Virus record (IMG/VR): IMGVR_UViG_3300030397_000318
Coordinates: 1-59,544 of that record
Source: a virus
Taxonomy: Duplodnaviria > Caudoviricetes
Strand: one strand, 5' to 3'
Length of the DNA: 59,544 nucleotides
The position numbers and the translations under genes are program-made. Positions 1 through 59,544 of the stretch are shown in pieces (position 1 is the first letter of the stretch; each line of letters starts with the position of its first letter). The notes under the pieces are model-generated. The model had not been told where the DNA came from, made no database searches, and worked only from the letters and a program-made list of their open reading frames with translations.

Positions 1-4
1 CCAG

Positions 5-220
5 TCACGATCTGGCAGGGTACGTGGCTATTGTGCCCATCTCTATTGTCATTTTCTTCGAACTAGAGAGAGTTTTCCGCCTGCGTTGATTCTCTTTGAT
101 TTCCTCGGTGACATCCGTCATGGACTTCGACACACCGGTGTTGTCAGGAAGTCCTTTCGCCCACGGGATTTGCTTGTTCTTGCTCTGGCGGGCGTACCAT
201 TTGATGGGTGCGTCGGGCAT
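5..220 (-). CDS. hypothetical protein downstream of terL
   Basis: ORF 5..304; likely start ATG at 220 (MPDAPIKW), 2 nt after the terL stop. Confidence 0.55.
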   Translation of the reverse strand: MPDAPIKWYARQSKNKQIPWAKGLPDNTGVSKSMTDVTEEIKENQRRRKTLSSSKKMTIEMGTIATYPARS

Positions 221-222
221 CG

Positions 223-2799
223 CTATCTCCGGCGGCGTTTTCGCTCGTAACCACGAACTACTTTGTGCTGATTTAGCTGCGCGGATTGTGCATGACGCCG
301 CCATATTTGTCCATGCGTCAAATGTTTCGAGCCGTAGGCAAACGCCATAATGATGGAGTCGGCAAGGTCTGGCGACCGGCCAAGACGGGTTTTGATTTCG
401 GACTTGGGTTCGATGCGGATGCCTTGCTTCGTCATCTCATAGCGACTCGCAACCAACTCGGCCAGTAGCTCTCGGTCGGGCGGAAGTGCGATATCGGAAC
501 CGCCGGGTTGATCTGGATCAAGTGCCTCTCGGAACTTCCAATAGGCCTCGGCACGCTTGTTGTAGAACCCCAGAAGTCGATCTGCGGTACGCGCGGCAGA
601 GCTTTCCTGTCCCTTGAAGCCGTGGCACGTAAATTGGTTGGCTCTCAGGTGTTCATAGGTCGCGCCGCCATAACCACCGCCCATGTCGACGATGATCTCG
701 GCTTGGTTCTTCCGGTACTTCATGACCAGAGCCGCCACGTCGGCACCGGAGCGGGTGTCCTTTCCCGGCACCTGGAGTGGGCGCGCGAACCAGTTACCGT
801 ACCGAGGGGCCAAGACGGTGCGATCCTTGCCGCCCTGGGCCACGTCTACGCCAATGGCGCACATCGGGACATCCATGGGCGGGCGCTGATGCCAGCGCTG
901 CTGGGCTTGGAGTACCCAGTTGGTCGGGATTACCTGCCATTCATCGTCGTCATGGGAAATCATCCAGTTCCCATCACGGACGGCAGATCTTAACGGTTCC
1001 GGGAGCGAATCCAGTTTCGCATCATATCCCGTACCCGTGAGAAAAGGGTTATCCGTGAGGCGGGCGGGGATGAATGTTCTCGATAGAGGTTTGACGTATC
1101 GTGGAAGACCGTCTTGGTCATGTCCCATTTGTACGGGTTCCGGACCATCCACCTCCTGATCCTCGCCTTCTTCATCTGACACATACCATCGTAGCTCTCC
1201 AGGTTCGGCAGGGTTGGGGTGGTGGGGGTCTAGCCACGGCTCAAACATCTTCATGAGCCATTGGCCTTCGGAGGGTTTCTCCGGAGGATTAGTTGCTAGA
1301 ATGATTCGGCATCGCTGGCCCGGTTCGGTTGAGCGATTCCATCCGGAAAGGAATCGGAATTGAGATTCGAGGAATTGAGATGCCTCATCTAGACAATTCT
1401 GATTGATAAATCCACCTTGGGTGATATAATGATTCTCCCCATCCACTTCGATATCGTAAAGGTCGACAACACCCAATGACTCGTAAGAGAATTTCGAAGA
1501 AAAGACAGACTCACTCGCTCGACGTTCATCCATCGTATAAGGGTGGGCGTACCATATGTTACGGAAAGTACGTTTGGGAGTTTGTTCCCGGCCATCATCT
1601 TGCGAACCAGTGGGGATGGGCGGCGCAACACAGGCTGATTGGTGAAGATATAGCCGGGCGTCCCTTAGAATCTTACGAGTGCGTCCATCACAGGGATCAC
1701 GACCCCCTGAACAACGATCCATCGAATCTCCAGATAATGACCAAATCGGCCCATCACTCTCTGCATTCTCGGAAATATAACGAGGATAAGTGGCTGGAGA
1801 GAGGGATAACTGCTGAAGCCGTAGAAGAAGCTCTTGAGGGGCGAACGATAAAAGAAGCCGCCGAGTCTCTTGGAATAACCCATATGACCCTGCGGCATCG
1901 ATTCCCCGAACAAGTCGCGCCAAGGAAACGGAAATCTCCGACACGAGCCGACGACCCGGAACTTGTGGCAATCGTGCGAAAATACGCCGAAAGCGATCAG
2001 CACTCGATGAAAATGCTGTGCGATATGACCGGTGTGTCGCCTCGGACACTGGTGAAGTGTGTGGAGATAAACGATATCCACTGGATACCGAAATCGAAGA
2101 AGGGAATGATCCACCGAACGTATCGTGGGAAACCCACCCAGCGGTGGTTAGAAGCGAATGGGTTGCTGACTGAACCTGAGAACCCCACGGAGTAATAATT
2201 CGGACGGCATCGTCGCGCCTGACCGGATAGATGCGCGTGACGCGCCGAGCGCCCTGGAGCGTCTGGACACGCATACCGACCTTCAAATCTTGGATTGCTA
2301 GATAAGAGCCGTCTCCCATAAGGACGGGAGTGTCGCGTCCGACACACAACAAGTCAAAAGGTTGCCCCTTATAGTGCTCCTCATCGCCGGGGTCTTTCGC
2401 CCCCCCGAAAACAATCCTTCTTCCATCTCGTGTACGCAGTGTCGCTGGAGCGCTCCCATTGAATCCATCACGGCTTCCGTATTGCTTCAGCGTATCCTCG
2501 ATGATGCTCCCCATGTCCGAATATTGCCGCCGGATGAGGAGACAGTTCTTGTGCCGCGTGAGCGCAAGCCCCGTGACCAAGGCGGATTTCCCGCCGCCTG
2601 CTTGGCCCCCATACAACAAAATGTCAGCAGGTGAATTATACGCCTGTTCTTGCGGACCCGGATTCGGTATCCAGCAGTCAGGGACCAGTGCGTAAGCCTG
2701 TTCAGCGACTTTCTGGAGTTCTTCATGTGGAAGATCGTCCAGCTTCCTCTGAATCTCGTCGAGCGTTGGCTCTTTGCTCACCAAGGCTTGGGAGGTCAT
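223..2799 (-). CDS. terL: terminase large subunit, intein-containing
   Basis: PNPGPQ Q-motif, Walker A YGGQAGGGKS, Walker B FDLL|CLDEA split by an intein, ATNP coupling motif, RNase-H-like nuclease motifs IGVDVA and SPDLADS; start taken at MTSQ (2799). Confidence 0.95.
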   Translation of the reverse strand: MTSQALVSKEPTLDEIQRKLDDLPHEELQKVAEQAYALVPDCWIPNPGPQEQAYNSPADILLYGGQAGGGKSALVTGLALTRHKNCLLIRRQYSDMGSIIEDTLKQYGSRDGFNGSAPATLRTRDGRRIVFGGAKDPGDEEHYKGQPFDLLCVGRDTPVLMGDGSYLAIQDLKVGMRVQTLQGARRVTRIYPVRRDDAVRIITPWGSQVQSATHSLLTTAGWVSHDTFGGSFPSSISVSSGYRLSPHTSPVSEATHRSYRTAFSSSADRFRRIFARLPQVPGRRLVSEISVSLARLVRGIDAAGSYGLFQETRRLLLSFAPQELLLRLQQLSLSPATYPRYISENAESDGPIWSLSGDSMDRCSGGRDPCDGRTRKILRDARLYLHQSACVAPPIPTGSQDDGREQTPKRTFRNIWYAHPYTMDERRASESVFSSKFSYESLGVVDLYDIEVDGENHYITQGGFINQNCLDEASQFLESQFRFLSGWNRSTEPGQRCRIILATNPPEKPSEGQWLMKMFEPWLDPHHPNPAEPGELRWYVSDEEGEDQEVDGPEPVQMGHDQDGLPRYVKPLSRTFIPARLTDNPFLTGTGYDAKLDSLPEPLRSAVRDGNWMISHDDDEWQVIPTNWVLQAQQRWHQRPPMDVPMCAIGVDVAQGGKDRTVLAPRYGNWFARPLQVPGKDTRSGADVAALVMKYRKNQAEIIVDMGGGYGGATYEHLRANQFTCHGFKGQESSAARTADRLLGFYNKRAEAYWKFREALDPDQPGGSDIALPPDRELLAELVASRYEMTKQGIRIEPKSEIKTRLGRSPDLADSIIMAFAYGSKHLTHGQIWRRHAQSAQLNQHKVVRGYERKRRRR
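1396..2346 (-). mobile_element. intein (317 aa) in terminase Walker B
   Basis: Block A CVGRDTPVLMGDG, block B SATHSLLT, block F/G VVDLYDIEVDGENHYITQGGFINQN followed by +1 Cys; removal restores FDLLCLDEASQF. Confidence 0.92.
1476..2195 (+). CDS. HNH homing endonuclease encoded antisense within the intein
   Basis: HRLIGEDIAGRPLESYECVHHRDHDPLNNDPSNLQIMTKSAHHSLH HNH motif, followed by HTH-like segments (TIKEAAESLGITHMTL). Confidence 0.88.
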   Translation: MTRKRISKKRQTHSLDVHPSYKGGRTICYGKYVWEFVPGHHLANQWGWAAQHRLIGEDIAGRPLESYECVHHRDHDPLNNDPSNLQIMTKSAHHSLHSRKYNEDKWLERGITAEAVEEALEGRTIKEAAESLGITHMTLRHRFPEQVAPRKRKSPTRADDPELVAIVRKYAESDQHSMKMLCDMTGVSPRTLVKCVEINDIHWIPKSKKGMIHRTYRGKPTQRWLEANGLLTEPENPTE

Positions 2800-3442
2800 T
2801 GCGTATCTTGATCTCGTACAAAGTACTTTCGGGTGCCTTACCCTTATCATACTTTGCCGCAATGGCCTTACAAGAGTCCACATCCTGAAGAGTGGGCAGG
2901 CAGTCGCGTCGTGCCTTCTCCAGATCAGGCTTGGAGCATCGACCTTCCTCGTAGGCAGTCTGACACCATGCGTACCGAGCCAGCCGCCGGGAAAATCTCA
3001 TGAAGAGGTAGACCATCCAGCCGTTGAGCGGGTGGTATTCCGGGCCGCGCTGAAGCTCGTGGCCGAAGCCTACAAGAATGACCGGCCTGGAGCTTTCGTG
3101 CCCGTAGAGTTGCCCCATGCGCGCGTACCACTTCCGAGTGATATCGGTATGGTGCTCGATGTAGCTCTCGCGGTTCGGCTCGTAGGGCTTGGGCTTGTAT
3201 TCCTCGTGAGCGATGTTCGGATTGAAAACAGGTGCCTCGGGTCTGTCGGTATCGAGCCACCCCTTGGCCCTGATCCAAGTACCCGGATGTTTCGCATATT
3301 TTCCGGTGCGTAACACATAGGCGTTGTATACCTCGGCTGCCTCTTTATCTCCCGGCCACTCGGTCTTGGTCTTGTACGCCTTCTCGGCGTTGCCCTTACC
3401 GGTCTTCCACTCAACTAGTTCCCAGAACTTGTCGAAGGGCAT
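2723..3442 (-). CDS. protein with phage replication-initiator C-terminal-like domain
   Basis: FDKFWELVEWKTGKGNAEKAY...YAKHPGTWIRAKGWLD resembles the F..FW..YP.K..K..A...HP.TWL...W.D motif of phage replisome organisers. Confidence 0.55.
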   Translation of the reverse strand: MPFDKFWELVEWKTGKGNAEKAYKTKTEWPGDKEAAEVYNAYVLRTGKYAKHPGTWIRAKGWLDTDRPEAPVFNPNIAHEEYKPKPYEPNRESYIEHHTDITRKWYARMGQLYGHESSRPVILVGFGHELQRGPEYHPLNGWMVYLFMRFSRRLARYAWCQTAYEEGRCSKPDLEKARRDCLPTLQDVDSCKAIAAKYDKGKAPESTLYEIKIRNDLPSLGEQRANARRDSEEAGRSST

Positions 3443-3651
3443 CTAGCTTTCTCCCGATATTCCCACCTCAATCCTCGGATCGGCAATCCGAAATCATCAA
3501 ACGTATTACAGGTGACTGGGCGGCGGCGCACAGGGCACATCCACACGAGACGGCCAACCTTGCCGAGACGAACAGGATACCACGCGAACCAGTCCCGCCA
3601 TGGCAGGGCACGCCCCTCCCATCGGCCAATCCTAGTCTTCGTTGTGTCCAT
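3415..3651 (-). CDS. hypothetical protein (WFAWYPV motif)
   Basis: Co-oriented ORF; WRDWFAWYPVRL motif is common in small phage proteins. Confidence 0.6.
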   Translation of the reverse strand: MDTTKTRIGRWEGRALPWRDWFAWYPVRLGKVGRLVWMCPVRRRPVTCNTFDDFGLPIRGLRWEYREKARCPSTSSGN

Positions 3652-3832
3652 AACCACCCACCATCGGACCATGGAATTCCATGATCAGATCCGGCGTGAT
3701 CTCCAGCCGGATGGATTTGTGGTAAAAACCGCCTTCCGTCTTGTGGGCGGTCTCCTTCTCCTTGAAGTCCAACATCTGGTCTTCCAGGTACTTGTACTGT
3801 TCGTAGGTCAGGTGTGTGTAGATGACTGCCAT
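3632..3832 (-). CDS. hypothetical protein
   Basis: Start overlaps the stop of the upstream ORF. Confidence 0.6.
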   Translation of the reverse strand: MAVIYTHLTYEQYKYLEDQMLDFKEKETAHKTEGGFYHKSIRLEITPDLIMEFHGPMVGGYGHNED

Positions 3833-4242
3833 CAGAATCTATTCCTCAGTCCGAGCTTCTTGCGGAACCGGTCGACGCGCCCCAGCGCGCGCTCATCCTG
3901 TTCACGCTGCAACCTCGCCAGGGTAGCCACCGGGAGGTTCAAGGCAAGGATATTCGGATGGAAGCCATTCACCTTGTATGAGGCCCGATCCCAGTATTCC
4001 TGCTGGGCGGCATCCAACGCACGGCGGATGGCATTCTTGAATAAGCCTCCGGGCGCAATCGAAACCATGGGGGGCATGCGATCCGCCGCATGATCTGCGT
4101 CGAGCGCGCCAGCCAGCCCTACCTTGTCGTACTGCCCCAGAACTGCTTTCGTGGACATATCGACCGCAGCACGTCCACCGGCGACGACACCGACAAGGGA
4201 GCGGAGAAGACTCCTCCGCCCCATTGAGTGAATCCGTGACAT
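3832..4242 (-). CDS. hypothetical protein
   Basis: Translationally coupled ORF; N-terminal RRSLL twin-arginine-like segment. Confidence 0.6.
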   Translation of the reverse strand: MSRIHSMGRRSLLRSLVGVVAGGRAAVDMSTKAVLGQYDKVGLAGALDADHAADRMPPMVSIAPGGLFKNAIRRALDAAQQEYWDRASYKVNGFHPNILALNLPVATLARLQREQDERALGRVDRFRKKLGLRNRF

Positions 4243-4532
4243 TACTCAAGCCTCCAAATCCGGAGGAATCCATTCTCCACGATCCGGGTGGCGAACTTTC
4301 GCTCGTAGCGCCGCCCGAAGTGAGAAACCGCAGAGCGCGCCGACTGGATCTCCATCGGATCGTCGCTCTTCAAGAGGTAAGAATCGCCGACGCTCAAATC
4401 TTGGAAATTATATTTGTTCCTGCGATGGCGGCTCCGGATTTCGTCGAAGGGAACATCCGACGACTTCTCCAAAATAGTTTCCTGGTTGTTTGTCACAGTT
4501 CTCCGTGCCTCAGTTTGCCGAACAGCGCACAC
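4242..4532 (-). CDS. small putative DNA-binding protein
   Basis: KYNFQDLSVGDSY...RKFATR...LRIWR resembles a common phage family; true start may be ~4496. Confidence 0.6.
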   Translation of the reverse strand: MCAVRQTEARRTVTNNQETILEKSSDVPFDEIRSRHRRNKYNFQDLSVGDSYLLKSDDPMEIQSARSAVSHFGRRYERKFATRIVENGFLRIWRLE

Positions 4533-4729
4533 ATCTCCTCCATGTGAGTGCCGATATCGTCAAGAGATTCAGCCATGCGCGTAAGTCGGTCTTTGGAAAC
4601 GTTCTTCGGGTGACCATCGGTCGCCTTAAGCTCTCCATGCAGATCACAGTACGAGGCGTGAATCAGGCTCGTAAGCGTGTAAAGCCGTGTCACCTCGTCC
4701 GAGTCCATGTAGACAACGGGTTCGGTCAT
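4493..4729 (-). CDS. hypothetical protein
   Basis: ATGA-coupled ORF in the same run. Confidence 0.55.
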   Translation of the reverse strand: MTEPVVYMDSDEVTRLYTLTSLIHASYCDLHGELKATDGHPKNVSKDRLTRMAESLDDIGTHMEEMCALFGKLRHGEL

Positions 4730-5031
4730 CGGGTTGCTCTCCGCAGCTTGGTGGTGTCCAAGCGGGTACGCACGGCGTCCAAGGTAACCTTAGATGCACC
4801 GTCCATCTCCATGACCACCAAGGTCGCATCCCGGAGTGCTTCGATCATCTCCAGGGTCGGCACCCGCAGCTTGTCGGTCAGGTACGCGATCAACTCCAAC
4901 GCATGATCCGCGTCGCGCGGCGGTTCGGAGAAGGCGTTCGCCTGGAGTATCACGGCACGCTCCAGGGTATCACCCAGTTCTTCCAGGTGGGTGAGCAACA
5001 TCTCGGTATCGGTAGCTCGTCTGATTTCCAT
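4726..5031 (-). CDS. hypothetical helical protein
   Basis: ORF from MEIRRAT, with a GAGG-like RBS upstream. Confidence 0.55.
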   Translation of the reverse strand: MEIRRATDTEMLLTHLEELGDTLERAVILQANAFSEPPRDADHALELIAYLTDKLRVPTLEMIEALRDATLVVMEMDGASKVTLDAVRTRLDTTKLRRATR

Positions 5032-5032
5032 C

Positions 5033-5263
5033 TCAACGCCTCTCGATTTCCATTTCCATTCGCGTGATGCTGTTGTGCCATGCGGCTGGACTGTCCACCC
5101 CAAGCACGTCCAGAGCGAGACACGCCAGACACAGATCATGCGGACTCTCTTGTAGACGCCGCCGCACGCCAGCCATGGACGGACCACTCAGGTAGTGATC
5201 ATAGATGTCCGTCATGAAGATCGGGTCTTTCGAATTCACGAGGCACTTGCCCTGTGCGTCCAT
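5033..5263 (-). CDS. hypothetical protein
   Basis: GGAGG RBS upstream; follows a TTGAAC-17-TATATA promoter-like sequence at ~5287-5315. Confidence 0.5.
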   Translation of the reverse strand: MDAQGKCLVNSKDPIFMTDIYDHYLSGPSMAGVRRRLQESPHDLCLACLALDVLGVDSPAAWHNSITRMEMEIERR

Positions 5264-5333
5264 CCGTCCATCCTCCGGTTCCGTCCAACACTTTGTTATA
5301 TACGACGGCTGTTTTTATAGTTCAAGGGTTTTT

Positions 5334-5633
5334 TTAATCTTTTTTGTTCTCCTTGTCGTAGGCGTCAAGAATGGCATCAATGTCGCGCGCCTTAACGAGA
5401 GCGTCCGCAATCGGATCGTAGACCATCCCACTTATGAAACGAGGGAGCTTGCGGATACCATCGATCACCGCTTCGGCGCGAGTTAATCGTTCGCGAAGCA
5501 CAACACGATCAGCATCATACCTGTCCTCAATCCCGCGCAGACGCTCGATTTCCGCTTGCAAGACATCAAGATCACTAGCGTCATCCTTATCGCAGCACCA
5601 TTCATCACAACGGGCGCACTTCCACTTAATCAT
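5334..5633 (-). CDS. small mosaic protein (EIERLR family) with CxxC
   Basis: Shares peptide and DNA blocks with 5837..6172. Confidence 0.6.
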   Translation of the reverse strand: MIKWKCARCDEWCCDKDDASDLDVLQAEIERLRGIEDRYDADRVVLRERLTRAEAVIDGIRKLPRFISGMVYDPIADALVKARDIDAILDAYDKENKKD

Positions 5634-5844
5634 CCCTGTTCTCCTTGGTGTAAGCTTCGACGGTTGATTTACGGATCAATCTGATTGTGTTCTGCTCAGC
5701 ATCCAAAGCTTGGCGTAAACGGTCTATTTCCCTTATTGCATCCTCGATACTCTCAGCAATCACCTGCCCAACGGCTTCCGGCGTATCGCCACGGTTAAGC
5801 AGTCGGACAGCGTTCCTCAATCGCTCTACAGTGTCATCAGTCAT
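5626..5844 (-). CDS. small protein (VERLR/EIDRLR family)
   Basis: MTDDTVERLR...AIREIDRLR pattern; overlapping start/stop. Confidence 0.6.
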   Translation of the reverse strand: MTDDTVERLRNAVRLLNRGDTPEAVGQVIAESIEDAIREIDRLRQALDAEQNTIRLIRKSTVEAYTKENRDD

Positions 5845-6172
5845 CGCTGCGCTCCTTGTCGTAGGCGGCGAGGGCGTTACACAACTCTGCCCAAGGCGAC
5901 GCTGCAGATGTCAATCCATTCTCTTTGATGTATGGAGACAGATTGGGGTCTTTAGAGCAGCGGACGTAGTTTCGCGCCGCCTCGATCACCGCTTCGGCGC
6001 GTTTTAGCTTGGCGAGCATTGCGGGCCAATCTTGGCTCTGTTGGTGGTGGTTCAACGTTTCGCGCAGACGCTCGATTTCGTCGCATAGTTCCCTCACGAT
6101 CAGCCCATCATCTGCATGTTTCGGGCGGGGGAACCGTGCCCTGGCTCGCTCTACAATGTCAGTCATCACCAC
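5837..6172 (-). CDS. small mosaic protein (EIERLR family)
   Basis: MTDIVERAR...DEIERLR...RAEAVI...AYDKE. Confidence 0.6.
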   Translation of the reverse strand: MVMTDIVERARARFPRPKHADDGLIVRELCDEIERLRETLNHHQQSQDWPAMLAKLKRAEAVIEAARNYVRCSKDPNLSPYIKENGLTSAASPWAELCNALAAYDKERSDD

Positions 6173-6419
6173 TCCCTAGCGCCTTGAGTGCGGCGCGGGC
6201 CAAATCAATATAAGAAGCATCCGTTAAGTTGCCGAACTCATCAGTTCTGTAGGGCGCTATTTGTATCGCCCGCGCTACCCGCTCTACCACCTCATCATCC
6301 GGTTCGGGGGCGACTGCTAAAGCGGTTTCCCACGCCCACCGGGGATTGTTCCGGTTCGCCTCAATTTCAGCCAGCATCTCACCCGTAGGCTCTACGGGTA
6401 CGAGTTTCCAGGTTGTCAT
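6159..6419 (-). CDS. hypothetical protein
   Basis: WKLVPVEPTGEML and VERVARAI motifs typical of phage accessory proteins. Confidence 0.65.
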   Translation of the reverse strand: MTTWKLVPVEPTGEMLAEIEANRNNPRWAWETALAVAPEPDDEVVERVARAIQIAPYRTDEFGNLTDASYIDLARAALKALGSGDD

Positions 6420-6577
6420 TTCTCCTTCTCCTCCTCATAAGCCCGCTCGATCTGGGCAGCCGCTTTGCCGATCCACGTCGGCGCGTTCTGCACCACATGC
6501 GCGAATGCCCATATAAGGCCGAATCCGATGAATCCCGCGACAACGAAGGCCGCGATCCAGCGAAATAGTGTGATCAT
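6416..6577 (-). CDS. small membrane protein (53 aa)
   Basis: Not in the ORF track; MITLFRWIAAFVVAGFIGFGLIWAF..., ATGA overlaps at both ends. Confidence 0.6.
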   Translation of the reverse strand: MITLFRWIAAFVVAGFIGFGLIWAFAHVVQNAPTWIGKAAAQIERAYEEEKEK

Positions 6578-7050
6578 TTTACCAACCCCTTCCTCTTTCC
6601 AGATCGAATTTCACTCACGTAACTCCGCGAGCATCCAAACTCCCTCGCAATCTGACTCTGGGTACCGACAGCACCGCGAATCCCACGCACCTGCTCGTCA
6701 GTCAGTTTCCGGACACGGGACTTCTTCACACCCCACTCCGGTACCCGCCCCAGATGCCGACCCCGCAAGATCGCATCCCGCGTGTTGTCCGCGTGCGTGC
6801 CTATATAAAGGTGAGCCGGATTCACGCAGGACGGGTTGTCGCAGTGATGCAGGCAGAGCTTCCCAGCCGGGATATCGCCCTTCACCGCTGTCCAATGCGC
6901 CCGATGCATGAGCCACCCATGCCCGAATATCTCCTTGAACCCGTATCCGCCGTTATTCCTGGTTCCGGTCCATTCGAGGCATCCGGTGGATTCCACCACG
7001 GAAGTATTTTCCTCGATTAGCTCCAGTACGCGGGTGGGGAAGTCAGTCAC
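6574..7050 (-). CDS. HNH homing endonuclease with C-terminal HTH
   Basis: CLEWTG..NNGGYG...HRAHW...CLHHCDNPSCVNPAHL..GTHADN; QSQIAREFGCSRSYVSEI. Confidence 0.9.
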   Translation of the reverse strand: MTDFPTRVLELIEENTSVVESTGCLEWTGTRNNGGYGFKEIFGHGWLMHRAHWTAVKGDIPAGKLCLHHCDNPSCVNPAHLYIGTHADNTRDAILRGRHLGRVPEWGVKKSRVRKLTDEQVRGIRGAVGTQSQIAREFGCSRSYVSEIRSGKRKGLVK

Positions 7051-7241
7051 ACCTCCACCTCCACGATCTGATACCCCAGTCGCGCAATGATATGATCCGA
7101 CGCCAAAGCCTCGGCGTCTTCGTGGGTCTCGAATTCCGCCGCTGGAGGATCATCGTCCGGAAACTGACTCAGCACCTCTTCCCGAGCCTCGCGAATGAAG
7201 TCCAGCCGATCACCGGCACGAAATATAATCACATAGGTCAT
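7047..7241 (-). CDS. hypothetical protein
   Basis: ORF from MTYVIIF, coupled to both neighbours. Confidence 0.55.
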   Translation of the reverse strand: MTYVIIFRAGDRLDFIREAREEVLSQFPDDDPPAAEFETHEDAEALASDHIIARLGYQIVEVEV

Positions 7242-7648
7242 CCGTTCTTCTCCCTCCATCTCCTCTGGCGCTCCGCACCCGTCATCGTCCGATTCGGCTT
7301 CCCGCACGTCGGGCAAAATTGCAATTCCGCCGAATCCGCCGAATCCGCCAAATCATGGCTTCCTTCTATATTCGCGCATGTAGGCGTTGTAGCGCTCGCG
7401 GTTCTTTTCTCGCCATCGCCGATTCCACTCAACTTGGCCTCTAGAGCCTGTACTCGACGAATCAGCACCCATATCGACCACCCCATCACCCTCGTGTGCC
7501 ACATCGGGGACGGATCGTCCTCGAACTCCGTTTCCAGAGACTTCAGAAGAGCCCTCATCGCATCCTTTATGTGCTCGTTGTCCTCTTCCAGCAGTTTTCG
7601 GCGCGTGGGCGCATCCTCGTCCACACCACGTCCTTGATCCGCAGACAT
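7238..7648 (-). CDS. hypothetical protein with C-terminal CxxC/MTGAERQRRWR motif
   Basis: AAGGAG RBS; overlaps 7353..7670 in another frame. Confidence 0.55.
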   Translation of the reverse strand: MSADQGRGVDEDAPTRRKLLEEDNEHIKDAMRALLKSLETEFEDDPSPMWHTRVMGWSIWVLIRRVQALEAKLSGIGDGEKRTASATTPTCANIEGSHDLADSADSAELQFCPTCGKPNRTMTGAERQRRWREKNG

Positions 7649-7670
7649 TGCACCACTCCTTAAGCTTCAT
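7353..7670 (-). CDS. hypothetical Cys-rich/basic protein overlapping 7238..7648
   Basis: CNVC..TWC..GC N-terminus; RRWREKNRERYNAYMREYR C-terminus. Confidence 0.4.
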   Translation of the reverse strand: MKLKEWCNVCGSRTWCGRGCAHAPKTAGRGQRAHKGCDEGSSEVSGNGVRGRSVPDVAHEGDGVVDMGADSSSTGSRGQVEWNRRWREKNRERYNAYMREYRRKP

Positions 7671-7683
7671 GGCTGACCGTAAG

Positions 7684-7736
7684 TTAGTAGATTAGTAGGT
7701 TAGTAGATTAGTAGATTAGTAGATTAGTAGGTTAGG
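7684..7736. repeat. tandem repeat (TTAGTAGR) x6.5
   Basis: Six full 8-bp units plus a partial unit read directly from the sequence. Confidence 0.95.
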
Positions 7737-7902
7737 TCAAGGATTTTTTTGAAAAATAATTTTTGTGGGTGATGGTCCCAGGTCCGTCGTCCGGCGCGCG
7801 CCTCGCGCCCCCCCCACCCCGAAATGTGGCGGATTCGTGGCAGAACGTCGCATATTCGCCACAATGAGTGATAATATCGATTATGTGGCCGATTTGTGCG
7901 CG

Positions 7903-8250
7903 CTAAGTGCTTGATATTGTTGTATTATCTGGCGTCACGTCGATTATGGCGTCATTATGGCCAGTGTCAGAAGTAGTTTCCGGGCTTGACCCCATGGCGT
8001 GTACGAGACGGCGTGCTATGTCCCGAGTGTCGGCACCGTTGATGATAAGTGTCTGATTTTCCAGGCCTTTTGCTTCAATCTTCGCAGTCGGTCGACCGAA
8101 CGCATACGCCAGAATCAGTTCGGCGCACTTCATCCGATTGGCTGGCGTCGCATAGCTGGAATTCATGATCCCGCAGAGCACGTTAAACGCCGATTTCGAA
8201 TGACTTCTCGCCAGACTTCCGATTTCCACTGGCGTCTTCTTCCGTGGCAT
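7903..8250 (-). CDS. terS: putative terminase small subunit
   Basis: LARSHSKSAFNVLCGIM...RMKCAELILAYAFGRP resembles helical terS-like proteins of alphaproteobacterial phages; same strand as, and upstream of, terL. Confidence 0.55.
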   Translation of the reverse strand: MPRKKTPVEIGSLARSHSKSAFNVLCGIMNSSYATPANRMKCAELILAYAFGRPTAKIEAKGLENQTLIINGADTRDIARRLVHAMGSSPETTSDTGHNDAIIDVTPDNTTISST

Positions 8251-8459
8251 GGTTTTCCGCTATTCCCGTCAGAGTGATAGTGGGATACCGGGATAGTGTA
8301 TCGGAAATGGCTCTAGAAAGGCCATAGGGGACAATGGGGCGGGTTTGGCGGGGGATATGAGGGTACGGAAAGGGACGCTTCAGGGACGCTTAAAACGCCA
8401 TTTTGGGCATGGTCCGTTGTGAGGCAATCCGCATATCGGGCAAGAGTCGGTTTGCATGG

Positions 8460-8699
8460 TCAAATGTCCGCAGTGTCGCTTTCCGACTCCGTTCCCGCTT
8501 CGCCGAGTCCCTCGCTCATATCGCCGCCTTCCGAGTCTTCCCACCATCGGCGTTTGCGGCGCGTCTCGCGTTCGTATTGCGTTGAGCCTTTCGGCGCGCG
8601 TGAAACTACTTCGGCGGAACCGGACTCGCCTTGCGCAGTGCCGCGTGGGACGGGAGTCCCAGGGTTTGCGGAACCGCCGCCGCCGAAGAGTCCACCCAT
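8460..8699 (-). CDS. small MGG-starting, Arg-rich protein
   Basis: MGGLFGGGG...ETRRKRRW; resembles small podovirus virion proteins. Confidence 0.5.
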   Translation of the reverse strand: MGGLFGGGGSANPGTPVPRGTAQGESGSAEVVSRAPKGSTQYERETRRKRRWWEDSEGGDMSEGLGEAGTESESDTADI

Positions 8700-8934
8700 A
8701 TCGATCACCAGGGTTTAATGATTCCAAATCAACACATTATCGCCTTATTTGAGGGTCGAATCCAGCCCGAATCGTTGTGTCATTAGCGCGGCAATTGTGG
8801 CGATACCGTGTCATTTGGCGGGTTCCCCGAAAGTCGTTCTGAGATTGTGGCAACAATGTGTTCGGGTGAGCCTAAACCACTCAAAACAAACGATTTATCC
8901 AAGTGAATATATCACAATATCGCCAAGGTTTCGT

Positions 8935-9290
8935 CATTGAATCCGCCGCAATTGGGCATTGACTCTTGGGCAACGGCGAAGCCGGACACAATCGAAAGGA
9001 TTTAGCGAAGCTAAGCGGAGCCTAGCAAGCTCTCCGGGACTGGAACCGGGACGGGACGGTAGGCAGCGGAACGCTTTGACCTCAAAAGCTACATTCCTTC
9101 GGGAAAGAAATTGAGAGACGCGGGAAGCCATAAAAGCCGAGAGCCAAATCCAGCCATAAGTCAGCTTTCCCCCGGCGGATGGGATGGATAGCCCGTAGCT
9201 ACAGGCACGGGGCCGGGAAACGAAGCGACGAGATTCTCTCCGGAAAGCACGTTCGCACCTTTTAATCGCGGACGTGTGCTAGGCAATTTG
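8935..9290 (+). other. structured non-coding region upstream of the early island
   Basis: No convincing ORF; GCCTAGCA(9020)/TGCTAGGC(9277) long-range pair and several short hairpins. Confidence 0.45.
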
Positions 9291-9372
9291 GGGGAAGTGG
9301 AATGATAGCCCTTCCCCCGTTTGTCACTTTGACCGGTTCGCAATCATGCGCGCCGATATCGGAGACTTTCAA

Positions 9373-9594
9373 ATGAACCGCACAACGCAAATCATCATGG
9401 CGATTTCGTTCTACCATGATGGACTTTTGACTCTCCGGGAAGCGATTACGCGACTCGATGACTTGAAGGTGCGCGGCGAATTCAACGAGACCGGATTCGT
9501 AGGATACGACTACCAAACCCAACAATGGATAAAGGCGACATACGCCGAATGTCCCGATATGACTTTCGCGGATACTTCGGCGGCGCGCCACTGA
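9373..9594 (+). CDS. hypothetical early protein
   Basis: GGAGA RBS module, start MNRTTQ. Confidence 0.7.
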   Translation: MNRTTQIIMAISFYHDGLLTLREAITRLDDLKVRGEFNETGFVGYDYQTQQWIKATYAECPDMTFADTSAARH

Positions 9595-9672
9595 AATACT
9601 TTCCCGGTTCGCCGGGACTTTGATCATACTTTGCCTAGCATGATCACCTTAACCTTAACCGGAGAATCTGAA

Positions 9673-10635
9673 ATGAACACCAATGCAGAATCGAATCTGA
9701 TCACGGCTATCACGGAAATCGCACAAGGCGCGTTGAGCGCCGAACAAGTCAACGATTTGGTCGCGAACCATCCTAAATGGAACGAGATCAAGTCTGGCGT
9801 TTCCGAAGATGTCGTAAAGAAAATGATCATGGACTCAATCGGTGCCGTGATCGACTCCATTCCGCCTAAGACGATTACCGTCAATATCGGCGATGTTGTC
9901 ACATCGTTTGACGGCGAAGTGCTTCACAGCAAATTCGAAACCGCTTTGAAGTATCTGGCGGCGGGCTGCACTCCGTTGTTCACTGGTCCCGCTGGTTCCG
10001 GCAAGTCCCGTCTCGCGCATCAATTGACGCGCGCGCTGGGACAAGAAATCAGAATTACCGGGCCAATGAACAGCGAATACAAGGCGACGGGATTCACCGA
10101 CGTACAAGGCCGATTCGTTCCGACTCAAGCTTATGAAGCTTACAAGTATGGCCATGTGTGGCTGATCGAGGAAATCGACGGCGGGACGCCAGCGGCGACC
10201 GTCGCAATCAACATGATCTTGTCCGAAGAACGCTTCGCGTTCGGAAACGAGATTGTGGAACGCCATCCGGACTTCCGAGCAATCGCCACGGCGAATACGT
10301 GGGGAAGCGGCGCGGACCGGATTTATGTCGGTCGCAATCAATTGGACGGCGCAACGATGGATCGGTTCTTCCCGATCCATATCGATTACGACAACAACAT
10401 TGAACGCGCGGCGGCGCAAAACGACTCTTGGGTTGACTTTGTGCAATCGGCGCGCGCCGCTGTTGATCGTCTTAAGCTTCGCGTCATCATTTCCCCGCGT
10501 GCTTCTATCGGCGGCGCGAAATTGCTTCGGGCTGGGGTAGACAAGGCGCAAGTCGCAGAGTCCACGATTTGGAAAGGACTCGATGACACGACTCGCCAGA
10601 AAATCAAAACGGAAATGCGGAACGGCGCGGACTGA
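9673..10635 (+). CDS. MoxR/CbbQ-like AAA+ ATPase
   Basis: Walker A GPAGSGKS, Walker B WLIEEID, HPDFRAIATAN sensor 1, LDGATMDRF arginine finger. Confidence 0.9.
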   Translation: MNTNAESNLITAITEIAQGALSAEQVNDLVANHPKWNEIKSGVSEDVVKKMIMDSIGAVIDSIPPKTITVNIGDVVTSFDGEVLHSKFETALKYLAAGCTPLFTGPAGSGKSRLAHQLTRALGQEIRITGPMNSEYKATGFTDVQGRFVPTQAYEAYKYGHVWLIEEIDGGTPAATVAINMILSEERFAFGNEIVERHPDFRAIATANTWGSGADRIYVGRNQLDGATMDRFFPIHIDYDNNIERAAAQNDSWVDFVQSARAAVDRLKLRVIISPRASIGGAKLLRAGVDKAQVAESTIWKGLDDTTRQKIKTEMRNGAD

Positions 10636-10711
10636 TACCGAGAATTACTTTCCCCGCTTCGGCGGGGGCTTTGCCAATTTGGCGACACTAGCACCAACGG
10701 AGAATCTGAAA

Positions 10712-11542
10712 ATGATCCAAGAGCGAAAAGGAAAGCGACTCGTGGGACGATTCGAGTCGTTTGATGATTTCATCGATTACGTTTCGAACACAAGGCCGGT
10801 TTGGGAAAAATCGAGTCTTGCGTCCGAACAGGACGATTTCAAGTTCAATCAAACCGACTCGTTTGATCACGCCGTTGACCTAGCGTCTAACGGATGGGAA
10901 GCGGGACGGGACTTGATGTCGGACGTTATCGATGAATTCGACTCCAATCTGGTTCACGCGATTGCGCTGGAAACCCGCGAACTTGATGTTGGCGGCGATT
11001 TTCCAGATGTCGGAATCGCGGTTACCGGCGATCCGGTTTGCATGGAAAACGTGACCATGGCGGAAACGCCGAGTCCCGTTATCCGAATCGGCGTCTCCGG
11101 AACCTTCAATTACAAGGTGAAGGGCAAACAAGTGATGTATCGCGGCGGCGCGATTGCGTCATACGTTGATGCATTGGAAAATCAGGGCTGGCGAGTCGAA
11201 CTGGTTTGGAATGGTCAAAGCGTCACGTCCGGAACCGGGAAGCTTGATGACCTTGAATTCCAGATCATGCTGAAAGAAGCGAATCAACCGGTTGATATTG
11301 ACCGGTTAAGCTTCGCGCTAGCCCATCCTGCAATGTTGCGGCGATTGGAGTTCCGATTGGATGAAACCATAGCGGACGCCGAAGAAAATTTTTGCTTCGG
11401 ATACGGTTCCGCCAGACATAAGCGTCCGAGTGACGTTGATATCTGGATACCGGGGTTTGAACCGAATTCGGCGGATGAAGCGCTAGCGCGTATCGCGTCA
11501 ATCGTTCAAAAGGAATTACACGGAAACACTTCGGGGGAATGA
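10712..11542 (+). CDS. VWA-like partner of the AAA+ ATPase
   Basis: Follows a MoxR-type ATPase; RGGAIASYVDALENQGWRVEL and LSFALAHPAMLRRL motifs. Confidence 0.6.
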   Translation: MIQERKGKRLVGRFESFDDFIDYVSNTRPVWEKSSLASEQDDFKFNQTDSFDHAVDLASNGWEAGRDLMSDVIDEFDSNLVHAIALETRELDVGGDFPDVGIAVTGDPVCMENVTMAETPSPVIRIGVSGTFNYKVKGKQVMYRGGAIASYVDALENQGWRVELVWNGQSVTSGTGKLDDLEFQIMLKEANQPVDIDRLSFALAHPAMLRRLEFRLDETIADAEENFCFGYGSARHKRPSDVDIWIPGFEPNSADEALARIASIVQKELHGNTSGE

Positions 11543-11599
11543 TTCCCCCGCTTTATCACTTTTAAGTGATGCTAGCACCCTCTAACCGGAGAATCTGAA

Positions 11600-12520
11600 A
11601 TGACTGATACGGTACTTATGAGCGTGACTCTTAAGGGATTCCAGATTACGAAGCGGGACAAGGCACAAGAACGCCGAGTCGAGTCGGACAATCATGCAAC
11701 GTCCGGTTCCGCCGCCGTTTACAAGTATCTGGTCTCTAAAGAATTCATGCGTCCCGTCGACACGATTGACGGGGAAATTCGGCGCGTGCTTCCGAAAGTC
11801 GGGCTGGCGACGGGTATCCGTGGCTTGTTCGCAGTCAAAGGGAAGCGGGATGAAGCGGAAAGATTGCTTGAAAATCTTTTCGCACAACGCCGAGTCGCAG
11901 TCTCTGAAATCGTCGCGAAATACGACTCCGAACTGGATAGGCGCGAAGCGGAAATGGGCGATCTGTTCAATCGTTCCGATTACCCGTCCGCCGCTATGGT
12001 CGAATCCCGGTTCTCGGAAAAGGTCATGGTTCTTTCGCCGCCATCTTCGGCGGGGATAACGGACGAGTCGGCGGCGCGTGCCATCGATGAATCCCGCGAA
12101 GAGCTATTCCGCGAAGCGTTCTACGATGCTTTTGATCGTCTTGAGGAAATGGCGACCGATATCATCGAAAAGATGGGGCGGGACTTCAAACCGGGGACCA
12201 TGCAAAAGGTTCTCGGCGGACTCTTGGATACGCTGGAAAGCCTGAATTTGTGGGATGATCCGAACATGGATGATTGCTTGAAACTACTTCGGGCGAACAT
12301 TTTTGAAGTATCCCTCGAAGCGCTGAAATACGATGATCAAAAGCGCGAAGCAGCGCTGGCGGCGGCGAAGAAAGTCCTGCAAATCTCGCGGGACGCGATT
12401 CCCGGCGCTCCGGTTCCGGACGCGACTCCGGAGACGGTAACGCATAAGCCGGAAACGCCGACTCCCGTGACTCCGAACGTTGTTACGGAAACGGACGATT
12501 TTAGCAGTCTCTTGGACTGA
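11600..12520 (+). CDS. DUF3150-like protein
   Basis: LMSVTLKGFQITKRDK...VYKYLV...FNRSDYPS pattern; family often next to AAA/VWA pairs. Confidence 0.55.
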   Translation: MTDTVLMSVTLKGFQITKRDKAQERRVESDNHATSGSAAVYKYLVSKEFMRPVDTIDGEIRRVLPKVGLATGIRGLFAVKGKRDEAERLLENLFAQRRVAVSEIVAKYDSELDRREAEMGDLFNRSDYPSAAMVESRFSEKVMVLSPPSSAGITDESAARAIDESREELFREAFYDAFDRLEEMATDIIEKMGRDFKPGTMQKVLGGLLDTLESLNLWDDPNMDDCLKLLRANIFEVSLEALKYDDQKREAALAAAKKVLQISRDAIPGAPVPDATPETVTHKPETPTPVTPNVVTETDDFSSLLD

Positions 12521-12589
12521 TACCTTTCCCGGCGGTTCGCGCCGCCGGGATTTTGGCAATTTGCCTCAACCTAGATCGGAGAATCTGAA

Positions 12590-12823
12590 ATGAACCTCGC
12601 ATTACGGGAATCATGGCCGAGTCAGTCTATCGGCGGAGTCCCGACCCGCGTCCGATTCACGACAACTCAATTGCGAAAAGCGAACGTAATTCGGAATCCA
12701 AACGGCGTGATGACCGGGCTGGAAAGATCAAAGCCGCGCGCACGCCGTAAACCTAAATCCGCGCTTTCGGACTTCACCATTTCCGAATTGACTGCGGAAC
12801 TTATAAGGAGATGCAAAGCATGA
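12590..12823 (+). CDS. hypothetical early protein
   Basis: RBS module; LSDFTISELTAELIRR C-terminus. Confidence 0.7.
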   Translation: MNLALRESWPSQSIGGVPTRVRFTTTQLRKANVIRNPNGVMTGLERSKPRARRKPKSALSDFTISELTAELIRRCKA

Positions 12824-12969
12824 TGATTAAGCCGAAGGTCGACAAGCCTTTCCCAGCGGACGATACCGAACGCGAAATCATGGCGGAAATCGAAGAATGG
12901 ATGGAAGGTCTGACCGAAGACCGACTCCGTGAAATTCTCGGCGCGCCGCCGCGATTCGACGATAAATAA
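12820..12969 (+). CDS. small acidic protein (49 aa)
   Basis: Not in the track; ATGA-coupled MMIKPKVDKPFPADDTEREIMAEIEEW... Confidence 0.6.
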   Translation: MMIKPKVDKPFPADDTEREIMAEIEEWMEGLTEDRLREILGAPPRFDDK

Positions 12970-13067
12970 AGCCCATCTGCGCTTTTACCTCAAAACTACT
13001 TTTGCGCTGCGCTTTTGCGTGGCGCGCTTTGGGAATTTTCCCGCAACCTAGACATGGAGAATCTGAA

Positions 13068-13313
13068 ATGTCGAATGATAATGATTATATTTCCAAGATA
13101 GCAAACCTGATCGGCCCCGAACTGTGCCGCCGCAAAAGCGATGCGTTCGAGGATACCATAGTCGCGCTTTCGTCAACCATCGCGGCGGTCGCTACGTCCC
13201 GCGAGGGCGCGATTGAGCTTTTCGAAGCGGCCATCTACATGCTTCAGGATCATCGCCAGGGCATAATGTCCCCCGACGCGGACAATCTGCCGTGGGGTGA
13301 CTTGGAGCGGTAA
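13068..13313 (+). CDS. hypothetical early protein
   Basis: RBS module, start MSNDND. Confidence 0.7.
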   Translation: MSNDNDYISKIANLIGPELCRRKSDAFEDTIVALSSTIAAVATSREGAIELFEAAIYMLQDHRQGIMSPDADNLPWGDLER

Positions 13314-13394
13314 CACCGAACTAATTCTGGGGGATGCTTCGGCGTCCCCTTTCTTTTGGCAATTTGCCGTAACCTAGATATGGAGAATCGAGAA

Positions 13395-13592
13395 ATGACA
13401 GATCATCCCTTCACACTTTCAACGGTCAAGGTGTCAATTGCCGATGGGGCATGGCAGCGCATGAACGATGACGACGCTGATGTGATACTTGAAGTTATCA
13501 CGGAAGCGCTGGAAATCGCCGTCGACCGGATGGAAGAGCGGTTGAACACTGCGCCGAATGGTCAACAGTTCAAAATCGAACTGGTCGTTTAA
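13395..13592 (+). CDS. hypothetical acidic early protein
   Basis: RBS module, start MTDHPF. Confidence 0.7.
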   Translation: MTDHPFTLSTVKVSIADGAWQRMNDDDADVILEVITEALEIAVDRMEERLNTAPNGQQFKIELVV

Positions 13593-13879
13593 CCAACCCT
13601 CTCGCCGGTATCGGTGTCGCCCGCAATCGTCGGGCTTCGCCGGTTCCGGCGTCTTTTTGCGCCTTCAGACATGCGTAGGGCGCGCGCCCGGTCTTCTCCG
13701 TAGTCCTTCTGAGGAGCGTAGTCAGGTGTGGGCGCGGGTGTCGACGAATAATCCGGCGTGTGTGGTTTCGCCACCACCGAGAGTCCTTTCTTGTGAAGAT
13801 TGAGCTTCTTCTCGATCTTCGCGTTGAGGCGATTCATCGGGGACTTGGCAAGCGGGGTGTCGGAAAGGACTCCACCCAT
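13589..13879 (-). CDS. small MGG-starting, Arg-rich protein
   Basis: MGGVLS...KRRRNRRSPTI...G; last gene of the long minus-strand run. Confidence 0.55.
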   Translation of the reverse strand: MGGVLSDTPLAKSPMNRLNAKIEKKLNLHKKGLSVVAKPHTPDYSSTPAPTPDYAPQKDYGEDRARALRMSEGAKRRRNRRSPTIAGDTDTGERVG

Positions 13880-13919
13880 AACGAAGATCCATCTGCGCTT
13901 TTGACCTGCGCATTCTAGC

Positions 13920-14897
13920 TCATTCGTCCGGGTCTATCATCCCCCAAACGTACATGCGCCTGTAGAACTGGGTTGCGCTTTTCTCGCCCTTCAAATGGTT
14001 CACATTGGCCGTCAACTGCGCAATCTTGATGTTATACTCCCTCACCTTCTCTCCCGCCTCCTTCTTCAGCTCCTCTGGACCGTTCCCATCCTCCAAAGTG
14101 CGCAATCTCCCCTCCCACCGATATCCTTCCGCCTTATGCTCTTCAAGCTGCTGGGTTTGGTGCTCAACTGCGCCTTCCAGCCACTTGTATTTCTTTTCGA
14201 GCGTGAGCGCCAAGTGCGTCTCGTACCTGTCCGGGTACGGGTTCACATCTCTCTCCAAACCAGTCCCGTGTGGCAGATGCACGTTGATCCCGGTCATCAC
14301 GGCCAGATCAATCAAATGTGCGCATCCCGTCCACTGCGACACGTACTCTTCCCCCGATTCCAGATCGATACCCCACAGCCCCATGTGCTTCTCGCCTGGG
14401 TGCGCATGTAGCTCTTCCATCGCCAGCGCCAGCAACCATGAAATGCTGGATGAGAACCATATGCGCCTTCGGTACTTCTCGATGATACCGGAGCGCGGAT
14501 ACACCACGTTTGCCTTCCAGTCCCCCTCGATCTTCTCCAACCACTTCTCGAAAGGTTCCTCTGCGCTTGCGTGCTCCATCGCCCAGTTGTGGATCAACTG
14601 CGGCATGGGCTGCATGGAAATTACTTTCTGGGGTGGTTCGACCTTGGAGAGATCGTTGAGATAGTCAGCGAAGTCGGCAGGCCAGACTTGGTGAATCTCA
14701 AAAAGCGCATCCCACCGATGGGAGTCCTTCCCCCCTGGTCCGATAGTCCAGAGCGTCCAGGTGTCGTCTTCGATGGGTGCTTGGAAGCGTGTGGGAGTAG
14801 TTCCGAGAAGAGCTATCTTCTTGGGAGGAACAGGGGCGACCTTCTTGCGCGGACTCGAACTGCGCTTTCGGGTCGCCCCTTTTTTCGCCTCTGCCAT
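13920..14897 (-). CDS. putative Maf/sialyltransferase-fold nonulosonate transferase with C-terminal coiled coil
   Basis: KKIALLGTTPT...WTLWT...FSSSISWLLALA...MGLWGIDL pattern resembles the GT29/GT42/Maf fold; context in the CMP-nonulosonate cluster. Confidence 0.5.
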   Translation of the reverse strand: MAEAKKGATRKRSSSPRKKVAPVPPKKIALLGTTPTRFQAPIEDDTWTLWTIGPGGKDSHRWDALFEIHQVWPADFADYLNDLSKVEPPQKVISMQPMPQLIHNWAMEHASAEEPFEKWLEKIEGDWKANVVYPRSGIIEKYRRRIWFSSSISWLLALAMEELHAHPGEKHMGLWGIDLESGEEYVSQWTGCAHLIDLAVMTGINVHLPHGTGLERDVNPYPDRYETHLALTLEKKYKWLEGAVEHQTQQLEEHKAEGYRWEGRLRTLEDGNGPEELKKEAGEKVREYNIKIAQLTANVNHLKGEKSATQFYRRMYVWGMIDPDE

Positions 14898-14915
14898 GTG
14901 TGCCCCTGAAGTAGT

Positions 14916-15371
14916 TTAGGTGACGAGTACCGTTGAACCGGTTACCACACCCCACTCGCTACTTGAAAGACCGCGCAAGGTCAAGTTCAAGCCCGCGAGG
15001 TTCGCACCCTGCATGGTAACTGCGGTCGAGCCACCGGAACCGTTGCCGTGGGTGAGAAATACTTCGCTGGTGGCAGTTGTGTTGAAGGTGATCGCCGATG
15101 CGGACGAGACGATCCAGACTTCCTTGGACACGCCAGCCACAGGCGCTTCAATCGAGATGACCGATGCGCTCGGGACATCCAGAACATGGACACCGGCGTT
15201 ATTGAGGAATGCGGCGGTGCTGGTGGTCGCGGTCGTATAGCCTGCGCCCCACATCTGCGCATGTCCGACTACATCAGTCGCGCCGGTACCGGCGACACCG
15301 ATGTACTGGGAGATGCCGTTTGTGGACGAAAGACCGAGACGGCGACCCTTGATGGATTGGAAATGGGCCAT
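14916..15371 (-). CDS. Ser/Thr/Gly-rich beta protein, putative virion protein
   Basis: Composition (TTATTST, LSSSEW); GGAG RBS. Confidence 0.6.
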   Translation of the reverse strand: MAHFQSIKGRRLGLSSTNGISQYIGVAGTGATDVVGHAQMWGAGYTTATTSTAAFLNNAGVHVLDVPSASVISIEAPVAGVSKEVWIVSSASAITFNTTATSEVFLTHGNGSGGSTAVTMQGANLAGLNLTLRGLSSSEWGVVTGSTVLVT

Positions 15372-15431
15372 TGCCTACTCCATTGCTTCAGGTTGCTTGA
15401 TGGATTAGGCGACTATACTGGAAAACTAGTT

Positions 15432-16211
15432 TTACCGGAACCGCATTTCGTCTTCGTATTTCTCGGGGTTCTTCAGGTATTCTGCGCTGCCCCAATCAGT
15501 CGCATCAGGGCGGAGTCCGACGTATGCACCAACCTTGTAATGTATTCCAATACGGACTCCTGCTCTAACAAAGCGCACTTGGAGATCGATATCATTGACG
15601 CGATCCCAGGGCTTTCGCCAACAATGTCGATTGTAACGGAATAGTCGTAGGTATTTTCGATAAACCCAAGTCTGAGTTGACCCAATGCGGATTCCATTAG
15701 GATAGTCGTAGGGGTGAATGATCTGTCCTTTGGGATTCGAGGCCATTGACGAGACGAACTCCAGATCTGCTTTCTGCGCATACCGTATAGAGTTCTCGAT
15801 GTGGTGCGGTGACCAAATGTCGTCGTCGTCCAGACGAGCGATCCAATCACCCCTTGACGCCAACAAAGCTGCGTTAGCGGGTTGTACCGGTCCCACCAAC
15901 CAGTGATTCTCCGCAGTCTCAGGATACGTCTTCGTGCGGGGAACGGCGAGATGCCGGATTCGCTTATCCTTCGCCATGAACCCCTCAATCCGCTCGGTAA
16001 CCTCGGCATTGCACCCATGGTTGGCCACGATGATATCAAGATTCTCGTAGGTCTGGGCTTGGATGGATGGAAGGCTCCTTCTGAAAAGTAGTTCGGGTCT
16101 ATTGTAGGTAGGAATGTAGCATGTAACCAAAGGTCGGCCAGAGTTCCATCTGTCGGTAACACCACGGCTATGGTGCATCCTTATCATGGCCAAATATGCC
16201 GGATCGATCAT
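15432..16211 (-). CDS. glycosyltransferase family 2
   Basis: LVTCYIPTYNRP...SIQAQTYENLDIIV...WIARLDDDD GT-A motifs. Confidence 0.9.
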   Translation of the reverse strand: MIDPAYLAMIRMHHSRGVTDRWNSGRPLVTCYIPTYNRPELLFRRSLPSIQAQTYENLDIIVANHGCNAEVTERIEGFMAKDKRIRHLAVPRTKTYPETAENHWLVGPVQPANAALLASRGDWIARLDDDDIWSPHHIENSIRYAQKADLEFVSSMASNPKGQIIHPYDYPNGIRIGSTQTWVYRKYLRLFRYNRHCWRKPWDRVNDIDLQVRFVRAGVRIGIHYKVGAYVGLRPDATDWGSAEYLKNPEKYEDEMRFR

Positions 16212-16779
16212 TCGGCGGTACGCGGATTGGCCTGCGCATATCGTCTTGTCCGCAAAAGTTCTCTCTGTTCGCCGCGCGACTCCCCTCATACCTGTTCCCC
16301 TTGCTGCAATTCTCGCTTACCGTCAAAAGCTGAAGATTCCAAGGCACATGCAATCCGCACACGCCATCCCCCTTCAACGGGATTATGTGGTCTACACACA
16401 ACCCACGCCTCCTGGCTTTCCTGTATATCTCCACCAATGCTCCCCTATCGACCCACTTCGGTGTCGCCCGTCGTATTCCAGCCCTGCGCGCAGCGGCAGC
16501 CTCCGCTAAATGCTCTCGGTTCCGTGCGGCATACTTCTTGGCATACTTCGCCACCTTACTTTTGTTCTCAGATTTCCATTGTCGCGCACGAGCGTTATGA
16601 CCATCCCTGTCTTCGTGGTACTTCGCTCTCTGCTTCTCCAGAATTAGATCGCGATTTTTCTCACGATATTTCCTAGATGCCTCCCTTCGTTTCTCCGGAT
16701 TCCTTTTGTGGTACTCTTTCGAATAGGCAAGACGCTTCTCGCGATTCCTCAAATAATACTCTCTGTCATAGCCCATCAC
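16168..16779 (-). CDS. HNH endonuclease
   Basis: VDHIIPLKGDGVCGLHVPWNLQLLTVSENCSKGN; N-terminal basic repeats; ATPKW motif. Confidence 0.9.
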   Translation of the reverse strand: MMGYDREYYLRNREKRLAYSKEYHKRNPEKRREASRKYREKNRDLILEKQRAKYHEDRDGHNARARQWKSENKSKVAKYAKKYAARNREHLAEAAAARRAGIRRATPKWVDRGALVEIYRKARRRGLCVDHIIPLKGDGVCGLHVPWNLQLLTVSENCSKGNRYEGSRAANRENFCGQDDMRRPIRVPPNDRSGIFGHDKDAP

Positions 16780-17303
16780 TTACTCCGCACAGGTCTCCGC
16801 ATATCATCCGAAGATACCACTAAAGTCCCAGCCGGGACAGTGGTTCCTTCATCTAGCTCCACTCCTTGAACGATGATTGCACCCGCTCCGATCTGGCATC
16901 CCATGCCCAGCTTCACGCCTCCGCACAAAATACTTCCTGGGGACAGAATACAGTGATCACCGATGTAACAATCGTGATCAACCTGCGCGCCGGTATTGAC
17001 GATGACGTTATCGCCGATGTGGGCACCTGCATTCACGATAGAACCGGGCATGAGAACCACGCCGTGTCCAATGTGGCCGTAGTCGCGTGACAAGTCACAC
17101 TTATGAACCACGGAAACAAATCTGTGTTTCTCAAATTCACCATACAGGCGTATCCGCGCCGAAAGCTCGCCAACCCCTATGATCACGTCACCCTTCAAGG
17201 GAAGCTGATCACTCGGGCCGTACATCTGGCTGTTGATGCACATGCTGTGGATTTGGCGGGCATGGCCGCCGTTGCCTATGATGTGGAGCCGTCTTTGCGC
17301 CAT
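16776..17303 (-). CDS. NeuD/PglD-like sugar N/O-acetyltransferase
   Basis: IIGNGGHAR N-terminus; hexapeptide repeats NTGAQVDHDCYIG. Confidence 0.9.
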   Translation of the reverse strand: MAQRRLHIIGNGGHARQIHSMCINSQMYGPSDQLPLKGDVIIGVGELSARIRLYGEFEKHRFVSVVHKCDLSRDYGHIGHGVVLMPGSIVNAGAHIGDNVIVNTGAQVDHDCYIGDHCILSPGSILCGGVKLGMGCQIGAGAIIVQGVELDEGTTVPAGTLVVSSDDMRRPVRSK

Positions 17304-18085
17304 TTGTCGCGCTCCAGCTTCGCTGCATAGGCTTCTTGCTCACAGGTCTGGATATCCTTGTCTCCGCGCCCCATGGCTCTCTCTGCGACCCTGACGCAAT
17401 CCACCATCCACTTGAAGTCTGTGGGGTTGAGACTAACACAGGCATCCGGCCCCTGCTGACCACCCACCCCGATGTGCTTCTCGATGAATTCCGCTCCGCG
17501 CATTTTGGCAAGCGCCGGTACCAGGGTGGACTGGGTGTGATCTGAGTACCCAATCCTAAAACTACTTCCCCAGAGTGTCCTGTACCGGTCGAGCGCTTTG
17601 AGGTTGGCGTCATGGACTGCACACGGATATGCGCTGACACAGTGCATCAGCACCGTGGGGTCGTACTTGGCCATGAATTGGTGGATATCGTTCTCGTATG
17701 CCATGCCAGTCGACACGATCACGCGGAATTCTGTCTGGAACACACGATCCAGAAGTGGTTCGTTGTCCAGATGTCCACTCGCCACCTTCAGATAGTCCGG
17801 TTCCAGATCTTCCATGGCTTCGACCCAGTACGGCGAGAATGGCGTGACAACGAAATCAACCTTGTTGTCGTCACATCTGCGCTTTAACCGGGCGTATGCT
17901 GGAAGAGGAAGAGTCATCCCCTTCAGCATGTCTCGGCGCGATCCAGGCGGATCAAGCTCCGATGGCGTGAAGGCCTGGAACTTCACCGCGTCGGCACCGG
18001 CTTCCGACGCGCGCTCGATAAGTTCATGAGCCACGTACTCGTTTCCGAGGTGATTTACTCCGACTTCGGCGATTATGTAGGTCAT
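17276..18085 (-). CDS. neuB: nonulosonic acid synthase (NeuB/LegI family)
   Basis: IIAEVGVNH, GADAVKFQ, STGM, HCVSAYP, GYSDHT, IEKH. Confidence 0.95.
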   Translation of the reverse strand: MTYIIAEVGVNHLGNEYVAHELIERASEAGADAVKFQAFTPSELDPPGSRRDMLKGMTLPLPAYARLKRRCDDNKVDFVVTPFSPYWVEAMEDLEPDYLKVASGHLDNEPLLDRVFQTEFRVIVSTGMAYENDIHQFMAKYDPTVLMHCVSAYPCAVHDANLKALDRYRTLWGSSFRIGYSDHTQSTLVPALAKMRGAEFIEKHIGVGGQQGPDACVSLNPTDFKWMVDCVRVAERAMGRGDKDIQTCEQEAYAAKLERDKWRKDGSTS

Positions 18086-18249
18086 GGGCTGGCTCCTGTT
18101 GGCACACAGTTGAATGCTTGCTTGTAAGCATAGAAAGCCGCGATAACCGGTTTGGCTCGTTCACATGCAGCCATGCTCGCAAAGGGGATCTTCCCGGCAC
18201 CATCAATGGGCGTGATCAACCACGCCATCACGACAAATCCGTATAGCAT
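18082..18249 (-). CDS. small secreted/membrane protein (55 aa)
   Basis: Not in the track; MLYGFVVMAWL...ACERAK...C; coupled overlaps. Confidence 0.55.
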   Translation of the reverse strand: MLYGFVVMAWLITPIDGAGKIPFASMAACERAKPVIAAFYAYKQAFNCVPTGASP

Positions 18250-18398
18250 CACCAATCCCTTCCCAGATACCCGATGGTGCCCCCGCCGATGAAAGACAGC
18301 GGAACCGTTATGTACCAGAATTCAGCTTCGTTAATGGGGTACCCCAACGCACCGATAAGAAACCCGAACAGTCCAGCGAGTGCGTAAGTTTTGATCAT
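18249..18398 (-). CDS. small membrane protein (49 aa)
   Basis: Not in the track; two hydrophobic segments; coupled overlaps. Confidence 0.55.
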   Translation of the reverse strand: MIKTYALAGLFGFLIGALGYPINEAEFWYITVPLSFIGGGTIGYLGRDW

Positions 18399-19357
18399 GG
18401 CTTAATCCTTATGTTCGTCAGATCTACTTCCGACAAGTGTTTGGATATCCTGTTCGATGCACCCACCGGTCCATAGGGGTTTTCCCAGTATTTTCCCTCT
18501 GTGGGAAACGACAGCGCGAACTTGATGGCGTTGACGATATCGGGTGTCTTCATGGGTGCGTGGAACACACTCGGGCCGCGCTCTCGTAGCTCTTGGCGGG
18601 TACCGACATCTACGGCTGGGGTGAGGAGGGATGGACCCTCGATGATAGACGATGACGAGTTCCCGATAAGGAGACAAGCATCTCGCGCGAGGCGTAGGTA
18701 TGCCCACATACCGCCCTCTGGAGGAGCAAGAGCCTTCCCCCAAGCATAAATGGCAGAAGAGATGCCTTCCCAGCCGGGGTCTCTGTTAACACCAGTCCAA
18801 TACACGGAGTAGTCCGGGAATTGATCGAGCGCTTTGAGCAATGGGGCCACGTCAGAGTTCCCCAGGGTTTCCGGGTGGAAGGTAAGCACAAAATACTTTG
18901 AGGTATTGCGTACCGAATCCGACATAACCTTGTCGACGTTATCGAGTCCCGGCGCTCCCATATCGAGGATGTTCTCGGGAATCTCGCCCAAGGCAGCAAC
19001 CCGATCTCCCGCTTGACGTGTTGCCACGTAATGGATGTGGGAAAGCTTGGTAACTGCGTGCCGTATTTGGTTGTCATAAGAACCACGGGTGGTTTCTCCT
19101 CCGTGGATGTGCGCGATGGGTACCCCGGCATGGGTAGCGGCGGTGCAGGCCGGAAGTAGTTCCAGCCTGTCGCCCAAGACCAACATGACATCGAACCCAC
19201 CCACCTTCTCACGAACCTTGGTGTAAATTCGTCCGACACCAAGCGTGGTGCAATCAATCTGTTGCACCAGACATCCCCTGGCACGAAGCGACTCAATAAC
19301 TGGAGAGAGAGGCGAGGCATCTGCGCGATCCGTCGTGATGGCGAGGATGTTCTTCAT
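18395..19357 (-). CDS. neuC: hydrolysing NDP-HexNAc 2-epimerase (NeuC/LegG family)
   Basis: TDRAD, LGDRLE, AHIHGGE, IRHAVTKLSH, GAPGLD, TFHPET, IGNSSS. Confidence 0.95.
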   Translation of the reverse strand: MKNILAITTDRADASPLSPVIESLRARGCLVQQIDCTTLGVGRIYTKVREKVGGFDVMLVLGDRLELLPACTAATHAGVPIAHIHGGETTRGSYDNQIRHAVTKLSHIHYVATRQAGDRVAALGEIPENILDMGAPGLDNVDKVMSDSVRNTSKYFVLTFHPETLGNSDVAPLLKALDQFPDYSVYWTGVNRDPGWEGISSAIYAWGKALAPPEGGMWAYLRLARDACLLIGNSSSSIIEGPSLLTPAVDVGTRQELRERGPSVFHAPMKTPDIVNAIKFALSFPTEGKYWENPYGPVGASNRISKHLSEVDLTNIRIKP

Positions 19358-20201
19358 TGGTCAAAATCCTTTTCAGGGACTCGATGACCTTGGTTTGCTC
19401 TTCGTCGGTGAGGCCGGTACCGCAGGGGATGGATATTCCGCATGGCTCGATACGGGACTCGATGCCATCCACCTTCAAGAGATCTTGAACCTCCTTCACC
19501 GGCACCCTGTTAAACCGCACAGTCGACATCCATCGGCTTGGTCCGCGCCCCACCATGGGGAAATGATCGGCATACCGATCCCATATCTCCACCTTGCGGG
19601 CACGGAATTCTTTCAGTTGATCCATCTGGGCACATCCCATGGCGGCGTTCACATTCGCCATGCGGAAGTTATAGCCCTCGGGCATACCGTAGCCTTGCAC
19701 GATACGCGCCCGAAGTTGCTCTTCCAGTCCTGGGTCGTCACCAACAATGGCCCCACCTTGCCCGCACGTAACTATCTTGTTGGCGGCAAAGGAGTAGCAC
19801 TCCACGGTGTCTTTTGTTCTCTCGTTCCCAATTGCGGGCGCGCAATCAGCCACCGATGCCCAGCAGTGTGTTCCCTGATAACGGGCGTAATCGTGATCAG
19901 CCCCACCCTCGTTGTAGACTATATGCGCCTCCAACCGCTCCAATGAGTTTTTGGCGGCGGGAAAAGCATTTCTGCCGACCTGGACAGTTGCGCCAGCGGG
20001 TATCAACATCTCCATCGATACCCCCAACGCGACACTGCCCGTAACCACAGCAATCGCCCATTTCCGTTGTGCGGCGCGCGCCACCATCTCTTCGAACTTA
20101 GTGACAAACCCACCACCGGGGCCGACGTAGTTGGTATTCACCGTAGCCGCGAGGTTCGCCAGTTCCGGCGCGCCCAGATTCGGGGGTGCTAGTTGAATCA
20201 T
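19293..20201 (-). CDS. legC: LegC-like PLP aminotransferase (DegT/DnrJ family)
   Basis: YSFAANKIVTCGQGGAI PLP-lysine motif; GYNFRMANVNAAMGCAQ. Confidence 0.85.
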   Translation of the reverse strand: MIQLAPPNLGAPELANLAATVNTNYVGPGGGFVTKFEEMVARAAQRKWAIAVVTGSVALGVSMEMLIPAGATVQVGRNAFPAAKNSLERLEAHIVYNEGGADHDYARYQGTHCWASVADCAPAIGNERTKDTVECYSFAANKIVTCGQGGAIVGDDPGLEEQLRARIVQGYGMPEGYNFRMANVNAAMGCAQMDQLKEFRARKVEIWDRYADHFPMVGRGPSRWMSTVRFNRVPVKEVQDLLKVDGIESRIEPCGISIPCGTGLTDEEQTKVIESLKRILTNEEHPRHHDGSRRCLASLSSY

Positions 20202-21127
20202 ACCCGATCCCCCCACCATTCGAGAGTTTTCTTCAGTCCATCTGTTATAGGTGTCCTGGCTTTCCAGTCCGTCGCACCTCGGAACTTAGAAGCGTCGGCA
20301 CTGAGAAGATGCACTTCGGCATCTGTTGGGCGCAATTGGACCGGCGATTCCTCAATCATCGGCAAGAACCCGGCGTACTCCGCGATGATATCCAGCGCTT
20401 CGCTCACCGATATCGGACATCCGGTTCCGAAGTTGTATTCCTGCCCATCGAAAGGAAGCTCCAGGGCGCGCACAAATGCGTCCACAGTGTCTTCTACGAA
20501 AACCCAGTCCCGCATGGCCTGAAGGTTCCCAAGGCTCCACACGGTAGCTCCCAGCGCCGCTAAACGGCACATCTTGGCCAATACAGCCCTCGTGGACTGC
20601 CTGGGACCGTATGTGTTGAACGGACGAAGCGTGACTGCGCGCAGAGAGTACGAGTCCACGAAAGATTTGACCAAACTGTCCGCTGCGACCTTGGACGCCG
20701 CATAGGGTGATTGGGGGTTCTTCCGGTGTCGCTCGTCCTGGGGTGTGTACTCGGCAGTTCCAAATACCTCGGAACTACTTGTGTGGATGAGCTTAACGTT
20801 GTTCCTCACGCAAGCCTGGGCAACATTCAGCGTGCCGACCGTGTTGGTCTCCACATAGAGCCTGGGCTGATGAAAGCTATGCCACACATCGATCATGGCC
20901 GCGAGGTGGATGACGTACTCGAAATCCTTCATAATGTTGAAACACCACTCCACATCCCGGATGTCGCCCATGTGTTTCGGGTGGGGTTCTACTTCTTCCA
21001 GCCACCCCGGCAGTCCCTGGAAGTTGTAGAGCACGGTCGAGTGGGCATCGTGCCCGTCTTTCAGAAGTCGCTCAACTAGGTGACTTCCGATGAAGCCTTC
21101 GGCTCCGGTGACAAGTATTTTCGACAT
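20198..21127 (-). CDS. legB: LegB-like NAD-dependent NDP-GlcNAc 4,6-dehydratase
   Basis: GAEGFIGSHL, TSSSEVFG, PQSPYAASK, RPFNTYGPRQSTRAV. Confidence 0.88.
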   Translation of the reverse strand: MSKILVTGAEGFIGSHLVERLLKDGHDAHSTVLYNFQGLPGWLEEVEPHPKHMGDIRDVEWCFNIMKDFEYVIHLAAMIDVWHSFHQPRLYVETNTVGTLNVAQACVRNNVKLIHTSSSEVFGTAEYTPQDERHRKNPQSPYAASKVAADSLVKSFVDSYSLRAVTLRPFNTYGPRQSTRAVLAKMCRLAALGATVWSLGNLQAMRDWVFVEDTVDAFVRALELPFDGQEYNFGTGCPISVSEALDIIAEYAGFLPMIEESPVQLRPTDAEVHLLSADASKFRGATDWKARTPITDGLKKTLEWWGDRV

Positions 21128-21852
21128 GGGATTCCCGCCTTTCGTAAGTCGTCTCGTATGTGTTCGAGCGTCAGTTCTCCGTAGTGAAGTACTTTCGCCA
21201 TGGCAACGCCGGATGCCCCCGCCCGATGCGCCTCGATGATATGCGCTGTAGTCCCCACACCCCCGCAATACAAAACAGGAACAGGCAATAGATCGCACAG
21301 ACGCTCCAGAAGACCGCGATTGATTCCGCGACCTGTGCCCTCATGCGGTATCGACGTAAAGAATACTTCGCCCGCTCCTCTCTCAACTGCCTCTTGCGCC
21401 CATTCCAGCGCGTTGAGGTTGGTACGTTGTCGGCCTGCATCACAAAAAACCTCCTCTTCTCTGGTATCGAGTTGAAGGACAACCGATTGCCCTCCGAGTT
21501 TTGCCGCCAGTTCGTTAATTAGTTCGGGACGTTCGACTGCGCCCGTATTGATAACGATTTTATCCGCTCCTTCGTTAAGAAGCTCGCGAGCGCCAACGGT
21601 AGAGCGCACACCCCCACCACAAGCAACAGGAACGAAGACATCAGAAACGCTGCGAAGGAGGCCACTAAGATGATTGCGCCGATAGAGGCTAGCCACACTA
21701 TCGAGAAAAACGATTTCATCGATTCCGGCATCTTCATATTTCCTCGCATAGTCTTCAGGGTTTCCGACCTTCCGCACCCCGTCCATCTGTCTCGTCTTGA
21801 TCAGATGCGGATGTTTTATGTCGAGTCTTGCCACCAGACGAAACGCTAGCAC
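21076..21852 (-). CDS. hisF: HisF-like cyclase subunit (WbuZ-type, glycan amidation)
   Basis: RLVARLDIK, GIDEIVFLD..ASLY, GGGVRS, GADKIVINT; GTG start with GGAGG. Confidence 0.9.
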   Translation of the reverse strand: MLAFRLVARLDIKHPHLIKTRQMDGVRKVGNPEDYARKYEDAGIDEIVFLDSVASLYRRNHLSGLLRSVSDVFVPVACGGGVRSTVGARELLNEGADKIVINTGAVERPELINELAAKLGGQSVVLQLDTREEEVFCDAGRQRTNLNALEWAQEAVERGAGEVFFTSIPHEGTGRGINRGLLERLCDLLPVPVLYCGGVGTTAHIIEAHRAGASGVAMAKVLHYGELTLEHIRDDLRKAGIPCRKYLSPEPKASSEVT

Positions 21853-23050
21853 GTAACCTCCATATCCCCTGATCTCCACATTCCCAAAGATGTTCGGGCC
21901 GGTACCGATCTACCACCGTCATGAGGTGATCGAAGTCACACCCCAGGTACGCCAGAACTTCTTCCATATACCTGATTGGAAGCTCACCATCGTAACGGTC
22001 TACCAGGGCAACCGCCTCTTCCCTCGTGATGTCTCCGTTCCGAACTTGCTGGGCCGCATCGCTCGTGCACCGCCCGATACCAAATTTCACATAGGCAAAA
22101 AAATAATGGAGTCCGTCGAGTCTATCGTCCAAGCTCGCGAACTTCGTATACGTGCCCTCTGAACGTTCGTCATGGGTTTGGAAGTCGAGTCTGTCCTGCG
22201 CTTCATAGAAGTTCTCCATGGGATGCCAGCGCTTGTAATGCCCCAGCCAGTGGAACTCGATACCGTACTCCTTGATCTGCGTCATGGGCGGAAGGGTGTA
22301 GTCCTGCATGAAGGATTTCTTCTCATAGTCGGAGAAGCATCCGAGAGTCACACCTAGATTAAAGAGCGTGTGAACCGAACCGCCCTTGTAGTAGATCTTA
22401 TCCCACTCCTCGAAATCCCAGCAGGGTTTCTCGTCCGCTGCGGTATCGCCGCCATATTCCGCTTCACCGTTCTCGCCGAACATCACCAGGGGAATCCCGC
22501 GTCGACGTGCTTCCCTCATGGGTGCGCAAAGCTGTCCGAAGATGAACGGCAGGAACGGGTCTCCATAGAACTCCATCCCGAGACGAGCGAGCTTCCGGTG
22601 GATCGTCCCGCGCGGGCGAATAGTCACGGAGTCGAACTCGGCACAGAAATTCTGCCAGTTCTCGCGTCCGACATCGGTAGGCATGAAGGGTGCCCATCGC
22701 ACCGCGAGGGGCGTCATCCCGTATTTGGAAAGCTCCAGCGCCACATGCGACGAGTCCTTTCCACCCGACGCCGGTACGATCACGTCATGCTTCAGTCCAT
22801 TCGACCGGTGCTTGGCAAGTAGTTTCTGGAGCTTCGACTCCCGCTTGTACCAGTCAATCTCGTTGGCCTTCTTGTCTTGATACAGACAGGCCGAACACAC
22901 ACCCGCTTTGTTGAAGGTGATGCGCGGGCGCTGGTTTGATACTACACAGCGTGTGCAGAATTTCACACTTTTGGGGAGTTTCTGCTCATCGAGTGACCTA
23001 CCGGCGGCGCGTACCTTGGCCTCAGTCACGGAGTCCCAAAGAGGTTTCAT
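21755..23050 (-). CDS. N-acetyl sugar amidotransferase (WbuX/PseA/PtmG family)
   Basis: CTRC...RPRITF...GVCSAC, PP-loop SGGKDS, GENGEAEYGG, KFGIGR. Confidence 0.92.
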   Translation of the reverse strand: MKPLWDSVTEAKVRAAGRSLDEQKLPKSVKFCTRCVVSNQRPRITFNKAGVCSACLYQDKKANEIDWYKRESKLQKLLAKHRSNGLKHDVIVPASGGKDSSHVALELSKYGMTPLAVRWAPFMPTDVGRENWQNFCAEFDSVTIRPRGTIHRKLARLGMEFYGDPFLPFIFGQLCAPMREARRRGIPLVMFGENGEAEYGGDTAADEKPCWDFEEWDKIYYKGGSVHTLFNLGVTLGCFSDYEKKSFMQDYTLPPMTQIKEYGIEFHWLGHYKRWHPMENFYEAQDRLDFQTHDERSEGTYTKFASLDDRLDGLHYFFAYVKFGIGRCTSDAAQQVRNGDITREEAVALVDRYDGELPIRYMEEVLAYLGCDFDHLMTVVDRYRPEHLWECGDQGIWRLRASVSSGGKTRHKTSASDQDETDGRGAEGRKP

Positions 23051-23170
23051 GAATGTCTCCCGCCAATATGCCAGCTACGGCAGATGTCACACCGGTATAC
23101 CGAGACGCGGGTGCGGGACTTCTTCGTCGCCTTCTTCGCCATCTTGTTGGCGAGATCCCAGTTGAGGAAC

Positions 23171-23609
23171 TTAGTCTTTCCCGCGCAACTTGCGTCTGCG
23201 GCGTGCTTGAGTGATGGCTCTGCATTTTCTGCAATTCCTTGTGCCTCTCCACTCATATAGATTATCTCCCGATAGCTCATGCCCATGAATGCAGTGAGTC
23301 TGATACATTTTGTGCCCCTGCATTCTACCCCTTGCGTGGGTACGGGCTAGATTCTCAGCAGAAGTAACCGCTTCCAAATGAGATGGCCTCACGCATGGCG
23401 GAGTGGAACACAAGTGATCAATCACCAAGCCCTCCGGTATCGGACCATGCTCCAGTTCATAAGAATAACGATGTGCCGCCATCATTTTTTTTTCCAACTC
23501 GGAAACGGCCATATCCCATTTTCCCGTCGCGTCCCCCAGTCCAGAGCCAACACTTACTTGTCTTCTGAACTTTCTCTAGAAACCTTTCCTCTATCGTTTT
23601 TCGCGCCAT
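23171..23609 (-). pseudogene. HNH endonuclease frameshifted at an A9 run
   Basis: MARKTIEERFLEKV..CWLWTG..GYGRFRVGKK from 23609, then MMAAHRYSY..IDHLC..CVRPSHL in another frame; junction is A9 at 23485-23493. Confidence 0.8.
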
Positions 23610-24567
23610 GCGTTAAGCTCATGTAGTCCCAACAATTACCACACAGGACTCCCTCGTACTTGTCTTTTGCAAGGCGTTTCCTGTACTCCGTAATCACAAT
23701 ATGTTGCCACATCTCTGGGATGTCAAGATCATGAATCGTCCCGAGGTGCGTTTCGTTGTCGTAGTCGTTGCAGCAGACGGACCCTGACCCATCCCAACTT
23801 ATAGAGAGTTTGTGGAACACTTCCGGGCACGGAGTGGGGTGACGCTTGATCACGGTTTGCTTCATTTTGTGATCTTCCAACATCGCCTTTTCTTCATCCG
23901 ATATCCGGACAGCGCCCACATCGAAATAGTCGAATGTCGTGTGTCCAACCGTCACGCGATCAGCGACGTATTTGAACTTATCCCTGAAAAGCTGTACCTG
24001 ACGCTGACTTTCCGTGGTGATCGTGGTGCTGGCATGAATAAAGGGTTTGTCGCGACGGCCCCGTACCCGGTGCAGGATTCCCATAACATCGTACAAGCCA
24101 TCAAAGAAGTCTTGCCTTCGCATTGCTTCGTATGATTTCCGATCCACCCCCTGGAACGAAAACTTGATGCTATCCAAGCCGATATCGCAAAGTTCATGCG
24201 CCAGTCTGCGATTCATGTACGATCCATTGGTGTTCACATGAACTAATACCTCATGCGCCTTGGCGTCCTGCATGAACGGCAAGAACATCGGGTGCTGCAT
24301 CGGCTCGCCGTACCCAATGTACCGGAGTCCGATGCCATGCTCGGCGCACTGGCGAACTATTTTGTGGTGAGTGTCGGCCAACATAATCCCGGTGGCACGC
24401 TGCATGGCGTAGTTCCCGGTCGGGCACATCAGGCATCGGAAGTTGCACGCATTGGTGATTTCGATATCGATGTGGGAGGGGATGTCCGGAAGGTTGTCCA
24501 GTTGGCTCTGGTTGGTTCCGGTGTTGCACTCTTCGTAAAGCTCATCGAAGGGGTTTACTCGTCCCAC
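23554..24567 (-). CDS. radical SAM/SPASM protein
   Basis: EITNACNFRCLMC, GYGEP, NTNG, C-terminal CPEV...VCCND...CGNC. Confidence 0.92.
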   Translation of the reverse strand: MGRVNPFDELYEECNTGTNQSQLDNLPDIPSHIDIEITNACNFRCLMCPTGNYAMQRATGIMLADTHHKIVRQCAEHGIGLRYIGYGEPMQHPMFLPFMQDAKAHEVLVHVNTNGSYMNRRLAHELCDIGLDSIKFSFQGVDRKSYEAMRRQDFFDGLYDVMGILHRVRGRRDKPFIHASTTITTESQRQVQLFRDKFKYVADRVTVGHTTFDYFDVGAVRISDEEKAMLEDHKMKQTVIKRHPTPCPEVFHKLSISWDGSGSVCCNDYDNETHLGTIHDLDIPEMWQHIVITEYRKRLAKDKYEGVLCGNCWDYMSLTHGAKNDRGKVSRESSEDK

Positions 24568-25184
24568 TCCATTCTCCTTTGCACTTCCTGTTCCGCCGCC
24601 AGAAAATCCTCTGGTGTGTCGATATCGAGAGACCTGTCGGGAGACATATAGAACCTTCCGAGTCCCGGCGCATCAAAATTCCCGCCGTCTCTCAGCCAGT
24701 CCGTTCGTCCGACGTAGATTGCCCCGTTCGGGGGAAACTCATCATTGAAAAAGACCGCTTTACCCGATTCCATTTCTTCATCTGTTGCCGTAGCGGAAAC
24801 CACCGCCGCCACCTCGTAATGCTCCGCAAGCGTGATGGCGTAGTCCACATCTGTCGGGAGCCGGAACGGAGAAGTTGGTTGCAGTAGACATAGAAAATCA
24901 AAGGGTACATCGAACTGATCCAACGCATGAAGTAGTGCGGGGTACGAAGAGGCTTCGTCGGTAGCCATATCAGGGGGGCGGCGAATCACATGCGACCCCA
25001 TCCCCTTGGCTACCTCCAGTATCTCATCATCCTCGCTCGAAACCACAAAGGCATCCAACCGGCTGGCGATCTGGGCGCACGATATCGTCCAGCCGATCAG
25101 GGGTACGTCAGCGAGAGGCTTGATATTCTTCCTGGGAACTCGTTTGGACCCGCCGCGCGCCAGACATACCCCCAACGTCCTTAT
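24555..25184 (-). CDS. neuA: acylneuraminate cytidylyltransferase (NeuA/LegF family)
   Basis: ARGGSKRVPRKNIK, LLQPTSPFR, NGAIY, SLDIDTPEDF; start uncertain (ATA 25184 or TTG 25175). Confidence 0.92.
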   Translation of the reverse strand: MRTLGVCLARGGSKRVPRKNIKPLADVPLIGWTISCAQIASRLDAFVVSSEDDEILEVAKGMGSHVIRRPPDMATDEASSYPALLHALDQFDVPFDFLCLLQPTSPFRLPTDVDYAITLAEHYEVAAVVSATATDEEMESGKAVFFNDEFPPNGAIYVGRTDWLRDGGNFDAPGLGRFYMSPDRSLDIDTPEDFLAAEQEVQRRMEWDE

Positions 25185-25858
25185 TGCATAGCGCGGGCGT
25201 TCGCTACCGCCAGATCTTCCAGTCTCCCCACATCCAGCCAGTAATCCTGTAGAGGATACACCGACACTTCTGGAATCATCTTTTCGATCAGATCTGTCAT
25301 GTTCCACTTGGCTCTCCTCGGCGCGTACTCCAGCGCCAACGGGTCCAGAACATATATGCCAGCATTGACCGCCCAAGAGTGAACCGGTTTCTCCGCCAAC
25401 CCAATCAGTCTTCCCTCTTCGATATCGGCGACACCATAATGAATCTGCTGCTGATGATAAGCAACACACATGGTTGCCTGGGCATTGGAGCGGGCGTGAT
25501 GCTCCATGAGTTGGCCGTATTTGAGGTTATACGCCAGGACATCAGCGTTGGTGACGATGAAGGGATTCTCTAACTGTGGAAGTAGTTTCAGGGCACCGCC
25601 GGTACCGAGAGCTTTCTCCTCCTCGATGTATTTGATCCGGGCACCCTTCGACGAACCATCTCCGAAGTACTCCTTGATGAGTTCCTTCTTGTAGTTCACG
25701 CACAGAAAGAAGTGCCGGAACCCTTGGGATATGAACCCGTCTATGATGGTTTCCAGAACCGGGTGCTTCCCGACCGGGAGCATGGGCTTCGGGGTGGTAA
25801 GGGTGAGGGGATGGAGTCGCTCTCCGAGTCCACCACACATGATGACCACGGGGGTCAT
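25181..25858 (-). CDS. sugar-1-phosphate nucleotidyltransferase (PtmE-like)
   Basis: MCGGLGERLHPLT..PKPML, LGTGGAL, NAGIY, WLDVG. Confidence 0.92.
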   Translation of the reverse strand: MTPVVIMCGGLGERLHPLTLTTPKPMLPVGKHPVLETIIDGFISQGFRHFFLCVNYKKELIKEYFGDGSSKGARIKYIEEEKALGTGGALKLLPQLENPFIVTNADVLAYNLKYGQLMEHHARSNAQATMCVAYHQQQIHYGVADIEEGRLIGLAEKPVHSWAVNAGIYVLDPLALEYAPRRAKWNMTDLIEKMIPEVSVYPLQDYWLDVGRLEDLAVANARAMQ

Positions 25859-25859
25859 G

Positions 25860-26387
25860 TCAGTACGTGAGAGCTTGCTTCGCTGCCTTCAGAGCCGCCA
25901 GTGCCTTGGCGTCCCGGTCTTTGAGCGCATTTGCCAGCGCATCTAGCTCCGCCTTCTGTTTCGCGCATCCGTCCATGCCTTTCTCTAAAGCCTTGAGGGA
26001 ATCCTCTAGCTCCTTGACGCGCCCCATCAAGTCTTTCTCGCGCTCACCAAGATCCCGCTCCCGAACATTGCACGCCGCCTCACGATCAGCGACGGCATCT
26101 TCCCGACGATCCAACCCCATGGAACGCTGGTCTTGCTCGTCGTTCTTCTTCCGCTTCTTTGCGTCGAAGTCCTTCTCCATTTTCTCAAGCTTGGCCGTCA
26201 TCTCGCGAATCTCGGCGAGGGTTGCCTCGGCTTGATCGAAGCGTTCCTGGTTCTTCTTCGCGGCCTCATCGGCTTCGGCGGTGCGCTTTTGAATCTCGGC
26301 GATCTTCTTCTTGTATGCAGAAGGATCGGCTGCGATCTCCACCAGAGCCGAAGCAGGAATATCACCTGCAAAACTGCGTGCGGGCAT
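25860..26387 (-). CDS. coiled-coil protein
   Basis: Heptad-rich E/K/A composition. Confidence 0.7.
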   Translation of the reverse strand: MPARSFAGDIPASALVEIAADPSAYKKKIAEIQKRTAEADEAAKKNQERFDQAEATLAEIREMTAKLEKMEKDFDAKKRKKNDEQDQRSMGLDRREDAVADREAACNVRERDLGEREKDLMGRVKELEDSLKALEKGMDGCAKQKAELDALANALKDRDAKALAALKAAKQALTY

Positions 26388-26389
26388 GA

Positions 26390-26731
26390 TTAATGTCCTT
26401 TCCCGAGTGTCACGTTCACCGTTACATCGGTGGACGAGTGCATGGCGATGTGGGTGTGCGACGGAAGCACTTCAAAGACTTCCACGGTTCCGCCGAGAAC
26501 CATCATGCTGTCAGTCGACGCCGCGACGGCATCGGATGTGCCGAACTTCAGGCTGTAGTCACCCGCTTCAATCGAAGACACCCGAACAGTCCGGTTCGCG
26601 GGGTTGGGCCATTCGCGAAGGCTTGTGGACTCAAGGGCATTCAGGGTGGAAGCGTTCGTGACCGACACGCGGAAACTGGGTGCCGTAGAATTGATGGGCC
26701 GGAAAGGCTGATTGAACGTTTGGATTGCCAT
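26390..26731 (-). CDS. small Ser/Thr-rich beta protein, putative virion protein
   Basis: FGTSDAVAASTDSMMVLGGTVEVF pattern seen in small phage structural proteins. Confidence 0.65.
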   Translation of the reverse strand: MAIQTFNQPFRPINSTAPSFRVSVTNASTLNALESTSLREWPNPANRTVRVSSIEAGDYSLKFGTSDAVAASTDSMMVLGGTVEVFEVLPSHTHIAMHSSTDVTVNVTLGKGH

Positions 26732-26741
26732 ATCGATCTCT

Positions 26742-29678
26742 CTAGGCTGCTACTCTCTTCTTAGCACGGACTCGACTGCGCCGACGATATACAAACTTCG
26801 TGGTGACGCCAGCGTCATCGCCTTCTCTCAGCCCCGACCCGCTTATTGTAGCATCACCCGCCGCAAGTGCGCCATTACCAATTGAGAACGAGATACCCTC
26901 GCCCACAATATCGGCATCGCCAGCAACCAAGGTGCCGCCACCCAGGACATCGGCATCTGTGATGACACCGGAGCCGGATATCGTCGCATCACCGGCATCC
27001 AGAGCACCGTTACCGACCGAGAAACTAGTTCCCTCACCAGATACAGTGGCGTCTTGTGCGGTGAGCGCACCGTTACCAGTGCTGGAGGATGTGCCTTCGC
27101 CCGATATCGTGGCGTCGTTCGCTGCCAGTGCGCCGTTGCCCTGCCAGAGAAGATACCCCTCACCCGAGACGGTTGCGGCAGACGCGGCCAGCGCTCCGTT
27201 ACCAACGCTTTGAGACGTGCCCGATCCTGCGATGGTTGCGTCATTTGCGGCGAGAGCGCCGTTACCCGAGACAGAAGACGTACCGGAACCGGCAATCGTC
27301 GCGTCTTGGGCATCAAGGGCACCGTTACCGACGCTCTGTGACGTTCCCTCACCCGTGATGGTCGCATCGCCAGCGTTAAGCGCACCGTTACCGGCTGTGG
27401 CGACAGCACCGGAACCAGCAATTGTGGAGTCCTGCGCAGAGAGTGCACCGTTACCAACAGACGAACTAGTTCCATGGCCCGATACCGTGGCGTCTTGAGC
27501 CGCAAGCGAGCCGTTACCGGAGATAACAAGCTCACCCTCACCAACGATTGTGGCATCCTGGGCGGAAAGTGCGCCATTACCGACACTTTGAGAGGTGCCT
27601 TCGCCCGAGACTGTGGCATCTTGGGCGGCGAGCGCGCCATTACCCGTCCAAAGAAGATAGCCTTCGCCAGAGACGGTCGCGTCTTGGGCACTGAGCGCAC
27701 CGTTACCGACACTCTGAGATGTTCCCTCACCCGATACCGTGGCGTCTTGGGCGGTGAGAGCACCGTTACCAACGGACGCAGTGGTGCCTTCGCCCGTGAC
27801 AGACGCATCCTGCGCCGCCAGCGCTCCATTACCGACGCTTTGGGACGTACCCTCGCCGGAGACCGCCGCGTTTTGGGCACTAAGAGCGCCCTCGCCCAGA
27901 TGCTTGGCAACACCAGACCCCGAAACTGTAGCGTCTTGGGCTACAAGTGCTCCGTTACCTACGCTGGAACTAGTTCCCTCACCGGATACGGTGGCGTCTT
28001 GTCCTGTGAGAGCGCCGTTACCGGTGCTGGAGTATGTTCCCTCACCAACGATAGTGACATCGCCCGCCTGAAGCGCACCATTGCCTGTGTGATCTGCCGC
28101 ACCGGCACCCTTATTGGCAAAATCACCCTCTGGGCGCAGGAAGCCCGCGAGGCCAAACCTCGTGAGAACACCAACTGGACGCTCGAATGCGCTGAGATCG
28201 CCTGAACCTGAGATGGTTGCCGCACCGGAGTCAGCAGCACCATTACCAGCGGACGAACTAGTTCCTTCGCCAGATACCGTGGCAGCCTGTGCGGAGAGTG
28301 CGCCATTACCAGATGCCGAGCCGGGACCGCTATCGAGCGTCCCTAGATTGATCGCAAAAAAGCCAACTTGATTCGCGATTGTCGGCGTTGCGTTACCGTC
28401 GTTGTATCCGTTGTCGACGGTCTCAAGCTGGACATCCTGGCCGTCAGGCCAGCCATCAATGACATCGAGAGCGCAAAAAGAATAATCTGGGCAATCATCG
28501 CTACCCTGCGTGCCACGGTTGTATGAGATATGCCGCCCACGGGTGCGATCTGTGCCGTTTAACTCAAGCTGGGCGCGCCGCGTAAGCCGCGTCCCATTTG
28601 AGGATGTTCGAGTCGCCCATATGTTGCCCCAAACAAGAGCGTCTATCGCAGCGCCGGAATCGTTCGTGAGGGCATCCGTGCCAGAACTCGCAAAGCTATC
28701 AGTGTCAATCGCGGTGTTCGAGCGCATCGCATTGTGCGTGACCGCCGAAGTTGATGCCGTGTCTTGGGCGGCTGTCCCGTCAACGCCAATGTAAACCTCT
28801 GCGCTGGAAGGCAGTTCGACAACAAAAACACCCCCAACACCAGCAACCCTGGAAGTTGTTCCTGTCTCAGTCGCCCCCTGCCGCGACCCCTGCATCGTGA
28901 TAACGGTTGATCCCGAGTTGTCGTACAGGATCATCCCCGAAGGGCGCATATATTGGTTGTCGGAATCGCGGCTATATGAAGCGTGGGTGGACGCATCCAG
29001 CGCCGAGCCACCGCTCTCCATGCGCACAAGACGCGAAGTCCGAACCCCGGAAGTATTGTCGCACCCGAAACCGTAGCCGATCAGATAGCGGGCGGTGTTC
29101 TTGATTGTGATGTCATTGCCGCTACGCTGGATACTGTCGGTATCGTTCTCCAGAATATTGCTGTTGAGGCTTACATCTGCCCACGTCGCAGCACTCGGGT
29201 CCGTCGTATCGGTTGTATCCTCATACATGCCGATAGACGCACTGTCGTGAAGCCTGATGACCGTGAGGGTTGAGACGTTTGCCGCTGTTCCGGTGCCAGA
29301 ACTGTCTCCGTCACGGCGATGCTGGCAAGCCACAGTGTCTGTGGTTGCAGCCGTAGAGACAAGGCCATAAGCCTTAAAACTAGTTTCGTCGTTGTTGGCA
29401 TCACGAGTGTAACCAGACCCAGGGATGCTGATGAAATCACCGCTTCCCGTATGGATAATCTGGCCATTGGGATTCATCCGGTTGGACGCGCCTGTATATT
29501 CGCACGTCGCAACAACCAGATAGAGGCCAGCTTCCGTCAGCGTGACGACGCCAGCACTCTCAGAATAAATGGAATTTTGGTTTAGGGTTTCGGTCGCAAA
29601 GTCGACCGTGGTGAACGAAGTTCCGGGGGATTGGCCGCCAGCACTGTCAGTCCAAATTCCAACGTCGCCGACAGCCAT
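26742..29678 (-). CDS. large fibre-like protein: N-terminal beta domains plus ~22 x 21-aa repeats
   Basis: Repeat consensus SVGNGALxAQDATVSGEGTSQ; basic C-terminal tail. Confidence 0.85.
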   Translation of the reverse strand: MAVGDVGIWTDSAGGQSPGTSFTTVDFATETLNQNSIYSESAGVVTLTEAGLYLVVATCEYTGASNRMNPNGQIIHTGSGDFISIPGSGYTRDANNDETSFKAYGLVSTAATTDTVACQHRRDGDSSGTGTAANVSTLTVIRLHDSASIGMYEDTTDTTDPSAATWADVSLNSNILENDTDSIQRSGNDITIKNTARYLIGYGFGCDNTSGVRTSRLVRMESGGSALDASTHASYSRDSDNQYMRPSGMILYDNSGSTVITMQGSRQGATETGTTSRVAGVGGVFVVELPSSAEVYIGVDGTAAQDTASTSAVTHNAMRSNTAIDTDSFASSGTDALTNDSGAAIDALVWGNIWATRTSSNGTRLTRRAQLELNGTDRTRGRHISYNRGTQGSDDCPDYSFCALDVIDGWPDGQDVQLETVDNGYNDGNATPTIANQVGFFAINLGTLDSGPGSASGNGALSAQAATVSGEGTSSSAGNGAADSGAATISGSGDLSAFERPVGVLTRFGLAGFLRPEGDFANKGAGAADHTGNGALQAGDVTIVGEGTYSSTGNGALTGQDATVSGEGTSSSVGNGALVAQDATVSGSGVAKHLGEGALSAQNAAVSGEGTSQSVGNGALAAQDASVTGEGTTASVGNGALTAQDATVSGEGTSQSVGNGALSAQDATVSGEGYLLWTGNGALAAQDATVSGEGTSQSVGNGALSAQDATIVGEGELVISGNGSLAAQDATVSGHGTSSSVGNGALSAQDSTIAGSGAVATAGNGALNAGDATITGEGTSQSVGNGALDAQDATIAGSGTSSVSGNGALAANDATIAGSGTSQSVGNGALAASAATVSGEGYLLWQGNGALAANDATISGEGTSSSTGNGALTAQDATVSGEGTSFSVGNGALDAGDATISGSGVITDADVLGGGTLVAGDADIVGEGISFSIGNGALAAGDATISGSGLREGDDAGVTTKFVYRRRSRVRAKKRVAA
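26830..28320 (-). repeat. 63-bp coding tandem repeat, ~22 units
   Basis: Recurrent GCACCGTTACC / GGCGTCTTG on the + strand at ~63-bp spacing, with one interruption near 28090-28200. Confidence 0.9.
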
Positions 29679-29753
29679 TATCTACGACTTTCGTGGTGGC
29701 TAACCCCGTCTTTCCCTTGAGCTTTCATACAAGAGCCTCATCGAGTTGAGGCT

Positions 29754-30131
29754 CTAGCTCATCGCAGAATATGTCAGCGACGTGATTGAGACTGTCTGCC
29801 CGGAAGAAATCACGTTGGACGAAAGCTCGATATCGCCGCCGCCCCCCGTCGAGGTGACGGAACACCGGAATACTTCCGTGGAGCACGAGGCCAGACCAAC
29901 GGCCACGGTAACGGTACCCGCCGTCGAGGCAGTGCCATCAGTGATAGAGTTAGCTGTAGCGGTGCCGCCAGATGCCGCGCCGAACGCTGTTGAGTCGAAC
30001 GTAAGCACAACAACCGACGTAGACGCCGACGCCCGGAAGTCGAGAAGGCCGAAAGTACTTCCATCCTCAAGGGAGTCGACGACGGTATCGGCCACGAGGT
30101 TCCGAATGGTGGTGGGGTGTGTTACTGCCAT
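29754..30131 (-). CDS. small Ser/Thr-rich putative virion/fibre-associated protein
   Basis: IRNLVADTVV...AFGAASGGTATA...GGGGDIELSS...GQTVSITSLT pattern; adjacent to the repeat protein. Confidence 0.7.
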   Translation of the reverse strand: MAVTHPTTIRNLVADTVVDSLEDGSTFGLLDFRASASTSVVVLTFDSTAFGAASGGTATANSITDGTASTAGTVTVAVGLASCSTEVFRCSVTSTGGGGDIELSSNVISSGQTVSITSLTYSAMS

Positions 30132-30337
30132 TTCAACGTTCCTTGTCCCGCCACCGAAGACCGATTCGCCGGTCCAATGATTTCAATTCGCCCCATGTGT
30201 ACCCAAACCGGCACCAACGCCGCTAGCTCATTATAGCCTTCGCGTACAGTGTAAGTAAGCCCCTCCATGTACGTGGAATTTAGTTCGTCTGACTTAAACG
30301 TCGTCAAAGCACGAAAACTGAAGGGAACCTCTGGCAT
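30122..30337 (-). CDS. hypothetical protein
   Basis: Coupled ORF. Confidence 0.6.
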   Translation of the reverse strand: MPEVPFSFRALTTFKSDELNSTYMEGLTYTVREGYNELAALVPVWVHMGRIEIIGPANRSSVAGQGTLKWQ

Positions 30338-31116
30338 TAGGCAATCACGAAGGTAATGTCAGAGGACACGTTATCAGTCACAGACGTAAACGTAACCTTG
30401 CCGGTGGACGAATACGCGGTGATGTCGGAACCTTGGCCATTCAGAGCGCCGGAGGTGAATTTGATGATCAAACCCTTGTAGTGATCCGGGGTTGTTTCTG
30501 TCAGATCGGTATTGGCGAAGGTGTTCGAGGAACCATCCAGGGTGATCCCGGTAGTCTGGGCATCGGCGTGCTGTTTGAATGTCAGTGCCGACGTGGATGC
30601 GCCAGCGATGTAGTGCATATCCACGATGGACGAGGCGGTTTCCAGGCCAGCCGTCGAGAACTGGGATGTCACGAGCGACGAGTCGTGCGGCATACCCTCT
30701 ACCGTGGTGCCGCCCCAGCGAACTACATCCACCAACGAGGAAGCGGTTTCCAAGCCTGCGGTGGAGACAGTTTCCAGACCAGCCGTCGAGAAGGACTGAT
30801 ATCTCTCACGGATCGACCATTGGCCGATCACGTACCCAGAAAGATCTTCCGACGCGGCACCCGATGAGATGATCGCAGTGTATTCACCCGCCGAAGAGTA
30901 AAACCCAGCCGTGGACATATCCACCTGGAGGTGATTGAGGCCGGTAACGGTATCGAAGGTGGATGTCAGGGTGACTCCGGACGAATCCTGTACCGTGGAG
31001 CCGTCACGGTACACGGTCACTCCAGCGGAGGAGAGGGCTGTGGGCGCGCCGGTCGAGTTCACCGTGGTGAACTTAATATGAACCGTGCTGCCGAAGTCGA
31101 AGTCACCGTAATACAA
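30337..31116 (-). CDS. Ser/Thr-rich putative virion protein
   Basis: Internal STAGLET repeats (x3); beta-rich. Confidence 0.7.
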   Translation of the reverse strand: MYYGDFDFGSTVHIKFTTVNSTGAPTALSSAGVTVYRDGSTVQDSSGVTLTSTFDTVTGLNHLQVDMSTAGFYSSAGEYTAIISSGAASEDLSGYVIGQWSIRERYQSFSTAGLETVSTAGLETASSLVDVVRWGGTTVEGMPHDSSLVTSQFSTAGLETASSIVDMHYIAGASTSALTFKQHADAQTTGITLDGSSNTFANTDLTETTPDHYKGLIIKFTSGALNGQGSDITAYSSTGKVTFTSVTDNVSSDITFVIA

Positions 31117-31879
31117 TTACGTTCTCCGGGTACGCCGGTTTGCCCCGCGCCCAGTCTACCATCTTTCTCCACGCATGAACTAGTTTGTTCCTTGCGCGAC
31201 TGAGAAGCTTACCGTGTCCGGATGGTCCAGCACCACCGCCCGCTGCGGCATTGATGAGCATCCCGCTGGACGCCCAGGTCCCCGACTTGGGGAGCGTCCA
31301 ATCCATCTCGGTTGGAGTACTGCCGCCGCCTTCGGTTGACATACCGAAAACATTACCGCCCGTGTCGATATCAATCCGCGATGTTTGTCCGCCACCAACT
31401 GTAAGCGTGCCGCTAAAGGCAAAACCACAACACGCGTCTACAACCTGATCGTCACTGTCTGAATTGGTTGTAACGCTTACATTGATCGCCGCTGAACCGG
31501 CATTCTCGGAAGCGGCATTGCTGACCGATGTTGTTTGGTCAACGCCGGAAAAATTCAGGCCTCCTTGGCGTCCCGCCCCCGCACCACCGTTATAATCGAA
31601 CCGCAACGTATAACTACTGTCGTCCTGATTGGCAGGATTGGTCCTGTAACTCAGGTTCGCGTATCGAGTGCCATCATTGCCGTCGATGGCTTCCGTCAGC
31701 GTCTCGTTGTCCCCCGAGGGGTCCCAAATGACGCTTGTCATATCAGCACCGGAACCTTGCTTGTGGGAGCCGCTGACAAGCAATACGTCGCTTTCTCCGG
31801 ACTCTATCGTATGGGTGAGATCAGCCGGATCTGAGTTACTTTCCTGGGAACTGATAGTCCCGAATAACGCTACGGCCAT
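31103..31879 (-). CDS. Gly/Ser-rich beta protein, putative virion appendage
   Basis: FSGVDQT motif, Gly linker, basic C-terminal tail. Confidence 0.7.
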   Translation of the reverse strand: MAVALFGTISSQESNSDPADLTHTIESGESDVLLVSGSHKQGSGADMTSVIWDPSGDNETLTEAIDGNDGTRYANLSYRTNPANQDDSSYTLRFDYNGGAGAGRQGGLNFSGVDQTTSVSNAASENAGSAAINVSVTTNSDSDDQVVDACCGFAFSGTLTVGGGQTSRIDIDTGGNVFGMSTEGGGSTPTEMDWTLPKSGTWASSGMLINAAAGGGAGPSGHGKLLSRARNKLVHAWRKMVDWARGKPAYPENVIVLR

Positions 31880-32328
31880 GACGCAACCACCATATGGGCG
31901 ATACCGTAAACATGATAAAAGTTGTTCGACAACCCCGACACAGCGGCAATCGCTTGGCCCGAGCGCAGCCCATTACCCAACAAGATCGCCGTACCCGTTG
32001 CGTCTAGATGGTTCTTCGATTGCCCATACAAATTAACGTACCGCTGGCCGCGAACCGAATCTGCACACGCCATAGCGCACGACATATGTAAGATAAGATC
32101 GTAGGTTCCCTTGCCACGCCATAGGTTCGGATCATCAATCAACGAAATGCCGGTTATCTTCTCGTCGTGAAGCTCAACCGTGGCATTCGTGTAATGATTC
32201 TTGAGTTCCGTGACTAACTCGGCGGTGCTAGGGCTCTCATCGACATCGATGACGAGAATATCTCTGGCCACCGGGACGCGCAGCTTGGCAACAGCCAGTA
32301 TCCCCTCATGCCAAACAACTAACGCCAT
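31870..32328 (-). CDS. hypothetical protein
   Basis: Overlapping co-oriented ORF. Confidence 0.6.
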   Translation of the reverse strand: MALVVWHEGILAVAKLRVPVARDILVIDVDESPSTAELVTELKNHYTNATVELHDEKITGISLIDDPNLWRGKGTYDLILHMSCAMACADSVRGQRYVNLYGQSKNHLDATGTAILLGNGLRSGQAIAAVSGLSNNFYHVYGIAHMVVASWP

Positions 32329-32657
32329 TCCGATCTACCCCCTAACACAGCGTCAGGGTCTAACGTCTTCACCCATTCCTGGGTTTCTTCGTCAAAGAAC
32401 TCAAAGAAATAAATCGCTTCAGAGCGGATATCCCTCAACTCACGCTCACCACCGATATTCGCGTCGATATCCTTCTCTTCAATATCCGTCACGGGACGGC
32501 GAAGAATGAACTCTACAGTCTTATCCGTTTTCCCCCGCATCTTGATTCCAGACACACGATAACGCCGCAAGCCTGTATCGGGATCAAGCGTATAGAGGTT
32601 GTCATGCTCAAGACCAACTTCGCAGCCATCGACGCGGGACATGGGGACGAATGTCAT
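32319..32657 (-). CDS. hypothetical protein
   Basis: Start MTFVPM, ATGA-coupled. Confidence 0.6.
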   Translation of the reverse strand: MTFVPMSRVDGCEVGLEHDNLYTLDPDTGLRRYRVSGIKMRGKTDKTVEFILRRPVTDIEEKDIDANIGGERELRDIRSEAIYFFEFFDEETQEWVKTLDPDAVLGGRSEWR

Positions 32658-32986
32658 GCCGCTTCCCGTTCCTCGATATGCATCACAAACGAGATTGCGG
32701 GGTCGAGCCACCACGTCCACACATGATCGACGGTGACAGCCTTCCCATTCTCATGCGTCTGAGCGCGAAGACGGGCTCCTTCGGGCCAACAGACCAGAAA
32801 GCCGCTGCTTACCCTTCCGTCCACCTCAAAATCATACCAGTGCAGGAAAGGCGAGCCTTCATCGATTTCATTGGAACCGGGGAATTTCGGTGCATAGAAG
32901 GGCGTGCCATCCCAGGGTATGCAACGAAGATCATCGCACACACCCAGCCGCACAGCGGCCAACTCTTCCTCGAAAGTCCTTTGCAT
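32654..32986 (-). CDS. hypothetical protein
   Basis: First ORF after the structured intergenic region. Confidence 0.6.
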   Translation of the reverse strand: MQRTFEEELAAVRLGVCDDLRCIPWDGTPFYAPKFPGSNEIDEGSPFLHWYDFEVDGRVSSGFLVCWPEGARLRAQTHENGKAVTVDHVWTWWLDPAISFVMHIEEREAA

Positions 32987-32989
32987 AAG

Positions 32990-33360
32990 CTACTTTTACC
33001 AAAGAACTCCAGACATACCAAGCCTAACGGCGATCTCGTGATCGCCTACTTCCTCGGAAGTGTTTCTTACCCAAGTGAAGGCATTCAAGCGGGCGTTACC
33101 TGTATACCGTAGGTTCGGCTGTCCCCTCTGCAAAACCAGTCTGAGGGGCGGCATCGCGGGTGGCTGTCGGTACCCATGACCCCCGTAGACGCCTTGGCAC
33201 TCATCCCCGGACTCCTGGGCGTTGATACGTCCCAGGCCTCTGCCGCAGGAAACTTTTACGCGGTCGACTCTTGAGATGATTCAAGCGAGAGGCTATATTT
33301 AGCCTGCAAAACCATCATCATCCGTGGTCGGTTTTTGCGAGTCCAACTTAGACTCCCTCG
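32990..33360 (-). other. hairpin-dense non-coding region (candidate ncRNA/leader/origin)
   Basis: At least seven inverted repeats and no credible ORF. Confidence 0.5.
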
Positions 33361-33365
33361 AAACT

Positions 33366-33403
33366 AAAAACCCCGCGTACTGGCTGTGTACGTGGGGTTT
33401 TTT
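33366..33403. terminator. intrinsic terminator-like hairpin, bidirectional
   Basis: AAAAACCCCGCGTAC-loop-GTACGTGGGGTTTTTT directly after the gcrA-like stop. Confidence 0.75.
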
Positions 33404-33406
33404 CCA

Positions 33407-33838
33407 TCACCATCCCCGTCCCGGCACATCGATGATCTGCCCCGCCGGTGCGGTGCGCTTCACGTTGTTCCGAATCCAGTTCTGGTCGCATTGCTGGCAT
33501 AAGCCTCGACGATTAATGACTCGGATATTACCACATCCAGGTGTGGCACATTGCGAATCACCCCAATTGACTTTCGGCTCCTCCGGTTTCGGTGGCTGCC
33601 TTTCAACTATCTCGGTGGGCGCTTCTGGGTGCCGAAGAAGGCCAGCGTGCCGGAGCCGGTATATTTTGCCGACAACAGCGTTCTTCGTCCGCAGGCCGGG
33701 GCCAGGGAGTCCGCGCGCGATCTGGGCAGCCGACAGTCCTGCCAGATGCCCCGATATCAAGTGCAACATCTGTTCCTCGGACCATGTGCCTTGGGCACGT
33801 CCCCACTTACTTTTGCGATGGTCTTTGTTTAAGGCCAT
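33407..33838 (-). CDS. gcrA: GcrA-like regulator with C-terminal Cys cluster
   Basis: WSEE...GLSAAQIARGL...TKNAVVGKIYRL matches the GcrA N-terminal domain. Confidence 0.8.
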   Translation of the reverse strand: MALNKDHRKSKWGRAQGTWSEEQMLHLISGHLAGLSAAQIARGLPGPGLRTKNAVVGKIYRLRHAGLLRHPEAPTEIVERQPPKPEEPKVNWGDSQCATPGCGNIRVINRRGLCQQCDQNWIRNNVKRTAPAGQIIDVPGRGW

Positions 33839-34112
33839 GGAGCACCGTTGTGTGATGTCTGTTGATAAGTCGGGCGATTTCGCTGAGTCCGTATCCCTTA
33901 TCGTAGAGGGTGCGAACAACATCCCACCTACAGGAAACTATTTTGCTGGCACGGGACTTGCCCCGGATATCGCCCACAGAGAGTCCGGACGAGTATGCAA
34001 CGCTCGCCATAATGCTGATTCCCCTGTGGGGGAATGGTGCCTCGCCGCTCATATCCACACGGAGAACAGGACACGCGCCGTCCCAGGTCTTCTCGGGGAA
34101 TACGAAGGTCAT
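33807..34112 (-). CDS. DnaA C-terminal-like HTH protein
   Basis: DIRGKSRASKIVSCRW...LSEIARLINRHHTTVLHG. Confidence 0.85.
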   Translation of the reverse strand: MTFVFPEKTWDGACPVLRVDMSGEAPFPHRGISIMASVAYSSGLSVGDIRGKSRASKIVSCRWDVVRTLYDKGYGLSEIARLINRHHTTVLHGLKQRPSQK

Positions 34113-34345
34113 TTTGCCGGTGTCGCGTTGATGATGTGGGCAACCACGGCTTTGCGGGCGGCAGGGGAGAATGTCATCGTGTCGCAGTCAGGACACTTAT
34201 ACATTCCGGAGATGTAGTTCTGGGGTTGGTAGGCGTTTCGGTGTTTGCATTTGAAGAGCCGCATCCAGAGGTGTCGTATGATCATGCTGTCGCTCCCGTT
34301 CCAGAGATCACCGGTGGCATGATCGGGCATCGTTGATTCCCGCAA
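34109..34345 (-). CDS. small Zn-finger-like protein
   Basis: CKH...CPDC; true start may be ~34285. Confidence 0.5.
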   Translation of the reverse strand: MRESTMPDHATGDLWNGSDSMIIRHLWMRLFKCKHRNAYQPQNYISGMYKCPDCDTMTFSPAARKAVVAHIINATPAK

Positions 34346-34467
34346 ACGTATCCGTATGTCGTGCCGTGATCAAATTTCATGCCGCATTCTCCACACTGAA
34401 TGCCCTTCTTCCCATTGGGCCATGGAAGCGGGGGAATCATTTCGTATTCTTCATCGGTATCGATCAT
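34282..34467 (-). CDS. small Zn-finger-like protein
   Basis: CGECG...GYVCGNQRCP. Confidence 0.6.
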   Translation of the reverse strand: MIDTDEEYEMIPPLPWPNGKKGIQCGECGMKFDHGTTYGYVCGNQRCPIMPPVISGTGATA

Positions 34468-34766
34468 CTCTTCCTCGCTATGTAAATGAATATCCGGTCG
34501 TTGCGTTTCTGGTACAGGTGGACTTGGGCGGGCACGTCTGGTGAGTAGTATGGCACCCCTCGGGCGAAGCGGTACCCAGCTAGGATCATGGCAGTGGCCG
34601 CGATGGTATCGACCTTGCCGGGGTTCTCCAGAAGCGAAAATGCCGGGTCTCGATCTACAATCAAGTTCCCGACGTGATAAACCCGTTCATCCCCCGGATC
34701 GGCTGTCGCTGCCCACGCTGTCAGTTCCTCGGTCGAGTGTACCTTCGGGGGCGTTGTCACCATCAC
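34464..34766 (-). CDS. hypothetical protein
   Basis: AW...A.PGD..VYHVG.L..DR...VHLYQKR pattern of alphaproteobacterial phages. Confidence 0.65.
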   Translation of the reverse strand: MMVTTPPKVHSTEELTAWAATADPGDERVYHVGNLIVDRDPAFSLLENPGKVDTIAATAMILAGYRFARGVPYYSPDVPAQVHLYQKRNDRIFIYIARKR

Positions 34767-34908
34767 TACCGGTCCATGTCATGAGTACCACGCGCTGACC
34801 AGCGCTGTTCACTAGAGGCTCGCCCGAAATTATCCACCCTCTCTTCTCGTAGTCAACAACTTCCGATTCATGGACGAAGCGTACTTCATTCATCACCGTT
34901 CTCCTCAA
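34687..34908 (-). CDS. hypothetical protein
   Basis: RFVHESEVVDYEKRGW pattern. Confidence 0.55.
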   Translation of the reverse strand: MRRTVMNEVRFVHESEVVDYEKRGWIISGEPLVNSAGQRVVLMTWTGSDGDNAPEGTLDRGTDSVGSDSRSGG

Positions 34909-35261
34909 GAAAGGCCGCGTGTACTGTCCCCCACTGGTTCCCCGGTATTGGGAAGTACTTGTACGCAGCGGTCATCCCAAAGTTCGATCATGGCGTAATC
35001 TTTGATGCACGTCGCTACGAGCGGTGTGCCGATGTGTTCTTTTGTCCATTCGAATATGGCTCGCTCCACCTCCTCTCTCTCTAGCGCGTTCGGTGTAGAC
35101 ACACGCGCCGTGAAGACACGAACATGGTAGCCATCGGCCAACCAGCGCTGCACCCTCTCAACCATCGCCGGTACCGGCTCTCCGATATGATCAGCCCCCT
35201 TCCACCCTTCGTATTGGGCGAGAGTGCCGTCAAGATCTACGCCTATCCACCCCTTACTCAT
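34905..35261 (-). CDS. HAD-superfamily phosphatase-like protein
   Basis: WIGVDLDGTLA (DxDGT), VFTAR, LWDDR. Confidence 0.85.
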   Translation of the reverse strand: MSKGWIGVDLDGTLAQYEGWKGADHIGEPVPAMVERVQRWLADGYHVRVFTARVSTPNALEREEVERAIFEWTKEHIGTPLVATCIKDYAMIELWDDRCVQVLPNTGEPVGDSTRGLS

Positions 35262-35424
35262 ACCAGTCATCCTCCGATTTGACTTCCGTGTAGCAGTGTA
35301 CCTTACCGTCGTGATTCCATCCATGCCAGAAGACGCGCCCGCAGTAGCATCGGGTCTTTTCCGCCCCGACTTTTTCATCAGCGGGGCGGAAAAGCATCCA
35401 GCATTTCGGGCATCGCATCCTCAT
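35254..35424 (-). CDS. small Cys-rich protein (56 aa)
   Basis: Not in the track; MRMRCPKC...CYCG. Confidence 0.5.
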   Translation of the reverse strand: MRMRCPKCWMLFRPADEKVGAEKTRCYCGRVFWHGWNHDGKVHCYTEVKSEDDWYE

Positions 35425-35435
35425 GCCCGGACGGG

Positions 35436-36374
35436 TTACCGAATCCGGGGGAATGCCGCTCCCGGATTCACCTGGAACCCCGACTTACGACCGTTCCACG
35501 CCTGGACGATCATTGCCGCCCGGTGTGCGATGGGGTCGAGCTTGGTGTTCTTGCTCCGGGGGGTCAGACGCCGACGCACGTTGAAGATCGGATCACCCTC
35601 GGACAGATCCGTACCCCGGCAGAGCTTCTGGAAGAATTCTTCGGCCTTGCGGGGATGCTCCTTCCGGCAGATGTATTCGAGTGCGAGAAGAGCCGACTGG
35701 GGGACGCAGGGGAAGTCGTAGTACTTGGCGACGACACCCTCGGTGTTGAGGAGTTCCACTAAGTCCGGATGGGTCCGGATGTAATCCAAAACGTCGTCGC
35801 CGGTGATTTCCGTTCCGTCACCCGAATCAATGCCGCGCCGGTTCGCCGCCATCGAAATCGATTCGAGTTCATACAAAATGAGAAACTTGGCGGCGGCGGC
35901 AAGGGCGTTAGCATATTTGTGCCCCTGCATCGCAAGCAAATTGGCGTTCGACCGAGTCTTGCCACGATCCACATGAGCGAAACCCGCAGGATCGTTTCCG
36001 AAGATGATCCATGTTTCCATCGGAATGCCTGACCGGATCACGGCATGGAGCCGGTGTTGCCCGTCGTACAGATGCCCGTTGGTGTCGAAGCCAAGACCCT
36101 GCGAAGTCGTTGACCAGTTTCCCCGTTCCATATCGCGCACATATGCCCGCACCTTCTTCTCGGACAGTGGGCGATTCGGGCGCATCCGCTCCAACATCAC
36201 CTCGGCCATCGGCGGAGTGATTTTCACGAGCGCTGCCGTGCGCTGATCGACCATCATGTTAAGATAGTCTTCGAAACGCTGCATCTGCGTCGTGTAGCCG
36301 TTGGGCCGGTTGGTCTTGGTGCTGGCGAGTTCGATGACGTTAGTCTGTTCTGCTAGTGCTGCCGATTTCGGCAT
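35436..36374 (-). CDS. ParB-like/DGQHR-domain protein
   Basis: ITPPMAEVML...NRPLS...YVRDM..GNW...LYDGQHRLHAVI. Confidence 0.8.
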   Translation of the reverse strand: MPKSAALAEQTNVIELASTKTNRPNGYTTQMQRFEDYLNMMVDQRTAALVKITPPMAEVMLERMRPNRPLSEKKVRAYVRDMERGNWSTTSQGLGFDTNGHLYDGQHRLHAVIRSGIPMETWIIFGNDPAGFAHVDRGKTRSNANLLAMQGHKYANALAAAAKFLILYELESISMAANRRGIDSGDGTEITGDDVLDYIRTHPDLVELLNTEGVVAKYYDFPCVPQSALLALEYICRKEHPRKAEEFFQKLCRGTDLSEGDPIFNVRRRLTPRSKNTKLDPIAHRAAMIVQAWNGRKSGFQVNPGAAFPRIR

Positions 36375-36463
36375 TTCGGTTTCCTTTCCGTAATCCGTGA
36401 GGTGTTCACGTAACGGCTAATATAATCCAGATGATTCCAATTACAACAAAAAGTTTGAACATT

Positions 36464-36805
36464 TTATATTCCCCATTGAGTTAGAAGTGATTCCGCATCC
36501 TCGATGGAACGCGCTAGACCCCAGGGAATTCCTCGCTTTTCGCAGTCCTGTCGGAAGTCTTTTTGTGTTGGAGATAATCTGCCCGTGGGGCTTTTTATCT
36601 CGATGAATCCCACCCCGTATTTCAGCAGGACGCACAGATCTGGCACCCCGGCACGGACACCCAGCGCTTTTAATTTCGCACGGTACTGTACGGGCGCGCG
36701 GGATTCATTTGGTATGTGGAAGAAGACGATGCCCCGGAGCCGGAGATATTCCACGATGCTCTTGTGGATATCGTCTTCGGACACTTTGATGGAAAGGCGG
36801 GGCAT
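36464..36805 (-). CDS. VRR-NUC domain nuclease
   Basis: FFHIPNE...GVRAGVPDL...FIEIK...GRLSPTQKDF. Confidence 0.9.
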   Translation of the reverse strand: MPRLSIKVSEDDIHKSIVEYLRLRGIVFFHIPNESRAPVQYRAKLKALGVRAGVPDLCVLLKYGVGFIEIKSPTGRLSPTQKDFRQDCEKRGIPWGLARSIEDAESLLTQWGI

Positions 36806-36879
36806 ACGCTACGCGCCCCACAGTTTACCCAGGCAGTTGGGAGGACAGTCCGGAACGGACATGAAGGGAGCCTGGGAGT

Positions 36880-37077
36880 TCAAGTGAAGAAATCGTTCGC
36901 CGTGACCTTGCCGTCCGTCTCGACGAAGATTTTCTGCATGAAGTCGACCCTCGGGATACGCTTCCCTAGCTCCCATAACCGGAGAGCTTCGGTGGTACAT
37001 CCGAGAGACTTGGATACCTGTTCTCGCGAGAGATGTTGGTTCTGCCGCCATCTCCCTAGTGCGTTCAATTCGGTCAT
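36880..37077 (-). CDS. Cro/XRE-family HTH regulator
   Basis: LSREQVSKSLGCTTEALRLWELGKRIP...TDGKVTANDF. Confidence 0.85.
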   Translation of the reverse strand: MTELNALGRWRQNQHLSREQVSKSLGCTTEALRLWELGKRIPRVDFMQKIFVETDGKVTANDFFT

Positions 37078-37082
37078 ACCGC

Positions 37083-37112
37083 AATATATGGGCACGAGAA
37101 ATCACTTGTCAA
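37083..37112 (-). promoter_or_regulatory. sigma70-like promoter (leaderless) for the HTH gene
   Basis: TTGACA-18-TATATT; ATG 5 nt downstream of the -10. Confidence 0.6.
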
Positions 37113-37168
37113 ATGAGTTGTTGGACACCATATTGTTGGGATGGACAGAACTGGAGGGATGAATAGCT

Positions 37169-37501
37169 ATGAGAACAAGCATTGTGCGCCCCATCGATAA
37201 TGACGATCTAATCAAGGCGATCTGTATAAGAGCAGATGAGGCCTGGCAAGCGCTCTTGATCGCCCGCGCCTTTGGTGGCGGATTTGAGGATATGGCATGG
37301 TGGGTTGCGAGCGAGTTTTCGCTGTCTGATCTACTTGATGAGGCTGCCACTCGTGAAATTGATCTTTCTGATCAGGCGACGGTGGTTCACAAGACGCCGC
37401 TGTCCGAGTCGATGATCGTGAAGCGCGCGCGAGGTGAAATAACAGAAGAGGAATTTCGGCGCTGGAAGAAAGATTTCATCGAAGCAAAATCTGACAACTA
37501 A
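37169..37501 (+). CDS. hypothetical protein
   Basis: First gene of the divergent recombination operon; GGAGG upstream. Confidence 0.65.
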   Translation: MRTSIVRPIDNDDLIKAICIRADEAWQALLIARAFGGGFEDMAWWVASEFSLSDLLDEAATREIDLSDQATVVHKTPLSESMIVKRARGEITEEEFRRWKKDFIEAKSDN

Positions 37502-37842
37502 TGCTCAAGCGCAAGAAACCACGCCCCATGGGAGTCCGGAACCAGAAGAAGAAGTCGTTCCCGAAGCATCTCCAGTGGGTACGTGGATTTGAATGCGCCG
37601 TGCGTGACGATGAGTGCTGGGGCAAGACGCAAGCCCATCATGTGCGAGAGCAATGGGAAAACGCTATGGGCACGAAGCCGCCCGACTTTCATGTTGTGCC
37701 GCTTTGCACGGCCCATCATACTGAGCTTCATACGAAGGGACGGTTGACGTTCCAGCGGAAACACGGCGGGATCGACCTTATTAATATCGCGCGTGATCTG
37801 GCGCACAGGTCTCCCCACAAGAAGGACTGGGAAGATGGGTAG
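37501..37842 (+). CDS. DUF968-like putative HNH nuclease
   Basis: HLQWVRGFEC...QAHHVR...GTKPPD..VVPLC..HH.ELH. Confidence 0.8.
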   Translation: MLKRKKPRPMGVRNQKKKSFPKHLQWVRGFECAVRDDECWGKTQAHHVREQWENAMGTKPPDFHVVPLCTAHHTELHTKGRLTFQRKHGGIDLINIARDLAHRSPHKKDWEDG

Positions 37843-38569
37843 CGAGAGCATTGCACTGGCATTGGCGAAAGCACAAGCCGAGTTCCCACCCATCGAACAG
37901 AACCGGACGGTGGAGGTTAAGACAGACCGGGGCACCTTCTCGTTCACCTATGCGACCCTGAATGAGATCATCTCAAAGACACGACCCGCACTCACGAAAT
38001 ACCAAATTGCCGTGACACAGCGGGTCACCAACTTCGACAAGGATCAGTACGTGGAAACTAGTTTGTTGCACTCGTCGGGGCAGTCGATTGTGACACGTTT
38101 CCCGGTACTAACATCCGACTCTCGGAATCCGATGCAAGCCCTCGGGGCCAGTGTGAGCTACGCACGCAGATACGGTCTGTCAGCCGCACTGGGGCTTGCG
38201 TCGGACGAAGAGAACGACCTTGAGGCAGCAGAAATCGCAGCAGCGATGCACGAACAGGCGCGGCACACCAGCGCCATGGCGACCAAGAAGGCCTCACGCG
38301 CCGGAGACGACGCATTCTGGAAGGGTCCGTTGAAGAAGACGGAACTGAAGAAGGAGCTTCAGAAGCTCGTCACCGATATCGAAGCGTGTGAAGACGTGGC
38401 ATCGCTCACCGCGCTGATGCTCACCGAGAACTACGTTAATCTTACCATACAATGCCAGGAAGATTTACCCTCGTGGTGGTCACCCAAGAAAGGTTCCGAC
38501 ACGCTGGGCATCTGGCAACGTATCGACAAGAAGACCAAGGAACTTGAGAAGAAGGAAGGTATGCAGTGA
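37835..38569 (+). CDS. erf: ERF-family single-strand annealing protein
   Basis: ALAKAQAEF...YATLNEII...LLHSSGQ...QALGASVSYARRYGL...DEEND. Confidence 0.9.
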   Translation: MGSESIALALAKAQAEFPPIEQNRTVEVKTDRGTFSFTYATLNEIISKTRPALTKYQIAVTQRVTNFDKDQYVETSLLHSSGQSIVTRFPVLTSDSRNPMQALGASVSYARRYGLSAALGLASDEENDLEAAEIAAAMHEQARHTSAMATKKASRAGDDAFWKGPLKKTELKKELQKLVTDIEACEDVASLTALMLTENYVNLTIQCQEDLPSWWSPKKGSDTLGIWQRIDKKTKELEKKEGMQ

Positions 38570-38820
38570 CCTACGACAACACCAACTCCGGAGTACTTTT
38601 CAGTAACGACAAAGAGGGAAACCCCAACCGCCCCGACTACACCGGGAAGATCGATGTGGAAGGAACCGAGTGGCGGCTCGCCGGATGGATCAAGGTTTCC
38701 GGAAACGGAAACAAGTTCCTGTCGCTGAAAGTCTCTCCGCCCCGTGAGCGCCCGAGGCCGGAACCGGAACCGAGCCATCCACAGCACGACCCCGGACTCG
38801 ACGACGAAATTCCTTTCTAG
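38566..38820 (+). CDS. ssb: small single-stranded DNA-binding protein
   Basis: NSGVLF.ND...PDYTGKI...AGW; acidic LDDEIPF tail. Confidence 0.85.
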   Translation: MTYDNTNSGVLFSNDKEGNPNRPDYTGKIDVEGTEWRLAGWIKVSGNGNKFLSLKVSPPRERPRPEPEPSHPQHDPGLDDEIPF

Positions 38821-38982
38821 GTTTGTGGTTGGGCGCGCCCTCCTCGTTCGGTTCGGCCCCATGTTTGCGAAACGTCACCCCATCGTTGCTCTTCCGGAAC
38901 CGTCCCACATCGGTTTCATTACGGTCCCGACAGGAGTAAAGGGATGCGCCTGTAATTTGTAAGATCCCAAAACGGTGGACAC

Positions 38983-39354
38983 ATGGACAAAACCTGGATT
39001 CTCCACGCGCAGAAGGAGAGGATGCCGTTCATAGGCTACATCGCCCAGCTTGACTCCAATATCGACTGGGAAGTCACGATCAAGCCCTACAAGAAGAAGC
39101 GCACCCTCTCCCAGAATGCCCGGTACTGGGCAGAGATCGACAACATCGTGGCGGCAGTAGCCGAACACACCGGGTACTCGTCCCAGGAAATTCACGAGTT
39201 CATGAAACAGAAGTTCCTCAAGCCCAAGCGGGTTGAGGTACAGGGCGAGACACGGGAGTACTACTCGACTACCAAGCTCACCACCCAAGAAATGTCGGAT
39301 TACATGGAAGCGGTGCGGGCATGGGCCGCGACGGAATTGGGGATACAGGTCTGA
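38983..39354 (+). CDS. ninB: NinB/Orf-family recombination protein
   Basis: KRTLSQNARYWA...STTKLT..EMSDYME. Confidence 0.85.
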   Translation: MDKTWILHAQKERMPFIGYIAQLDSNIDWEVTIKPYKKKRTLSQNARYWAEIDNIVAAVAEHTGYSSQEIHEFMKQKFLKPKRVEVQGETREYYSTTKLTTQEMSDYMEAVRAWAATELGIQV

Positions 39355-39444
39355 TGGGAGCGATGTGCGGCGCGCCGCCAGTGACGATAACCACGATGGC
39401 GGCTTGGAAGGCACCCAGGTTTTATGGAAGGCCGAGACGGATTT

Positions 39445-39645
39445 CTACCTACTGCCACAAAATTCGTCGACAACCGTATTATGAACTACGATCTGTCGAA
39501 GTAGATTTGTGGACAGCCGGTCTATCTCATTCTCTTCCACGATGATCGGTTCCACCCAGGAGCACCCGTCAGCGCCCGCGTGTGCGCAGCCGACGACGAA
39601 GCTCATCGCGATCAAGAAACTCAACCTCACGCTCAATGTCTTCAC
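39445..39645 (-). CDS. putative o-spanin lipoprotein
   Basis: Lipobox FVVGC; overlaps the i-spanin candidate. Confidence 0.65.
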   Translation of the reverse strand: MKTLSVRLSFLIAMSFVVGCAHAGADGCSWVEPIIVEENEIDRLSTNLLRQIVVHNTVVDEFCGSR

Positions 39646-39772
39646 GGCGTCTACCCCGCTTTATCTCTTCCCGCAGATAGGCGTTCTCCACGGACTTACG
39701 CCCCCCAAACCAGAGTAAGAGGGGCGTAACTACCCGAGAAAGGAAGCTGAGAAGGGCGCTAACTACCGTCAT
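39569..39772 (-). CDS. putative i-spanin
   Basis: N-terminal hydrophobic helix and charged tail; in the lysis cassette. Confidence 0.6.
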   Translation of the reverse strand: MTVVSALLSFLSRVVTPLLLWFGGRKSVENAYLREEIKRGRRREDIEREVEFLDRDELRRRLRTRGR

Positions 39773-39932
39773 TCTTGATACCGGCGCGGAGCGTGGCTAC
39801 GGAGCCGATACCGAGGAAGCCGAGGAGCGTTGCCCACATCTCGGCATCAATCCAGCCGAGGGAATGGGCGGCGGTTACGACGGCTGCCGCTGCCGCAAGG
39901 ATATATGTTTTACGTCCTTTGAGGAAATCCAT
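39759..39932 (-). CDS. putative holin (57 aa)
   Basis: Not in the track; MDFLKGRKTYILAAAAAVV...LLGFLGIGSVATLRAG, two TM segments. Confidence 0.7.
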   Translation of the reverse strand: MDFLKGRKTYILAAAAAVVTAAHSLGWIDAEMWATLLGFLGIGSVATLRAGIKNDGS

Positions 39933-40260
39933 CACGCTGCCTTTCGTAGTTCTCTAGGTTCGCGGTACACCAATTGGTAGCACTTATGGCGCACGTTCTC
40001 AATGCTCCACCCCGGACGGAGCCGTTTCCGGAGATGGGTCACATGGAGACGTATAATGTTCTCGGCGGTGAGTGGCCCACCCTCATCATCGTGACCATAC
40101 AGAACATGAATTAGTTCGTCATTCGTTACGTGTCGTCCGAAATTGTCCATCAAGTGACGAAGTACTTGCTTGGCGTGCGGCCCGATACGATGGTCGTGTC
40201 GGTACGCATCCGGAACCTCGATAACCTCTAGCAAAAGTACTGGAGCTATCCCATCGACCT
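39932..40260 (-). CDS. winged-helix (OmpR C-terminal-like) protein; start uncertain
   Basis: GRHVTNDELIHVLYG...NIIRLHVTHLRKRL...IENVR..Y. Confidence 0.75.
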
Positions 40261-40664
40261 CACCCCAAACGTCGATAGAAGACGTGTTCCCCGATAATAC
40301 ATTGTGGCTGCATATCCCCCACCCATGGTGGGTATAGCGATGAGTGATGGTAATGAGTACTCCCCGCCACCGGGTCTTGGAACCTTGAGTCTCGAAGTAG
40401 CGCGCCCAGTGAGACGAAGTAAGACTCTGCGTAAACGCGATTTCCAAGTCCGACATCCATGCACTCACTTCTTATGGGGCTGTCCCAGTTCCAACACTGG
40501 AACACGTCGGGTCTGAGAACAGTTTCCCAATACGTTTTTCCTGAATACCACTGTTCCGCCTCATGTCGGTTGATGATCAGCCAAGCCATGGCGAGCTTAC
40601 CATGGAGCGTCTGAGACCCAGCCTCTCCATATACCGTTCGCGCGATGGCTTCCACCTCATCCAT
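40260..40664 (-). CDS. SleB/Hydrolase_2 cell-wall hydrolase (endolysin)
   Basis: ARTVYGEA, INR, FQCWN, GSTHYH, PPW, IGEHVFY. Confidence 0.88.
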   Translation of the reverse strand: MDEVEAIARTVYGEAGSQTLHGKLAMAWLIINRHEAEQWYSGKTYWETVLRPDVFQCWNWDSPIRSECMDVGLGNRVYAESYFVSLGALLRDSRFQDPVAGSTHYHHSSLYPPWVGDMQPQCIIGEHVFYRRLG

Positions 40665-41628
40665 ACTTCTTGAACTCCCCTCGGAATTCAACCACGCCTT
40701 CCTCAACAACCCGAACCATTTCCGGGTGCATCATGTGACCGTCTTTGATGGTTACAACCACGAAACCACTTTGCCAGTTCCGGGGATTGTCCTCGATATA
40801 CTCGAACTGCGGGCCATACTCGTCGGCCATGGTTCCGCACTCGATACCGAACCTCGTCCCGTTGTAGTCCGTGAAGGGGGTGACACCCAGCCTATGAAGA
40901 TGCCCGGTGCAGATGTGCTTCCCGCTCCAGACGGTATTGTTGTGCCTCGCATGAATTCCGCCTTTGAACCGGTGCTTGATAACCAGTTCATCATTGATCC
41001 AGAGAGAATAACACGGATGCCAGTACGGGAAGTGATCCTTCAAACTAAATCCGTGGACGAGGCAGTACTCTCGGGCAGCATGTCCTAGGCGGTTTTCAAA
41101 ACGCGCATCGTGGTTGCCGAGCGGCCAAAATAAAGCCGCGTTCTTCGCGGCGTTCCGTATCTCTTCCAGGCGTTCTTGAACTGTGGCGATTTCGTCGACA
41201 ACGCTGGGCTTATGATCTTCGTTGATACCCATTGGCCATCGTGAGATGGTCGCCCCGTCTACCATGTCTCCGTTGAGGCAAACTACTTTGGGCTTGAGCT
41301 TTCCACAGAAATCTACGAAGGCTTTATGTGCCGTCGAAACATAATTCGGCCAGTAATGTGCATCACTGCCGATTAGGATGATGCCGTCTTTGACATCGAA
41401 ATACCGCCGCCCCGGAGGTGGGTTAAGTACCCTTCGGTATTTGTGTTGTTCCTGGCCGCGCGGATCTTCTCCGCCGGAGTGTATCTGGCGTCCCAGTTTT
41501 GCTTCCAGATTTTCCCGTCGCTTGTAGAGAGAACGCAGATTCAACTTCAGAATCCGCGAAGTCTCCTTCATCCCCTTAGTCTCGATTAATTCGACGACTT
41601 CCTCGTCTGAATGTCTCGGCTTGGGCAC
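40657..41628 (-). CDS. calcineurin-like metallophosphoesterase
   Basis: SDAH, NGDMVD, GNHD, GHLHR. Confidence 0.88.
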   Translation of the reverse strand: MPKPRHSDEEVVELIETKGMKETSRILKLNLRSLYKRRENLEAKLGRQIHSGGEDPRGQEQHKYRRVLNPPPGRRYFDVKDGIILIGSDAHYWPNYVSTAHKAFVDFCGKLKPKVVCLNGDMVDGATISRWPMGINEDHKPSVVDEIATVQERLEEIRNAAKNAALFWPLGNHDARFENRLGHAAREYCLVHGFSLKDHFPYWHPCYSLWINDELVIKHRFKGGIHARHNNTVWSGKHICTGHLHRLGVTPFTDYNGTRFGIECGTMADEYGPQFEYIEDNPRNWQSGFVVVTIKDGHMMHPEMVRVVEEGVVEFRGEFKKYG

Positions 41629-41664
41629 ATGACAACTCCTTGCCGTTACGAGAAATGGGTATGC

Positions 41665-41898
41665 TTATCCTACGCTTAGTATCTGAATTATGGCGTTTTT
41701 CCAGATGTACGCAATCATGCTCACGCACGCGAACATCAAGAATCCGATAGTTGCCTTCATCATGCGCATCCGCTCTTTGCGGATATCGTCAACGGCAGTC
41801 CATATCTGTTCGAAAAGCTTGTGAAGATCTTCCCTGTCGGCACGACATTGCTCGATGTGAGCTTTGATCATCTGGCGGGCAACTTCGTCGGTTGTCAT
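41665..41898 (-). CDS. small protein with C-terminal TM helix
   Basis: HIEQC...coiled coil...hydrophobic C-terminus. Confidence 0.65.
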   Translation of the reverse strand: MTTDEVARQMIKAHIEQCRADREDLHKLFEQIWTAVDDIRKERMRMMKATIGFLMFACVSMIAYIWKNAIIQILSVG

Positions 41899-41899
41899 G

Positions 41900-42211
41900 T
41901 CAACCTTTCACTTTCACCCGCTCTGGCTTAATCGGAACTATTTCCCAGTATTCCCCTGATCCCCCCATGCAGTATCCGTTGTGGGGATGTATGAACATCA
42001 TCGTCCAGGTCGCCCCGTGCGGGGAGACAAAGAATTCTACGATGTTTCCGGTGTTGGTGTAGGCGCGATACTTAAGAGTTTCGCTGTACTTCTTGGCGAG
42101 GTGGGCAATGACGGTTTCGCGCTTATCCACGCATCCGGTCGGCATTGCCTTGGCACTGAAAGGCCACGCTATGAGCGCGGCCACGGTCAGAACTAACAGA
42201 GAAGCCTTCAT
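41900..42211 (-). CDS. secreted hypothetical protein
   Basis: Signal peptide; C..RE.V...L..KY.E...TWT...C pattern of alphaproteobacteria. Confidence 0.7.
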   Translation of the reverse strand: MKASLLVLTVAALIAWPFSAKAMPTGCVDKRETVIAHLAKKYSETLKYRAYTNTGNIVEFFVSPHGATWTMMFIHPHNGYCMGGSGEYWEIVPIKPERVKVKG

Positions 42212-42293
42212 AGTCGTTCTCCTTGCGGAAAAGTATAGCGACTACAGTGCTACCCGTCTATCTCCCCTTAAAGTAGTGTATTCCAACATTTTG

Positions 42294-42575
42294 TCAACGG
42301 CGTCGAGCGGCTTTCTTGGCGTCCACATCCGCTTTGGAGATCCTTCCATCGGGGCTGTCGACGATTAATTCCTCGATTTCCTTAGAGGTGAGGGGACGAG
42401 TATCAGCCGGTACCGCCCCCCATGTCCGGGTGCCAAAGTCGAAAATCTGTCTGCCACTTTCGGGCTGGGGGTCTACAATGCCCTCAACCGCATCAGCCGG
42501 TCCCGGCTCGTCATCGGGGGTGGCAATCAAGATTGCTCCGGAAGCGTCTACCCAAAAAGTAGTCATTAGATCCAA
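42294..42575 (-). CDS. tail-fibre-associated small protein
   Basis: Directly downstream of the fibre gene; P..GRQIFDF..W. Confidence 0.55.
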   Translation of the reverse strand: MDLMTTFWVDASGAILIATPDDEPGPADAVEGIVDPQPESGRQIFDFGTRTWGAVPADTRPLTSKEIEELIVDSPDGRISKADVDAKKAARRR

Positions 42576-43588
42576 GCCCTTATGATCCAGCCCCAGTTGG
42601 CATAGGTGATCGCGGCAGAGTTAAACGCAGTGCTATGAATGTTGATCGCCGCACCCTGCCGAAGAACGATTGCCGTCGTGCTCACGATGGCTGAGATTTG
42701 CTGGTCACCATCGGTTCCGGCCTGGAACTCAAGCTCCTGCCCAGTGGTGATACCCAGATTTGCAGTGAGACACTTGAGACGAATGGACACCAAGGACGGG
42801 ATAGTGTTGAGGCCATGCGCAAACTCTAGCGCGGTATCCACCGTGACTGCCTGTGTGGATGCTGTGTAGTCGGGCGGAGCCAATCCAGTGGAGGTAGTGT
42901 TGATATCCTGCCAAGCTGGCACACCAGCGGAAGAGCCAAGCACCTGCCCGGACGACCCAAGAGACACACCCTTCCATGATCCATCCGAACCATAGAACAA
43001 GATTGCACCAGTGGACGAGTTTCCGAAATTAGTGTGAGTTGAGCCAACAGCGCTATCGGCGATCTGTGCGGAACTTACAGCACCATCCACGATATCGGTC
43101 GACGCGACGGACGACGCCACCGCCATTGCGCCTAGCTCCAGAACAGCGCGGGCGTCAGACGAATTGCTTTGGGCTACGAGAGAGGAGCCATACTCGCTGG
43201 CCCCAGACAGAGAGACCGTGACTTGACTGAGTGTGATGTCATCCGAACTGATGGCAATGGAAGTGGCGGTGCTGGACGAATTGAAAGTCCAAAACGTGTC
43301 GGAGTTTTCGGTGCCCCGGTCGACATAGACAATGGTTCCGGGAATTAGATCTCGCGCGCCGTCACAGTCGGCAGAGCGGGACCAGGACGTGTCATCCGAG
43401 ACATACACGCCGTTCTGGTTGGCGTCGGTCTGATCCTTCACCAGAACTCGTTCGCCCGCACCAACAGCGATACCGTCGATAACCTGGGTACTGGAGAGGG
43501 TGATGTTGGCACCGGTGGTCGCAACGACGCAGGGCGCTTTGATGGCAAGCGCCATATCGGTTCCACGAAGTCGATCAGTCTGTGCCAT
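42566..43588 (-). CDS. tail fibre protein
   Basis: ANITLS.TQVIDG....GERVLVKDQTD..QNGVY N-terminal fibre domain; HGL...P C-terminal domain. Confidence 0.8.
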   Translation of the reverse strand: MAQTDRLRGTDMALAIKAPCVVATTGANITLSSTQVIDGIAVGAGERVLVKDQTDANQNGVYVSDDTSWSRSADCDGARDLIPGTIVYVDRGTENSDTFWTFNSSSTATSIAISSDDITLSQVTVSLSGASEYGSSLVAQSNSSDARAVLELGAMAVASSVASTDIVDGAVSSAQIADSAVGSTHTNFGNSSTGAILFYGSDGSWKGVSLGSSGQVLGSSAGVPAWQDINTTSTGLAPPDYTASTQAVTVDTALEFAHGLNTIPSLVSIRLKCLTANLGITTGQELEFQAGTDGDQQISAIVSTTAIVLRQGAAINIHSTAFNSAAITYANWGWIIRAWI

Positions 43589-43591
43589 GTC

Positions 43592-45931
43592 TTACTCCAC
43601 GGGGCGGTACAGTGGTGCTTCCCCGTCCTGTTCGAGCTTTTGCCATTCCCTCATCCACTCCCCAGCATACGTCTCGATTTCAGCAACTTGCTCACGGGTC
43701 CACATGCCAGCATCAAACCCAGCCTGGACGCCAGCACGAAGAAGCTGGAACACCGCCGCATAATTCCGAGCCTTCTGGGTCTCAGCCTTCATCACACTCA
43801 CCAGAGCGCGGCTGGCGTTTCCATCAGCGAGGATTCTGGCAAACAACTTCGTGCCACCCACGAACATTATACCACTGATCGCAGCTTTCAGAAGACGTTG
43901 ACCAGCCGCCTCGCCAGCCGCCGAGCCAATCATCACACCCGGCATCAGACCGCGCGCCGCTGTCTTCATGCCGCCCAGAGTGGCGCGACGGGCGATGAAG
44001 GTGGAGACGTTCGGCGCGGCCACGTCGCTGATAACCCGACCGATGTCCACCAAGTCCAGAAGTTCTTTTGAGGTGATGTTAGAGCCTGAGAGCTTGAGCA
44101 TCCTGTCGAGAGCTTCACGCTTACCAGCGGTATCGGAGCGAAGACCAAGATACTTGGCGAATTTCTGAAGATCCAGACCAGCACCCATACCGGTTTGAAC
44201 GTCATCCAGCTTGTTGAAGGCGATCTCCAGAGCGTTATCCATATAAGTTCCGGTAACGAGTTTGAAGGTGTCTTCATCCACAAGCTGGGCAAGTTCGTCA
44301 ATGCCCTTGGCGCTTTTGAAGTCCACAACAACCTTTGCCAAATCAGCCACATGATGTCTGGTGGTTGGATCGAGCGCACGCCCGCGAAGGCCGCGCTTCA
44401 CCACCGTACCGAAGCGTTTCGCGGTCGCTGTCTCAAACACTGTTTGCATGGTTTTCGTGAAGTCCATGTCGATACGACGCATCTGGTTCACGATCACATC
44501 AGCGCCGGGGCCACCGGCATTATGCAGAACATCGTAGAGCGCAGCATTGCGGATATCCGTAACCAAGTTCATCACGAACTTCTGTTGTGAAGGCTCCATA
44601 CTCAGAACCTTCATATCAAGACTCTCCACAAGGCCATCCATTTGCTTCAGGCTTTGCTTCGCCACCGCGCCACTATCGAACTGGATCTTCTTCAACTCAT
44701 TTAAGAGTTCCAGAATAGGCTTGAATGCCTCGCCAGACTCAAGAAGTCTTCCGTCCGCACCGATAGGTGTTTTCTTGTTGATTGCCTCGAATGCTGCGTC
44801 GACGGCTTTCATGGTATTTCTGGGTGAAATATACACCCCAGCCGCCTCGGCACGCGCCCAAAGCGTGTCGTACCTAATCCTGAAAGCGGTATTGATGGCT
44901 TCAGTTGTTTCTTTCGCCGACCTTAAGATTTGCTCACTGACCTCGCCCCATGTCGCGACCGGCCCCATCCTCGACGGCAACCCCTCCATCATCTTCTGAA
45001 AAGTCCTTTCCTGTTTCGCGATACCCTTGGAAATATAAGACGCAAGGAAAGGAAAACGACCGAGGACGTTCACGAATCCACGAGCAAACTTCCGATTACC
45101 AAGCTGGACCGGCATAAGAATAATGTCTCGGGCGGCGGCTGTGTCTGCAAGCTTCATCATATCTGGAAAGGTTTTCGCCACCCAGTCAGCACCGGTGTGA
45201 AGGCCGAGCTTTCCGGTTCCTTGGCCTGCGATCTTACGCACAAGCGGGCGGAACACGACGCGAGACGCAGAAAATGCCCCCAGAGTGGCAGCATCAAGAA
45301 CGAATTCCCCCTTCGCCAGAGTCATCAAGTCCTGGTTTGAGAGAAGGTGCGTTTCGCGATAGTTCTCTTCCAGAAGCCCCAAACCCTCCAGTATCTCCGC
45401 TCCCGCTTCCGGGGCTAAGGAGCCGAAAACGTATCCACCGGTTCCAGCAAGTGTAACCAAGGTTCCGTAGGCGAAAGTAGTGTAGGGATCGGGGCTAGCT
45501 GCCAAGGGTGATGCGTATTTGGCTACGGCACTCCCAAGGAGAATGCTTCCACCAACACCGGAACCAAGACGCCAGTACTCGATAGGGTCTTTCTGGCTCA
45601 GATCATCGCCGAGAAAGCGATGGTACGCGCGCGAAGCCCATTCATCGACGACGCTCTCACTCTCATATTCGAAAACATCCCGGTACTTGGGTCCATCTGG
45701 ATCACGGTACACTGGCTCCGTGATGTTCCCCAGAGGCGACCCAGGCCCAGCCTCTTCCTCCAGCATGGGATTCTGCACAAGAGTGCGTCCCAGCATCGTC
45801 GGTTCCGGGATGGGTGCAACAGTCGGCTCCGGCGGCGGCGTGCCACCCGCCCCAGCCTCTTCCTCAGACATGGGATTGGCTATGAGCGTGCGCCCAAGCA
45901 TCGCCGCTTCATGAGTCTTTGGATCGGTCAT
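43592..45931 (-). CDS. internal virion (ejection) protein
   Basis: Large helical protein in the podovirus ejectosome position. Confidence 0.65.
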   Translation of the reverse strand: MTDPKTHEAAMLGRTLIANPMSEEEAGAGGTPPPEPTVAPIPEPTMLGRTLVQNPMLEEEAGPGSPLGNITEPVYRDPDGPKYRDVFEYESESVVDEWASRAYHRFLGDDLSQKDPIEYWRLGSGVGGSILLGSAVAKYASPLAASPDPYTTFAYGTLVTLAGTGGYVFGSLAPEAGAEILEGLGLLEENYRETHLLSNQDLMTLAKGEFVLDAATLGAFSASRVVFRPLVRKIAGQGTGKLGLHTGADWVAKTFPDMMKLADTAAARDIILMPVQLGNRKFARGFVNVLGRFPFLASYISKGIAKQERTFQKMMEGLPSRMGPVATWGEVSEQILRSAKETTEAINTAFRIRYDTLWARAEAAGVYISPRNTMKAVDAAFEAINKKTPIGADGRLLESGEAFKPILELLNELKKIQFDSGAVAKQSLKQMDGLVESLDMKVLSMEPSQQKFVMNLVTDIRNAALYDVLHNAGGPGADVIVNQMRRIDMDFTKTMQTVFETATAKRFGTVVKRGLRGRALDPTTRHHVADLAKVVVDFKSAKGIDELAQLVDEDTFKLVTGTYMDNALEIAFNKLDDVQTGMGAGLDLQKFAKYLGLRSDTAGKREALDRMLKLSGSNITSKELLDLVDIGRVISDVAAPNVSTFIARRATLGGMKTAARGLMPGVMIGSAAGEAAGQRLLKAAISGIMFVGGTKLFARILADGNASRALVSVMKAETQKARNYAAVFQLLRAGVQAGFDAGMWTREQVAEIETYAGEWMREWQKLEQDGEAPLYRPVE

Positions 45932-48066
45932 TTTTTCTTCCGATCACGCGCCACGAGCACGTCCTTCCCGTTCCGTTTGATCCAAACGAAGATCTCATCA
46001 CCAACGATTTTCTCGAACCGTTCTCCCGGATTCATGTGCTCATTTTCCGGCAGTTCGCGAATTGTTCTCGTGGTGGGAGTGCCGTCTTCGGTGGGGAAAA
46101 AGTCTTGGAATCCCGACACCGGCTTCGGCTGATCCGGGGTGCCACCGTATTCTATCATCTGGGCTTGAATATCATCATCAAGAATGGGGTTGTTCTTGTC
46201 GTAATCATTAACGATTTCGTGCCAGAACCGTTCACTCGGATCTTTGGGGGACAACCCGCCGTTACGCTCCGCATACTGCCGCTGGAGCGCATAAAGATCC
46301 TGATCACGCTTCGCCATGCGGTCGAAGATACTCAAGATCAGAAGATTTCCTTCCGGGGTTTTCATGGCGTTCGGAACCGCATTCTCGGAAAACTTCATGA
46401 CCAAGTTGGTCACGCGGCTGAGTTTCTGGGCGAATGCCACGGCCATGTTCGCGGTAAGCGTTTCGAACGCATCTGCGTATTCAGCGCTACCGACTTTGAG
46501 TACCTGAAGAGCCGAAATCCTGTTCGGATCTACACCAAAGAAGCGGGAAATACGCGCCACCGAGGTTCGCAAATCAGAGAATGAGCCGGTCTCAAAATTG
46601 CCACTCTGGAGTGCCTTCCGGAAAAACTCGTAGTGTGTGCGGCTCACCGTGGCAAGCTGCGCGTCTTCGTAAGCCTTCATGACCACTTTCGCCTCACCTT
46701 GGCCTAAAGAAGCGAAGAACGCCTTCTCCTTTGTGTCGTTGATGTTGACCGTAGTTCCGCCCTTTACCAGCCACGACTTCACGAAATCTTCCGAGGGGGC
46801 GTGACCAAGCATTTCCGTGAGATACGCAATATCGGCCTCGCCTTGTCGTGTGCTCGCAACCGCTGGGCTTCCCTCAGTAGTCATATTGGCTGTAACAGCA
46901 TCCCACTTAAATTCGAGTCGGTGAGAGCCATCCTCCCCCTCGACAACCTGGACACCTTCGATGCCCAAAGCCTTCCCGATCATCAATGAAGCAAGCCTCG
47001 GATGCTCCTTGAGAACGGGCATGATCCAAGAGCGGGGCAACCCCATGATAAGTTGCTCGCTCTGCTCTTTCGGAAAAGACCCAGCCACAACCTTGTCCTG
47101 CATGGACTTCGGAAGCTTCTCAAAAATCGGAACCGGAACGCCGTTAACGTTGGCTCCCCACGGGTTGTGGTTCCGCTTGCCCTTTCGGTACGCGGCGATG
47201 TTCGCCTGAATCTGACGACGCACGCCGCCCGACATTCCTTCGACGAGACCGGGGGTGTTCAGGAAAATAGTTTCCAGGCCAATGGCTCCAGTACGTGGAT
47301 CGTCATCGATCTGACCCGCGTTGATCATCTTGTTCGCAAACTCCGTGGCGGCAGTGTCAAAAATGTACTGCCTCTTCGCCTGCACCTCGGCATCCGTGAA
47401 CGTCGGGTCGATCTCATCGATCATCGCGATGTTGTCTTCCAGAATTCCACGGAAGGAGTTTGGATCAGTCGTAATCTGAGCATTTCGCGCCTCAACTTCC
47501 TGTTTGAAGATGAAGTCGACTTTCTTTTTCGATGCCTCGACAGCGGCACCTGCCGCCATGCCACGATACTTGGAGAACAGCGTATCGAGGTCGGCGCGGA
47601 GACTTAGACGGCTCTCCTCAGAGCCGGAATGGCGCTCTATGAAACCATCCATCTTGCTCCGAGAGTACAGATTGAACGCTTCGGCGACTTTCGGGTTGGA
47701 AAGCTCTACATCGTCCGGATCTTCCCACTCGGAACGATCCACTCCCTGAAGTACTTCTGAGTCACCATCACCGGAGATAAGCTTACGAAGCTCATCCTGC
47801 ATTTCCTGGTCAAAGCGGTTCCGCGCGATGATGCGCTTGGTCGCTTCTTCGCGGGTTTTGATGCGATCCTGGCCACGCTGGAGATGCTGACCGTACTTGG
47901 CGAGTTGGTCAGACGCCGCAGATAGTCCCTTCCCGGCATCACTCGCGGCTTCGGACACCACACGATTGGTCAATGACCTACCGGCATCGGGGAATTGCGC
48001 TCCGCCACGCGCTCCGGCTTGGGGGAGATTTCTTTCGGTGGCGGCGGGATTGGGTATTCTTGCCAT
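45928..48066 (-). CDS. internal virion (ejection) protein
   Basis: MARIP N-terminus; helical; position. Confidence 0.65.
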   Translation of the reverse strand: MARIPNPAATERNLPQAGARGGAQFPDAGRSLTNRVVSEAASDAGKGLSAASDQLAKYGQHLQRGQDRIKTREEATKRIIARNRFDQEMQDELRKLISGDGDSEVLQGVDRSEWEDPDDVELSNPKVAEAFNLYSRSKMDGFIERHSGSEESRLSLRADLDTLFSKYRGMAAGAAVEASKKKVDFIFKQEVEARNAQITTDPNSFRGILEDNIAMIDEIDPTFTDAEVQAKRQYIFDTAATEFANKMINAGQIDDDPRTGAIGLETIFLNTPGLVEGMSGGVRRQIQANIAAYRKGKRNHNPWGANVNGVPVPIFEKLPKSMQDKVVAGSFPKEQSEQLIMGLPRSWIMPVLKEHPRLASLMIGKALGIEGVQVVEGEDGSHRLEFKWDAVTANMTTEGSPAVASTRQGEADIAYLTEMLGHAPSEDFVKSWLVKGGTTVNINDTKEKAFFASLGQGEAKVVMKAYEDAQLATVSRTHYEFFRKALQSGNFETGSFSDLRTSVARISRFFGVDPNRISALQVLKVGSAEYADAFETLTANMAVAFAQKLSRVTNLVMKFSENAVPNAMKTPEGNLLILSIFDRMAKRDQDLYALQRQYAERNGGLSPKDPSERFWHEIVNDYDKNNPILDDDIQAQMIEYGGTPDQPKPVSGFQDFFPTEDGTPTTRTIRELPENEHMNPGERFEKIVGDEIFVWIKRNGKDVLVARDRKKK

Positions 48067-48076
48067 CGTTCATTCC

Positions 48077-48658
48077 TTACAGCCAACCGGCGGTGTGCTG
48101 TGCCATACCGCCCTGGCCAGCGAGACTGCCCCCGCCGCCACCTTTGTACCCCGAGAAGGTGCCAGCGGCCTTCGAGACACCGGCAAGCATGGTGCCGGAT
48201 GCGCGCACCCGAGAAACCCTGCGGGCATAGGCACCAGCCGCCTCTTCACCAGAGGCACCTGTTCGCAGAAGATCGGCCTGGAACTTCCGGCCAATCTCCG
48301 TTTCCCGACCTTCATAGAGAGCCGTCATGGCGTCGAACTCGGCATTCTTGTCCGAAAGTGCTTCCATGTTGACGGTATCGAGCGATCCGCCACCGAAGGC
48401 CGCATTCTTCATCATGATGTCGGCGGTCATGTGCTTCCCACGCCGACGAAGCTCAATTGCCTGACGCTGTTTCGCCGCCGCCGCCTCGTTTCCCTGCCCT
48501 TCGGCAATCTGTGCCTGCACACGTCCAACCTTGGCGTTGTACTTGGCCTCGGCATCGCGATAATCACCCTCCATCTTCTGGGCTTTCGCCTGCTGCGCAG
48601 CAGACGCGACGGCCATCGCCGCCGATATCGCCATCATAACTACGCCTGCTGCTGCCAT
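48077..48658 (-). CDS. small internal virion protein (T7 gp14-like position)
   Basis: Ala-rich N-terminus, AQQAKAQ coiled coil, G/S-rich end. Confidence 0.65.
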   Translation of the reverse strand: MAAAGVVMMAISAAMAVASAAQQAKAQKMEGDYRDAEAKYNAKVGRVQAQIAEGQGNEAAAAKQRQAIELRRRGKHMTADIMMKNAAFGGGSLDTVNMEALSDKNAEFDAMTALYEGRETEIGRKFQADLLRTGASGEEAAGAYARRVSRVRASGTMLAGVSKAAGTFSGYKGGGGGSLAGQGGMAQHTAGWL

Positions 48659-48984
48659 GGCACCAATCTCCAGTACTTCTCGCTAATTTGCTCGAACCCA
48701 AAGTGCTCCAAGAGCGTGGCCCCTTTCGGGCCGGGAGTAGCCATCAGAGGAATTCCTTTCTCCTTGGCCATATCGATGCAAATCTTTGCACATTTCACGA
48801 TCTGCCGGGGAGTCATCGCATCGGTGTTGTCAGACCATACCCAAAGTACTTCTCCGGATATCTGGAACCCGGCCATACCGATGATTTCTCCGTCTTGTTC
48901 CGCAACCCACGCCTTCGTGGTGTGAGGCGGATGCCGACCATAAAAGTTCTTGAAGTCCTTTCTCGTTGCTGGACGTATTTCCAC
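48640..48984 (-). CDS. GNAT-like protein (T7 gp13-like position)
   Basis: IRPATRKD...WVAEQDGEIIG...LLEHFGF; GTG start overlaps the nozzle stop. Confidence 0.6.
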   Translation of the reverse strand: MEIRPATRKDFKNFYGRHPPHTTKAWVAEQDGEIIGMAGFQISGEVLWVWSDNTDAMTPRQIVKCAKICIDMAKEKGIPLMATPGPKGATLLEHFGFEQISEKYWRLVPWQQQA

Positions 48985-51689
48985 TAAGCTTTCTCGTTCA
49001 TGTCGATACTCACTATAGCACCCAAAACCGTAACTGGATGAGGCGCCTGAGCACGCAGAACGATGCGCGAGTCCGTTGTCCATCTTCCGGGAACGGGAAT
49101 GCCCTGTTCGTCGTACTCGGAATGTACCTTGTCAGTGGAGACTGTTGCCGCGTTCTCCACGCGGGGAAGTCCCCGAAGATCTGCCGTCGAAGTAGTTTCG
49201 CCGATGTGCAAGCTCTGCGCATGAGCATCGGCGAGGATCAGCCCAACATGATTCACCCGTTTCTTTTGGGTGAGGGATGTTCCCATCTTGTCGCCGTAAC
49301 CAAGCTTACCGGATTTATACCATCCGTCGTATCCGAGTCCGTAATAGACGGTGGTTGAGGCTGTAGCCACGTCAAAGCTCCCGGTCGAGGAGACAGTGGC
49401 AGTTCCAAGATCGACTCCTGTACCACCCCAGCAGACAACAGTTTCTCCGACGAGATGGTCCGCTCCCGTGACTGCTGTAGTCGCCGCCGTCGAGTTAAAA
49501 GTTCCAAGACTGTCAGCAATCTTGTTCGTCGAATCTCCTCGGGCCTCTGACTCTTTAGCCCATCTCTCGATGTATCGAACCGTCGACCCGTTAACCTCGC
49601 GTTTGACGACATAGTAGACCTTATCCTCTTCTGCCCCAGGAAGAACCGCGATGTCTTCGATGCAGCCGTTGGCTCCCGTCGAAGTAATATCCAGCCAGCC
49701 AACTACGTTTTCGACCGGTTCCGAGATGAGCATACCGACCGTGCCATCCGAGCGGATGCAGTGAACTCGCGTATCAGGCTGGCGCTGCACCCCCATCTGG
49801 ACGATACCCGGCTCACCGATCTCCGGGATGAGTACTGAGCGCTCCGCCGTCTCGAAATCCAGGCTGTCACCAGTGTACCCAACCTCATACACGCGCGTGC
49901 CGCCGCGCTGCACGAAGAGTGCCCGCTTGTCGATCTTGATTGCCTGCACCTGGGTCGATCCATGGTCCGAGACATCACGCAGGGAGAAGTTCGTGGGTGT
50001 AACCGGCGCTTCCAGCGAATCTGTCTTAACCTGGATTTCACGGGACTCAGCACCGATGATGAGCCGCCCGAGCGAAACCATCCAAGGGATGTGATCCACC
50101 GCACCAGTACCAATGCTCCGATTGAGCGGGCCAGCGTTTGAATCGTCATCCTCATCAAAAGACTCGTAGGCATCCGAAATGGACCCCCAGACCGACCCCT
50201 TACCTGCCCAGAACAGCCGTCCTTCGTGGAACCGAACCGCCGTGGGGTAGCCTCGGAAGCCACTCCACTCACCTTCAGACCAAAGCTCCGAAGATTCTGT
50301 CGAACCGAAATTGGTGATCACGCTCGCCGAGGATTCTGTTGCGCCAGACACCGAATTAATTCTGGCCACCCCAGTGATGCCGCCACCCGGAAAGATGAGT
50401 GTGGCGATGCTCGTGGACGAATCTCCCGTATAGTCACCGGTGTTCATTCCAATACGGTAGTAGACGATCTGATTGTCGAGCGTATCGTCGTGGGTGGAAT
50501 CAATCGTCGACGTGTACGAAAGCCCACTCACGTTGGCAAACGAGTCAGACGACCCAATGGAGCGCTGCACCTTGATGGTGCCGTCCGTCGCGCCGTGCTG
50601 GGTGATGAGAATCTGGAAATTCCTTCCCTCATCCACACCGGTTACCCGGATGGCGTCCGAGAACTGATTCTCACCTGTAAGATTGATCGAAACTTCCTGG
50701 CCAGCAGAAGTGATTTTGAAGAGCGCACCCACATGCGAGGAGTCGAACACATCACCGTCAGCGGAAAGCGTGATATCCCCAGACAAGTCCGAAGGCGCGA
50801 GACGGCTGTTTCCGGTATTGATGATCCGGTACGGCCCATCCTCCGGCTCGTAGGCTGCTATGCCCCACGACCGGGTGGCATATCGCTCAATTCGACGCTG
50901 GGGAAGATCTTTGCAGGCAACAAAAGTTACGTCACCAGATGGATCGGTTCGGATCAACTCAAGGTCAGTTGAGTTCCATGTCGTGGGGATAACCAGATTG
51001 CCCGACGAGTCCACGCTGAAGGAGGTAACCCGAGAAGTATATCCGGTGTTTGACTCCACCTGGACGTAGATGTTCGACGACGGCGAAATCGAGAAGTCGT
51101 AGGTGCCGGGGCGCAGCGTTACCGGGGAGAGATAGTCTCCTCCGCCTGTGGACGATCCCATCCGGAGATCGACGCGCCCTCGGTCGATGACCACTCTGAT
51201 GCCGTGTTCGGTATTGGCGTCGGTTGAGGCGACGGTAACGGTCTGACGCCGACGAGCCGAGGCGTATCTTGTCCCCTGGAGTCCCAGATAACTTCCAGTG
51301 ACCCAGTAAGACGTACTCCCGCTATCGTCAGCGTCCGTCCAGCCGGTGAGGTCGCTGGTGAAAGCACCATTCGTGAATGTCGAGGACACACCGGATCGCG
51401 TGACGATTGCTTCATCAACCCAAATCCTCATGTTTCCGCCCGTAAGCTCAATAAGGGCGGTATCGTTGTTGTCGAATATGAACGGAATCAGCCGTGCCGA
51501 GGAATTACTTCTGGTTCCACCGACGTACTCCAACCCAGGACGCAGCATCATGCTTCCCAGGACACGAGGGACCATGTTGGTCTGAAGATCGGCGGATACC
51601 GCCGTGCGATCTAAGTCTGTACGAGCGAGGCCGAGGCGCGAAATGCGCCCCCGGTTGAAGATGATCCGCTCAATGTTGCCACGAGGCAT
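48984..51689 (-). CDS. tail nozzle / tail tubular protein B
   Basis: FNRGRIS...N..P...G...RPG start, GYPTAVRFHEGRL, beta-propeller-like, 901 aa. Confidence 0.88.
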   Translation of the reverse strand: MPRGNIERIIFNRGRISRLGLARTDLDRTAVSADLQTNMVPRVLGSMMLRPGLEYVGGTRSNSSARLIPFIFDNNDTALIELTGGNMRIWVDEAIVTRSGVSSTFTNGAFTSDLTGWTDADDSGSTSYWVTGSYLGLQGTRYASARRRQTVTVASTDANTEHGIRVVIDRGRVDLRMGSSTGGGDYLSPVTLRPGTYDFSISPSSNIYVQVESNTGYTSRVTSFSVDSSGNLVIPTTWNSTDLELIRTDPSGDVTFVACKDLPQRRIERYATRSWGIAAYEPEDGPYRIINTGNSRLAPSDLSGDITLSADGDVFDSSHVGALFKITSAGQEVSINLTGENQFSDAIRVTGVDEGRNFQILITQHGATDGTIKVQRSIGSSDSFANVSGLSYTSTIDSTHDDTLDNQIVYYRIGMNTGDYTGDSSTSIATLIFPGGGITGVARINSVSGATESSASVITNFGSTESSELWSEGEWSGFRGYPTAVRFHEGRLFWAGKGSVWGSISDAYESFDEDDDSNAGPLNRSIGTGAVDHIPWMVSLGRLIIGAESREIQVKTDSLEAPVTPTNFSLRDVSDHGSTQVQAIKIDKRALFVQRGGTRVYEVGYTGDSLDFETAERSVLIPEIGEPGIVQMGVQRQPDTRVHCIRSDGTVGMLISEPVENVVGWLDITSTGANGCIEDIAVLPGAEEDKVYYVVKREVNGSTVRYIERWAKESEARGDSTNKIADSLGTFNSTAATTAVTGADHLVGETVVCWGGTGVDLGTATVSSTGSFDVATASTTVYYGLGYDGWYKSGKLGYGDKMGTSLTQKKRVNHVGLILADAHAQSLHIGETTSTADLRGLPRVENAATVSTDKVHSEYDEQGIPVPGRWTTDSRIVLRAQAPHPVTVLGAIVSIDMNEKA

Positions 51690-52339
51690 TAGCCAATCAG
51701 GGCGGAACGGCGTCCCCTGTCCCTACGTCCACTGTACCGTCCCGAACGAGATGATGCCCACGAAGACAAAGGCGGGAAGCGTACCGGTTCCGCACTGGCG
51801 TCCTTGGAGCGCGCGTCATTCAGAACTTTCTTCACGCGAGCTTCCAGCTTCTCGAACTGTGCATCGTTCAAGAGAGACGGCCCCACCTGCGAAGCGAGGT
51901 AGTATCCCACCCACATGGTAAAGGTATCCGGCCAGAGGGACATATCATTCCCCCAACTGGTGTCGTCGGACACGTACCGCATGTAGATCGGGTCTACGTC
52001 GCAGTAGATATACGCGCCCTCCAGTTCGTACAGCATCAGCGGTTGTGAGAAGTACTCGCTGGCAGAGAGTTGATCCAGCCGGATGTAATCGGTCGGGATG
52101 CTGAAGGCGTTGTTGAACCCAAACGACGGCGTGACCGAGCTATCCTTGTCGATCTGCACCGCACGCTTGGCAAAGTTCCACAGGCCTTGCTCCAGACAAT
52201 ACGACACAGCCCCCTTGCCCCTGTCCCACACTTCATCGAGGAGATACCGGACTTCGGCATCATCCGTGATGGCGTCGAGCTTCCGCTCTTGAAGCGCGAG
52301 ACAGGCGATGTTGTAGACGGCGAGTCGGTCAGTTGCCAT
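51689..52339 (-). CDS. tail adaptor / tail tubular protein A
   Basis: YNIACLAL...WNFAKR...FSIPTD.IRL pattern. Confidence 0.85.
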   Translation of the reverse strand: MATDRLAVYNIACLALQERKLDAITDDAEVRYLLDEVWDRGKGAVSYCLEQGLWNFAKRAVQIDKDSSVTPSFGFNNAFSIPTDYIRLDQLSASEYFSQPLMLYELEGAYIYCDVDPIYMRYVSDDTSWGNDMSLWPDTFTMWVGYYLASQVGPSLLNDAQFEKLEARVKKVLNDARSKDASAEPVRFPPLSSWASSRSGRYSGRRDRGRRSALIG

Positions 52340-52812
52340 TACGTCTTCTTCTTCAGGTGATCATTCAGGTACTTCACGGCTTGGTCGCGCGGGTACAGGT
52401 GATCCATGATGATGGTGTGATCGTCCTTCCGGCGCACCGCGAACTTCACCGGCGGCGAAATCCACGCCACCTCATACTCGGACTCCTCGTCCGGGACTTC
52501 CACCGGATCGAAGTTCACCTCAAGTACTTTGGCGGTCATCACCTCGTTCTTGCCGACATACTGGACCGTCAGCCAGAGCATCTTGGAGCCGTCCTCCCAG
52601 ATGGCTCGGATGAAATCCATCGGCTGAAGGGTTTTCGCGTGGTGCGCCCAGTACGAAGGCTCCAGAAGTAGTTCTGGGTCCGTTCCCTTCGGCACGTCCG
52701 CAGTCAAGTCTCGCGAAACCGCCGTGGTGGGCCGGAGCCTGCCATGATGTAGTTTCGGGGGAGTGCCGCGCCGGTCGGTAGTCGGCTTCGTCTGGGTTTC
52801 CGTCTCTGACAT
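52339..52812 (-). CDS. hypothetical head-tail region protein
   Basis: Co-oriented ORF with AAGGA RBS. Confidence 0.7.
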   Translation of the reverse strand: MSETETQTKPTTDRRGTPPKLHHGRLRPTTAVSRDLTADVPKGTDPELLLEPSYWAHHAKTLQPMDFIRAIWEDGSKMLWLTVQYVGKNEVMTAKVLEVNFDPVEVPDEESEYEVAWISPPVKFAVRRKDDHTIIMDHLYPRDQAVKYLNDHLKKKT

Positions 52813-52833
52813 AACTGTACTGTGTCCTTAAGT

Positions 52834-52865
52834 AAAAAGGGGAAGGGCGTTAACCCCTCCCCTTC
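52834..52865 (-). terminator. intrinsic terminator after capsid/decoration genes
   Basis: AAGGGGAGGG-GTTAACG-CCCTTCCCCTT followed by a T run on the minus strand. Confidence 0.8.
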
Positions 52866-52888
52866 TACCACACTCAGCCTTAGCGGCG

Positions 52889-53167
52889 CTACGCACCGAG
52901 GCCGATAGTCGTTCCCACCGAGAGATCGGTTCCCGTCGCACTGACCGTGAGGATCGTGTGCGAGGTAATGATGCCCGCAGTGGACTTGTGGATGAGCATA
53001 TCGCCAACAGCCATGCCAAGCTCCAGACCATCGGTGAAGAAGTTTGCGGCTTCTACGTCCGAAGAGACATGGGTGGAGTCGTAGAACCAAGTCTTGGTTC
53101 CAACGATGCCCTGAGAAACGCACCGAGGCGCGTTCGGCGAAGTGGAGGTTGTGCCTGCATATGCCAT
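52889..53167 (-). CDS. capsid decoration/cement protein
   Basis: Small beta protein directly after the MCP; GGAG RBS. Confidence 0.7.
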   Translation of the reverse strand: MAYAGTTSTSPNAPRCVSQGIVGTKTWFYDSTHVSSDVEAANFFTDGLELGMAVGDMLIHKSTAGIITSHTILTVSATGTDLSVGTTIGLGA

Positions 53168-53180
53168 AGGTCAGTTCTCC

Positions 53181-54041
53181 TTAGACCGCAACGTAGGCGG
53201 AGCCATCGTGCAAAACCTGCACAACGCCACCCTGCTGCATGAGGACGGAACCCATATGCACCGAGACACGGCACCACGAATACGCCTGTTCCTCATCGTA
53301 GCCGATGGGCGCGTCGATACCGGAGGTATCCACGGCACAGCCGATGGCGTCACGATGATAGAAGTAGCATTGTTCGGAGGTGCCAGCACCCCCAGCACCA
53401 ACACTACCAGTCAGGCGCGGGTGAACGATCCAGTTGAAGCCTGCCCACCGGCGGAACCGACGCGCGGGTCCGGTGAAGGGCTGCACGTTCACATAATCGG
53501 CGGATGCATACTCGGGGATCTGCATGAGATACCCCTCGAACGCAGGCGTCACCAACGCGAACATATTGTCTTCGTCGGTGATGTCCACGAAAGCATTTCC
53601 GAGGATCGTGCGGGCATCAACCACCATGTCCAAGGACGCCGTTTCCGCCGTCGCCGCAGTGGCGTTCGTGGCGGTGTCCAATTGGGCAATGATGATATCG
53701 TCCATCTTACGGTTGACGACGGCCATCGAGGTCATTTGCATGATCCTGCGCTGGTCGCCTTGGGATGCGAACACGTTGAAGTTCGTCTTCCGGACCAGAT
53801 CGTGCCACTCTTCCAAGAGAGCGGTGTTCTGGGTCTCGTTGTCGGAACGAGCCGAAATCAGACCATCAACGCCTCGCGTCTGGGCAGTTGCGGAGCCACT
53901 GTCGGCCACGAGGAAAATCGCTTCGTTGCCCTTGATCACGGCTTCCTGCACGCAGGTTGACCGTAGGACGGACTGGCGATCCTCAAAGCCCGCAATGAAC
54001 TCCTGCCTATAATGCCTTTGGGCGGCATCGACGGAGGGCAT
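53181..54041 (-). CDS. major capsid protein
   Basis: YRQEFIAGFE.RQS.LR...NRKMDDIII...WAGFNWIVH; strong AGGAG RBS; position after the scaffold. Confidence 0.9.
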   Translation of the reverse strand: MPSVDAAQRHYRQEFIAGFEDRQSVLRSTCVQEAVIKGNEAIFLVADSGSATAQTRGVDGLISARSDNETQNTALLEEWHDLVRKTNFNVFASQGDQRRIMQMTSMAVVNRKMDDIIIAQLDTATNATAATAETASLDMVVDARTILGNAFVDITDEDNMFALVTPAFEGYLMQIPEYASADYVNVQPFTGPARRFRRWAGFNWIVHPRLTGSVGAGGAGTSEQCYFYHRDAIGCAVDTSGIDAPIGYDEEQAYSWCRVSVHMGSVLMQQGGVVQVLHDGSAYVAV

Positions 54042-54236
54042 TGGTCTTTTCTCCTATAGGTTCAAACGTGCCTACAGGAAAGGTTGTCCGTTGGAAGTGA
54101 TAGTTGGGGTGTCAGCAGTATTATATGTTGCTTGTTGCCGGTGCTGGGCCGACTGTCACCACCATTGGGGCGATCCATCTGGCGGTTAAAGCAACCAATG
54201 GGGCCGGATTACGGGTTGTCCGGGTTGCGCACGCCA

Positions 54237-54266
54237 AAAATAGTTCTGAGATGGGAAGATTGTCAA
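54237..54266 (-). promoter_or_regulatory. sigma70-like promoter for the capsid gene
   Basis: TTGACA (54266-54261), 17-18 nt, CTATTT/TATTTT. Confidence 0.55.
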
Positions 54267-54274
54267 GGGAGGGA

Positions 54275-54304
54275 ATTAAAACCCGTGAGACTACCGGGTT
54301 TAAT
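54275..54304 (-). terminator. terminator-like hairpin at the ncRNA 3' end
   Basis: AAACCCG-GTAGTCTCA-CGGGTTTTAATT on the minus strand. Confidence 0.65.
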
Positions 54305-55048
54305 GGGCTGTCTTTTGTTTGGCGTACCGACAGAGTGCTACCCCTGCCGTTACCAACGTGTCCACCCCCGTTACCAGAGGTATCAACCCGACACTGGCAA
54401 GTTAGGCTTGCCACTCCTTAGCGAACGATGCTTCTCCAAGCTTTCCTACCGGGTTGAGGTGGCCGCCCCAATTCGGTCGGGTATACTTGAAACCACTTCC
54501 GCTTGCGACTTCCGTGGCTCCTCCTTCCCCGCAGAGGGAGGACTTAAGCGTCTTTCACACCGTCCCGACCGGCACTTTGCATTTTGACAATCTGTCACGC
54601 GTTTCGAGCGCGGTGTCGCAGTCACGCGACGTGCAAACCTACGACGACGAGGCCGGTCGGAACCTCCATCTCCTTTTGAGAGACGGAATAGCTCTCACCG
54701 CCTGCACCTCCGGTATGACCCTTTGGCACCGAACTTCAGGAGTCTTCGGAACCCCTTGGCTCTGCGACCCGCCCTCGTCCACCGACTCGGACTTCTGCCA
54801 CTACCGCTTGCTTTTATGCCGACGCGACGTTGAGTACTGGCGGCGGTTTCACCCACCTTTTCACCCCTCACCGTTGGCCTGGGGCTATCGCTATGACCAG
54901 TCGTCCTGCCGGATTACCTCCCTCGTCGGAAGGAGCCTCACGACTTAAGCTGCGGCTTGCTTGGATGGACCCCCGAGGGGGCGATGCTATGTAGGCTTCA
55001 CACCTTTACCGATGTCTCCATCGGCTATCCTGTGATCCCAAGCAACCG
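54275..55048 (-). ncRNA. large structured ncRNA, GOLLD-like (~775 nt)
   Basis: ORF-poor 1 kb gap bounded by a promoter and a terminator; many nested stems; segments UAUUCCGUCUCUCAAAAGGAGAUGGAG, GUAGGUU...AAAAUGCAAAG, GUGUGAAAGACGCUUAA recalled as GOLLD-like (not model-verified). Confidence 0.7.
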
Positions 55049-55054
55049 AGGGGA

Positions 55055-55083
55055 GATATATGAACGCAACAAGGCGTTGTCAA
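55055..55083 (-). promoter_or_regulatory. sigma70-like promoter for the ncRNA
   Basis: TTGACA (55083-55078), 17 nt, TATATC (55060-55055). Confidence 0.75.
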
Positions 55084-55086
55084 CGA

Positions 55087-55971
55087 TTATTTTGCGGTTT
55101 CGGTGATTTTTTTTACGTCGTCGGGATTGTGGGCAACGAAGGAGCGAAATTCCCTAGGATTCCGGGGATTATCGGGGATATCCTCGCGCGTGATCTTCTT
55201 GTCCCACACCACGAACTGCTGGCGTGCGACCTTCGGGGAGCCGACTTCTTCCAGTTTCCGGAGCATCCCGGATGAGATGTAGTCGGCATTCTCGGAGCGC
55301 CCGCCGCGCCCGTCGTTCGTCACGGGGAGAGGGGGTTGCGGTATCGCGCCGGAGCATGATCCGCAGTACCGGTCGACTTGATCTTGGAAGTCCTTCGGTC
55401 CCTTGTCCCACCATCCTGGTTCCATAGGGTAACCGCCGGGTCCATCAAACAGCCAGTCAAGGGAAGCTGCAATTTCGCAGAAAAAACCGCCCTTGGGAGT
55501 GACGCTGGCGCTCCAGTGGGATTGAAAAGGACAGTTGTCGATAAGTTGCCGCTTGAGTTCGGGGTCATCAACCACGTCATCAATAGCAACCAGCAGAGGG
55601 GCGTGTTTCCCGTCATATGAATAGTGGTCGTTATAGTGGATTCTGTCGGGGAAGAACGTGTGTTGGATTTGCTCTTTATACTCACCCCACTTGAAGCCCG
55701 CCACCCAGAGTTCGCGCCTGTCCTTCGGAACTAGTTCTTCCCAGAGTTCCAGAAGCTCTGTGAACTTCGGATGGAGCGCCGGTTCGCCACCCATCATGCC
55801 GATGCGACACGGGGAGTCTAACGTCGCGACGATTGCCTCGCGCGCATAGCCGACATCCATAAAATAAGGCTTCCGATGGTGCCCAACGTGCCGAGTGCAA
55901 TGGCGGCAAGAGAGATGGCAAGCGTTAGTGATGTCAATTTGGATCACCGTGTTTTCGGATATCGGCCTCAT
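55087..55971 (-). CDS. radical SAM protein in the head operon
   Basis: IDITNACHLSCRHC, MMGGEPALHP, C-terminal Cys (CPFQ, FFCE, CGSC). Confidence 0.9.
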   Translation of the reverse strand: MRPISENTVIQIDITNACHLSCRHCTRHVGHHRKPYFMDVGYAREAIVATLDSPCRIGMMGGEPALHPKFTELLELWEELVPKDRRELWVAGFKWGEYKEQIQHTFFPDRIHYNDHYSYDGKHAPLLVAIDDVVDDPELKRQLIDNCPFQSHWSASVTPKGGFFCEIAASLDWLFDGPGGYPMEPGWWDKGPKDFQDQVDRYCGSCSGAIPQPPLPVTNDGRGGRSENADYISSGMLRKLEEVGSPKVARQQFVVWDKKITREDIPDNPRNPREFRSFVAHNPDDVKKITETAK

Positions 55972-55974
55972 GCG

Positions 55975-57075
55975 CTATCCCTGTTCCGACGCGCGTCGAC
56001 CCTGGGCGCGTTGCTCCAGCTTGATTTCCGCTTCCAGAAGCTCGTTGTACCGGTGCGCCATCATGGTTTCGCCGGATTCGGGATGCTTCGGACCCTTCCA
56101 GTACTCAGAGTCTCTATCTGACATCGCTTTCTCAATGACGGCTTTCTCAGAAGCAATTGTCTGGCCGAGATTGGCACCGGTCGCAGGCGTCACGGTCGGG
56201 TGGGGATTCACCTCGGTATTGATGTCGGTCATCATCCGGATGAATGTCGCGTTGTCACCCACCAGAGTCCCATCCGGCATCCGCGCGTTGAAGAGGTTCG
56301 TGGCGAAGTCTTCATCGCTGTAGGTCTCAACGAGGTTGTTCATGCCATTCAGGTTGGCACGGTATTCGTTGCCCCACTCGGCGCGAAGCTCGTCTTCCGT
56401 TTCCTGGCGTATGGCAAGATCAAACTCGTGGCGCATGGCCAGCGCGTTCTGTTCGTTCTCGTGATACCACGAGAGCGCGTCATGCACGGCAGACGGCGGC
56501 ATATCCTTCGCGTGCGCGTTCTCCAAGAAGGAGTTCAGCGCAGGCTCGTCCTGTTCGCCGAAGACCAGACCTTCCGGCATATTCTCCAGGTATCCTGCCG
56601 GTTCCGAAGGAATGCCTTGAGTCTCACGCCACGCATTCATCTCATCGTCGGTGGCGTCTTCACCGGGTTTCGACGGAACGACTTCGCCGGAAGACATCTT
56701 GTTGTTGAGAGCAACCCAAGACTTGGCGACATTTGACGGGGAATTGAAACGGCTCAGTCTTTGGACTAGTTTCTCGTCCCCTCCAGCCATGATTTCGCGC
56801 CAATTGTCGGGCCAGCTTGCCGGAGAGCCGGTATCGGGGTCGCCGCCACCGCCACCTCCAGAGATAGAAGGAGCGGGTTCACCCCCAGCTTCGCTTCCAG
56901 CATCGGGGACGGGACCGCTGCCTCTTGGCTCCCCGGAGGCGGGGGCCGGAGAACCATCACCGGGAGGGGCATTACCCGGCGGCGCTGCTGGGGGTGACTC
57001 GGTGCCGCCCGTCCCAGCGGCGTCAGGGGCCGGTGTTCCACCGGAATCAGGTACTACTGGGGCTGCTTCTGCCAT
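55975..57075 (-). CDS. capsid scaffolding protein
   Basis: Pro/Gly-rich N-terminus, WPDNWRE, LRAEWG.EY..N; position between portal and MCP. Confidence 0.82.
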   Translation of the reverse strand: MAEAAPVVPDSGGTPAPDAAGTGGTESPPAAPPGNAPPGDGSPAPASGEPRGSGPVPDAGSEAGGEPAPSISGGGGGGDPDTGSPASWPDNWREIMAGGDEKLVQRLSRFNSPSNVAKSWVALNNKMSSGEVVPSKPGEDATDDEMNAWRETQGIPSEPAGYLENMPEGLVFGEQDEPALNSFLENAHAKDMPPSAVHDALSWYHENEQNALAMRHEFDLAIRQETEDELRAEWGNEYRANLNGMNNLVETYSDEDFATNLFNARMPDGTLVGDNATFIRMMTDINTEVNPHPTVTPATGANLGQTIASEKAVIEKAMSDRDSEYWKGPKHPESGETMMAHRYNELLEAEIKLEQRAQGRRASEQG

Positions 57076-57337
57076 CTCTCACATTCTCCAAACTAAGCTT
57101 GGTGTGTTTAACCACTTGCAGTCCGACGAACCGCCTGCCTTCTCGAAAGGCTGTGTCCAAAGGATTACCAGGAATATACGATTGATCATAGGTGGCGCAA
57201 AGTACTTCTACGATGAACTTCAGAGCGCGCACCTGCTGATAAGGTGTCGCCTCTCCGCGCGCCAGTGCGTTGATTGATGCAGCATCCGCCTTTTCGTAGG
57301 TCGCTACGCCACCGAATGCCCCGCCCTTTTCTGTCAT
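57047..57337 (-). CDS. Bbp19-like head protein
   Basis: TAFREGRRFVGLQV motif; position. Confidence 0.75.
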   Translation of the reverse strand: MTEKGGAFGGVATYEKADAASINALARGEATPYQQVRALKFIVEVLCATYDQSYIPGNPLDTAFREGRRFVGLQVVKHTKLSLENVRDGRSSPSST

Positions 57338-57783
57338 TAAAGATGTTTCCAGCGCCGTCCATTTTTGATGTCGGAAACCGTGGGCTGAGATATTCCGTGC
57401 TCTATGGCGATTTCGGCCTGTGGGCGCAAATCTTTCCGTATCGCCAGAACTTGTTCCTCAGTTAAGCGTGCTGATCCATGAGTCACTCCACGGGCACCGC
57501 TCCTTTGTCGCCCCTTTTTGGCCATATCCCGCATGTTGTCTTTGTGGGTGCCGAGAAAGAGATGATCTGGGTTCACGCAAAGAGTCACATCACAGCGATG
57601 GAGCACATGGGAGCCTTCCGGGATATCTCCGTGTGTTCTTTCCCAGCTTACCCTGTGGGCATAGAGAAGCTTACCGCCGACTCCGATTTGGCCATACCCC
57701 TTTGAGGCGGCACCATCCCACAACCAACAGCCGGAGTTCGGTTCCGGAATAACCTTGTCTTCAAATCTCTGATCTAACGTCAT
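57337..57783 (-). CDS. HNH homing endonuclease with C-terminal HTH
   Basis: EPNSGCWLW...AHRVSW...VLHRCDVTLCVNPDHLFLGTHKDN. Confidence 0.92.
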   Translation of the reverse strand: MTLDQRFEDKVIPEPNSGCWLWDGAASKGYGQIGVGGKLLYAHRVSWERTHGDIPEGSHVLHRCDVTLCVNPDHLFLGTHKDNMRDMAKKGRQRSGARGVTHGSARLTEEQVLAIRKDLRPQAEIAIEHGISQPTVSDIKNGRRWKHL

Positions 57784-59477
57784 CCTCGTCCCACCTGATC
57801 AGCTTCAGCGAATTGCTTCACGGCACTTGCCGCCTGATTGAGCGCCTGGGCACCTTCACCAACTTGCCCGCCAAGCATCATATTTTCCTGCTCTTGCTGG
57901 CGCTGGCGAACGATATTCTGGATTTCCCCTTCGGAGCGGGTCCATTCCGCTGGCACACCCATGCCGTCGAGCGCATCGCGGAGAGCTTTCGGCGCATTGA
58001 GAAGGTAGATCGAAGAGTCATCGATTTGAGCGGCATTTGCCAACATAGACTGTGCCTCGATAAACCGCTGGGCTTTTTTGCGGTCGGACCCCTCATGGAG
58101 CGGAGATTCGAACTTAAACTTCACTTCCGCGCCGCGAATTTCGTTCGGAATGCTGTTTATGGGGCCGAATCCCCCATTTCGGAGCATTAATTCGAACGTA
58201 TCCTCGCAAAGTGCGGCGTTATACTCGAATTCCATCGGCTCAAAGATGGGCATCGCCCTCCGAATCCACTCAGAAACGCGGTGACCTACCTCAAATGCGG
58301 TCATCTGATCACCGGTAGGTGCCGGGGGTAGGGAGAGTGAATCGAGGAAAAACGCCTTGGCAATGGCCTGTTGCGTGTCCATGCGCAATTCCATCGCGGA
58401 ATGCAGTCCGGTTCCGCCACGAACGTCATAAGCGGGACGAAGTGCCTCACCGAGCTTTTCGTCATACTCGGCATCCACCCAAGTCATACCACCTGCGAAC
58501 AGATTGATGTCTGAGCGAATCGCCTCTTGGGTTGCGACCATGGGAGGATCGGCGAACTTCTCCCCAGCCTCAAGCAACGTGAGGCTCATGGCCTGGATCA
58601 AGCGGGCATCCGGAAGCGCCGCGATCACAGCCGGGGAGGAAGCATACTGGGACGCCGGGATCGTGACCCAGCGCGGGATGATGTATTGCTTGTGGTGTGA
58701 CGGAATCTCCTCCATCACATGCTTGTTCGTGATGTCGAGCCAGACTGACACCCATGGAGTCTTGAATTTCTTGCCGTTCGAGTCTCGCGACTCGTAGTTT
58801 TCTGCCGCGATGATGATGTGACGGCACTCGATTTCAGTGAAGGGGTTTTCCTTGAGCATCGTTTTGACTTGATCGGCGACTTTCCCGCCGAATACGTCTG
58901 CCAACTGCCGTGCTGTCGGTCGCCACTTTCTCTGAATATGATCGATCTCCCCACTGTAGTTCTCTGACCACGCGACATCGCGCAGATGATGGCACCGATA
59001 GAGGAGTCCATTCCTCATATGGTTCATTTCGAGAGTCAGTGGGGCTTGTCCGAAGGTTGCGAAGCAATGGTCGCCTTCTTTCGTCGCCCGGACGAAGTTC
59101 GCAGCCTTCGTATACATAGCCTTGCGCTGCCGGAGAGTCGCCCATTCCAGCCAGCGACGGGATTCAGTAGAGATATCCTTGTCGGAACCGGTTTCCACGT
59201 CCAGACCGAACCAGACACCCGGCGACGATGAGTCCAGATTCACCGGACGCAGCAACGCAGCCAGGGAATCCCCCAAAGTCCTTCGGGCGATCACCGGATA
59301 AGACGTAGTTAGATGGTCTGCAAACTCATCACCCAGAGACCGCGTGATGGTGAAATCAGCCATCTCCGGGTAGAAGTTGAGCGCCATCTCTTGCCACAGG
59401 CTCACCAAGTCCTGCCGCTTTGAGAAAAGCTGGTCGCCATCTTCTACGAGTTTGTTATGGCGACTGTCGAATGGCAT
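57780..59477 (-). CDS. portal (head-tail connector) protein
   Basis: 565 aa; IPRW....QYASSP...ALPD, MTAFEV motif of podovirus connectors. Confidence 0.92.
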   Translation of the reverse strand: MPFDSRHNKLVEDGDQLFSKRQDLVSLWQEMALNFYPEMADFTITRSLGDEFADHLTTSYPVIARRTLGDSLAALLRPVNLDSSSPGVWFGLDVETGSDKDISTESRRWLEWATLRQRKAMYTKAANFVRATKEGDHCFATFGQAPLTLEMNHMRNGLLYRCHHLRDVAWSENYSGEIDHIQRKWRPTARQLADVFGGKVADQVKTMLKENPFTEIECRHIIIAAENYESRDSNGKKFKTPWVSVWLDITNKHVMEEIPSHHKQYIIPRWVTIPASQYASSPAVIAALPDARLIQAMSLTLLEAGEKFADPPMVATQEAIRSDINLFAGGMTWVDAEYDEKLGEALRPAYDVRGGTGLHSAMELRMDTQQAIAKAFFLDSLSLPPAPTGDQMTAFEVGHRVSEWIRRAMPIFEPMEFEYNAALCEDTFELMLRNGGFGPINSIPNEIRGAEVKFKFESPLHEGSDRKKAQRFIEAQSMLANAAQIDDSSIYLLNAPKALRDALDGMGVPAEWTRSEGEIQNIVRQRQQEQENMMLGGQVGEGAQALNQAASAVKQFAEADQVGRG

Positions 59478-59544
59478 TACCCGAGTCCACTCTGGCCTTG
59501 GGACATCCGGGAGCCGGCAGCGCCACCCCGTTTCCGGCGTGCCG
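59477..59544 (-). CDS. 3' end of a small Arg-rich protein upstream of the portal (partial)
   Basis: ...ARRKRGGAAGSRMSQGQSGLG*, TAATG overlap with the portal start. Confidence 0.55.
   Translation of the reverse strand, partial: ARRKRGGAAGSRMSQGQSGLG

What the first reader, a model, noticed from the sequence alone, without database searches (positions are those of the whole stretch)
1396..2346. Terminase intein whose homing endonuclease is encoded on the opposite strand
Seen: a 317-aa intein splits the TerL Walker B (FDLL|CLDE). Between blocks B and F the intein frame has no LAGLIDADG or HNH motif and reads like Ser/Arg-rich antisense text. The + strand carries a complete 239-aa HNH-HTH ORF (1476-2195) wholly inside the intein, with its 3' end overlapping block B. 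The register aligns the first codon positions of both strands, so any NTC-A, NTT-A or NCT-A codon junction in the HNH gene would create a stop in terL; none occurs in ~240 codons, implying selection for dual coding. Established: canonical inteins carry the endonuclease in-frame. Inference: a free-standing HNH gene invaded a mini-intein in reverse, giving a composite homing element. The penultimate residue is also Gln rather than His.
Basis: partly seen in the sequence, partly recalled or inferred. Interest (0 to 1): 0.87.

Follow-up and report, generated by a model that had tools for sequence, protein, structure and literature searches.

The report
Terminase intein with antisense HNH gene
A phage DNA-packaging gene is interrupted by a self-splicing intein, and the intein's homing nuclease is an intact HNH gene on the opposite strand; both reading frames are kept open by selection, but this is an HNH version of a layout already described for other nucleases.

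Summary
terL (223-2883, minus) carries a 317-aa insert (1396-2346) in Walker B. A 239-aa HNH_3 plus HTH gene (1476-2195, plus) lies antisense inside it. The terL frame has 0 stops across the HNH gene where about 8 are expected (0 of 20000 shuffles).

The layout is a family trait. In 33 of 33 loci with a full-length relative of this HNH, the gene sits antisense inside an open terL frame, always in the same codon register.

The HNH frame is under purifying selection (dN/dS 0.10 and 0.18). The intein-frame peptide opposite it is not (1.46 and 1.54) and is predicted unfolded. The two Hint lobes fold like solved inteins (Z 17.2), and C1, the block-B His, the terminal Asn and the +1 Cys are kept in 28 of 28.

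Relatives without the intein, with a mini-intein and with the full element all exist. The window's TerL sits in a clade that otherwise lacks the intein, which points to lateral gain.

Antisense LAGLIDADG and VSR-like nuclease genes inside inteins are already published; I found no paper on an antisense HNH. This scan has noted the same layout on other DNA many times. Splicing, expression and cleavage remain untested.

The parts
223..2883 (-). terL (terminase large subunit) precursor ORF, 886 aa by the longest ORF. The database gene call is 852 aa (P0051). The stop codon is at 223-225.
2347..2883 (-). N-extein. It holds the Walker A region (GGQAGGGKS) and ends with FDLL.
1396..2346 (-). Intein, 317 aa, from Cys1 to Asn317. 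It has class-1-type residues.
2113..2346 (-). Hint N-lobe, intein residues 1-78, pLDDT above 90 for most of it. It includes the block A Cys1 and the block B His63 (codon 2158-2160).
1570..2112 (-). Intein-frame linker, residues 79-259. It is stop-free but mostly below pLDDT 50 and is not conserved as a peptide. It is the antisense reading of the body of the HNH gene.
1396..1569 (-). Hint C-lobe, residues 260-317. It holds the invariant HPY 268-270, the block F Asp298 and NHY motif, and the block G ending GFINQN.
226..1395 (-). C-extein. It begins with the +1 Cys (1393-1395) and continues LDEASQF (Walker B).
1476..2195 (+). HNH homing-endonuclease gene, 239 aa, wholly inside the intein on the opposite strand. 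The stop codon is at 2193-2195.
1536..1781 (+). HNH nuclease domain, residues 21-102. Pfam HNH_3 covers residues 52-94. H71, H72, N80, N84 and H93 are invariant in the family.
1812..2099 (+). Two helix-turn-helix modules, about residues 113-141 and 174-208. They are the presumed DNA-recognition part.
1403..1430 (+). Sigma-70-like promoter match TTGATA-16-TATAAT with TG before the -10 element, 11 of 12. It lies 46 nt upstream of the HNH ATG, in the antisense of the intein codons N315-I314-F313 and I308-Y307-H306.
   Evidence: a consensus match; function inferred
1476..1569 (.). Dual-coded segment 1. HNH residues 1-31 (including the PSYKGG motif) lie opposite the folded intein residues 260-290 (including HPY).
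2113..2192 (.). Dual-coded segment 2. HNH residues 213-239 (YRGKPT and the tail) lie opposite the folded intein residues 52-78 (block B His63 and Trp71).

Best explanation
This is a two-strand selfish element in the Walker B region of a phage terminase gene.

On the terL strand it is a class-1-type intein. Two Hint lobes (residues 1-78 and 260-317) are joined by a linker of about 180 residues that has no structure and no conserved sequence. After translation the intein is expected to splice itself out and leave FDLL-CLDEA, which restores the ATPase motif.

On the opposite strand, the DNA of that linker plus the inner edges of both Hint lobes encodes a free-standing I-HmuI-like HNH endonuclease with two HTH modules. 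It probably has its own promoter inside the antisense of the intein's block F/G codons. The nuclease is expected to cut or nick intein-less terL alleles of co-infecting phages, so that recombinational repair copies the intein and the HNH gene together (homing).

terL is essential, so only HNH sequences that create no stop in the terL frame survive. Hence both frames stay open.

Shown here:
- the anatomy;
- stop avoidance in every relative examined;
- purifying selection on the HNH frame only;
- the Hint fold and the conserved splicing residues;
- the series of intein-less, full and mini alleles;
- the window's TerL nested among intein-less relatives.

Inferred: splicing, transcription of the HNH gene, its target site, and present-day homing.
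For: Anatomy and chance:
- The window has 0 antisense stops against 8.7 or 7.3 expected, and 0 of 20000 shuffles reached 0.
- In 33 of 33 loci (the window plus 32) the HNH ORF lies inside an open antisense terL-like frame, always in register 0.
- After removing 4 identical copies, 29 of 29 have 0 stops against 3.5-14.7 expected. Shuffles reached 0 in 0 of 3000 for 25 loci, 1 of 3000 for 3 loci, and 44 of 3000 for the truncated L097.

Selection:
- Mean pairwise difference at HNH codon positions 1, 2 and 3 is 0.457, 0.404 and 0.653.
- Amino-acid identity is 43% in the HNH frame and 21% in the intein frame over the same columns (26 sequences, 217 columns).
- dN/dS is 0.10 and 0.18 in the HNH frame and 1.46 and 1.54 in the intein frame. 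These are the only 2 pairs with at least 68% nucleotide identity.

Folds:
- The HNH model has mean pLDDT 91.2. Its best solved match is I-HmuI 1u3e_M, Z 7.7, rmsd 2.5 over 76 residues.
- The intein model has pLDDT above 90 in the two lobes and below 50 over most of residues 79-254. It matches gp41-1 intein 6riz_A, Z 17.2, rmsd 1.7 over 115 residues, and 29 chains score Z of 8 or more; the 29 top-ranked rows are inteins or other Hint domains (BIL, hedgehog, Vint).

Splicing residues:
- C1, the terminal Asn and the +1 Cys are present in 28 of 28.
- C1, H63, H268-P269-Y270 and N317 are invariant, and D298 is nearly invariant, in 27 sequences.

Allele series among the best 120 TerL relatives:
- 70 have no insert, 44 have inserts of 317-334 aa, 5 have 145-183 aa, and 1 has 438 aa.
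- The extein tree needs 6 changes between insert and no insert, against about 38 for shuffled labels. The window's TerL lies in a starred clade of 34 in which the other 33 lack the insert. Each of the 5 mini-inteins is a separate change inside clades of full elements.

Expression signal:
- An 11 of 12 promoter match with an extended -10 lies 46 nt upstream of the ATG.
- The best match falls at the same offset in 21 of 28 loci, and one codon off in 2 more.

The family is sizeable: 47 hits at about 50% identity and 117 clusters (at 50% identity) with E of 1e-30 or better.
Against: No experiment or RNA data bear on splicing, on HNH expression or on cleavage. Only DNA runs hold this sequence.

The penultimate His usual in block G is absent in all 28.

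Pfam Hint hits in the window are below the cut-offs.

The I-HmuI match is only Z 7.7, and Foldseek and PDB sequence searches gave nothing significant.

The promoter evidence is weak. Most of the -35 and -10 letters are forced by the conserved intein residues. The synonymous-site signal is strong against extein codon usage (Tyr codon TAT in 20 of 22 against 7.7 expected). It is only modest against other Tyr codons of the Hint lobes (81 TAT of 119; Fisher p = 0.02, uncorrected for relatedness). The His codon shows no bias (10 CAT of 24 against 9.5 expected).

The Shine-Dalgarno match in the window (AAAGG, 13 nt from the ATG) is poor.

Intein presence is strongly clustered on the TerL tree (6 changes), so much of the distribution is vertical.

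The nearest known HNH relative is only 53-54% identical, so no recent transfer into this phage can be shown.

One relative (L097) has an in-frame stop in its HNH gene.
Confidence: 0.8

Rival explanations
1. The element is a fossil. The intein still splices, because it must, but the HNH gene is no longer expressed or active and is carried vertically. Its open frame would be a leftover.
For: Intein presence is clustered on the TerL tree: 6 changes against about 38 for shuffled labels. No RNA holder was found. L097 carries a nonsense mutation in its HNH gene. The promoter and ribosome-binding evidence is weak.
Against: HNH-frame dN/dS is 0.10 and 0.18, and the codon-position pattern is 3 > 1 > 2 across 26 sequences that are only about 43% identical. 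The HNH frame is intact in 28 of 29 distinct loci. H71, H72, N80, N84 and H93 are invariant. The model has pLDDT 91.2. An unexpressed antisense ORF would collect stops quickly. The window's TerL is nested among 33 intein-less relatives.
Confidence: 0.1
2. The HNH protein serves the phage and not the element. It could be a packaging-associated HNH that works with terminase, or a weapon against competing phages whose targets lie elsewhere. Its place inside the intein would then be incidental.
For: Many phages encode an HNH protein next to their terminase genes (PMC3592412, start of abstract only). The HNH gene here is physically inside terL.
Against: 70 of the 120 closest TerL relatives have no insert and therefore no such HNH gene at this place, so it is not needed for packaging by this terminase family. 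The protein is of the HNH_3 plus double-HTH type, and its best structural match is the homing endonuclease I-HmuI. In the 33 of 33 loci examined that hold a full-length relative, the gene is tied to the intein.
Confidence: 0.06
3. The insert is not removed by protein splicing. Either it stays in TerL as a tolerated loop, as proposed for the ShiLan insertion in a phage methylase, or it is removed at the RNA level.
For: The ShiLan element is an in-frame, stop-free insertion that hides an out-of-frame HNH and has no splicing domain (PMC11855218, abstract). Pfam Hint scores in the window are below the cut-offs.
Against: The two lobes fold as a Hint domain with Z 17.2 to a solved intein. C1, the block-B His, the terminal Asn and the +1 Cys are kept in 28 of 28. 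The insert sits inside the Walker B strand of an ATPase, where 317 extra residues would not be tolerated (inference). Mini versions of 145-157 aa keep exactly the Hint lobes.
Confidence: 0.03

Closest known systems
Non-canonical inteins with an antisense homing-endonuclease gene. These are antisense LAGLIDADG (Synechocystis DnaX and a Chloroflexus SpoVR-like protein; Gorbalenya 1998 and Gogarten 2002, as cited in the preprint) and antisense LAGLIDADG or VSR-like HENs in actinobacteriophage inteins, including TerL (Gosselin, Arsenault and Gogarten, bioRxiv 10.1101/2025.01.02.630785; sections 8 and 15 read).
   Same: The nuclease ORF lies on the strand opposite the intein, between the splicing blocks. 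The intein frame stays open. The hosts include terminase large subunits. The proposed origin is invasion of an intein by a free-standing HEN.
   Different: The nuclease here is an HNH_3 plus double-HTH protein. The preprint lists HNH only as an in-frame type. The hosts here are uncultured aquatic and other environmental phages with BPP-1-like TerL, not actinophages. [quoted passage not shown] I could not see the preprint's supplements, which might list further types.
In-frame HNH inteins, for example the dCTP deaminase intein of cyanophage vB_AphaS-CL131 with HintN and HNH_3 domains, shown to self-excise in E. coli (PMC6293099, passages).
   Same: The same nuclease family (HNH_3) is associated with a Hint splicing domain in a phage gene.
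   Different: There the nuclease is a domain of the intein polypeptide. Here it is a separate protein read from the other strand.
I-HmuI, the HNH homing (nicking) endonuclease of a phage group I intron (PDB 1u3e).
   Same: It is the best structural match of the nuclease domain: Z 7.7, rmsd 2.5 over 76 residues. Both have a modular build of an HNH domain followed by helical DNA-binding modules.
   Different: I-HmuI is intron-encoded. Sequence identity is 17% and the match is of middling strength. That I-HmuI nicks one strand is recalled, not tested here.
Fractured genes: split inteins with a free-standing endonuclease gene between the gene halves (Dassa et al. 2009, PMC2677866; search listing and start of abstract only).
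   Same: A free-standing HEN gene sits at the place of the intein's endonuclease domain.
   Different: There the host gene is broken into two ORFs and the protein is joined by trans-splicing. Here one continuous 886-aa frame is preserved.
The ShiLan element: an out-of-frame HNH hidden in a stop-free insertion of a phage methylase (PMC11855218, abstract).
   Same: An HNH gene overlaps a host frame that is kept stop-free.
   Different: In ShiLan the HNH is on the same strand in a shifted frame and no splicing domain is detectable. A search of that text for antisense or opposite-strand wording found nothing.

Membership tests
Intein (Hint-domain protein-splicing element, class 1 type) | Hint fold | tested here: met
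   The AF2 model has pLDDT above 90 for most of residues 1-78 and 260-317. VIA-align gives gp41-1 intein 6riz_A Z 17.2, rmsd 1.7 over 115 residues; 29 chains score Z of 8 or more, and the 29 top-ranked rows are inteins or other Hint domains (BIL, hedgehog, Vint).
Intein (Hint-domain protein-splicing element, class 1 type) | N-terminal nucleophile (Cys or Ser at position 1) | tested here: met
   Cys1 is present in 28 of 28 and is an invariant column.
Intein (Hint-domain protein-splicing element, class 1 type) | Block B His | tested here: met
   H63 is invariant in 27 sequences, within QVQSxxHxLLT. The assignment of the motif to block B is by recall.
Intein (Hint-domain protein-splicing element, class 1 type) | C-terminal Asn, and Cys, Ser or Thr at +1 | tested here: met
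   Asn317 and the +1 Cys are present in 28 of 28.
Intein (Hint-domain protein-splicing element, class 1 type) | Penultimate His in block G | tested here: not met
   The residue is K in 14, R in 9, Q in 4 and S in 1 of 28. Functional inteins without this His are known (recalled), so this is usual but not strictly defining.
Intein (Hint-domain protein-splicing element, class 1 type) | In-frame insertion at a conserved site, with intein-less alleles in relatives | tested here: met
   70 of the 120 closest TerL relatives lack the insert. P0052 reads HDFLGIDEASQF across the site.
Intein (Hint-domain protein-splicing element, class 1 type) | Protein splicing actually occurs | not testable with these tools
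   This needs expression and a gel or mass spectrometry.
HNH (His-Me finger) homing endonuclease, HNH_3 / I-HmuI-like | HNH_3 profile match above the curated threshold | tested here: met
   37.1 bits against a cut-off of 24.8, residues 52-94. 13 PHROG HNH families also match.
HNH (His-Me finger) homing endonuclease, HNH_3 / I-HmuI-like | Conserved catalytic and metal-binding His and Asn residues | tested here: met
   H71, H72, N80, N84 and H93 are invariant in 32 sequences. Which residue plays which role is by recall.
HNH (His-Me finger) homing endonuclease, HNH_3 / I-HmuI-like | Fold like a solved HNH homing endonuclease | tested here: inconclusive
   I-HmuI is the top hit but only at Z 7.7. 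Foldseek found nothing at E of 0.001 or better. The PDB profile search found no HNH entry.
HNH (His-Me finger) homing endonuclease, HNH_3 / I-HmuI-like | Site-specific cleavage of the element-free allele, and homing | not testable with these tools
   There is indirect support only: the allele series and the window's TerL nested among 33 intein-less relatives.
Non-canonical intein with an antisense HEN (as described for LAGLIDADG and VSR-like HENs) | HEN ORF on the opposite strand inside the intein, with the intein frame uninterrupted | tested here: met
Non-canonical intein with an antisense HEN (as described for LAGLIDADG and VSR-like HENs) | The nuclease belongs to one of the described antisense types (LAGLIDADG or VSR-like/EDxHD) | tested here: not met
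   It is HNH_3. The preprint lists HNH only in-frame. Hence this is a new variant.
Fractured gene / split intein with a free-standing HEN | Host gene split into two separately translated halves | tested here: not met
   The window has one continuous 886-aa frame. Continuous frames were found in all 33 loci.

The most novel reading that the evidence does not exclude
The two genes may be more than tolerated neighbours; they may be built into each other.

(a) Every case I found uses the same antisense register: codon position 1 opposite position 1, and the HNH wobble position opposite the intein's second position. This covers the 33 loci of this family plus 4 more distant HNH genes in TerL of other families (Terminase_6N and Terminase_3), so 37 of 37. 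Yet another register would be easier to keep stop-free. This register lets the nuclease gene set the linker's amino acids through its own silent sites. The resulting peptide is hydrophilic and disorder-prone: ILVFMW make up 22%, against 36% and 31% in the other two registers.

(b) The intein's block F/G codons double as the HNH promoter.

(c) The HNH family motif P-S-Y-K-G-G and the intein's invariant H-P-Y are the two readings of the same bases, and the HNH motif P-T is read opposite the intein's conserved Trp.

If this is a rule and not shared ancestry, it would say which overlaps between a selfish nuclease gene and an essential host frame can evolve.
Probability: 0.3. Interest if true: 0.6.

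Novelty: new variant of a known kind. Interest (0 to 1): 0.5.

Why it matters
Antisense nuclease genes inside inteins were thought to be rare oddities. Here an HNH version forms a large family: 117 clusters at 50% identity for the nuclease, and 44 of the 120 closest TerL relatives carry a full-size insert. It occurs in environmental phages and in at least three TerL families.

The element is a natural example of long antisense dual coding (about 720 nt) with a clear reason for selection on each strand. One frame is selected for its protein sequence. The other is selected only for staying open, and for sequence only at its two ends. That makes it a clean test case for how overlapping genes evolve.

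It supports the 'splicing domain first, nuclease invades later' view of intein origins. The series of empty sites, full elements and five independent mini-inteins also fits the homing cycle.

In practice, gene callers will mis-annotate such loci, as a long TerL 'hypothetical protein' or as an HNH gene with nothing annotated on the opposite strand. The mini-intein core, with a linker of about 180 residues that tolerates any sequence, may also interest intein engineers.

Tried and rejected
I used the search for related loci instead. As a result, the 44 'full' and 5 'mini' TerL proteins were judged from protein length and sequence only. I did not see their DNA or confirm an antisense HNH ORF in them.

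RNA evidence: no RNA holder was listed. Three DNA runs of one study of an aquatic metagenome hold the stretch and may be its source. Laying their contigs showed no variant without the intein or without the HNH gene. There was only one low-depth contig (depth 4.1) of a diverged relative, in which 293 other letters replace 1239-1528.

Structure and sequence searches for the HNH protein:
- Foldseek against PDB gave no match at E of 0.001 or better.
- A profile search of PDB sequences found no HNH entry.
- Only the VIA-align wide search put I-HmuI on top, at Z 7.7.

Promoter selection test: the Tyr-codon bias looked strong against extein usage (p about 8e-8). It shrank to p = 0.02 against other Tyr codons of the Hint lobes. 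I therefore treat the promoter as plausible, not shown.

Register idea: the composition differences between registers were measured on sequences already shaped by selection in register 0. They cannot separate cause from effect.

A first attempt to score insert length from single alignment columns failed, labelling all 120 proteins 'none'. It was redone over a 20-residue span. The +1-residue tally for insert-bearing rows is unreliable, because the aligner put Cys1 in that column. For those rows I rely. For intein-less rows the tally is G 42, A 13, C 7 and other or gap 8, of 70.

Rows left out:
- L109 (a 52-residue partial match) was left out of all counts.
- L100 (nearly identical to L001), L103 (contig end) and L097 (truncated HNH) were left out.
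- L100 and L103 were left out of alignment A2.
- Of the 76 more distant viral loci L005-L080 I looked at 16.

Literature: six searches found no paper describing an antisense HNH gene inside an intein. Gorbalenya 1998 is not held. It and Gogarten 2002 are known to me only through the preprint's citations. Supplements were not available. PMC8966425 and PMC4853749 (passages) were irrelevant.

Considered and rejected: a group I intron (the frame is open, the fold is Hint, and no RNA search was made); a real nuclease folded in the intein's own frame (pLDDT below 50, no family hit); and a chance ORF on either strand.

Full report
**What is there.** The window is a 59,544-bp viral record, classed as linear and estimated 70% complete. 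Its first long gene, 223-2883 on the minus strand (886 aa), is a terminase large subunit (PHROG 979, E 7e-27). Residues 180-496 form a 317-aa insert encoded by 1396-2346. It starts CVGRDTPV, ends GFINQN, follows FDLL and precedes CLDEASQF. An intein-less relative reads HDFLGIDEASQF across this point (P0052). The best phage TerL relatives (Acidovorax AP1, Bordetella BPP-1, Caulobacter phages and others) match in two pieces that skip the insert; none of 433 matching records covers 80% of the query. On the plus strand, 1476-2195 is a 239-aa ORF wholly inside the insert. It matches Pfam HNH_3 (37.1 bits, cut-off 24.8) and HTH_23 (24.7, cut-off 24.6), and 13 PHROG HNH families.

A stop in terL can therefore arise only where an HNH codon NTT, NTC or NCT is followed by a codon starting with A. 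There are none. Shuffling the codon order of the HNH gene gives a mean of 8.7 such stops. Permuting synonymous codons gives 7.3. In both tests 0 of 20000 shuffles reached zero. The other two antisense registers hold 2 and 9 stops.

**Relatives.** The HNH protein has 47 homologues at about 37-56% identity in the large protein collection. A profile search finds 117 clusters (at 50% identity) at E of 1e-30 or better. Scans of viral and metagenome contigs returned 32 loci with a full-length relative; L109, a 52-residue fragment, was left out. In all 33 loci, counting the window, the HNH ORF lies inside an antisense stop-free frame of 483 to 1259 codons that aligns with TerL, and the register is always the same. 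After removing four identical copies, 29 of 29 have zero antisense stops where 3.5-14.7 are expected. Shuffles reached zero in 0 of 3000 for 25 loci, 1 of 3000 for three, and 44 of 3000 for L097. The HNH gene of L097 is cut short by one in-frame stop, although the rest of it is still in frame. L001, L100 and L103 are near-copies of one another, so the number of independent cases is somewhat lower than 29.

**Which frame is selected for what?** I used a codon alignment of 26 HNH genes (217 columns; L097, L103 and L100 left out). Mean pairwise differences at HNH codon positions 1, 2 and 3 are 0.457, 0.404 and 0.653. This is the pattern expected if the HNH frame is the protein under selection. 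HNH position 3 is the intein frame's position 2, so the intein-frame peptide changes freely: 43% against 21% amino-acid identity over the same columns. At the first 20 codons analysed, positions 2 and 3 vary equally (0.48 and 0.48), and near the 3' end the gap narrows. That fits constraint from both strands where the HNH ORF overlaps the folded intein lobes. For the only two pairs close enough for dN/dS (at least 68% nucleotide identity), the HNH frame gives 0.10 and 0.18 and the intein frame gives 1.46 and 1.54.

**Structures.** With a 27-sequence alignment, AlphaFold2 folds intein residues 1-78 and 260-317 with pLDDT mostly above 90. It leaves most of residues 79-254 below 50. The folded part matches solved inteins: gp41-1 6riz_A at Z 17.2, rmsd 1.7 over 115 residues, then MchDnaB-1, Mtu RecA, Npu DnaB and others. 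In all, 29 chains score Z of 8 or more, and the 29 top-ranked rows are inteins or other Hint domains such as BIL, hedgehog and Vint. The HNH protein folds with mean pLDDT 91.2. Its nuclease domain is closest to the homing endonuclease I-HmuI (1u3e_M, Z 7.7, rmsd 2.5 over 76 residues), and its C-terminal half matches HTH DNA-binding domains. Foldseek and PDB sequence searches gave nothing significant.

**Splicing competence (inferred).** Cys1, the terminal Asn and the +1 Cys are present in 28 of 28 inteins with both ends on the contig. C1, H63 (block B), H268-P269-Y270 and N317 are invariant, and D298 (block F) is nearly so. The penultimate residue is never His: K in 14, R in 9, Q in 4, S in 1. 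terL is essential and the insert splits Walker B, so the conserved Hint residues and the stop-free frame are hard to explain unless the intein splices.

**Allele series and mobility.** Among the 120 best TerL relatives (of 3852 with E of 0.001 or better), 70 have no insert at this site. A further 44 have 317-334 aa, five have 145-183 aa and one has 438 aa. The mini versions keep exactly the two Hint lobes, including HPY. On a tree of the extein columns (FastTree, 522 columns), insert against no insert needs 6 changes, compared with about 38 for shuffled labels. Inheritance is therefore largely vertical within clades. Each of the five minis is a separate event inside clades of full elements. 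The window's TerL sits in a well-supported clade of 34 in which the other 33 lack the insert. That placement is what lateral acquisition (homing) predicts. The nearest known HNH is only 53-54% identical, so the donor is unsampled. Seven of the 70 empty alleles already have Cys at the +1 position.

**Expression signals (inferred).** A sigma-70-like match, TTGATA-16-TATAAT with TG before the -10 element (11 of 12), lies at 1403-1430, 46 nt before the ATG. It is the antisense of the intein codons N315-I314-F313 and I308-Y307-H306. The best match falls at the same place in 21 of 28 loci and one codon off in two more. Most of those letters are forced by the conserved intein residues. Of the free silent sites, the Tyr codon is TAT in 20 of 22. 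That is a strong excess over extein usage (7.7 expected) but a modest one over other Tyr codons of the Hint lobes (81 of 119; p = 0.02). The His codon shows no bias. Many relatives have GGAG 9-11 nt before the ATG, while the window has only AAAGG at 13 nt. No RNA run holds the sequence.

**Beyond this family.** Of 16 more distant viral loci that I inspected (out of 76), four (L005, L007, L009, L016) carry HNH genes with a different domain order. These also lie antisense inside TerL genes, of other families (Terminase_6N/6C, Terminase_3), next to intein-splicing matches. They are again in register 0, with 0 stops against 5.6-14.4 expected. One more (L010) lies under a 281-codon antisense frame with no family hit. 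In the other 11, no antisense frame covers the whole HNH ORF.

[quoted passage not shown] Their hosts include TerL. The preprint credits Gorbalenya 1998 and Gogarten 2002 with the first antisense LAGLIDADG cases and proposes invasion of inteins by free-standing nucleases. The layout is therefore a known kind. An antisense HNH is not among the types listed there, and six full-text searches found no other report. I could not see supplements or the 1998 paper. Earlier notes of this scan describe the same layout on other DNA many times: 82 notes in at least 67 genomes, with several follow-ups reaching the same verdict.

**Verdict.** This is a new variant (an HNH nuclease) of a known kind of non-canonical intein. 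It is well supported by comparative evidence and untested at the bench.

Noticed in passing
window 1476-2195; loci L001-L108, L005, L007, L009, L016: All 37 antisense HNH-in-TerL cases use the same register (codon position 1 opposite position 1). This includes four in other TerL families whose HNH has a different domain order. The register in which whole codons face each other would be easier to keep stop-free. It is unexplained whether this reflects ancestry or a rule. In this register the antisense peptide is the most hydrophilic (ILVFMW 22%, against 36% and 31%).
   Followed up: partly
window 1527-1556 (both strands): The HNH motif P-S-Y-K-G-G has forms in free-standing relatives as well, such as PRYKGG and SPLYKGP. 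It is the antisense reading of the intein's invariant H-P-Y, which all five mini-inteins keep even without the HNH gene. Likewise the HNH residues P220-T221 lie opposite the intein's conserved Trp71. Each strand seems to have its own reason to conserve the same bases.
   Followed up: partly
L084 (2733-6434), L107 (2381-6157); proteins P0068, P0081, P0119, P0145, P0130: Some terL relatives of about 1200-1260 aa carry a second insert near the P-loop, in addition to the Walker B intein with the antisense HNH. The second insert has Hom_end_hint and LAGLIDADG_3 hits, so one gene would hold two inteins.
   Followed up: no
L097 3020-3700: The HNH gene of this relative has a single in-frame stop at codon 132, but the downstream part is still in frame and conserved, and the terL frame is open. 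This is either a very recent inactivation or a sequencing error.
   Followed up: partly
TerL proteins, Walker B site: Seven of 70 intein-less TerL alleles have Cys where the intein's +1 Cys would be (HDLLCIDEA); 42 have Gly and 13 have Ala. These may be ready landing sites or footprints of precise intein loss.
   Followed up: no
window 1239-1528, run X1: One low-depth contig (depth 4.1, against about 840 for the main contig) matches both sides of this stretch but has 293 other letters in place of 290. A diverged allele of the intein C-lobe and HNH 5' region therefore seems to coexist in the same sample.
   Followed up: no
window 1476-2195 compared with 226-1125: Third-position GC of the HNH core is lower than that of the terL C-extein across the family (0.53 against 0.645). 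The intein uses the Tyr codon TAT far more than the exteins do (68% against 40%). This fits a foreign origin or the stop-avoidance constraint.
   Followed up: partly
The only call that touched the rest of the window was a search of the whole record with the terL-intein HNH protein, and it found no second copy of this family.
   Followed up: no

What the first reader, a model, noticed from the sequence alone, without database searches (positions are those of the whole stretch)
54275..55083. ~775-nt GOLLD-like giant ncRNA with its own promoter and terminator inside the head operon
Seen: the only ~1 kb ORF-poor gap in the structural arm. A TTGACA-17-TATATC promoter predicts a start at ~55048, exactly where a closing stem begins (55035-55047 with 54954-54966), and a terminator hairpin lies at 54275-54304. 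Internal stems include CCGATG/CATCGG (55009-55024), CCGACCGGC/GCCGGTCGG (54565-54573/54652-54660), TGGCAAG/CTTGCCA (54395-54413) and the CUCAAAAGG hairpin (54665-54687). The minus strand has purine-rich loops. Established: GOLLD RNAs are ~800-nt phage-associated RNAs of unknown function, often near tRNAs. Inference: a GOLLD member or related new class, here tRNA-free and placed between scaffold/radical SAM and the capsid gene, hinting at a role in head assembly or late infection. The family resemblance is from memory.
Basis: partly seen in the sequence, partly recalled or inferred. Interest (0 to 1): 0.85.

Follow-up and report, generated by a model that had tools for sequence, protein, structure and literature searches.

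The report
Compact GOLLD RNA inserted before capsid gene
The gene-free kilobase in front of this phage's capsid gene encodes a real but unusually compact, GC-rich and tRNA-free member of the known GOLLD family of giant cage-forming phage RNAs, and it sits there because it was recently inserted, not because it belongs to the head genes.

Summary
Rfam's GOLLD model (RF02032) matches window 54282-54703 (minus strand) over its full length: 180.5 bits against a cutoff of 150, E 3.8e-49. It is the only Rfam family found in the window. That model covers only the 3' domain.

The 5' half (about 55048-54704) is a shortened copy of a 5' domain shared by about 50 other GOLLDs. Two covariance models built from those relatives alone place their best hits there, in order and abutting each other.

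The RNA is about 770 nt. It has no tRNA in its linker or anywhere in the 59.5-kb record. It has one P21-type hairpin where relatives have two.

None of 100 capsid relatives (80 viral records, 20 genomes, mostly Alphaproteobacteria) carries GOLLD. All 65 informative relatives have at most 253 nt before the capsid gene, against 1,045 nt here. It is therefore a lineage-specific insertion of about 820 nt, with its own promoter-like site, just upstream of the older capsid promoter.

Expression and cage assembly are inferred, not shown; no RNA data exist. This is a new member of a known kind. The scan has met GOLLD on other DNA before.

The parts
55055..55083 (-). Promoter-like site for the RNA: TTGACA (55083-55078), 17-nt spacer, TATATC (55060-55055). 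It starts 3 nt after the radical-SAM stop codon.
   Evidence: Read from the sequence. It is one of only 4 TTGACA-N16-18-TA sites in the window; 2.67 are expected by chance and 30 of 100 shuffles reach 4. The consensus scan did not call it because the second hexamer lacks the final T. Function is inferred.
54278..55048 (-). The whole GOLLD RNA, about 770 nt. The 5' end is inferred from the promoter and from the first helix. The 3' end is inferred from the last family hairpin plus the U run.
   Evidence: Rfam 3' domain. 5' domain by the relatives-only models R2 and R1. MFE -316 kcal/mol, z -3.72, 0 of 20 shuffles as stable.
54958..55047 (-). First part of the 5' domain: a closing stem (55047-55038 with 54964-54954) enclosing the covarying hairpin CCGAUG/CAUCGG (55024-55009) and two further hairpins.
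   Evidence: MFE fold. Pair counts in A4 and A6. A profile of 24 relatives hits 55044-54928 at E 3.6e-5, but those relatives were fished with a motif taken from this very stretch, so that hit is partly circular.
54802..54957 (-). Central subdomain of the 5' domain, shortened relative to relatives.
   Evidence: Model R2 (31 relatives, window excluded, 180 positions, 53 pairs): best of 52 listed hits in 4 kb on both strands, 15.0 bits, E about 0.001, full model. The next hit scores 4.9 bits.
54714..54802 (-). Third subdomain of the 5' domain. Two of its hairpins are truncated (29 nt reduced to 7, and 24 nt reduced to 11).
   Evidence: Model R1 (31 relatives, window excluded, 126 positions, 32 pairs): best of 12 listed hits, 14.4 bits, E about 0.005, filters off. 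There was no hit with default filters over the whole window.
54282..54703 (-). Conserved GOLLD 3' domain. It includes the junction hairpin with the UCAAAAG loop (54690-54662) and the GGCAAG/CUUGCC hairpin (54413-54395).
   Evidence: RF02032: 180.5 bits, gathering score 150, E 3.8e-49, model 1-416 of 416.
54562..54663 (-). 12-bp long-range helix (54663-54652 with 54573-54562) bracketing the variable linker (about 54641-54574). The linker holds no tRNA.
   Evidence: A helix of 7-12 bp lies at this place in 31 of 31 distinct GOLLD variants, as 20 different sequence pairs. No tRNA by ARAGORN or Rfam.
54454..54471 (-). A single P21-type hairpin, UUGGGG-CGGCCA-CCUCAA, whose loop holds the palindrome GGCC (54464-54461). 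Relatives have two hairpins here.
   Evidence: 16-nt deletion against model positions about 232-247. The hairpin is present in all 6 relatives' alignments shown and in L320, L352 and L298. Naming it P21 is my inference from position.
54275..54304 (-). Last family hairpin (CCCG 54298-54295 with CGGG 54285-54282; conserved loop GUAGUCUCA) followed by UUUUAAUU. It is a possible weak intrinsic terminator.
   Evidence: Rfam alignment, model 397-416. The terminator scan did not call it.
54237..54266 (-). Capsid promoter-like site TTGACA-18-TATTTT. It predates the insertion and is not part of it.
   Evidence: 10 of 12 consensus matches. A TTGAC-type site stands at the same place before the conserved leader in L004, L005 and L008, which lack GOLLD.
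53181..54041 (-). Major capsid gene, the downstream neighbour.
   Evidence: PHROG 3437 at 3.1e-58 and Pfam PF19821 at 6.6e-27.
55087..55971 (-). Radical-SAM-like gene, the upstream neighbour. It is itself a clade-specific insert.
   Evidence: Only the N-terminal part matches: PF04055 at 26.6 bits, below its cutoff of 29.5. No NCBIfam equivalog comes near its cutoff. A homolog is present in 6 of 65 relatives.

Best explanation
Window 55048-54278 (minus strand) is a gene for a GOLLD RNA, a known class of about 700-850-nt phage RNAs that assemble into RNA-only cages.

Shown here:
- Its 3' domain is a full-length match to the family model.
- Its 5' domain is a shortened copy of a 5' domain shared with about 50 other GOLLDs, which are mostly found in tRNA arrays and, among the six viral contigs, mostly in very large ones.
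- It was inserted as a block of about 820 nt directly after the stop codon of a radical-SAM gene and directly before the pre-existing capsid promoter. The phage is an uncultured podovirus-like phage whose relatives are prophages of Alphaproteobacteria and lack GOLLD.

Inferred:
- The RNA is made from its own sigma-70-like promoter, and probably also by read-through of the head operon.
- It ends at the last family hairpin plus a U run.
- It folds into a 5' 'cap' domain and a 3' 'ring' domain and self-assembles through loop-loop and A-minor contacts into a closed two-layer homo-oligomer, with the 70-80-nt linker pointing inwards.
- Because it has one P21 hairpin and a trimmed 5' domain, like the solved 700-nt Streptococcus agalactiae GOLLD (a 12-mer) and unlike env-38 (a 14-mer), the number of copies per cage may be lower than 14.
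- It is an accessory cargo gene acting late in infection. Its place beside the capsid gene reflects a permissive, strongly transcribed insertion site, not a part in head assembly. What the cage does is not known for any GOLLD.
For: Family membership:
- RF02032 at 180.5 bits against a cutoff of 150, E 3.8e-49, model 1-416 of 416. It is the only Rfam hit in the window.
- 15 GOLLDs with the same 5'-domain type score 161-232 bits, so this score is typical for that subgroup.

5' domain:
- The 36-sequence alignment gives 113 consensus pairs, 74 of them with compensatory changes.
- With the consensus derived without the window, the window forms 62 of 116 pairs. Shuffles give 35.9 +/- 4.6, with a maximum of 52 in 2,000.
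- The relatives-only models R2 and R1 have their best hits at 54957-54802 and 54802-54714. These are abutting, in order, on the right strand, and lie directly 5' of the Rfam hit.

Insertion:
- 0 of 80 viral capsid relatives and 0 of 20 genomes hold GOLLD.
- The gap before the capsid gene has a median of 174 nt and a maximum of 253 nt in 65 of 65 informative relatives, against 1,045 nt here.
- Alignments with L002 and with L004, L005 and L008 place the extra DNA between the radical-SAM stop codon and the shared promoter and leader.

Selection on structure:
- GC is 57%, close to the phage's 52-59%, while other GOLLD regions have a median of 39%. Yet the helices are intact, including the 12-bp linker-closing helix.
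- Fold z-score is -3.72.

Cage and stoichiometry (from papers):
- env-38 is a D7 14-mer whose half-shells are joined by L21a and L21b self-kissing loops (PMC12286853, section 7).
- The S. agalactiae GOLLD lacks P21b and parts of the 5' domain and forms a 12-mer (PMC12990946, passages).

Host class: 20 capsid relatives in genomes, mostly Alphaproteobacteria, several inside large chromosomal contigs.
Against: - There is no expression evidence. No RNA run holds the stretch, so the ends, the abundance and even transcription itself are unproven.
- The promoter's second hexamer is weak (4 of 6, no final T). The 3' hairpin is a poor terminator by the usual rules, and the scan tool called neither.
- Having 4 TTGACA-N16-18-TA sites in the window is not more than chance (30 of 100 shuffles reach 4).
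- The 5'-domain model hits are modest (14-15 bits, rough E 0.001-0.005). R1 found nothing with default filters on the whole window.
- In a sequence-only alignment the window forms only 64% of the consensus pairs it has letters for, against 95-100% in 34 of the 35 relatives and 76% in L320. Parts of the 5' fold may truly differ.
- Cage formation is taken from two other GOLLDs. This copy lacks one of the two hairpins that join the env-38 half-shells.
- My assignment of the missing hairpin to P21a or P21b rests on position arithmetic, not on the papers' figures, which I could not see.
Confidence: 0.85

Rival explanations
1. A decaying GOLLD remnant: it was captured by recombination and is now eroding (hairpins lost, tRNA lost, low family score), with no function in this phage.
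For: The score of 180.5 bits compares with 311-323 bits for five canonical GOLLDs. One hairpin of the 3' domain is missing. The 5' hairpins are truncated. The RNA is about 90-100 nt shorter than relatives. It forms only 62 of 116 family pairs in the sequence alignment.
Against: The whole subgroup scores 161-232 bits, so the score is not a sign of decay. All signature loops are kept: UCAAAAG, GAAAG, CGCAAG, CCUAA and GUAGUCUCA. The helices are intact despite a shift of base composition to the phage's own GC, which needs many compensated changes. The losses are clean removals of whole hairpins, as in the functional, cage-forming S. agalactiae GOLLD.
Confidence: 0.07
2. Not a separate RNA but a long structured leader. 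It would be transcribed only as part of the head-operon or capsid mRNA and act in cis on capsid expression.
For: There is no recognisable terminator between the radical-SAM gene and the RNA, or strictly after it. All genes here are on the same strand and tightly packed. The RNA lies 237 nt upstream of the capsid start codon.
Against: A promoter-like site conserved in GOLLD-free relatives stands between the RNA and the capsid leader, so capsid expression does not need the RNA. 65 of 65 relatives express their capsid without any such element. GOLLDs elsewhere lie in tRNA arrays, not before structural genes.
Confidence: 0.06
3. A protein-coding or mixed region whose ORFs (up to 167 aa) are the real genes.
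For: ORFs of 164 and 167 aa exist on the plus strand, and ORFs of 58-97 aa on the minus strand.
Against: 0 of 6 ORFs match Pfam or PHROGs at E<=0.1. The longest ORFs are antisense to every neighbouring gene. The stretch is fully explained by RNA models, with compensatory base-pair changes.
Confidence: 0.01

Closest known systems
GOLLD RNA, env-38 (833 nt; cryo-EM D7 14-mer; Kretsch et al. 2025, PMC12286853)
   Same: Both match the same Rfam family. Both have the two-domain layout (5' cap, 3' ring), a junction hairpin, a variable linker closed by a long-range helix, and a conserved last loop (GUAAUCUCA in the consensus, GUAGUCUCA here).
   Different: This copy is about 60 nt shorter and has 57% GC. 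It has one P21-type hairpin instead of two. It is not near any tRNA, whereas env-38 lies downstream of tRNA-Met. Its genomic setting is a head operon. I could not test whether its 5' domain is the env-38 type.
Streptococcus agalactiae GOLLD (700 nt; 12-mer; as summarised in PMC12990946)
   Same: It is a naturally trimmed GOLLD that lacks P21b and parts of the 5' domain and still forms a closed cage, joined across the two layers by a single L21-L21 kissing loop. This copy likewise has a single hairpin, whose loop holds a palindrome (GGCC).
   Different: The host lineages are unrelated (Firmicutes chromosome or prophage against an alphaproteobacterial-type podophage). I have not aligned the two sequences. 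Which 5' elements are missing may differ.
GOLLDs with a tRNA embedded in the linker (e.g. Mycolicibacterium tRNA-Phe, cited in PMC12990946; 14 of 15 subgroup hits here)
   Same: They share the 5'-domain type and the 3' domain. These are the nearest sequence relatives found.
   Different: This copy's linker is 70-80 nt with no tRNA, and the whole 59.5-kb record has none. Only L320 among the 15 shares that trait.
ROOL RNA (Rfam; 8-mer cage)
   Same: It is also a large phage-associated RNA that forms a cage and is often near tRNAs.
   Different: Sequence and fold are unrelated. There was no ROOL match, even at E<=1 in the region.
About 800-nt non-coding transcript of vibriophage ICP1 (PMC7567579)
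   Same: It too lies in a gap of about 1 kb without ORFs in a phage that has no tRNAs. There it is the most abundant phage transcript.
   Different: That paper does not assign it to GOLLD, and I did not compare the sequences.

Membership tests
GOLLD RNA (Rfam RF02032) | The covariance model of the conserved 3' domain matches above the curated gathering score. | tested here: met
   180.5 bits against 150, E 3.8e-49, model 1-416 of 416, not truncated.
GOLLD RNA (Rfam RF02032) | The signature loops and helices of the 3' domain are present (UCAAAAG junction loop, GAAAG, CGCAA loops, CCUAA hairpin, last loop GUAAUCUCA). | tested here: met
   All are aligned with high posterior probability. One hairpin (model positions about 232-247) is absent.
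GOLLD RNA (Rfam RF02032) | A large, structured 5' domain precedes the 3' domain (variable between GOLLD subgroups). | tested here: met
   Relatives-only models R2 and R1 hit 54957-54802 and 54802-54714 in order. The window forms 62 of 116 family pairs against 35.9 +/- 4.6 in shuffles. The domain is about 45 nt shorter than in relatives.
GOLLD RNA (Rfam RF02032) | A variable linker is closed by a covarying long-range helix. | tested here: met
   12 bp here. 31 of 31 distinct variants have 7-12 bp at this place, as 20 different sequence pairs.
GOLLD RNA (Rfam RF02032) | Encoded by a phage or prophage. | tested here: met
   It is a virus record. Portal, scaffold-like, capsid and tail-tube genes surround it.
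GOLLD RNA (Rfam RF02032) | Association with tRNA genes (frequent but not defining). | tested here: not met
   0 tRNAs in 59,544 bases. In my samples, 61 of 156 motif-anchored IMG/VR GOLLD regions have a tRNA within 3 kb, and 44 of 46 of the same 5' type have one within 1 kb.
GOLLD RNA (Rfam RF02032) | Self-assembly into a closed homo-oligomeric cage. | not testable with these tools
   This is known for env-38 (14-mer) and S. agalactiae GOLLD (12-mer) from papers. It needs in vitro transcription and mass photometry or cryo-EM.
GOLLD RNA (Rfam RF02032) | Accumulates during lytic growth. | not testable with these tools
   No RNA run holds the stretch. The property is reported for a Lactobacillus brevis prophage in passages of PMC12286853 and PMC7567579.
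ROOL RNA | Match to the Rfam ROOL model. | tested here: not met
   Only GOLLD was reported at E<=1 in 53800-55400 with permissive filters.

The most novel reading that the evidence does not exclude
GOLLD behaves here as a portable, self-contained cassette (promoter, RNA, terminal hairpin). It has jumped from the tRNA arrays of large aquatic phages into the busiest intergenic site of an unrelated mid-sized podophage, shedding its linker tRNA, one cage-joining hairpin and several 5' hairpin tips on the way.

If so, whatever GOLLD does for a phage needs neither tRNAs nor the full 14-mer architecture. This about 770-nt version would then approach the minimal working unit and would be predicted to build a smaller cage, for example a 12-mer.
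Probability: 0.3. Interest if true: 0.55.

Novelty: new member of a known kind. Interest (0 to 1): 0.36.

Why it matters
GOLLD's structure is solved but its function is unknown. Most copies sit in tRNA arrays of very large, uncultured phages, which makes tRNA-linked ideas hard to separate from others.

This copy offers three things:
- It is a natural 'gain' in a phage clade that otherwise lacks GOLLD (0 of 100 relatives), so genomes with and without it can be compared directly.
- It is tRNA-free, so any benefit cannot depend on an embedded or neighbouring tRNA.
- It is a trimmed, GC-rich version. It is a good in vitro substrate for asking which elements set cage size, alongside the 12-mer and 14-mer already solved.

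It also shows that position next to the capsid gene should not be read as a role in head assembly.

The value is limited. The phage is known only from metagenomes, and no expression data exist.

Tried and rejected
Searches that gave nothing useful:
- blastn (distant mode) of the 821-nt stretch against 50,697 phage records found no match.
- The first fishing motif (GAGTGG...CCTAAC...) gave 26 viral loci, and 0 of 26 were GOLLD by Rfam.
- The second motif gave 14 loci, and 5 of 14 held GOLLD.
- nhmmer with our RNA against 203 loci gave only 3 weak hits.
- A pooled profile of 157 GOLLD upstream regions recognised only the junction hairpin (E 0.0014), because most GOLLDs have a different 5' sequence.
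- nhmmer against the 75 extracts from the metagenome loci plus the window gave at best 27.6 bits, to L320, apart from the window's match to itself. No close relative was retrieved.
- Model R1 with default filters over the whole window gave 0 hits; the hit appears only with filters off on 4 kb.
- tblastn of the capsid against isolated phages gave 2 records, the best at 24% identity (a Pelagibacter phage). There is no cultured relative and no host from that route.

Expression: no RNA holder was listed by the look-up of sequencing runs. It returned 3 DNA runs from 1 study of aquatic metagenomes, which may be the source of this DNA.

Laid contigs:
- High-depth contigs of 2 of the 3 runs (X1, X2) cover the stretch in one piece, and X3 in two pieces. 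All are near-identical and may be this DNA's source. No contig lacking the RNA was seen, which proves nothing.
- Low-depth contigs (records 3, 6, 7) match only conserved pieces. I read them as diverged GOLLDs of other phages, but I could not fetch them.

Ideas I dropped:
- That the downstream TTGACA promoter arrived with the insertion. It is also present in the GOLLD-free relatives L004, L005 and L008.
- That 'tRNA-free' is unusual for GOLLD in general. Only 61 of 156 motif-anchored regions have a tRNA within 3 kb. It is unusual only within this 5'-type subgroup.
- That this is the most GC-rich GOLLD. That holds for the 158 IMG/VR regions, but two metagenome extracts are higher: L313 at 0.60, and L361 at 0.64, the latter without GOLLD landmarks.

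Limits:
- Supplementary files of PMC12286853 (alignments, tables of contacts) were closed. They may bear on the P21a/P21b assignment and on the 5'-domain types.
- The motif-anchored IMG/VR regions were not all verified with Rfam.
- Weinberg et al. 2009 and Morgado et al. 2020 were not read. They are known to me only through citing passages and a reference list.
Full report
**What is there.** The window is a linear IMG/VR virus record of 59,544 bases, estimated 70% complete, with 52-59% GC throughout. Around the finding all genes run on the minus strand:
- portal, T7-type (57780-59477; PF12236)
- an HNH endonuclease (57337-57783)
- a small ORF (57047-57337)
- a scaffold-position protein (55975-57075; PHROG 3742, function unknown)
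- a radical-SAM-like protein (55087-55971)
- a 1,045-nt gap
- the major capsid protein (53181-54041; PF19821, PHROG 3437)
- tail-tube-like proteins (51689-52339 and 48984-51689)

ARAGORN finds no tRNA or tmRNA anywhere in the window.

**Identity of the RNA.** A scan of the whole window against all 4,227 Rfam families at curated thresholds gives one match. GOLLD (RF02032) hits 54282-54703 on the minus strand at 180.5 bits (cutoff 150), E 3.8e-49, covering model positions 1-416 of 416. With permissive filters and E<=1 on 53800-55400 it is still the only family, so ROOL and the others are excluded.

The alignment keeps the family's signature loops and shows three differences:
- a 16-nt deletion that removes one whole hairpin (model positions about 232-247)
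- an enlarged hairpin near the 3' end
- a linker of ordinary length without a tRNA

Five 'canonical' GOLLDs from viral contigs score 311-323 bits, so this copy looked marginal at first. However, 15 GOLLDs that share its 5'-domain type score 161-232 bits, so its score is normal for its subgroup.

**The 5' half.** The Rfam model covers only the conserved 3' domain. Papers describe a less conserved 5' domain that forms a separate structural unit (PMC12286853, section 7).
- Plain similarity searches see almost nothing in 55048-54704.
- One viral locus, L274, aligned into it with visibly compensated changes. From there I found six viral loci with the same 5' domain.
- A motif taken from that domain then retrieved 73 metagenome loci, nearly all of them GOLLDs with the same layout.
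- A 36-sequence alignment gives a consensus of 113 pairs, 74 of which keep pairing through changes on both sides.
- When the consensus is derived without the window (116 pairs), the window forms 62 of them. Shuffled versions form 35.9 +/- 4.6 (maximum 52 of 2,000), and versions with the 3' partner slid by 1-3 columns form 31-51. Typical members form 110-116.
- That alignment ignores structure, so I built two covariance models from 31 relatives each, excluding the window and avoiding the stretch that held my fishing motif. In a 4-kb search on both strands with filters off, R2 (central subdomain) has its best hit at 54957-54802 (15.0 bits, rough E 0.001; next hit 4.9 bits). R1 (third subdomain) has its best hit at 54802-54714 (14.4 bits, rough E 0.005; next hit 5.6 bits).
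- Each score is modest, and R1 found nothing with default filters on the whole window. But the two hits abut each other, are in the right order and on the right strand, and end 10 nt before the Rfam hit begins.

I conclude that the 5' half is a homologous but trimmed GOLLD 5' domain. The model alignments show hairpin tips cut from 29 to 7 nt and from 24 to 11 nt. From my 5' fishing motif (pattern start at window 54994), the junction hairpin lies 304 nt downstream and the 3' end 709 nt downstream, against 344-371 and 783-818 in relatives.

All are present. Three belong to the Rfam consensus, and the first hairpin covaries. The stem CCGACCGGC/GCCGGUCGG is not in Rfam's nested structure. It extends to 12 bp here and has a 7-12-bp counterpart in 31 of 31 distinct GOLLD variants, written as 20 different sequence pairs. 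It brackets the variable linker. The 773-nt transcript folds at -316 kcal/mol, better than all 20 shuffles (z -3.72).

**An insertion, not a head gene.**
- The capsid protein has 261 confirmed relatives in IMG/VR. None of the records holding the best 80 (54-79% identity) carries GOLLD: 0 of 40 and 0 of 40, including 0 of 9 records at least 90% complete.
- Twenty relatives in bacterial genomes also have none (0 of 20). They are mostly Alphaproteobacteria such as Bauldia, Aestuariivirga, Reyranellaceae, Mesorhizobium and Brucella/Ochrobactrum, some inside contigs of 0.2-2.7 Mb.
- In all 65 relatives with at least 1,300 nt upstream, the space before the capsid gene is at most 253 nt (median 174).
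- The closest relative, L002 (79% capsid identity), has the same portal, scaffold-like, radical-SAM and capsid order with a 216-nt spacer. Its alignment shows the window's extra DNA running from the radical-SAM stop codon to about 54268.
- The promoter-like site TTGACA-18-TATTTT at 54266-54237 and the leader behind it are shared with GOLLD-free relatives. The insert is therefore promoter-like site plus RNA plus last hairpin, about 820 nt, dropped just upstream of the older capsid promoter.
- The radical-SAM gene occurs in only 6 of the 65 relatives, so this junction has taken up cargo more than once.

This argues against reading the position as a sign of a role in head assembly.

**Where it came from.**
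- Of the six viral contigs that share the 5' domain, four are 214-424 kb, one is 64 kb and one is a 7.8-kb fragment.
- In the subgroup, 14 of 15 Rfam hits have a tRNA inside the linker, and 44 of 46 complete copies have a tRNA within 1 kb.
- The three DNA runs that hold the window (one study, aquatic, possibly its source) also contain low-depth contigs that match only conserved pieces of this RNA. One of them continues into tRNA-like sequence where our linker starts.

I infer transfer from a tRNA-array GOLLD of a co-occurring phage, with later loss of the tRNA and adaptation to the new genome's base composition: 57% GC against a median of 39% in 157 other regions. The direction and the donor are not shown.

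**How it probably works.**
- From the papers: env-38 GOLLD (833 nt) forms a 14-mer cage of 380 angstroms. Its 5' domains make the caps and its 3' domains make the rings. The linker lies inside. The two halves are joined by two self-pairing loops (L21a, L21b) and one A-minor contact.
- A 700-nt Streptococcus agalactiae GOLLD that lacks P21b and several 5' elements forms a 12-mer, joined across layers by one L21-L21 loop pair (PMC12990946, passages).
- Our copy has one hairpin at that place, and its loop CGGCCA contains the palindrome GGCC (54464-54461). I therefore expect a closed cage, possibly with fewer than 14 copies. This is inference. The assignment of the hairpin rests on position in the Rfam model, because the figures and supplements were not available to me.
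- Transcription from TTGACA-17-TATATC would start near 55048, where the first helix begins. The second hexamer is weak, and read-through from the head operon is equally possible.
- The end would be the last family hairpin followed by UUUUAAUU, a poor terminator by the usual rules.
- One paper's passage says that a Lactobacillus prophage GOLLD accumulates in lytic growth but is dispensable for phage production. That fits an accessory cargo gene.

**Rivals.** A decaying remnant is unlikely, because the losses are whole hairpins, all signature loops and helices are kept despite a large change in composition, and the subgroup as a whole scores alike. A purely cis-acting leader is unlikely, because a conserved promoter lies between it and the capsid leader and 65 of 65 relatives do without it. 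Protein coding is excluded for practical purposes (0 of 6 ORFs with any family match).

**Verdict.** This is a genuine GOLLD RNA and a new member of a known family. It is notable for being compact, GC-rich, tRNA-free and freshly inserted into a phage lineage that otherwise lacks it. Earlier notes of this scan record GOLLD on other DNA, in giant phages with tRNAs. Expression, ends, assembly and function remain untested.

Noticed in passing
window 54042-54236 (minus strand): The roughly 200-nt leader of the capsid gene carries blocks conserved in relatives at 67-79% capsid identity (CCCGGACAACCCG, GGCCCC, CGGCCCC, GGAYAACC). It may be a structured or regulatory 5' UTR of the most highly expressed gene.
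   Followed up: partly
window 55087-55971, and loci L002, L004, L005, L007, L008, L009: A radical-SAM-like gene sits between the scaffold and capsid genes in only 6 of 65 relatives. Only its N-terminal cluster region matches known families, and no NCBIfam equivalog comes near its cutoff. In L004 and L007 the homolog ends about 1.4 kb before the ORF-free gap that precedes the capsid start, so further coding sequence lies between it and the capsid gene. The junction looks like an insertion hotspot.
   Followed up: partly
runs X1 and X2, contig records 3, 6 and 7: Low-depth contigs (8-15x, against 182-621x for the phage) match only conserved pieces of this RNA (54391-54456, 54544-54578, 54635-54653, 54953-55011). 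One runs on into tRNA-like sequence at the linker. They are probably closer GOLLD relatives from other phages in the same water.
   Followed up: no
L367 2197-3076 and 5379-6254: One 7.3-kb metagenome contig carries two full GOLLD copies (231.9 and 230.8 bits), each with a linker tRNA, separated by a tRNA array.
   Followed up: no
L111 2090-2488, L120 836-1234, L121 13123-13521: In three viral loci a tmRNA gene lies about 150 nt from a canonical GOLLD, on the opposite strand.
   Followed up: no
window 57337-57783: An HNH endonuclease gene (PF13392) is wedged between the portal and scaffold-region genes. L002 has no ORF of that size there.
   Followed up: no
window 223-2883: The 886-aa large terminase matches terminase families in two separated stretches (residues 55-683 and 498-855).
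   Followed up: no
L320 2505-3345: L320 is the only other subgroup GOLLD without a linker tRNA. Its 5' domain is also divergent (81 of 116 family pairs), and it is the best, though still weak, sequence match to ours.
   Followed up: partly
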